A model generated the notes under the pieces. It saw nothing but the letters and a program-made list of their open reading frames with translations. It did no database searches and was not told the DNA's origin. Shown here one piece after another: positions 1-22,973 of a stretch of DNA of 22,973 nucleotides. Within the stretch, counting starts at the first letter, position 1, and each line of letters begins with the position of its first letter. This DNA comes from Candidatus Fervidifonticultor quintus (lineage in GTDB: Bacteria > Sysuimicrobiota > Sysuimicrobiia > Sysuimicrobiales > Humicultoraceae): NCBI GenBank assembly GCA_031459535.1, contig JAVKIJ010000049.1:1-22973 (forward strand). The letters are read 5' to 3'. Both the position numbers and the translations under genes were made by a program.

Positions 1-726
1 CAGTTTGAAGGCAACGTCCTGGCCAACCTGGGGCGCACATACTCGGAACTGGGGCTACCGGCGCAGGCTCTGGACTGCTTCCAGGCCGCCCTCGACCGGC
101 TGGAGCCCCTGGGCGATCTGATGTCGTTGGGCGCGCTGCACTTCAACCTGGGCGTGGCCTATGAGCGCCAGCAAGCGTTTGACCTGGCGCAGTCGCACCT
201 GGAGAAGGCCGCGGTGCTGTTCGAGGCGCAGGAGAATCTCCACGCGCTGGGGACGGTCAAGCGCAGCATCGGCATCCTCCTGCTGAACCGGGGCCGGCCC
301 GATGAGGGGACGACCATCCTGAGGCAGAGCCTGACCCTCGCGTGCAGGTTGGCCGACGACGCTGGCCGCGCGCAAACGCTGACCGAACTGGCCCGGGCCT
401 CGATCATGCACGGTGATCTGGAAGCTGCCCGCGCGCAGGCCGAGGAGGCGATCCGGCTTGCGGTGAAGGTGCAGGATCCCGCTGAGGCGGCACGCGCAGA
501 GGCAGTCATGGCTGCCATCTGCCAGCGTGAGGGACGGCTGGACGAAGCCGCGCACCGGTACGCGTACGCGCTCCACGAGTTCGAACGCCTCGGTGCGGCC
601 GGCGAGGTCGCGCGGGTCTGCCGGGACTACGGGTTCCTCATGCTCGCCCGCGGCGAGGAAGGCCAAGCGGCGCGGCTCTTTGCGCAGGCCTTCCGCGCTC
701 AGGAGGCGGCGGTGTCCTCGGGCTAG
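1..726 (+). CDS. Tetratricopeptide-repeat (TPR) protein, 5'-truncated by the window edge; probably the C-terminal part of an HTH-TPR regulator
   Basis: Frame is open from base 1 (QFEGNVLANLGRTYSELGLPAQALDCFQAAL...) to TAG at 724-726. Successive TPR-like helical pairs: 'LHFNLGVAYERQQAFDLAQSHLEKA', 'VKRSIGILLLNRGRPDEG', 'TLTELARASIMHGDLEAA'. Confidence 0.8.
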   Translation, partial: QFEGNVLANLGRTYSELGLPAQALDCFQAALDRLEPLGDLMSLGALHFNLGVAYERQQAFDLAQSHLEKAAVLFEAQENLHALGTVKRSIGILLLNRGRPDEGTTILRQSLTLACRLADDAGRAQTLTELARASIMHGDLEAARAQAEEAIRLAVKVQDPAEAARAEAVMAAICQREGRLDEAAHRYAYALHEFERLGAAGEVARVCRDYGFLMLARGEEGQAARLFAQAFRAQEAAVSSG

Positions 727-731
727 TCAGA

Positions 732-2033
732 TCAGAAAGGTAGTTCGATGGGCCAGCGCGCGGCTCCGAGCTGCCGGGCCTCTGCCGCAAGCACCAAATA
801 CCTGTCGGCAAGCTCGGAGTCCCCCCCGTCCTGCGCGGACTCAGCGGCGGCCGCCGCGGCCTCGGCCAGTTCGTCCGAGAAGTCGCTCGCGCGCAGCGCC
901 GCGATGGCCCCGGCGAGCACGTAGGACGCTTCCGCGTGCCGTCCGCGGGCCGCGAGGACCCGGCCGGCGAGCGCGTCGGCGCGCGCTCGGGCTACGCCGT
1001 CATCCAGGGCTTCGGCCAGCGCGTGCACGTCACCGCTCAGATCCGACGCCTGTTCCAGCTGCGCCGAGGCCAGGGCAGCCCTCGCCAGGCCGACCGTTGC
1101 GGCGAACTCCACCCGGCGATCGCCGAGTCTGGCGGCGAGATCCCGCGCCTCCTGCAGCAGGGGCACCGGATCTGGCGAGCCGCCCCTTTCCAGCGCGAGT
1201 AAGCCCCGGGCCAGGGCAATCTCCAGACGGGCCCGTGGTTCATCGGCGTCACGCAGTAGGCGCGCGGCCTCGGTCAGGGCGGCTGCGGCCTCCTCCGAGA
1301 GAGCCTCGAGGCGGTGGACCAGCGCCAGGCGCACGAGCGCGCGAGCGCCCCACGCGTCCAGTCCGTGGCGCTTCGCGAGTGCCACGGCCGACTGCAGGCG
1401 TCGCCGGGCCTGGCGGGGCTCGCCGCTCTGGGTCGCGGCCGCGGCCATCCCCAACAGGGCCTGGACGCCGAGGTCGGGATGGCGCACGGTGCGGCGCAAA
1501 CCGCCCAGCGCCCGCCGGAACCATGAGGCGGCCGCGCCGGCATCCCCGCGGCGCAGCGCCAGCCTGCCGGCGGTCAACGCGAGGCGCGCCCCAACCCGCG
1601 AAGTCGGGGAGTAGGGCAACCTCGCAGCCTCATCGAGCGCGGCCTGTGCGCGCTCTGGCTGGCCCGCGCGCAGTTCCAGGTCGGCCAGCAGCAGCAGGGC
1701 CTCGGCCGCGTGCAGGTCGGCGCCGCCGGGGGCCGCAATCTCGCGCACCAGCTCGATCGCCCGTCGCGCGGCGTCTAGGCGGCCGCCGCGCGCGGCGTCC
1801 TCGGCCCAGGCCACGAGTCCGGTCAGCATGGAGAGCCGTTGGTCTACCGCGTCCCCGGCCATCGTTGAGAGTCCCAACTGCAGCCGGCGGCCGAGAAACC
1901 GCAACGTGTCCAGCGATGGATCCGCATGGCCGCCCTCGAGTTGACTGATGAAGCTCTTGGTGTACTCGGCGCCGGCCAGATCGGCCTGGGTGAGTCCGAG
2001 TTCCCGGCGACGCTGGCGGATGCGCTGGCCCAC
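732..2033 (-). CDS. XRE-family helix-turn-helix plus TPR-repeat transcriptional regulator (NprR/PlcR-like architecture)
   Basis: C-terminal part of the 732..4466 ORF: 'VGQRIRQRRRELGLTQADLAGAEYTKSFISQLEGGHADPSLDTLRFLGRRL' is a Cro/C1 HTH, followed by Ala/Leu/Arg-rich helical repeats. Start taken as GTG at 2033 (GAGGA 7 nt upstream); ATG at 2081 is an alternative. Confidence 0.85.
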   Translation of the reverse strand: MGQRIRQRRRELGLTQADLAGAEYTKSFISQLEGGHADPSLDTLRFLGRRLQLGLSTMAGDAVDQRLSMLTGLVAWAEDAARGGRLDAARRAIELVREIAAPGGADLHAAEALLLLADLELRAGQPERAQAALDEAARLPYSPTSRVGARLALTAGRLALRRGDAGAAASWFRRALGGLRRTVRHPDLGVQALLGMAAAATQSGEPRQARRRLQSAVALAKRHGLDAWGARALVRLALVHRLEALSEEAAAALTEAARLLRDADEPRARLEIALARGLLALERGGSPDPVPLLQEARDLAARLGDRRVEFAATVGLARAALASAQLEQASDLSGDVHALAEALDDGVARARADALAGRVLAARGRHAEASYVLAGAIAALRASDFSDELAEAAAAAAESAQDGGDSELADRYLVLAAEARQLGAARWPIELPF

Positions 2034-2178
2034 AGGCGCTTCCTCAGGGGAAACGTGGCGACGAGACGGATGACGGCCCATACGCGTCCGGGCGGCGAGC
2101 AGCCGCCGTCTCCCCGACGATAGCCGAGAGGTCGTCGGCACGTCAACGACCCGCGCAGGTGACTGCCCAAAGTGCGCC

Positions 2179-2207
2179 TTGACAGTCGCAACCCCGTTTG
2201 CTATGCG
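2179..2207 (+). promoter_or_regulatory. Putative sigma70-type promoter of the hom-thrC-ask operon
   Basis: Perfect TTGACA (2179-2184), 17-nt spacer ending in TGc (extended -10), then a weak -10 TATGCG (2202-2207), about 20 nt before the hom start. Confidence 0.55.
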
Positions 2208-2228
2208 TGGGGCGTTGTGGGAGTTGGC

Positions 2229-3512
2229 GTGAAGGATCAGTGTCGTGTGGGGCTGCTGGGGCTGGGCACGGTCGGTTCGGCCGTCGCAGATCTGCTGCTG
2301 CATCGGGCTGGGGAGATCAGCTGGCGCGCGGGCATCCCGGTCAGGCTGCACCGCATCGCCGTAGCCCACCCGGACCGACCACGGCGCGTCGCGGTTCCCC
2401 CGGGGATGATCGTCGGTGATGCGCGCGCCGTGATCGACGACACGGCGGTGGATGTGGTCGTGGAGGTGATGGGAGGGATCGAACCGGCACGGTCGTACAT
2501 CGCCGCCGCGCTGGCCCGCGGCAAGGCCGTCGTGACCGCCAACAAGCAGCTGATGGCCTCGAGGGGCGATGAGCTGCTGGCGGCGGCGGCCCGTGCCGGT
2601 GCCGACCTGTTCTTTGAAGCCAGTGTCGGCGGCGGTATCCCCGTGATCAAGGCCATATGGGAATCGCTGGCCGCCAACACCATTGGTGAAATCGTGGGAA
2701 TCCTCAATGGGACGACGAATTTCATCCTCACCCGCATGTCTCGGGACGGTGTGGGGTTCGCCGAGGCGCTCGTCGCCGCCCAGCAGCGCGGCTTCGCCGA
2801 GAGTGATCCCACCGATGACGTAGACGGCCATGACGCAGCGGCCAAGCTGGCCATCCTGGCCTCGGTGGCCTTCGGCAGCCGTGTGGCCGGCGACGACGTC
2901 TACCGGGAAGGGATCGGCGGGATTACCCCGCGCGACATCGCCTACGCGCGGGAGTTGGGGTACGTGGTGAAGCTGCTGGCCATTGCGCGGTACGACCAGG
3001 GGACCGTTGAAGCACGCGTGCATCCGGCGTTGTTGCCCGCTGCGCACCCGCTGGCGTCGGTCAACGACGAGCTGAACGCCGTGATGATCGTTGGAGACCC
3101 TGTGGGTCCCATCGTGCTCGAGGGCCGCGGCGCCGGCGGAGGGCCGACGGCCAGTGCTGTGGTCGGTGACATCATCGACGCCGCGCGCAACCTCCGAATG
3201 GGGGCCGGTGGCCGTCTCGGCCATCGGGAACTGATCCGCCGCCCGATTCGTGAGATCGCCGAGATCGAGGTGCCGTATTGCCTCTTCCTCGAAGTGAGCG
3301 ACCGCCCAGGGGTCTTCGCCAAGGTGGCCGCAGCATTTGGCGACGAAGCGGTCAGCATCGCGTCCATCGTGCAGAAGAGCCGGGGCGTGACCGCTGATGT
3401 GGTGCTCGTGACCCACGACGCCCGGGAGGCTGCCATGCAACGGGTGCTGCGCCGCCTCCACGGACTGGACGTGGTGGCCTCGATCCACACGGTCCTGCGG
3501 ATCGCCGCCTAG
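2229..3512 (+). CDS. hom: Homoserine dehydrogenase with C-terminal ACT domain
   Basis: Rossmann motif GLLGLGTVG, 'VVTANK', 'FEASVGGGIP', 'GILNGTTNFIL', 'GFAESDPTDDVDGHDAAAK', 'GRGAGGGPTASAV', ACT 'DRPGVFAKV'. GTG start at 2229 with GGGAG 5 nt upstream. Confidence 0.97.
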   Translation: MKDQCRVGLLGLGTVGSAVADLLLHRAGEISWRAGIPVRLHRIAVAHPDRPRRVAVPPGMIVGDARAVIDDTAVDVVVEVMGGIEPARSYIAAALARGKAVVTANKQLMASRGDELLAAAARAGADLFFEASVGGGIPVIKAIWESLAANTIGEIVGILNGTTNFILTRMSRDGVGFAEALVAAQQRGFAESDPTDDVDGHDAAAKLAILASVAFGSRVAGDDVYREGIGGITPRDIAYARELGYVVKLLAIARYDQGTVEARVHPALLPAAHPLASVNDELNAVMIVGDPVGPIVLEGRGAGGGPTASAVVGDIIDAARNLRMGAGGRLGHRELIRRPIREIAEIEVPYCLFLEVSDRPGVFAKVAAAFGDEAVSIASIVQKSRGVTADVVLVTHDAREAAMQRVLRRLHGLDVVASIHTVLRIAA

Positions 3513-3521
3513 GGAGCGTCC

Positions 3522-4577
3522 GTGGCACATCAGCCGTGGCGGGGCGTGATCTGGGCGTACAGGGACATGCTGCCGGCCACCGAACGGGTGGTGACGCTCT
3601 ACGAAGGCGGTACGCCCCTCGTTCCGTCCGAGCGGCTCAGCCGGCAGCTGGCGCGGCCGGTGTGGCTGAAGATGGAGGGGAGCAACCCGACCGGATCGTT
3701 CAAGGATCGGGGCATGACGGTCGCCGTGAGCCGCGCGGTCTCGGGGGGCGCGCGGGGCGTGATCTGCGCGTCCACCGGCAATACCGCGGCGTCGGCTGCG
3801 GCGTACGCGGGCCGGGCGGGGATCCCATGCTGGATCCTGCTCCCCGCCGGGGCTGTGGCCCGGGGCAAACTCGTGCAGGCCGCGGTCCACGGTGCACAGA
3901 TTGTGGCCGTAGAGGGCCGGTTCGAGGATGCCCTGGGCCTGGCGCGCGCGGCGTCGGGCGAGGAGCTCGTCCTGGTAAACTCGGTGAACCCGATGCGGCT
4001 TGAGGGCCAGGCAACGGCGGCCTATGAGATCTGCGATGCGCTCGGCCACGCGCCGGCAGTGCTGGTGTTGCCCGTAGGCAACGGCGGCAACATCACGGCC
4101 TACTGGATGGGCTTCCGCCGGTACCGGGAGGCCGGGATCATCTCCGGGCTGCCCCGTCTCGTGGGCGTGCAGGCCGAGGGCGCGAACCCCCTGGTGCGCG
4201 GCGCGCCGGTGGACCGGCCGCACACCGTGGCCTCCGCCATCCGCATCGGCTGGCCGGCGACCTGGGCCGGCGCCATGGAGGCAGCGACCGCGTCGGGAGG
4301 ACGCATCGCCGATGTGGACGACGAGGAGATCCTCCGCGCGCAGCGCACCCTGGCCGAGGAAGGGATCTTCGTCGAACCGGCGTCGGCAGCGGCGGTGGCC
4401 GGCCTGCGGCGCCTGAGCGCCGCGGACCTGCCGGCCGGTGATGTGGTCTGTGTGCTGACCGGGCACGGCCTGAAGGATCCCGACGTGGTGACCATGCCGG
4501 AACCGGTGCGCGTGCCGGCGACGGTGGAGGCCGTGCGCGCGTTGCTCGGACGCTCAGGAGGGGTGCAGTGGCACTGA
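3522..4577 (+). CDS. thrC: Threonine synthase (PLP-dependent, fold type II)
   Basis: 'EGGTPL', PLP-lysine motif '[10 protein letters not shown]', '[14 protein letters not shown]', '[12 protein letters not shown]', '[11 protein letters not shown]'. GTG start with AGGGAG upstream. Confidence 0.97.
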
Positions 4578-5788
4578 TCGTCCAAAAGTACGGCGGAAGT
4601 TCCGTCGCCAGCGCCGAGAAGCTGCGCCATGTCGCCGCGCGGGTGGCCGCAACGCGGCGGACCGGGGCGGATATGGTCGTGGTCGTTTCCGCGCCCGGCG
4701 ACATGACCGATGATCTGATTGCCCGGGCGCGGGAGATCAGCGACCGCCCTCCCGCGCGGGAACTGGACATGCTCATGTCCGTGGGTGAGCAGGTGTCCAT
4801 CGCGCTCCTCTCCATGGCCCTCCAGGCGCTGGGCGAGCCGGCCATCTCGCTCACCGGCAGCCAGGTGCGCATCCTCACCGACGGAGTGTACACCAAGGCG
4901 CGCATCCTCGAGGTAGATCGGCGGCGCATCGACGAAGAACTTGCCAGAGGACGTATCGTGGTGGTGGCGGGCTTCCAGGGCGTCACGCCCGATCACGAGA
5001 TCACCACCCTAGGCCGCGGTGGGTCCGACCTCTCGGCCGTAGCGTTGGCCTCGGCCCTGGGCGCCGAGAGTTGCGAGATCTACACCGACGTGAGCGGGGT
5101 CTTCACGGCCGATCCGCGCATCGTCCCCGAGGCTCGGCAACTGGACCGGGTGTCCTATGACGAGATGCTGGAGATGGCCAGCAGCGGCGCCGTGGTGCTG
5201 CAGACCCGTTCGGTGGAGTACGCCAAGTCCTATGGCGTCCGCCTCCACGTCCGCTCGACGTGGAGCGAGGCGCCCGGCACCATCGTGGAGGAGGTTGGGG
5301 ACGTGGAGCGCACGAGACTCGTCACAGGCGTAGCCCACGACACCAATGTGGCCAAGATCACGATTCGAGATCTCCCCGACATCCCGGGGATCGCCCACCG
5401 TATCTTCTCGGCTCTAGCCGATCGCCACATCAACGTGGACATGATCGTCCAGACCGCAAGCCGGGGCGGGAAGGCCGACATCTCGTTTACGGTCACGAAA
5501 CCTGATGCAGCCGTGGCCGAGGAGACCGTGCGCGCCACGTCCCGCGAGATCGGTGCAGGCGAAGTGACCGCAGGCGCCAACGTGGCCAAGGTCTCGGTGA
5601 TCGGCGCCGGCATGGCCAGCAATCCAGGCGTGGCGGCCACCATGTTCGGCGCCCTGGCCGCTGCGGGCATCAACATCGAGATGATCAGCACGTCGGAGAT
5701 CAAGATCTCGTGCATCGTGCCGGCCGAGGATGTCCAGAGGGCCGTGCGGGCCGTGCACCGCGCATTCAATCTCGATGCGCTGCGTTAG
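4568..5788 (+). CDS. lysC: Aspartokinase, alpha subunit (alpha2beta2 type, two ACT domains)
   Basis: 'VQKYGGSSV', 'VVVVSA', '[12 protein letters not shown]', '[16 protein letters not shown]', two C-terminal ACT domains ending 'ISTSEIKIS'. AGGAGG RBS; overlaps the thrC end by 10 nt. Confidence 0.97.
5303..5788 (+). CDS. Aspartokinase beta subunit, nested in-frame within the alpha gene (161 aa, ACT domains only)
   Basis: GGAGGAGGT at 5287-5295 lies 7 nt before an in-frame GTG at 5303 (codon 246), immediately ahead of '[12 protein letters not shown]', the start of the regulatory domain. Same arrangement as the known Bacillus AKII, Corynebacterium and Thermus enzymes. Confidence 0.8.
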
Positions 5789-5916
5789 CGGGGCCTGCGG
5801 GTCGGCGCGCAGGAAATCCCGACCGAGGCGGGGAATTGAGCCAGTGTCCACGGCTGTGACTTCGTGTGTTTCCTCGCCCGGTGAGGCCGGACAGGGACTG
5901 TGTCTGGGGGTGGTGC

Positions 5917-6693
5917 GTGTCCCCACAGGACAATGGACGAAAGCGGGGCGGGGCGGGTCCGGACGCTTTAGCCCGGAGCTACACGGAGACCCGCGAGCGC
6001 GCCACGCGGGACGCGTTGGTGCATTCCTGCGCGGGGCTCGTGCATGGCATCGCCGCTGAATTCCGCAATGGTTTCCAGGACGACGACCTGGTGCAGGCGG
6101 GCTTCCTGGGGTTACTGAACGCCATCGAGCACTACGATCCTGACCGCGGGACGCCGTTTGTGGGCTTTGCCCGTCACTTCGTCCGCGGGGAGATCCAGCA
6201 CTACCTGCGTGATCACCAGGGGCTCATCCGACGACCACGGTGGCTGGGGGAGCGCAACGGCCAGATCGAGGACGCTGTTGGCCGACACCTCGCCGAGCGT
6301 GGTCGCTATCCGGGCCTTGGCGACCTGGCGCGGAGTCTCGATCTGGACGTGGAGTCGCTGACCCAGATCCTGCAGACGCGCCAGGTGGTCAGGACGCTGT
6401 CACTGGATGCCGAGGATGGGAGCGGCCAGCCCATGGTGGATCCCGGCTGCCCGCGGGATCCCGCGGAAGAGTCGCCGCCAGACGCGGTCGAGGATCGGGT
6501 GATGTTGATCGATGCCCTGGAGCGCCTCAACCCTCTGCAACGCACCGTGGTCTTCTACATCTTCTTCACGGACCTGACGCAGGCGCAGACCGCCGCCCGG
6601 ATGGGGATCTCCCAGAAGCACGTGTCGCGGGTGCTGGCCTCGGCGCTGTATCGGCTGCGCCTGATGCTGGCCCCAGCCTTCAGGCGGGCCTGA
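5917..6693 (+). CDS. RNA polymerase sigma factor, SigB/SigF/SigG (group 3) family
   Basis: Region 2 'DDLVQAGFLGLLNAIEHYDPDRGTPF...GEIQHYLRD', 'IRRPRW', region 3 'TLSLDAE', region 4 HTH 'LTQAQTAARMGISQKHVSRV'. Start chosen at GTG 5917 behind GGGGGTG; the exact start is uncertain. Confidence 0.9.
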   Translation: MSPQDNGRKRGGAGPDALARSYTETRERATRDALVHSCAGLVHGIAAEFRNGFQDDDLVQAGFLGLLNAIEHYDPDRGTPFVGFARHFVRGEIQHYLRDHQGLIRRPRWLGERNGQIEDAVGRHLAERGRYPGLGDLARSLDLDVESLTQILQTRQVVRTLSLDAEDGSGQPMVDPGCPRDPAEESPPDAVEDRVMLIDALERLNPLQRTVVFYIFFTDLTQAQTAARMGISQKHVSRVLASALYRLRLMLAPAFRRA

Positions 6694-6700
6694 CGTCCGC

Positions 6701-8656
6701 TCAGCCCTGGGCGTCCTCTTCGTAGCGTTCGCGCAGGCTCTGGATCACCGTGGGATCGGCCAGCGTGGTCGTGTCACCCAGCACCCGTCCCTCCGCAATA
6801 TCCCGCAGGAGCCGGCGCATGATCTTGCCGCTGCGCGTCTTCGGGAGCTCCGCGGTGAACAGGATGCGGTCCGGTCTGGCGATGGCGCCGATCTTCTGCG
6901 CCACGTGGTCACGCAGTTCGTCCAGCGTTGCCTCGTCGCCCACCCCGCCCTCCTTGAGTGTCACGAAGGCCGCCAGGGCCTGGCCCTTGATCTCATGGTG
7001 CATGCCGATGACGGCGGCCTCGGCCACCAGGGGATGAGACACGAGCGCCGACTCCACCTCCATGGTCCCGATCCGGTGCCCGGCTACGTTGATGACGTCG
7101 TCCACGCGTCCGAGCAGCCAGAAGTAACCATCCTCGTCCATGCGGGCGCCGTCGCCCGTGAAGTAGACGCCTGGGATACGGTCCCAGTAGACCTGCTGGT
7201 AGCGCTGGGGATCGCCGTAGATACCGCGCAGCATGGAGGGCCAGGGCGTGCGGATGACGAGGTAGCCGCCGGTGTTGGCCGGCACCGGCATACCTCGTTC
7301 GTCGACGACTGCGGCCTCGATGGTCGGGAACGGCCGCGTGGCCGATCCGGGCTTGAGGGTCGTGATCCCTGGCAGCGGGGTGATCAAGATGGCGCCGGTC
7401 TCGGTCTGCCACCACGTGTCGACCACCGGGCAGCGGTCGCCGCCGATATGCCGGCGGTACCAGATCCAGGCCTCGGGGTTGATGGGTTCGCCGACGGTGC
7501 CCAGCAGCCGCAGCGAGGACAGGTCGTGCCGCGCCGGATACTGTGGTCCCCACTTGATGAATGTGCGGATCGCGGTGGGCGCCGTGTAGAGAATGGTGAC
7601 GCCGTACTTCTCGACGAGCTCCCAGAACCGGTCCTTCTCAGGCCAGTCGGGCGTACCCTCGTACATGACCACGGTGGTGCCGTTGGCCAGCGGCCCGTAG
7701 ACGATGTACGAGTGCCCGGTGACCCATCCGATGTCCGCGGTGCACCAGTAGACGTCGTCCTCCTTGAGATCGAAGACCCACTTGGTGGTCAGGTAGGTGG
7801 CTACCATATAGCCGCCGGTGGTGTGGACAATGCCCTTGGGCTTGCCGGTGGTACCGCTGGTATAGAGGATGTAAAGCGGGTCCTCGCTGTCCACCTCCTC
7901 CGCCGGACAGTCCAGGCGCATGCCGTCCAGCGCCCGGTGCCACCAGCGATCCCGGCCCTCCACCATGTGGATCGCCGCGGCCTCGCCGATGCGCCGGACG
8001 ACCACCACGTGCTGCACGGTGGGGCAGTCGGCCAGCGCGTGGTCCACATTGCGCTTGAGGGGCACGATCTGTCCCCGACGGAAGCCGCCGTCCGCCGTGA
8101 TGACCAGCTTGGCCTGGGCGTCGTTGATCCGGTCCCGGAGCGCCTCGGCAGAGAACCCGCCGAAGACGACCGTGTGCACGGCGCCGATCCGGGCGCAGGC
8201 GAGCATGGCGATGGGCAGCTCGGGGATCATGGGCATGTAGATGGCCACCCGATCACCCCGCTGCACGCCCATGGCCAGCAGGGCATTGGCGCACCGGTTG
8301 ACCTCGCGGGCCAGATCCCAATAGGTGAGGACGCGGGACTCACCCGGCTCACCCTCCCATATGATGGCGGCCTTGTTGCGGCGGGCGGTGCGCAGGTGCC
8401 GGTCGAGGCAGTTGTAGGCCATATTGGTGCGGCCGCCGACGAACCACCTGGCATACGGCGCGTTCCACTCCAGCACGCGGTCCCATCGGCGGAACCAGTG
8501 CAGCTCTTCGGCAGCAGCCTCCCAGAAGTGTTCCGGATCTTCTCGCGCCTGGGCATAGACGGCGTCGTCATTGACGGTGGCACGGGCGGCGAACCCCTCG
8601 GGCGGCGCAAACGTGCGGCGTTCCTCCAGGAGAGACTCGATGGGCCGGGTGGACAT
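6701..8656 (-). CDS. acs: Acetyl-CoA synthetase (AMP-forming acetate--CoA ligase)
   Basis: '[14 protein letters not shown]', '[14 protein letters not shown]', 'DTWWQTETG', 'YFTGDGA', acetylation-site motif '[11 protein letters not shown]'. ATG at 8656 with AAGGAGG RBS. Confidence 0.98.
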
Positions 8657-8718
8657 ACGTATCCTCCTTGACGGAATGGAGCGAGTATTCAAACCTCATC
8701 CGAAGGAGTCCTGCGCCC

Positions 8719-9975
8719 GTGGATGAGATCACCCAGCTCTCGGCTTCGGCTCTGGCCAGTGCGTAGCCTGCGGCCGGGTCTCGGCCGCGGATGCCGTGGA
8801 GGCCTATCTGGCGCGGATCGACGCGGTCGACAACCTGGTCTGCGCGTTCATCCGTGTGCTGGTCGAACAGGCCCGGGCCGCCGCCCGGGCGCTGGACGCT
8901 GAGGCACGCGCGGGCTGCCTACGTGGCCCGCTGCACGGCGTGCCGGTGGCGGTGAAAGACCTGTTGGCCGTGCGGGGTACGCCGATGACAGCGGGCTCCA
9001 TCATCCTGGGGACGAAGCCCCAAGGCGAGGACGCCTGGGCGGTGCGCCGCCTGCGCGTATCGGGCGCCATTGTGTTGGGCCTGACCGCCCTCAACGAGTT
9101 CGCCCTGGGCACCACCGGGTTCAATGCCCGCGGCCGCACCGCGAGCAACCCCTGGCGGCTCGACCGGATCACCGGCGGATCGAGCAGCGGGTCAGCGGCT
9201 GCGGTGGCTGCCCGCCTGGCGCCATGCGCGGTCGGGACGGACACCGGCGGGTCCATCCGCATCCCCGCCGCGCTGTGCGGCATCGTCGGGCTACTGCCGA
9301 CGTTCGGTCGCGTCAGCCGCCGTGGGGTGGTGCCGCTGGCCCAGTCGTTCGATACTGTGGGCCCCATGGCGCGGACCGTCGAGGACGTGGCGCTCCTGCT
9401 CGAGGCGATGGCCGGGCCGGACCCAGACGATCCCCATACGAGTGCCAGGCCCGTGGAGCGCTACCGCGATGCGCTGGCCTCTGACCTGGGGAACCTGCGG
9501 GTCGCCCGTCTGACCGGCGCCTTCTTTGAGAGCGATCTCGATCCGGCGGTCGCCTCCGGGCTCGACGCGGTAGCGTGCGCGCTGGAGGCTTCGGGCATGC
9601 GGGTGCGGGCGGCGGAGATCCCGTCCGCTGCGGCAGGTCACGAGGCCCACGTGACGGTGCTCCTGGCCGAGGCAGCTGTGTTCCACCGGGCGCGCTTTCC
9701 GGATCGCGATGCCCACTACAACCCCGATGTCCGTTCGCTGCTCGAACAGGGAGCAGCCATCTCGCCTGCAGCCGTAGACGCGGCGCGCGCGGTGCTCCGA
9801 CGGCTCGAGGCCGAAATGACCGCCCTGTTGGCTGATTGCCCGCTGGTGCTGGTCCCCGCCGTGCCGGTGGGCGCGCCACGCATCGCGGACGCCGACCCTG
9901 GGCGCAGGCCGGCGCGTGGAGTCAGCCATCGGCTGGTCGCTGCCCTGGTTGCCGGAGGGGATCGGCCCACCGTGA
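8719..9975 (+). pseudogene. Amidase-signature family gene, disrupted by an N-terminal frameshift and an internal out-of-frame deletion near the 3' end
   Basis: AAGGAG (8703-8708) then GTG 8719 reads MDEITQLSASALASA to TAG 8764; the homologous reading continues in another frame (VACGRVSAADAVEAYLARID). Core motifs 'VAVKDL', 'GGSSSGS', 'GTDTGGSIRIPA' are present. Similarity breaks after 'VPVGAPRIADAD' (~9897) and an amidase-like tail 'LGAGRRVESAIGWSLPWLP' resumes in a different frame, ending TGA 9973-9975. Confidence 0.8.
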
Positions 9976-10020
9976 ATGAACCGCACAGGGCCGAGGCAGC
10001 AGAGAGCAGCACACGCGGGC

Positions 10021-10049
10021 TTGCATCTCCCATTGGAGAATAATAGGAT
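10021..10049 (+). promoter_or_regulatory. Putative sigma70-type promoter of the heme synthase / cytochrome oxidase operon
   Basis: TTGCAT (10021-10026), 17 nt, TAGGAT (10044-10049), in a locally AT-rich patch 17 nt before the ATG at 10067. Confidence 0.65.
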
Positions 10050-10066
10050 AGTCAAGGTCCTGATTC

Positions 10067-11875
10067 ATGTCGTCATCGGGTGATACCCAGAGCAACCGGG
10101 CATCGGCGGCGATCCGGCGTCTGTCGCTGGTAGCCAGCGTCTCTACAGGGGTCCTGCTGCTGGTCGGAGCGACGGTGAGCGCCACTGGCGCCGGGCTAGC
10201 CTGCCCTGACTGGCCCCTGTGCCACGGCCGCCTCATTCCTCCCCTTGATCCCCTGGTCCTCATCGAATGGGGACACCGTCTGCTGGCGTCCGCGATCGGG
10301 CTCATGATGGCGGCTCTGGCCGTGCTGGTGTGGCGCCGGGGGTTGCGCGGCCTCGGGCGTCTGATGGTGACCCTCCTGCTCTTGCTGGCGGCGCAGGTGG
10401 GGCTGGGTGGCGCGACCGTGCTCTCGCGGCTCGTCCCGTTCGTGATCGGGACGCACCTGCTGACCGCGATGACGTTCCTGGCGCTGCTCGTGCTCTTTAC
10501 GGCCAGGGTCTGGTGGGCGGACGGTGCGGCGCAAGGGGCGCTCGCCCCGCCCGCGGGCCTGGCGTCTGCTGCCCATCTGGCGTTGGCGCTGACCTTCCTG
10601 CAGGTTGCATTGGGCGGCTACACCAGCGCGTTCGGCGCGGGCATGGCGTGTCCGGACTTCCCGCTGTGTCGCGGTCGCCTGTTCCCAGGCGGCGATCCGC
10701 TGGTGATGCTGCACTACGCGCATCGCCTGGTGGCGTTTGCGCTGGCGGTCACCGTGGCCGTAGTGGCGGCTCGAGCGAGGCTCAGCCGTGACCGCACCGT
10801 CCGCGTTGCCGCCGCGACGGCCATGTTGGCGGTGATCGTTCAGGTAGCGCTGGGCGCGGCCAACGTCCTGACGCACATGTGGATCCCGGTGCGCGTCGCG
10901 CACCTGGGCGGAGCCGCCACGCTGGTGGCAGCGCTGGTGGTGCTGACCGTCCGTGCGCGGCTGGCAGTGGCCGCAGCGAGCGCGGGGGCCTCGGCCGCCG
11001 GTCCCGGCGGGCTGCGGGCCGTCGTGGCCGATTACGTGGCGCTGACCAAGCCGCGCATTGTGGTGCTGCTGCTGCTGACCACCATTGCCGCCATGGTGGT
11101 GGCCGCCGGCGGGCCCGTGACGTGGGCGTTGGCCGTCTACACGCTGCTGGGCGGCGCCCTTGCGGCCGGCGCCGCCAACGCCATCAACTGCTACTGGGAT
11201 CGCGACATCGACGCTGTCATGCTCCGCACGCGGAAGCGGCCCATTCCTGCTCGACGCATCGCGCCCCGGCGCGCGCTGGCGTTCGGCGCAGCCCTGGCGG
11301 CGGGGTCGGTGCTCGTTTTGGGCCTGGCGGTCAACTGGCTCAGCGCAAGCCTGGCCTTTGCCGGGATCGCCTACTATGTGGTCGTCTACACCATGTGGTT
11401 GAAACGGGCGACCGCGCAGAACATCGTCATCGGCGGCGCCGCCGGCGCCATCCCGCCCCTGGTCGGGTGGGCCGCGGTGCGGGGAGACGTGGACCTGGCG
11501 GCCCTGGTGCTCTTTGCCATCGTCTTCCTGTGGACCCCGCCGCACTTCTGGGCGCTGGCCCTCAACCGCAGCGAGGAGTATCGTGCCGCCCGGATTCCCA
11601 TGCTGCCCGTGGTGCGCGGGACCGGGGAGACCGTGCGGCAGATTGGGCTGTACACGCTGGCGCTGATCGCGTCCACGCTGCTGCTGGGCGTGCTGGGCGT
11701 GCTGGGACGCCTGTACCTGGCCTCGGCCATGGTGCTGGCCGTCCCTTTCATCTGGTTGGCCGCGCGGCTCGCCCGCCACACGACGTCCCGGGCCGCGTGG
11801 GCGCTGTTTGGCTACTCGATCCTCTACCTTGGGTTGCTGTTCTTCTCGATGGCCCTCGATCGGCTACTGGCGTGA
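10067..11875 (+). CDS. ctaB: Fused heme A synthase (CtaA/COX15) and heme O synthase (protoheme IX farnesyltransferase, CtaB/CyoE)
   Basis: N-half: 'GAGLACPDWPLC', 'EWGHR', second 'GAGMACPDFPLC', 'HYAHR' (CtaA type 1). Ala/Gly linker at ~10960-11015. C-half: 'LTKPRIV', 'NCYWDRDIDAVMLRTRKRPIP', 'NIVIGGAAGAIPPLVGW', 'WTPPHFWAL'. Confidence 0.93.
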   Translation: MSSSGDTQSNRASAAIRRLSLVASVSTGVLLLVGATVSATGAGLACPDWPLCHGRLIPPLDPLVLIEWGHRLLASAIGLMMAALAVLVWRRGLRGLGRLMVTLLLLLAAQVGLGGATVLSRLVPFVIGTHLLTAMTFLALLVLFTARVWWADGAAQGALAPPAGLASAAHLALALTFLQVALGGYTSAFGAGMACPDFPLCRGRLFPGGDPLVMLHYAHRLVAFALAVTVAVVAARARLSRDRTVRVAAATAMLAVIVQVALGAANVLTHMWIPVRVAHLGGAATLVAALVVLTVRARLAVAAASAGASAAGPGGLRAVVADYVALTKPRIVVLLLLTTIAAMVVAAGGPVTWALAVYTLLGGALAAGAANAINCYWDRDIDAVMLRTRKRPIPARRIAPRRALAFGAALAAGSVLVLGLAVNWLSASLAFAGIAYYVVVYTMWLKRATAQNIVIGGAAGAIPPLVGWAAVRGDVDLAALVLFAIVFLWTPPHFWALALNRSEEYRAARIPMLPVVRGTGETVRQIGLYTLALIASTLLLGVLGVLGRLYLASAMVLAVPFIWLAARLARHTTSRAAWALFGYSILYLGLLFFSMALDRLLA

Positions 11876-11928
11876 GCGATCGGGGTGGCGGATATGGCTG
11901 CGCGTAGGCGGAATCGCAGGTGAGGCGA

Positions 11929-12774
11929 ATGGCGAACGTGGCTGGGACGGTCGACGGGCGCAGGACCGGGCTGTGGCTCGGCCTGCTGATCCTGGGCATG
12001 GTGGTGATTGGCGGTGTGGGCGTCACCCTGTATGCGCGAGGTCGCTGGTGGCTGCCGCCCCTGGCGTCGGCCGAGGGTGCCCAGATCGACCGGCTCTTCT
12101 ACTCCACGCTGGCCATCACCGGTGCCGTGTTCGTGCTCGTCCACGTGTTGCTAGCCCTCTTCGTGTGGCGGTACGCGGCCGGCGGTGACCGGAAGGCTCT
12201 GTACTGGCACGACAACCGCAGGTTGGAGATGATGTGGACCATCGTCCCGGCCGTGGCCCTGGCCATCATGGTGTCCGCAAGTGGTGCGGTTTGGGCGCGC
12301 CTGCACCTGGCGACGCCTCCCCAGGGTCTGGAGGTCGATGTGCGCGGCGAGCAGTTTGCGTGGCTGTCCCGGTATCCCGGTCCCGATGGGAAGCTCGGTC
12401 AGGTGGATCCGGCGCGCATCGATCATCGGACCAATCCCATGGGGCTCAACCCCCAGGACCCGGCCGCGGCCGACGATGTGGTGAGTTCGGAGCTCCACCT
12501 GGTGGTCCACAAGCCGGCCAGGATCCGGCTGCGCTCGACCGGCGTGATCCACAGCTTCTATGTGCCAGCATTTCGCGTCAAGCAGGACGCCGTGCCCGGC
12601 GTGACGATCGACTTCTGGTTCACGCCGACGGTCGAAGGCCAGTATGAGATCGCCTGCGCGGAGTTGTGCGGCATCGGACACTACGCCATGAAGGGTAAGC
12701 TCGTGGTGGAGTCCCAGCAGGCATTTGACACCTGGCTGGCACGCCAGACACCGTCGCTCCAGAAGACGCCGTAG
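11929..12774 (+). CDS. coxB: Cytochrome c oxidase subunit II (CoxM-like, CuA centre, no fused cytochrome c)
   Basis: 'LEMMWTIVP', 'VIHSFYVPAFRVKQDAVPG', CuA motif 'CAELCGIGHYAM'; no CxxCH. ATG 11929 follows AGGTGAGG (GTG at 11920 is an alternative). Confidence 0.95.
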   Translation: MANVAGTVDGRRTGLWLGLLILGMVVIGGVGVTLYARGRWWLPPLASAEGAQIDRLFYSTLAITGAVFVLVHVLLALFVWRYAAGGDRKALYWHDNRRLEMMWTIVPAVALAIMVSASGAVWARLHLATPPQGLEVDVRGEQFAWLSRYPGPDGKLGQVDPARIDHRTNPMGLNPQDPAAADDVVSSELHLVVHKPARIRLRSTGVIHSFYVPAFRVKQDAVPGVTIDFWFTPTVEGQYEIACAELCGIGHYAMKGKLVVESQQAFDTWLARQTPSLQKTP

Positions 12775-12809
12775 ACGATGCACGTCGTGGGCAGGAGGCA
12801 TCTCGCCCT

Positions 12810-14807
12810 ATGACCCGTATGACCGTGGAACTGCGCGACCGGCAGGGCCGCGTGATCGCCTCCGGCGCCAGGGTGCGCAGTGGCGACCTGGAAGGCATCG
12901 TGCGCCGGATCGATCCCGGAGCCGGCGTCATCACCGTGGTGGTGGAGGGCCGTACCGGGAAGAGCGAGCGGATGGTCCGGATCGGCGACCTCGAGGTCGT
13001 CGAGGAGGCCCCGGGCTCGGGTGCCCACGCCGTGGCCGCCGAGCACGGCGAGGGTTTCATCCGCAAGTACATCTTCAGCCTGGACCACAAGGTCATCGGC
13101 ATCCAGTACATGCTGACCTCGCTGGTCATGGCGCTGATCGGCGGGACGCTGGCCATGCTGATCCGCATGCAGCTCGGGTGGCCCGGGGCCCGCTGGGGCC
13201 TGGCCGCGGCACTCTTTCCCGGCGGCTTTGCCGGTGGCCAGCTGAAGCCCGACTTCTACCTGGCCGTGGTGACCATGCACGGCACCATCATGATCTTCTT
13301 CGTGCTCACCACGATCCTCTCGGGCGGCTTCGGCAACTTCCTGATCCCGCTCCAGATCGGCGCGCGCGACATGGCCTTTCCGTGGCTGAACATGATGTCG
13401 TACTGGCTGGTGGTGCCGGCGATCGCGGTGCTGCTGCTCTCGTTCCTCGTTACCGGGGGCGCCGCCGGTAGTGGCTGGACCGCGTACCCGCCGCTGTCGG
13501 CGATCCCTGCCGCCGGCCCGGGCTCGGGGTTGGGCCAGACGCTCTGGCTGGTGGCCCTGGCGATCCTGATCATCGCCCTGCTGTTCGGGTCGCTGAACTA
13601 CATCACGACGATCCTCCAGCTCCGTACCCGCGGCATGTCGATGATGCGCCTGCCGCTCACGGTCTGGGGGTTGTTCATCACGGCCATTCTCATGTTGCTG
13701 TCGTTCCCCGTGCTGTTCGCCGCGGCGATCATGTTGCTGTTTGATCGCCTGGGGGGCACCAGCTTCTTCGTGCCGGCGGGCGTGTACGTGGGCGGGCAGG
13801 TGCTCACCCACACCGGCGGCAACCCGTTGTTGTGGCAGCACCTGTTCTGGTTCCTGGGCCATCCGGAGGTCTACGTGCTGATCCTGCCAGCGATGGGCAT
13901 GGTCTCAGACATCATGGCGTCCCAGGGTCGCAAGCCCATCTTCGGCTACACCTTCATGGTGGGATCAATGGCGGCCATCGGCATCCTGAGCTTCCTGGTC
14001 TGGGCCCACCACATGTATACCAGCGGCATGCATCCCCTGGTGGCGATGGCCTTCATGACCACGACCCTGGCCATCGCGGTGCCCTCGGCGATCAAGACCT
14101 TCAACTGGCTGGCGACGCTGTGGCGCGCCCGCATTCAGTTCACGCCCCAGATGCTCTTTTCCATCGGGTTCGTCTCGCTGTTCGTCACCGGAGGTCTGAC
14201 AGGGGTGTTCCTGGCCCAGCCGCCCGTGGACACCTACATGCACGATACCTACTTCGTGGTGGCGCACTTCCACTTCGTCATGGCCAGCGCGGCGCTGTTC
14301 GGCGTCTTCGCCGGCATCTACCACTGGTTCCCCAAGATGTTCGGGCGTACGCTGAACCCGCTGCTGGGCAAGATCCACTTCTGGCTCACGTTCGTGGGCA
14401 TCTACGCCACGTTCTTCCCGATGCACTTCGCGGGCTTTGCGGGCATGATGCGCCGGATCTACTCCACGCAGCTGTACGCTCACCTGCAGGCCGTCGGGCC
14501 GCTCAACACCTTCATCTCGCTGGCGGCATTCGGGCTGGGCCTCGCCCAGGTGGTCTTCATCTACAACTTCCTCGTAAGTCTGCGCCGGGGTCCGAGGGCC
14601 GAGCGGAACCCGTGGCGCGCCACGACGCTGGAGTGGGAGGCGCCTTCGCCTCCGCCCCACGGCAACTTCGGAGAGGTGCTGCCCGTGGTGCATCGGTGGG
14701 CGTACGACTACAGTGTGCCCGGCGCCGCGGACGACTTCATCCCGCAGAGCGTGCCGGTCACCGCGCCTGCTGCGGGCGCGTCGGGCCCGCGTGAGGAGCA
14801 TCGGTGA
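12810..14807 (+). CDS. ctaD: Cytochrome c oxidase subunit I (heme-copper oxidase, type A1, CoxN-like) with an extra N-terminal domain
   Basis: 'SLDHKVIG', 'TMHGTIMIF', 'GWTAYPPL', 'WFLGHPEVY' (A1 signature), 'WAHHM', 'VVAHFH'. AGGAGG at 12793-12798 precedes ATG 12810. Confidence 0.97.
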   Translation: MTRMTVELRDRQGRVIASGARVRSGDLEGIVRRIDPGAGVITVVVEGRTGKSERMVRIGDLEVVEEAPGSGAHAVAAEHGEGFIRKYIFSLDHKVIGIQYMLTSLVMALIGGTLAMLIRMQLGWPGARWGLAAALFPGGFAGGQLKPDFYLAVVTMHGTIMIFFVLTTILSGGFGNFLIPLQIGARDMAFPWLNMMSYWLVVPAIAVLLLSFLVTGGAAGSGWTAYPPLSAIPAAGPGSGLGQTLWLVALAILIIALLFGSLNYITTILQLRTRGMSMMRLPLTVWGLFITAILMLLSFPVLFAAAIMLLFDRLGGTSFFVPAGVYVGGQVLTHTGGNPLLWQHLFWFLGHPEVYVLILPAMGMVSDIMASQGRKPIFGYTFMVGSMAAIGILSFLVWAHHMYTSGMHPLVAMAFMTTTLAIAVPSAIKTFNWLATLWRARIQFTPQMLFSIGFVSLFVTGGLTGVFLAQPPVDTYMHDTYFVVAHFHFVMASAALFGVFAGIYHWFPKMFGRTLNPLLGKIHFWLTFVGIYATFFPMHFAGFAGMMRRIYSTQLYAHLQAVGPLNTFISLAAFGLGLAQVVFIYNFLVSLRRGPRAERNPWRATTLEWEAPSPPPHGNFGEVLPVVHRWAYDYSVPGAADDFIPQSVPVTAPAAGASGPREEHR

Positions 14808-15472
14808 GCCCGGCGGCCGGAAGCACCCTCCAGGAGCCGCACGTGCGTCCCGGCCGCGGTGGACCGATGACGCCGCCCGGGCACGGCGACGACAGCTACC
14901 CCGGTGGCTGGTCCGGCGGCGGGAGCGCCTCCGCACCGCCCGCTGATACGGCCACCATCGGCGTCTGGCTCCTCGTGGCAGCCGTCGTCATCCTGTTCGC
15001 GTCGTTCACCAGCACGCTGGTCGTCCGGCGGGCGGAGAGCGACTGGCGTCCCGGACCCATGCCGGCGATCCTGTGGGTGAACACGGCCGCCCTGTTGGCC
15101 AGTAGCGTCACCCTGGAGTGGGCGCGCGCGGGGGGGCGGGGCGGGCGCCTAGCCGATCTGCGGCTGGGCCTCGCGGCGACCGGGGGGCTCGGCGGGGCGT
15201 TCCTGGTCGGTCAGCTGGCGGCGTGGCGGCAGCTACTGGCCTCGGGCATCGCGTTGGCCACCGGCCCCAGCAGCGCGTTCTTCTACCTGCTGACCGGCGC
15301 CCATGGGTTGCACCTGGTGGGAGGCCTGGGTGCCCTGCTGTATGGGTCCTGGCGCGTCCGTCGGTTCTCGCCTGCAGACCAGGTGCCACCGGTGCTGGCG
15401 CCGCTGGCGATCTACTGGCATTTCGTGGGTGTGCTGTGGCTGTATGTCTTCGTCCTGCTGTCCCTGAGCTAG
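14804..15472 (+). CDS. Cytochrome c oxidase subunit III-like protein, first copy (CoxO-like)
   Basis: 'NTAALLASSVTL', 'FLVGQ', 'FFYLLTGAHGLHLVGG', 'YWHFVGVLWLYVF'. GTGA overlap with the subunit I stop; GAGGAG RBS. Confidence 0.9.
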   Translation: MSPAAGSTLQEPHVRPGRGGPMTPPGHGDDSYPGGWSGGGSASAPPADTATIGVWLLVAAVVILFASFTSTLVVRRAESDWRPGPMPAILWVNTAALLASSVTLEWARAGGRGGRLADLRLGLAATGGLGGAFLVGQLAAWRQLLASGIALATGPSSAFFYLLTGAHGLHLVGGLGALLYGSWRVRRFSPADQVPPVLAPLAIYWHFVGVLWLYVFVLLSLS

Positions 15473-15499
15473 CGTCGGAGCGCGACCGGGGAGGGAACC

Positions 15500-16123
15500 G
15501 TGACACCTGCTGAAACCGCGACTCAGGATCAGGTGCTGGCGTCAGAGTGGGGCGGGGGAAGATCCCCGTTTGCGGTCGGCTGGCCCAAACTGATGATGTG
15601 GCTGTTCTTGATCCAGGACACCCTGACCTTTGCCGGGCTCCTGACGGGCTACGGGGTCGTCCGGCTGTCGAACGGCCGCTGGCCGGTCCAGGGTGAGATC
15701 TTCAACCTCTACCTGGTCGGGTTCATGACCTTCATTCTCATTTGCAGCAGCGCCACCATGGCTGTGGCGGTGGCCGCCGCCCGGCAGCGGGACCGGGCGC
15801 GGGTCATCCGGTTTCTGTTGCTGACCGTGCTGGGCGGGCTCATCTTCCTGGGCTGCCAGGCCTACGAGTGGGCCCACTTCATCAGGGAGGGTGCGCGCCT
15901 GTTCGCCAACCCGTGGGGCATCCCGCTGTTCTCGGCCTCGTTCTTCGTGATTACGGGCTTCCACGGCGGGCACGTGACCGCGGGCGTCGTCTACCTCCTG
16001 ATCACCGCCATCCGCGAGGCGCGCGGCGCCATCGCGGCCGAGAGCGTGGAGATCGCGGGCCTGTACTGGCACTTTGTGGACTTGGTCTGGGTCTTCATCT
16101 TCACCCTGCTGTATCTGTTGTGA
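15500..16123 (+). CDS. Cytochrome c oxidase subunit III-like protein, second copy (CoxP-like)
   Basis: 'WGGGRSPF...KLMMWLFL', 'TFILICSSATM', 'QAYEW', 'FFVITGFHGGHV', 'GLYWHFVDLVWVFIF'. GGGAGG RBS before GTG. Confidence 0.92.
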   Translation: MTPAETATQDQVLASEWGGGRSPFAVGWPKLMMWLFLIQDTLTFAGLLTGYGVVRLSNGRWPVQGEIFNLYLVGFMTFILICSSATMAVAVAAARQRDRARVIRFLLLTVLGGLIFLGCQAYEWAHFIREGARLFANPWGIPLFSASFFVITGFHGGHVTAGVVYLLITAIREARGAIAAESVEIAGLYWHFVDLVWVFIFTLLYLL

Positions 16124-16140
16124 GCGAGAGGAGACAACCG

Positions 16141-16434
16141 GTGAACGAGACCGAGCGGGGCGGCTATCGCATCTATTGGGTGACCTGGTTCTGGCTGCTG
16201 ATCATCACCATCGTGGAGGTGGCCATCGTCCTGGTTCAGCTGCCCAGGGCCTTCCTGGCGGCCTCGCTGGCCACTCTGGCGCTCATGAAGGCCGCGTTGA
16301 TCGTCGCCTACTTCATGCACCTGCGCTACGAGCGAATCAATTTCGTCTACACGGTGGTCACGCCCCTCTTTCTGGCGGTGATTCTGTTCTTCGCGCTCGT
16401 GCCCGACGCGCTGAACACCCTGCGGTTGAGGTAG
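16141..16434 (+). CDS. Cytochrome c oxidase subunit IV family protein (CoxQ/CtaF-like)
   Basis: GAGGAG RBS, GTG 16141; 97 aa with three hydrophobic segments and 'KAALIVAYFMHLRYE'; last gene of the oxidase cluster. Confidence 0.9.
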   Translation: MNETERGGYRIYWVTWFWLLIITIVEVAIVLVQLPRAFLAASLATLALMKAALIVAYFMHLRYERINFVYTVVTPLFLAVILFFALVPDALNTLRLR

Positions 16435-16476
16435 CGCGCCCCGGGCGGCTGCGTGGCTCTCCCGCCGGCCGGCGCG

Positions 16477-16505
16477 TTGAGCGCCGGGAAGCGCAGGGGT
16501 ACACT
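16477..16505 (+). promoter_or_regulatory. Putative sigma70-type promoter for the MNT-HEPN fusion and Nfu_N genes
   Basis: TTGAGC (16477-16482), 17 nt, TACACT (16500-16505); GGAGGT RBS at 16542-16547 downstream. Confidence 0.6.
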
Positions 16506-16552
16506 GGAGTCGAGGCCCCTCGTCCTGTGGTCCGTGGCGCCGGAGGTCGTCT

Positions 16553-17455
16553 GTGCGCGCGATCGAGGTCCTGAAGACGTTCTTCTCGCAGTCCCCGGAA
16601 GTGGCGGCTGTGTACCTGTACGGGCGGTACGGCAGTGGGCCCAGCTATCCCGACACCGATATCGAGCTGGGCCTGGTCTTCCCCGAGGGCACCGGAGAGG
16701 ACGACATCCGAGACTATCTGGAGCGCATCTCCGAGGCCAGCCCGCTGGGCAACGAACCCGGCATCCTCATGCCCTTCGCCCTCAACACCCACATCCTGCC
16801 GGTGGTGCACGAGGTCCTCTCGGGGGGGACGCTGCTGGTCGACACCGATACGCGGGCGCGCATCGCCTTCGTCGAGGCCGCGCGCGCCCGCATCGAAGCG
16901 GCGCGCGTCGGTCTGCTCGACGACGCCCGCGAGACCATCAACCAGGCGCGATCGCTGGGTCTGGCCACATCGGCGGTGTCTGGCTACGTGCTCCCGCAGC
17001 CGCCGCGGTCACTGGATCCCATCAGGATCGGGTGGAGGCTGGGTCGGGTGCTGGCATCGGTGGCAGTCCTGGAGGCAGCCACCCGCGATGCCGAGGCGCT
17101 GGCGCGCGACGCCGACCGCCTGGGTCAGGCCATCGGGTGGTTCAGCAACGCCGTTGGGGCCGCCACGGGCATTACCAAGGCCATGCTGAGCATGTTCGAG
17201 ATGGAGCGGCCTCCGCGGCGCTGGCAGGTGTTCATCCCGCTGGCAGACGCCGGGTTGATTCCCATGGACCTGGCACTGGCCCTGGCCGCGCTGGTGGAGC
17301 TGCGGTGGCAGTTGCTCGGGGCCAGCGGGCTGGTGGCCGCAGAGCGAATCGTGGTGGGCATGCGCGGAGGGCTGCCGTACCTGGTCATGTTCGCCCGGCT
17401 GGCGGCCTGGTACTGTGAGGTGCCCGGCGGCCGGGGCGATGCAAAGGTACACTGA
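16553..17455 (+). CDS. Fusion of a minimal nucleotidyltransferase (MntA-like) domain and a HEPN/DUF86 (HepT-like) domain, both with degenerate catalytic motifs
   Basis: N-terminal 'VAAVYLYGRYGSGPSYPDTDIELGLVF...LN...EVLSGGTLLVDTD..AR.AF' follows the MntA pattern. C-terminal 'P...QVF..LADAGLIP.DLA.AL..LVELRWQLLGAS..V..ERI' follows the DUF86 pattern. Intact 300-aa ORF with strong RBS. Confidence 0.72.
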   Translation: MRAIEVLKTFFSQSPEVAAVYLYGRYGSGPSYPDTDIELGLVFPEGTGEDDIRDYLERISEASPLGNEPGILMPFALNTHILPVVHEVLSGGTLLVDTDTRARIAFVEAARARIEAARVGLLDDARETINQARSLGLATSAVSGYVLPQPPRSLDPIRIGWRLGRVLASVAVLEAATRDAEALARDADRLGQAIGWFSNAVGAATGITKAMLSMFEMERPPRRWQVFIPLADAGLIPMDLALALAALVELRWQLLGASGLVAAERIVVGMRGGLPYLVMFARLAAWYCEVPGGRGDAKVH

Positions 17456-17502
17456 GACGCCGGCTCCGCCTCCGGTGCCGGCAAGATGTGGGGGGACGGG
17501 AT

Positions 17503-17784
17503 GTGAGTGACCCGGTGCGCGTGGAGATTCAGCCGACGCCCAACGTGAACGCGCTCAAGTTCCTGGTCAACCGCAGGCTGACCGAGGGCCGCAGCCAGAC
17601 GTTCCGGTCAGCCGAGGATGCGGCCGCCCATCCGCTGGCCGCCCGGTTGTTTGCGATCCCCGGCGTGGTGCAGGTGTTCGTGCTCAACGACTTCGTCACG
17701 GTCACCCGGGAGCCGGGGGCGGCCTGGGACACCATCGCCGGCGCAGCGGAGACGGCGATACGGGAACACCTGGGCGGCAGCTAG
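17503..17784 (+). CDS. Stand-alone Nfu/NifU N-terminal (scaffold) domain protein
   Basis: 'IQPTPNVNALKF', 'PLAARLFAIPGVVQVFVLNDFVTVTR...W' is the Nfu_N pattern; no Cys and no NifU C-terminal domain. GTG 17503 behind GGGGGA (GTG 17488 is an alternative). Confidence 0.88.
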   Translation: MSDPVRVEIQPTPNVNALKFLVNRRLTEGRSQTFRSAEDAAAHPLAARLFAIPGVVQVFVLNDFVTVTREPGAAWDTIAGAAETAIREHLGGS

Positions 17785-19034
17785 GCCTGCGGCGGGCTGG
17801 CCACCAGCCACACCGGGTTCTCGAGTAGCCGCTTCACCTCGCCCAGGAACTTCGCCACCTCGGCGCCGTCGGTCACGCGGTGATCAGCGGAGACCGTGGC
17901 CTGCATGGTTGTCGCCACCACCACGGTGCCGTCGCGCACCACGGGACGGGGTGAGGCGGCGCCCACCGCCAGGATGGCCGCCTGCGGTGGATTGATGATG
18001 GCCGAGAAGACCTCCACGCCATACATCCCCAGGTTGCTGATGGTGAAGGTACCGCCGGTCAGATCCTCAGGCCGCAGCCGTCCGGTCCGGGCACGTTCGG
18101 CCAGGGTCCTGCTGTCCGTTGCGATCTCCCACAGCGACTTGCGGTCGCAGTGGTAGAGCGTCGGCGCGATCAGTCCTTCGGGGAGCGCGACGCCGATGTT
18201 GATGTTGATCTCGGTGTTGTAGCGGATGGCCTCACCGGTGAAGGACGCGTTCAGCGCCGGGAACTTGGTCAGCGCCAGGGCCGCCGCCCGCACCACCATG
18301 TCGTTGATGGAGATCCTGGCCGCCTCCGGCTGACCCTCGTTGAGCTGCTTGCGCAGCGCCAGGGCCGCGTCCATGGTAATGGTCATGGCGATGTAGATGT
18401 GGGGCACCCGCTGTTTGCTCTCCGTCATGCGGCGGGCGATGGTCTGGCGCATGCGGGTCAGCGGTACGTCCGCGGGCGGGGCGGCAGCGGTGGGGGGCCC
18501 CACCGGTGCCCGGGCCGCCGGAACCGGCGGGCGGGACGCCGCGGCGATGGCGGCTTCCACGTCCTCCTTCGTGATGCGTCCCTCGGGTCCGGTCCCGGCA
18601 ATCGAGGCCAGCGAGATGCCATGCTGTGCCGCCAGCCGGCGCGCCAGCGGCGATGCGCGGACCGCCCCGGGCGGGGCAGGGGTGGCTGGTCCCCTGGCGA
18701 GGGTCGACGCCGGCTCGGGCGTGTCCTCAGGAACGGCCGGAGCGGCCGGACGTGGCGCCTGCATCGGTGGCGGCGTGGCCGCGCGATCTGGCGTCGCGCC
18801 GGACGCATCCAGGACGGCGATCGGTGCGCCCACAGGCGCGACCTCGCCGGCGCCGACCAGGATCCGGGCCACAACGCCGTCCCACTCGGCCTCCAGGTCT
18901 ACGTTCACCTTGTCGGTCTCGATCTCGGCGATCGGCTCGCCCTTGCGGACCGCCTCACCTGGCTGCTTCATCCATCGGACGATGCGGCCTTCGGTCATGG
19001 CATCGCCCATCTTGGGCATGATGATCTCAGGCAT
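17781..19034 (-). CDS. pdhC: Dihydrolipoamide acetyltransferase (2-oxoacid/pyruvate dehydrogenase E2), one lipoyl domain
   Basis: Start 'MPEIIMPKMGDAMTEG', lipoyl-Lys motif 'IETDKV', E3-binding 'RASPLARRLA...GTGPEGRITKEDV', catalytic 'TFTISNLG' and 'DHRVTDG'. ATG 19034 overlaps the pdhB end. Confidence 0.95.
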   Translation of the reverse strand: MPEIIMPKMGDAMTEGRIVRWMKQPGEAVRKGEPIAEIETDKVNVDLEAEWDGVVARILVGAGEVAPVGAPIAVLDASGATPDRAATPPPMQAPRPAAPAVPEDTPEPASTLARGPATPAPPGAVRASPLARRLAAQHGISLASIAGTGPEGRITKEDVEAAIAAASRPPVPAARAPVGPPTAAAPPADVPLTRMRQTIARRMTESKQRVPHIYIAMTITMDAALALRKQLNEGQPEAARISINDMVVRAAALALTKFPALNASFTGEAIRYNTEININIGVALPEGLIAPTLYHCDRKSLWEIATDSRTLAERARTGRLRPEDLTGGTFTISNLGMYGVEVFSAIINPPQAAILAVGAASPRPVVRDGTVVVATTMQATVSADHRVTDGAEVAKFLGEVKRLLENPVWLVASPPQA

Positions 19035-20037
19035 GGCGCGGTTCGCCCCCTGCGGCTGGTTCCCTGTAGAGCGTGCGCCGTGCCGCCCGTACGATGTCTT
19101 CCACGTTGGGGAGCGCCAGCAGTTCCAGGTTGCGCGCATACGGCATGGGCACGTCCGCGCCCGCCACCCGCTCCACCGGCGCGTCCAACAGGTCGAACGC
19201 GCCTTCGCTGATCGTGGTCGCGAGCTCGGCACCGGCACCGAAAAGCCGCCATTGCTCCTGCACGACCACCGCCCGGTGGGTTCGGCTGGCCGATGCGACG
19301 AGCGTGTGTCGGTCGAGCGGCCGCAGGGTTCGCAGGTTGATGACTTCGGCGTCGATGCCTTCCGCCGCCAGGTGCTCCGCCGCCTCCAGCGCCACATGCA
19401 GCATCCGGCCGTAGGCGACGATGGTGACATCGCGGCCCGGGCGTGCCACCTCGGCCTGACCGAAGGGGATGGCGAAGTCGCCGTCTGGAACCTCGCCCTT
19501 GAGGCTGTAGAGCGCGGCGTGCTCCAGGAAGATGACCGGGTCCTTGCCGCGCAGGGCGGTGCGCAGCAGACCTTTCGCCTCGGCCGGGGTGGCCGGCACC
19601 ACCACTCGCAGGCCCGGCACGTGGGCGTAGATCGCCTCCAGGCTCTGGGAGTGCTGCGCCGAGAGCTGCACGCCCGCGCCGTTGGGTCCGCGGATCACCA
19701 GGGGCACGTCCACCTGGCCTCCCGAAAAGTAGCGGATCTTTGCGGCGTTGTTGACGATCTGGTCGTATGCCAGCAGGGAGAAGTTCCAGGTCATCATCTC
19801 GACCACGGGCCGCAACCCCAGCATGGCCATCCCGATGGCGGCGCCAACGAATCCCAGTTCGGAGATGGGCGTGTCAATGACCCGGGTGGGGCCGTAGCGA
19901 TTTAGCAGATCGGCGGTGATCCGGAAGGTGCCTTGATACTGGCCGATGTCTTCCCCGAGGAGCACCACGGTGGGGTCCCGATCCATCTCTTCGATCAGGG
20001 TCGAGCGGATGGCGTCGCGAAAAGATAGTTCGGGCAT
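19027..20037 (-). CDS. pdhB: Pyruvate dehydrogenase E1 beta subunit
   Basis: 'LGEDIG', 'DTPISELGFVG', 'GLRPVVEMM', 'SAQHSQS', 'DPVIFLEH', 'INLRTLRPLD', 'DVPMPYA'. Confidence 0.95.
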   Translation of the reverse strand: MPELSFRDAIRSTLIEEMDRDPTVVLLGEDIGQYQGTFRITADLLNRYGPTRVIDTPISELGFVGAAIGMAMLGLRPVVEMMTWNFSLLAYDQIVNNAAKIRYFSGGQVDVPLVIRGPNGAGVQLSAQHSQSLEAIYAHVPGLRVVVPATPAEAKGLLRTALRGKDPVIFLEHAALYSLKGEVPDGDFAIPFGQAEVARPGRDVTIVAYGRMLHVALEAAEHLAAEGIDAEVINLRTLRPLDRHTLVASASRTHRAVVVQEQWRLFGAGAELATTISEGAFDLLDAPVERVAGADVPMPYARNLELLALPNVEDIVRAARRTLYREPAAGGEPRHA

Positions 20038-20040
20038 GCC

Positions 20041-21087
20041 TTAGACTCCGTTCCCGTAGACGTCGGTGTACAGATGCTCGGGCGGCGGTGGCGGACTCTC
20101 CTCGGCGAAGCGCACCGCCTCGGCCACGACGCCCTCGGCCTCCTCGCGGATGGCGGCCACACGGGCATCGTCCAGCAGTCCCACCTCGCGCAGGCGAGCT
20201 TCGAGGACCCGGATCGGGTCCCGGCCGCGCGCGGCGTCCACGTCGTCTTTGGTCCGGTAGGGCTGAAACACGTCGGCCGCGCCGTGCCCGGAGAAGCGAT
20301 AGGTCAAGGCCTCCACAGCCCTCGGGGCCCCCGTGGCGCGCGCTTCGGCGATCACCCTGCGGGCCGCTGCCCGCACAGCAAAGAAGTCCATGCCGTCGAT
20401 GCGTTCCGCCGGGATCCCGTAGGATCCAAAGCGCGACGCCAAGTCGGTCACCGCCGACGACCGGGCGACGGGCGTCCCCATGGCGAACTGGTTGTTCTCG
20501 ACGATCACGACCAGGGGACACAGACCCCGCTGGCCCCAGAGCCCGGCCATGTTCATAGGTTCATGGAAGGCGCCGTTGTTGATGGCTCCGTCGCCCATGA
20601 AGCACAGGCACACCTGATCGCCGCCCCGATAGCGGAGAGCGTACGCGGCCCCCACCGCCAGGGGGATGTGGCCTCCCACGATCCCATAGCCGCCGTAGAA
20701 CCCTCGGGAGACGTCAAAGATGTGCATCGACCCACCCTTGCCGCGCGCGACCCCGGTGACCCTGCCGAAGAGTTCGGCCATCACGGCGCCGGGCGGCGAT
20801 CCGCGAAACAACGCATGGGCGTGGTCGCGGTAGGCGGTGAAGAAGATGTCGTCGGGTCGAATCTCGGCGAGAAACCCCGCGGCGACGGCTTCCTGGCCCG
20901 AGTACACATGGAGGTAACCGCCGATCTTCCCCCGTCGGAACGCGCGTTCGGTCTCTTCTTCGAACCGGCGGGCGATCACCATCTGGCGATACCACGACAG
21001 CGCGTCCTGCAGATCCGGCCCGTCACGCGACGTCGTGGCCACCGCGGCGGCCTTCTTCTCGTTCGTGCGAAACGTGCGGTCACCCAT
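20041..21087 (-). CDS. pdhA: Pyruvate dehydrogenase E1 alpha subunit
   Basis: 'GKIGGYLHVYSGQEA', 'YRDHAH', 'GKGGSMH', TPP motif 'GDGAINNGAFHE...ENN', 'TYRFSGH'. Start uncertain; ATG 21087 with GGGGAG 11 nt upstream chosen. Confidence 0.95.
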   Translation of the reverse strand: MGDRTFRTNEKKAAAVATTSRDGPDLQDALSWYRQMVIARRFEEETERAFRRGKIGGYLHVYSGQEAVAAGFLAEIRPDDIFFTAYRDHAHALFRGSPPGAVMAELFGRVTGVARGKGGSMHIFDVSRGFYGGYGIVGGHIPLAVGAAYALRYRGGDQVCLCFMGDGAINNGAFHEPMNMAGLWGQRGLCPLVVIVENNQFAMGTPVARSSAVTDLASRFGSYGIPAERIDGMDFFAVRAAARRVIAEARATGAPRAVEALTYRFSGHGAADVFQPYRTKDDVDAARGRDPIRVLEARLREVGLLDDARVAAIREEAEGVVAEAVRFAEESPPPPPEHLYTDVYGNGV

Positions 21088-21136
21088 GCGCGAGGTCACT
21101 CCCCTGAGTGGAAACCGGCACCGGCATTTCCTATCT

Positions 21137-21145
21137 ACTATACCA
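21137..21145 (-). promoter_or_regulatory. Putative extended -10 promoter of pdhABC
   Basis: Minus strand reads TGGTATAGT (TGn plus TATAGT) in an AT-rich patch about 50 nt upstream of pdhA; no recognisable -35. Confidence 0.55.
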
Positions 21146-21207
21146 AAAGCCGTCCAAGCCGGATGGGACTTCGTGTCCGAGGTCGGCGTCGCGCCCGCGT
21201 CTGGGTT

Positions 21208-21870
21208 CTACGAGGCGTGAGGATCTCGTGGGGCCGCAGGCGGCGCGGGCGACAGCAGCCCTCCGGCAATGAGCTTCGTCACCGCCGCGAGGCGTGTCCG
21301 TACACCTAACTTGTGCATGACCTTTGCGGCCCGGCTCCGCACCGTGGCCGGACTGATCGAGAGCGCGGCCGCGATCTCGCGCGTGCCCGCGCCGGCCGCG
21401 ACGTAACGGAACACGGTCAGTTCCTCGGCCGTGACCGCGCCCTCGCCGTTCGACCGCCAGGCGGCGCGGCAGTCCGCCACGAGATGGCGCATGCTGACCG
21501 GGTCGAACGCATACTCGCCGGCCGCCACCCGCGCCACGACGTCGAGCAGCCCCTCGACGTGCGCGCCGTCGTACACGCAGAAGCCCTTGATGCCGGCCAG
21601 CACCCCGGCCTGCAGCGCAGCCGCGTCATCGGTGTGCGAGATCACGACCACCCGCGCCGCCGTATGGTCGAGCAGCGTCCGGAGCCCGGCGAGCCCCTGC
21701 GGGGTGTTCTCGACGAGCACGAGCGCCGGCCGCTGGTCCAGCAGCCCGGCCGCGTCCGGCAGCGACCCCACCGTGACCACCGATCGCGCGTGGAGCCGCT
21801 GCTGCACGAGCGCGCGCAGCCCGGCACGGACGATGGGATCGTGATGCACGATCACAACGCGGCACTCCAT
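21208..21870 (-). CDS. NarL/FixJ-family response regulator with LuxR HTH and an atypical (pseudo-)receiver domain
   Basis: Receiver-like N-terminus 'RVVIVHHDPIVRAGLRALV', C-terminal 'VTAEELTVFRYVAAGAGTREIAAALSISPATVRSRAAKVMHKLGVRTR'. Confidence 0.88.
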   Translation of the reverse strand: MECRVVIVHHDPIVRAGLRALVQQRLHARSVVTVGSLPDAAGLLDQRPALVLVENTPQGLAGLRTLLDHTAARVVVISHTDDAAALQAGVLAGIKGFCVYDGAHVEGLLDVVARVAAGEYAFDPVSMRHLVADCRAAWRSNGEGAVTAEELTVFRYVAAGAGTREIAAALSISPATVRSRAAKVMHKLGVRTRLAAVTKLIAGGLLSPAPPAAPRDPHAS

Positions 21871-21903
21871 GGGTCACATCCACAACGCCTCAATCAGACC
21901 GCA

Positions 21904-22973
21904 CTACGGAGCCGGCTGCGGGGTGGGCAGGATGCGTGGGGTGACGGTGATGACCAGTTCGGTGCGGCGCTGCTCCCGGCGTTCCGACCGGAACAGCCGG
22001 CCGAAGAACGGCAGGTCGCCCAGCCCCGGGATCTTGGACAGACTCACGATGTCGCGCTCTTCGAGCAGGCCGCCGAGTACAATCGTCTCGCCGCTGCGCA
22101 CCAGCAGCATCGTCTGGACCTCGCGGGTGCTGATCTGCGGGGCGCCCTGCGGGGTGGTGCCGGTGATCGTGCTGACCACCGGCTTCAGCATGGCAGTGAT
22201 CAGGCTGTCGCCGGTGATCTTGGGCAGGATCTCCAGGGTCACGCCAGCCCGGAAGGTGATGACCGTCTCTAAGATCGTACTCCCGAAGATCTGGCGGGTG
22301 ACGAGGGGGATGTCGTCGCCGGTGCGGATGAGGGCCTTGCGGCCATCGAGGGTGGCCACGGTGGGGTTGGCCAGGATCTTCGCCTGGCCGCGTTCGACCA
22401 GCAGGTTGAGAATGACCGTGATGCTCAGCGGCGTGCGGCCGAAGGTAAACGACGCATTGTTCGGGTCCTGCTCGGTGATTGTCGTCCCCGTAATGGGCGA
22501 GAGCGACAGGCCCAGGTTCTGCAGGGCGGTCGCTGCGACCTCGACCACCCGCACCTCCAGGGCCACCTGGGGACTCGGCCGGTCGAGTTGGGCGACCAGA
22601 TCGCGCGCGGCGGCCAGGGCCGGCGGCGTGCCGGTGACGATGAGGGCCTGCAGGCGCTTCTCGACGGTGACGCGCAGGTCGGGGTAGATGGGCTGGAGGG
22701 CGGTCTGCACGGTCTGGGCCAGTTCATCGGCGGTGCGGCTCGTGGCCGGTTCGGTGACGAACTCGCTGGGGATGGCGTAGCGCAGCGGCAGCACCTCGAC
22801 CTGCAGCTGGGCGGGCGAGGGCGCCTGTGCGGTATCCAGCGTGGCCACGATGGCCTTCGCCCGCTCGACGTCGGCCCGCAGCCCCTGGACGATCAGCGCG
22901 CCGAGCGTGCGGTCAGAGGTGACCGTCACGCCGGGCAGGGCCTGGCGCAACGCACCCGCCAGCGCCTCAGGAT
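21904..22973 (-). CDS. Secretin (GspD/PilQ family outer-membrane channel), 5'-truncated by the window edge
   Basis: N-domain repeats ('LIVTGTP..LAAARDLVAQLDRPSPQVALEVRVVEV'), 'AKILANPTVATLDGRKALIRTGDDIP', 'GVTLEILPKI', 'GETIVLGGL', 'KIPGLGDLPFFGRLFRS', 'TELVITVTPRI'. Frame is open to the window end. Confidence 0.93.
   Translation of the reverse strand, partial: PEALAGALRQALPGVTVTSDRTLGALIVQGLRADVERAKAIVATLDTAQAPSPAQLQVEVLPLRYAIPSEFVTEPATSRTADELAQTVQTALQPIYPDLRVTVEKRLQALIVTGTPPALAAARDLVAQLDRPSPQVALEVRVVEVAATALQNLGLSLSPITGTTITEQDPNNASFTFGRTPLSITVILNLLVERGQAKILANPTVATLDGRKALIRTGDDIPLVTRQIFGSTILETVITFRAGVTLEILPKITGDSLITAMLKPVVSTITGTTPQGAPQISTREVQTMLLVRSGETIVLGGLLEERDIVSLSKIPGLGDLPFFGRLFRSERREQRRTELVITVTPRILPTPQPAP

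Follow-up and report, generated by a model that had tools for sequence, protein, structure and literature searches.

Introduction

Among described systems, the closest to the locus studied here are the type VII HepT/MntA toxin-antitoxins, in which a HEPN RNase is paired with an AMPylating minimal nucleotidyltransferase (MNT). For the two-gene form of S. oneidensis (SO_3166/SO_3165; PDB IDs 5yep, 6m6v and 7bxo), it is described that S28 of MntA contacts the β and γ phosphates and that D39, D41 and D71 hold the second Mg, that GS-to-AT and DxD-to-ExE changes in MntA abolish AMPylation, and that Y104 of HepT is the AMP acceptor (PMC7641770). The original prediction for this locus held that type VII systems always comprise two genes, which is out of date: FhepTA, a fused MNT-HEPN toxin-antitoxin of Shewanella, has been described (Yao et al., Nucleic Acids Res 2026; PMC13000451). 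According to that report, FhepTA carries GSx10DxD, RxxxxH and an acceptor Tyr, self-(oligo)AMPylates on this Tyr, resides on mobile elements and is toxic once its HEPN half is freed, and its MNT domain impedes HEPN dimerisation (PMC13000451).

HEPN domains devoid of RNase residues are also on record. In the survey of Anantharaman et al. 2013, MNT-fused HEPN domains are described as typically lacking RNase residues and serving active nucleotidyltransferases (NTases), the domestication of MNT-HEPN fusions with an inactive HEPN domain is already proposed, and some motif-less HEPN proteins are listed as toxic in a screen (PMC3710099). Kanamycin nucleotidyltransferase, AadA/AAD(9), LinB and glutamine synthetase adenylyltransferase share with our protein the order of an MNT-type domain and then a helical, HEPN-like one that lacks RNase residues, as well as the evolutionary idea that a former toxin-antitoxin pair became a cellular protein (PMC3710099). 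MtlR and the HEPN domain of sacsin likewise combine a HEPN fold with the absence of the RNase His (PMC3710099), and for non-catalytic HEPN proteins, binding of RNA or nucleotides has been proposed or shown (PMC3710099; PMC13669270; 10.64898/2025.12.18.694329).

Here, we analysed a fused MNT-HEPN gene in a window of 22,973 nucleotides, positions 1 to 22,973 of contig JAVKIJ010000049.1 of Candidatus Fervidifonticultor quintus. Our full-text literature search found no paper on a degenerate, core-genome MNT-HEPN fusion, and the family is unmentioned in the main texts of the two phylum papers.

Gene, expression signals and neighbourhood

The gene and the two features next to it are as follows.

16542..16547, + strand: Shine-Dalgarno-like GGAGGT, 5 nt upstream of the GTG, read directly in the sequence
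16553..17455 (stop codon included), + strand: coding sequence of the fused MNT-HEPN protein, GTG start, 300 aa; length conserved, one copy per genome, dN/dS well below 1
17488..17784, + strand: Nfu_N-domain gene, 98 aa, starting 32 bases past the stop codon (PF08712, E 1.9e-24)

The GTG start is supported by the homologues, which start at the same aligned residue, and the predicted GGAGGT ribosome-binding site is present. The candidate promoter proposed earlier was not recovered, as a consensus scan of 16000–18000 gave no sigma-70-like match, although the promoters of the host may differ from the consensus; the same scan gave no terminator. The 126-nt leader (16435–16560) folds no better than shuffled sequences (z 0.25) and carries no sign of a riboswitch. 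The two Rfam matches over 16100–17900 (E up to 1), sR40 with 21.3 of 50 bits and MIR531 with 21.1 of 70 bits, are far under the gathering scores and were dismissed as chance. RNA contigs from one metatranscriptome library are identical to the window at 16810–17106 and 17200–17479, with 0 other letters. The study behind this library also yielded the possible source sample, carry-over of DNA is possible and the contigs give neither strand nor level; they are a weak hint of transcription.

The gene lies among cytochrome oxidase genes, the Nfu_N gene and 2-oxoacid dehydrogenase E2/E1 genes, and none of the 19 ORFs scanned in the window belongs to a mobile-element family, which confirms the predicted respiratory and dehydrogenase neighbourhood without mobile context. 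The Nfu_N gene is the most persistent neighbour, sitting next to the gene on the same strand in 24 of 68 related loci, with 21 more carrying it at most 3.5 kb downstream. A functional tie to the cytochrome oxidase operon was rejected because the cox genes are found beside it in closer relatives only; more distant loci are flanked instead by histidine kinase/response regulator, HTH-TPR, LuxR-type, PASTA kinase or sigma-54 genes. Synteny around the gene is partly conserved.

Domain architecture

Profiles, an AlphaFold2 model of the 300-aa protein (pLDDT 89.4, pTM 0.89) and structure matches divide the protein into four parts.

16553..16957, + strand: MNT (MntA-like) domain with a long C-terminal helix, residues 1–135 (Polbeta/MntA profiles, AlphaFold2 model, structure matches)
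16958..17017, + strand: inter-domain linker, residues 136–155; its middle is of low confidence (pLDDT < 50 for 138–145)
17018..17422, + strand: HepT-type HEPN (DUF86) helical domain, residues 156–290 (profiles and structure matches); basic, pI 9.25
17423..17452, + strand: family-specific C-terminal tail, residues 291–300, from P291-G-G to H300 (pLDDT < 50 for 294–300)

The 300-aa ORF scored 24.9 bits with Pfam Polbeta (PF18765; E 2.4e-5, cut-off 26.9; 27.8 bits for the genomic frame), a domain listed for many, but not all, family members in the precomputed table. With Pfam HepT-like (PF01934), it scored 16.3 bits (E 0.008; 18.1 bits in another run), below the cut-off of 23.5, and the NCBIfam MntA and HepT models gave 22.4 and 22.3 bits, respectively, neither reaching its equivalog cut-off of 60. 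The predicted succession of MNT and HEPN in a single ORF is borne out by these profiles, although all four scores are under the cut-offs, and by the AlphaFold2 folds.

In the model, the MNT half consists of strands 19–23, 36–42, 71–76 and 93–97 and helix 100–134. Comparison by VIA-align aligned 90 residues of segment 1–99 with HI0073 (Z 8.5, rmsd 3.2) and 90 with the MNT chain 8xeh_E (Z 8.3, rmsd 3.2). Residues 155–287 superpose on HepT 5yep_B with Z 16.8 and rmsd 1.6 Å (133/133 aligned), followed by 7ae2_A (Z 15.5) and YutE 1ylm_B (Z 14.7). Thus, the fold check proposed with the original prediction returned HepT and MNT for the expected halves. Foldseek matched MntA and HepT chains with prob 1.00; for the whole model, it gave no row with E ≤ 0.001, and the HepT match was clear only with the VIA-align search. 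The rows from a single-protein sequence search of the PDB (E 0.65–1.2; MntA and a chance GAPDH) are too weak alone.

Over the whole length, the Foldseek rows included AAD(9) 6xz0, AadA 5lpa/6fzb, LinB 3jyy and the NTase-like 3c18, with E from 3e-3 to 4e-2, TM 0.26–0.34 and rmsd 10–15 Å; the whole chain against 6sxj_A gave Z 7.4 and rmsd 5.4 for 197 aligned residues. The full-length likeness to these NTase enzymes is weak (TM about 0.3), and the HEPN half is much nearer to HepT. MtlR and sacsin lack an MNT fusion and are unrelated at the family level, and the sacsin match (3o10_A, Z 7.7) lies in the range of helical-bundle background.

Altered active sites

The motif state was scored in 179 unique family members. 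G24, D34, D36, E38, R251, W252 and H300 are invariant, while the columns of the Ser, the third Asp, the His and the Tyr carry replacements. Three features mark these sites.

16622..16666, + strand: altered NTase motif G24-R25 ... D34-T35-D36-I37-E38 in place of GSx10DxD (alignment of 179 members)
16766..16768, + strand: L72, standing where MntA of S. oneidensis has its third catalytic Asp (D71); intact fused proteins align here with their VDL/VDI strand
17303..17326, + strand: Rx4HxY remnant R251-W252-Q-L-L-G256-A-S258, aligned with RNxLVHxY of intact fused proteins

The predicted G-R-X10-D-I-E pattern is exact, running from G24-R25 to D36-I37-E38, and in the alignment with MntA 5yep_A, residues G27/S28/S38/D39/D41 lie opposite G24/R25/T35/D36/E38. 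The Ser column of GS (position 25) varies freely, with R107/Q29/T15/K11/A6/S5/V2/L2/G1/H1. The loss of the third Asp, predicted near 'MPFALN' (residues 73–78), is real, and the column itself is residue 72, with Leu in 165 members, Val in 14 and Asp in none. Hence, the MntA signature of GSx10DxD plus a third Asp is absent from the family, which has D-x-E in 179/179 and the Ser in 5/179. In some Pol-beta-fold enzymes, such as kanamycin nucleotidyltransferase, D-x-E does not preclude catalysis. N78, H80 and E87 are likewise invariant (179/179).

In the HEPN half, the R-WQLL-G-A-S string was predicted correctly, with R251 kept and His and Tyr gone. R251 and W252 occur in 179/179 members; the His column reads T140/A17/G11/S10/L1, the Tyr column is variable, and neither column contains His or Tyr in any member. 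This variability is in keeping with an inactive RNase that has lost its AMP acceptor, and judging from these substitutions, the RNase site looks dead. Ten further Arg besides R251 are kept in at least 98% of members. The two halves differ in charge, with a pI of 4.6 for the MNT half (family median 4.5) versus 9.25 for the HEPN half (family median 9.5). The original idea of a double pseudo-enzyme is thus only half supported: the HEPN site agrees with it, while the invariant G24, D34, D36 and E38 point to an MNT pocket that is still under selection.

The Pro-rich end of the linker, LPQPPRxLDP, is strongly conserved (L147, P148, P150, P151, L154, D155 and P156 invariant in 29/29), and compared with intact fused relatives, which show a gap there in the alignment, the linker has about 9 additional residues. 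These relatives also lack the tail, in which P291 is at least 98% conserved and the terminal H300 is found in 179/179 members.

A homodimer was predicted with a score of 0.56, compared with 0.00 for the best of 3 controls, with runs agreeing in at least 69% of contacts and pLDDT of at least 85. In calibration, 20 of 30 proteins whose solved structures are pairs of one chain came up to this mark, against 1 of 23 with single-chain structures. The predicted symmetric interface comprises residues 224, 237–253 and 265–275, which belong to the HEPN helices surrounding the former motif, and the pass may simply reflect likeness to solved HepT dimers. The hindered HEPN dimerisation described for FhepTA counts against a homodimer (PMC13000451).

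Relatives, distribution and selection

The protein shares with FhepTA the single polypeptide with an N-terminal MNT domain, a linker and a HepT-type HEPN domain, in about 276–300 aa (PMC13000451); it differs by the absence of the Ser, third Asp, His and Tyr and by being a chromosomal core gene, as well as by the longer Pro-rich linker and the tail ending in His. With the two-gene HepT/MntA systems, it has in common both folds, the motif Gly, the first Asp and the Arg, and an acidic MNT beside a basic HEPN half. Unlike them, it is fused, reaches 22 bits versus 60 in both NCBIfam models, has its catalytic and acceptor residues replaced and is not patchy.

Profile-profile comparison of the family with 9 intact fused MNT-HEPN proteins (8 from the representatives search plus the paralogue of the same genome, none from Shewanella) gave 99.5% probability (E 3.4e-22, 283 columns). 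All 9 retain G, S, D, D, the third D, R, H and Y, and the 3 tested all exceed both NCBIfam cut-offs. The next-nearest Atlas clusters combine HepT-like and Polbeta in proteins of 275–293 aa. In this small sample of 8 fused proteins and the paralogue, no intermediate with just one degenerate site was found. The family itself forms only one full-length 50%-identity cluster among 1.84 billion representatives searched. Besides this gene, its own genome encodes an MntA/HepT pair of the ordinary kind and a fused MNT-HEPN paralogue that is intact, all of which pass the NCBIfam cut-offs (fused, 70.5 and 64.3 bits; MntA, 60.9; HepT, 86.1).

Within the phylum Candidatus Sysuimicrobiota/CSP1-3, the gene was found in 88 of 94 genomes with exactly one match each, in 53 of 54 high-quality genomes and in 29 of 31 genera. 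For five genomes that had given no match at 1e-20, a repeat search at E 0.001 stayed empty in all cases; with completeness of 76–93%, loss and missing assembly are alike possible. In one genus, both genomes lack the gene. In contrast, canonical HepT-like genes are patchy, occurring in 43 of the 94 genomes with 0–6 copies and in only 27 of the 54 high-quality genomes. The patchy, multi-copy and mobile pattern typical of toxin-antitoxin modules is not found for the fused gene.

Purifying selection on both halves is strong. NG86 dN/dS was 0.03–0.17 for pairs at dS 0.1–0.4 and 0.14–0.20 for the window protein against 5 relatives at dS 0.86–1.06, with similar values for the MNT domain and the HEPN domain (about 0.03–0.2). 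Across homologues, then, the substitutions are conserved and dN/dS is far below 1, as the proposed check asked, while the neighbourhood is conserved in part, with Nfu_N persisting in many loci and the cox genes confined to closer relatives.

Discussion

The claim that this gene is not decaying is strongly supported, and we regard the protein as domesticated, because the 300-aa length is kept, the gene is single-copy, dN/dS is low, mobile context is absent and the same motif changes recur in all 179 members. As to what it became, we consider the case about evenly balanced for a domesticated descendant of a fused, FhepTA-like type VII MntA-HepT protein that is now a vertically inherited single-copy core protein and binds ligands rather than processing them. 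Such a protein would no longer cleave RNA and would be neither a toxin nor self-AMPylating. It would work as a HEPN-mediated homodimer, in which the pocket of the acidic MNT half (G24, D34, T/S35, D36 and E38) could still hold a Mg-nucleotide; the invariance of G24, D34, D36 and E38 indicates that the nucleotide/metal pocket is under selection and probably used, at least for binding, and with the third carboxylate lost, nucleotide transfer is probably inefficient. In the basic HEPN half, an Arg-rich surface around the old cleft (R251/W252 and the ten further Arg) may accept RNA or another phosphate-rich ligand, the notion of one surface being suggested by the spacing of these residues. A role as a nucleotide- or RNA-responsive regulator or scaffold seems likely.

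The same invariant G24, D34, D36 and E38 suit an active enzyme as well as a binder, and a pure binder leaves the invariant N78, H80 and H300, the last on a flexible tail, unexplained; they could rebuild a catalytic site. A still-active NTase with a remodelled site, in which D34, D36 and E38 on one strand act perhaps together with N78, H80 or H300 and the HEPN domain is exapted for binding the substrate, be it a small molecule or some protein different from the old HepT Tyr, is nevertheless rather unlikely. By analogy, it would parallel what is proposed for kanamycin nucleotidyltransferase, aminoglycoside adenylyltransferases and glutamine synthetase adenylyltransferase, and it would agree with the invariance of E87, with the AAD(9), AadA, LinB and 3c18 rows and with the association of RNase-less HEPN domains with active NTases (PMC3710099). 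However, those matches are poor in TM and rmsd, the third carboxylate column is Leu or Val throughout, the Ser is free to vary, and MntA, whose D71 and S28 are in contact with Mg or phosphate, is inactivated by motif mutations (PMC7641770).

The pattern of inheritance bears on two further readings. A persisting FhepTA-type toxin-antitoxin or defence module, whose toxicity would be non-catalytic through RNA binding or use an alternative RNase site restrained by the MNT half, is very unlikely: full-length homology to fused HepT-MntA, the retained R251, the basic HEPN half and the toxicity of some motif-less HEPN proteins (PMC3710099) would fit it, yet the single copy, partly conserved synteny without mobile genes and low dN/dS contrast with the patchiness of bona fide HepT, and neither the Tyr acceptor nor the third Asp, on which the known control mechanism relies, is left. 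The original prediction also offered a decoy, which would pair through its HEPN face with the canonical HepT of the same cell or soak up MntA. The MntA/HepT pair and intact fused paralogue of this genome and the predicted interface on the HEPN dimer face agree with it, but half of the high-quality genomes with the gene lack canonical HepT, so selection for the gene cannot depend on resident HepT toxins, and this reading is weakened to the point of being highly improbable.

A further and more specific form of domestication, which we consider unlikely, is that the module was fixed at the root of the phylum as a housekeeping factor, in which the MNT pocket would sense Mg-ATP and the Arg/Trp-lined former RNase cleft, possibly completed by H300, would bind or process a specific RNA or phosphorylated ligand, maybe together with the Nfu_N protein. 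If true, this would be a biochemical activity unseen in any HepT/MntA relative, carried by a lineage-defining signature protein.

Calling the locus an undescribed system was an overstatement, as neither the fusion (FhepTA, 2026; PMC13000451) nor the domestication of MNT-HEPN fusions as an idea (2013; PMC3710099) is new and an intact fused paralogue exists in the same genome. With the general idea in print, the finding extends a known theme and opens no new one. The NTase enzymes with HEPN-like domains retain the complete catalytic carboxylate set, of which E87 of AadA is named in PDB titles. Most toxin-antitoxin modules behave selfishly and have a patchy, short-lived presence in genomes; here, one has been fused, disarmed and kept in single copy, with strong purifying selection acting on it, in nearly all known genomes of a phylum without cultured members, for which the gene is a practical signature. 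The same genome retains both ancestral states, the two-gene pair and the intact fusion. Together, they provide a clean natural series for following the conversion of a HEPN RNase with its AMPylating partner into something else, which residues serve binding versus catalysis, and what cellular need is served.

Reading frame and selection

The fused gene and its motif remnants occupy the following positions in the window:

16553–17455, + strand: fused MNT-HEPN gene in the ORF listing, GTG start, 300 aa
16622 (start of G24-R25) to 16666 (end of D36-I37-E38), + strand: altered nucleotidyltransferase (NTase) motif
17303–17326, + strand: HEPN motif remnant R251-W-Q-L-L-G256-A-S258

Re-reading of the ORF showed the motif coordinates of the original prediction to be exact, and its ribosome-binding site, GGAGGT, was seen in the sequence at 16542–16547, 5 bases 5′ of the GTG. 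Since G+C content is very high throughout the window and several frames carry long ORFs at this place, the frame requires external support. The protein was matched by 183 database proteins at E ≤ 0.001; among the best 120 of these, identity ranged from 57 to 97% and the length was 297–307 aa in nearly all. The starts and stops of the homologues fall on identical aligned positions. In a set of 44 coding sequences, each exactly 900 nt long, NG86 dN/dS in this frame was 0.03–0.17 for pairs with dS of 0.1–0.4, while the window compared with five relatives gave 0.14–0.20 at dS 0.86–1.06, the MNT and HEPN halves being alike. The frame thus has its outside support in homologues, shared ends and dN/dS, and both the full-length homologues and the dN/dS well below 1 that had been proposed as a check were found (297–307 aa; 0.03–0.20).

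Domains and fold

Family scans returned the expected domain pair in the expected order with weak matches, namely Pfam Polbeta at E 2.4e-5 (residues 7–100), Pfam HepT-like at E 0.008 (residues 178–251), and NCBIfam MntA_antitoxin and HepT_toxin at 22.4 and 22.3 bits, respectively, each below its cut-off of 60. With 29 family members as its basis, the AlphaFold2 model reached a mean pLDDT of 89.4 and a pTM of 0.89, with pLDDT below 50 at residues 138–145 and 294–300 only. In a structural search of representatives, residues 155–287 superposed on HepT SO_3166 (5yep_B) with Z 16.8 and rmsd 1.6 Å over 133/133 residues, followed by 7ae2_A (Z 15.5) and YutE (Z 14.7). For residues 1–99 the matches were HI0073 (Z 8.5) and the MNT antitoxin 8xeh_E (Z 8.3), both with rmsd 3.2 and 90 aligned residues. 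Foldseek on the model found MntA and HepT chains with a probability of 1.00. Scans, model and structural matches agree that both domains, MNT and HEPN, had been assigned rightly.

Motif positions across the family

Motif columns were read from 179 unique sequences, left after pooling the window's protein with 67 translated loci and 121 proteins from databases and removing duplicates; a single locus, of which a contig end leaves a 75-residue fragment, missed the E-value cut. Columns were assigned by MAFFT alignment with intact fused relatives, by profile-profile alignment and by phmmer alignment to MntA 5yep_A, which placed MntA G27/S28/S38/D39/D41 opposite G24/R25/T35/D36/E38.

Residues at motif positions of the family (n = 179)
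G24, D34, D36, E38: 179/179 each
Ser column (25): R107, Q29, T15, K11, A6, S5, V2, L2, G1, H1
Third Asp column (72): L165, V14
N78, H80, E87: 179/179 each
R251, W252: 179/179 each
His column (256): T140, A17, G11, S10, L1
Tyr column (258): variable, Tyr in 0/179
H300 (last residue): 179/179

At position 35, 29/29 aligned family rows have T or S. According to Yao et al. 2020 (PMC7641770), MntA S28 and S38 contact phosphates, one Mg is held by D39 and D41 and the other by D39, D41 and D71, GS-to-AT or DxD-to-ExE changes abolish AMPylation, and HepT Y104 is the AMP acceptor. Set against the tests described there, four functionally tested positions are changed in the family (Ser, third Asp, His and Tyr), three are strictly kept (Gly, first Asp and Arg), and the second Asp has undergone a conservative change to Glu that was then frozen. 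The rewriting first noticed in one protein therefore holds family-wide.

Other features are conserved as well. The invariant N78 and H80 directly follow the strand without its Asp; a Pro-rich linker, LPQPPRxLDP, is conserved and about 9 residues longer than in intact fusions; and H300 lies on a low-confidence tail that is absent from intact fused relatives. In the window this flexible P-G-G tail (17423–17452) ends in His300 (17450–17452). The His300 tail, N78/H80 or the linker could each be part of a rebuilt site.

Probable origin from a fused MntA-HepT

Of 1.84 billion cluster representatives searched with the family profile, 147 matched at E ≤ 0.001. Seven reached E ≤ 1e-30; among these, P0121 (300 aa long, with 52% identity to the window's protein) alone spanned the whole profile, the other six being partial. 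After a gap came free-standing MNT proteins about 140 aa long (E 1e-10 and weaker), along with a few fused proteins of 281–297 aa. All nine intact fusions (eight from this search and a 286-aa paralogue from the window's own genome) retain every one of the motif residues (G, S, S, D, D and third D; R, H and Y), and the three scanned pass both NCBIfam cut-offs. The family profile aligned with the intact-fusion profile over 283 columns (99.5% probability, E 3.4e-22). In the protein atlas, the protein's own cluster has 234 members, most commonly from Candidatus Sysuimicrobiota, and the nearest other clusters hold 275–293-aa proteins with both HepT-like and Polbeta.

The window's genome carries three states, namely the degenerate fusion and two intact forms, of which the two-gene pair lies on another contig:

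L074:1429–2289, + strand, contig C50: intact fused MNT-HEPN paralogue, 286 aa, with GS...DVD, LDLADL and RNVLVHEY
L073:1369–1896 and 1886–2329, + strand, contig C73: canonical pair of overlapping MntA (175 aa) and HepT (147 aa, RNRLAHEY) genes

The fused paralogue scores 70.5 and 64.3 bits, above both type VII cut-offs. A 111-aa ORF directly 5′ of it matched no NCBIfam family. Taken together, the representatives search, the profile alignment and the atlas clusters point to a fused MntA-HepT ancestor that later lost its catalytic residues, which would be the simplest history.

Distribution and gene neighbourhood

The sample comprised 94 genomes of the phylum (one order, 7 families, 31 genera). 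Exactly one family match at E ≤ 1e-20 was found in each of 88 genomes (86/92 when two unpublished genomes are excluded), covering 29 of the 31 genera and 53 of the 54 genomes that are ≥90% complete and ≤5% contaminated; two matches are cut (residues 1–194 and 1–75). Of the six genomes that lacked a match, five (G010, G011, G023, G044 and G045; completeness 76–93%) gave none when re-searched at E 0.001. G044 and G045 are the two genomes of one genus, and their lack of the gene may be a true loss. Public records of relatives bear the names Candidatus Fervidifonticultor, Sysuimicrobium and others, under Candidatus Sysuimicrobiota. Canonical HepT-like matches are patchy (43/94 genomes, 27/54 of high quality, 0–6 copies per genome).

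In the window, the gene lies 3′ of a cytochrome oxidase cluster (CtaA-CtaB fusion, COX2, COX1 and two COX3 genes) and 5′ of a small Nfu_N gene, followed by a convergent E2/E1beta/E1alpha operon. Among 68 related loci, cox genes adjoin it in closer relatives only, and the Nfu_N gene is its most persistent neighbour.

Position of the Nfu_N gene at 68 related loci
Next to the fused gene on the same strand: 24
Downstream on the same strand, up to 3.5 kb away: 21
Not present where 3.5 kb or more was read: 19
Undecided: 4

Any gene lying between the two is a PASTA Ser/Thr kinase or sigma-54 gene. In a scan of 28 flanking ORFs from 10 loci, those without Nfu_N were flanked by histidine kinase/response regulator and HTH-TPR/LuxR-type regulators. 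We read the neighbourhood as inherited synteny, in which a link to Nfu_N is possible and unproven.

Further observations on the surrounding genes are as follows:

732–4466, − strand: protein of 1244 aa bearing HTH_3 and TPR repeats; HTH-TPR regulators of smaller size stand beside the fused gene in more distant relatives (L027, L034, L039, L061), frequently accompanied by a GAF histidine kinase/response regulator pair and a LuxR-type gene
10067–11875, + strand: 602-aa CtaA-CtaB fusion preceding the oxidase genes, joining a COX15-CtaA (heme A synthase) domain to a UbiA/CtaB (heme O synthase) domain
12810–14807, + strand: COX1 ORF with about 95 residues ahead of the domain (from residue 96), either an extra N-terminal domain or a too-early start call
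14804–15472 and 15500–16123, + strand: consecutive COX3-family genes
16140–16434, after the COX3 pair: frame with a small hydrophobic ORF matching no Pfam family, possibly subunit IV
17781–19430, − strand: 549-aa E2 acyltransferase ORF overlapping the E1-beta gene end, lipoyl domain from residue 135; translation probably begins at an internal start

Proposed function

Our direct results concern folds, residue states, selection and distribution, and from these we infer all functional readings. HEPN RNases require an Arg-His pair, as stated in a 2013 survey (PMC3710099); since the His column is unconstrained here, the RNase is very probably dead. That the protein acts as a residual toxin appears highly improbable. 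AMPylation of Tyr, the known control circuit, cannot operate as the motif columns read. The "double pseudo-enzyme" originally proposed stands for the HEPN half, which has lost His and Tyr, but not fully for the MNT half, in which four pocket residues are still invariant. With this conservation, simple decay does not describe the MNT half, and the low dN/dS in both halves likewise bears out the claim that this is not decay. A nucleotidyltransferase that remains active on a new substrate would retain such a pocket, and we regard it as unlikely but worth keeping in view; the change of the third carboxylate to Leu/Val and a Ser free to vary speak rather for a half that binds nucleotide-Mg but does not transfer it efficiently. 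The original prediction also offered a decoy for other HEPN toxins. This idea loses ground because HepT is missing altogether from half of the good genomes carrying the gene, and we give it very little credence.

The favoured reading, nucleotide-Mg binding by the MNT half, would be joined to a second binding function. The MNT half is acidic (pI 4.6, family median 4.5) and the HEPN half basic (pI 9.25, family median 9.5), the latter with eleven Arg present in ≥98% of members (R158, R162, R165, R178, R219, R222, R223, R251, R265, R271 and R282). This suggests that the HEPN half may bind RNA or another phosphate-rich ligand. Two-copy prediction scored 0.56 compared with 0.00 for the best of three controls, on a scale where 20/30 proteins solved as one-chain pairs and 1/23 solved as single chains reach the dimer mark; contact agreement between runs was at least 69% and pLDDT at least 85. 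The predicted interface (residues 224, 237–253 and 265–275) is the face around the old motif. The prediction supports a symmetric dimer through the HEPN face, although the pass may reflect mere likeness to solved HepT dimers. Overall, we put the chance that the protein is a non-catalytic dimeric binder or regulator at about even.

Relation to known systems

No description of the family was found in full-text literature searches, nor, by term, in the main texts of papers on the phylum. As an "undescribed system", the proposal holds, within these searches, for this family but not for MNT-HEPN fusions and their domestication, which earlier papers already cover. Fused proteins that keep their motifs intact have been characterised (FhepTA, 2026; PMC13000451), whereas here NTase and RNase motif residues are both changed. 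The 2013 survey reported that MNT-fused HEPN domains typically lack RNase residues and that cellular nucleotidyltransferases arose by domestication of former toxin-antitoxin systems (PMC3710099); compared with the fusions in that survey, this family also has a cut-down NTase site, and HepT/MntA proper are its closest kin. The novelty lies in a family with such a cut-down site that occurs almost universally, and in single copy, across one phylum.
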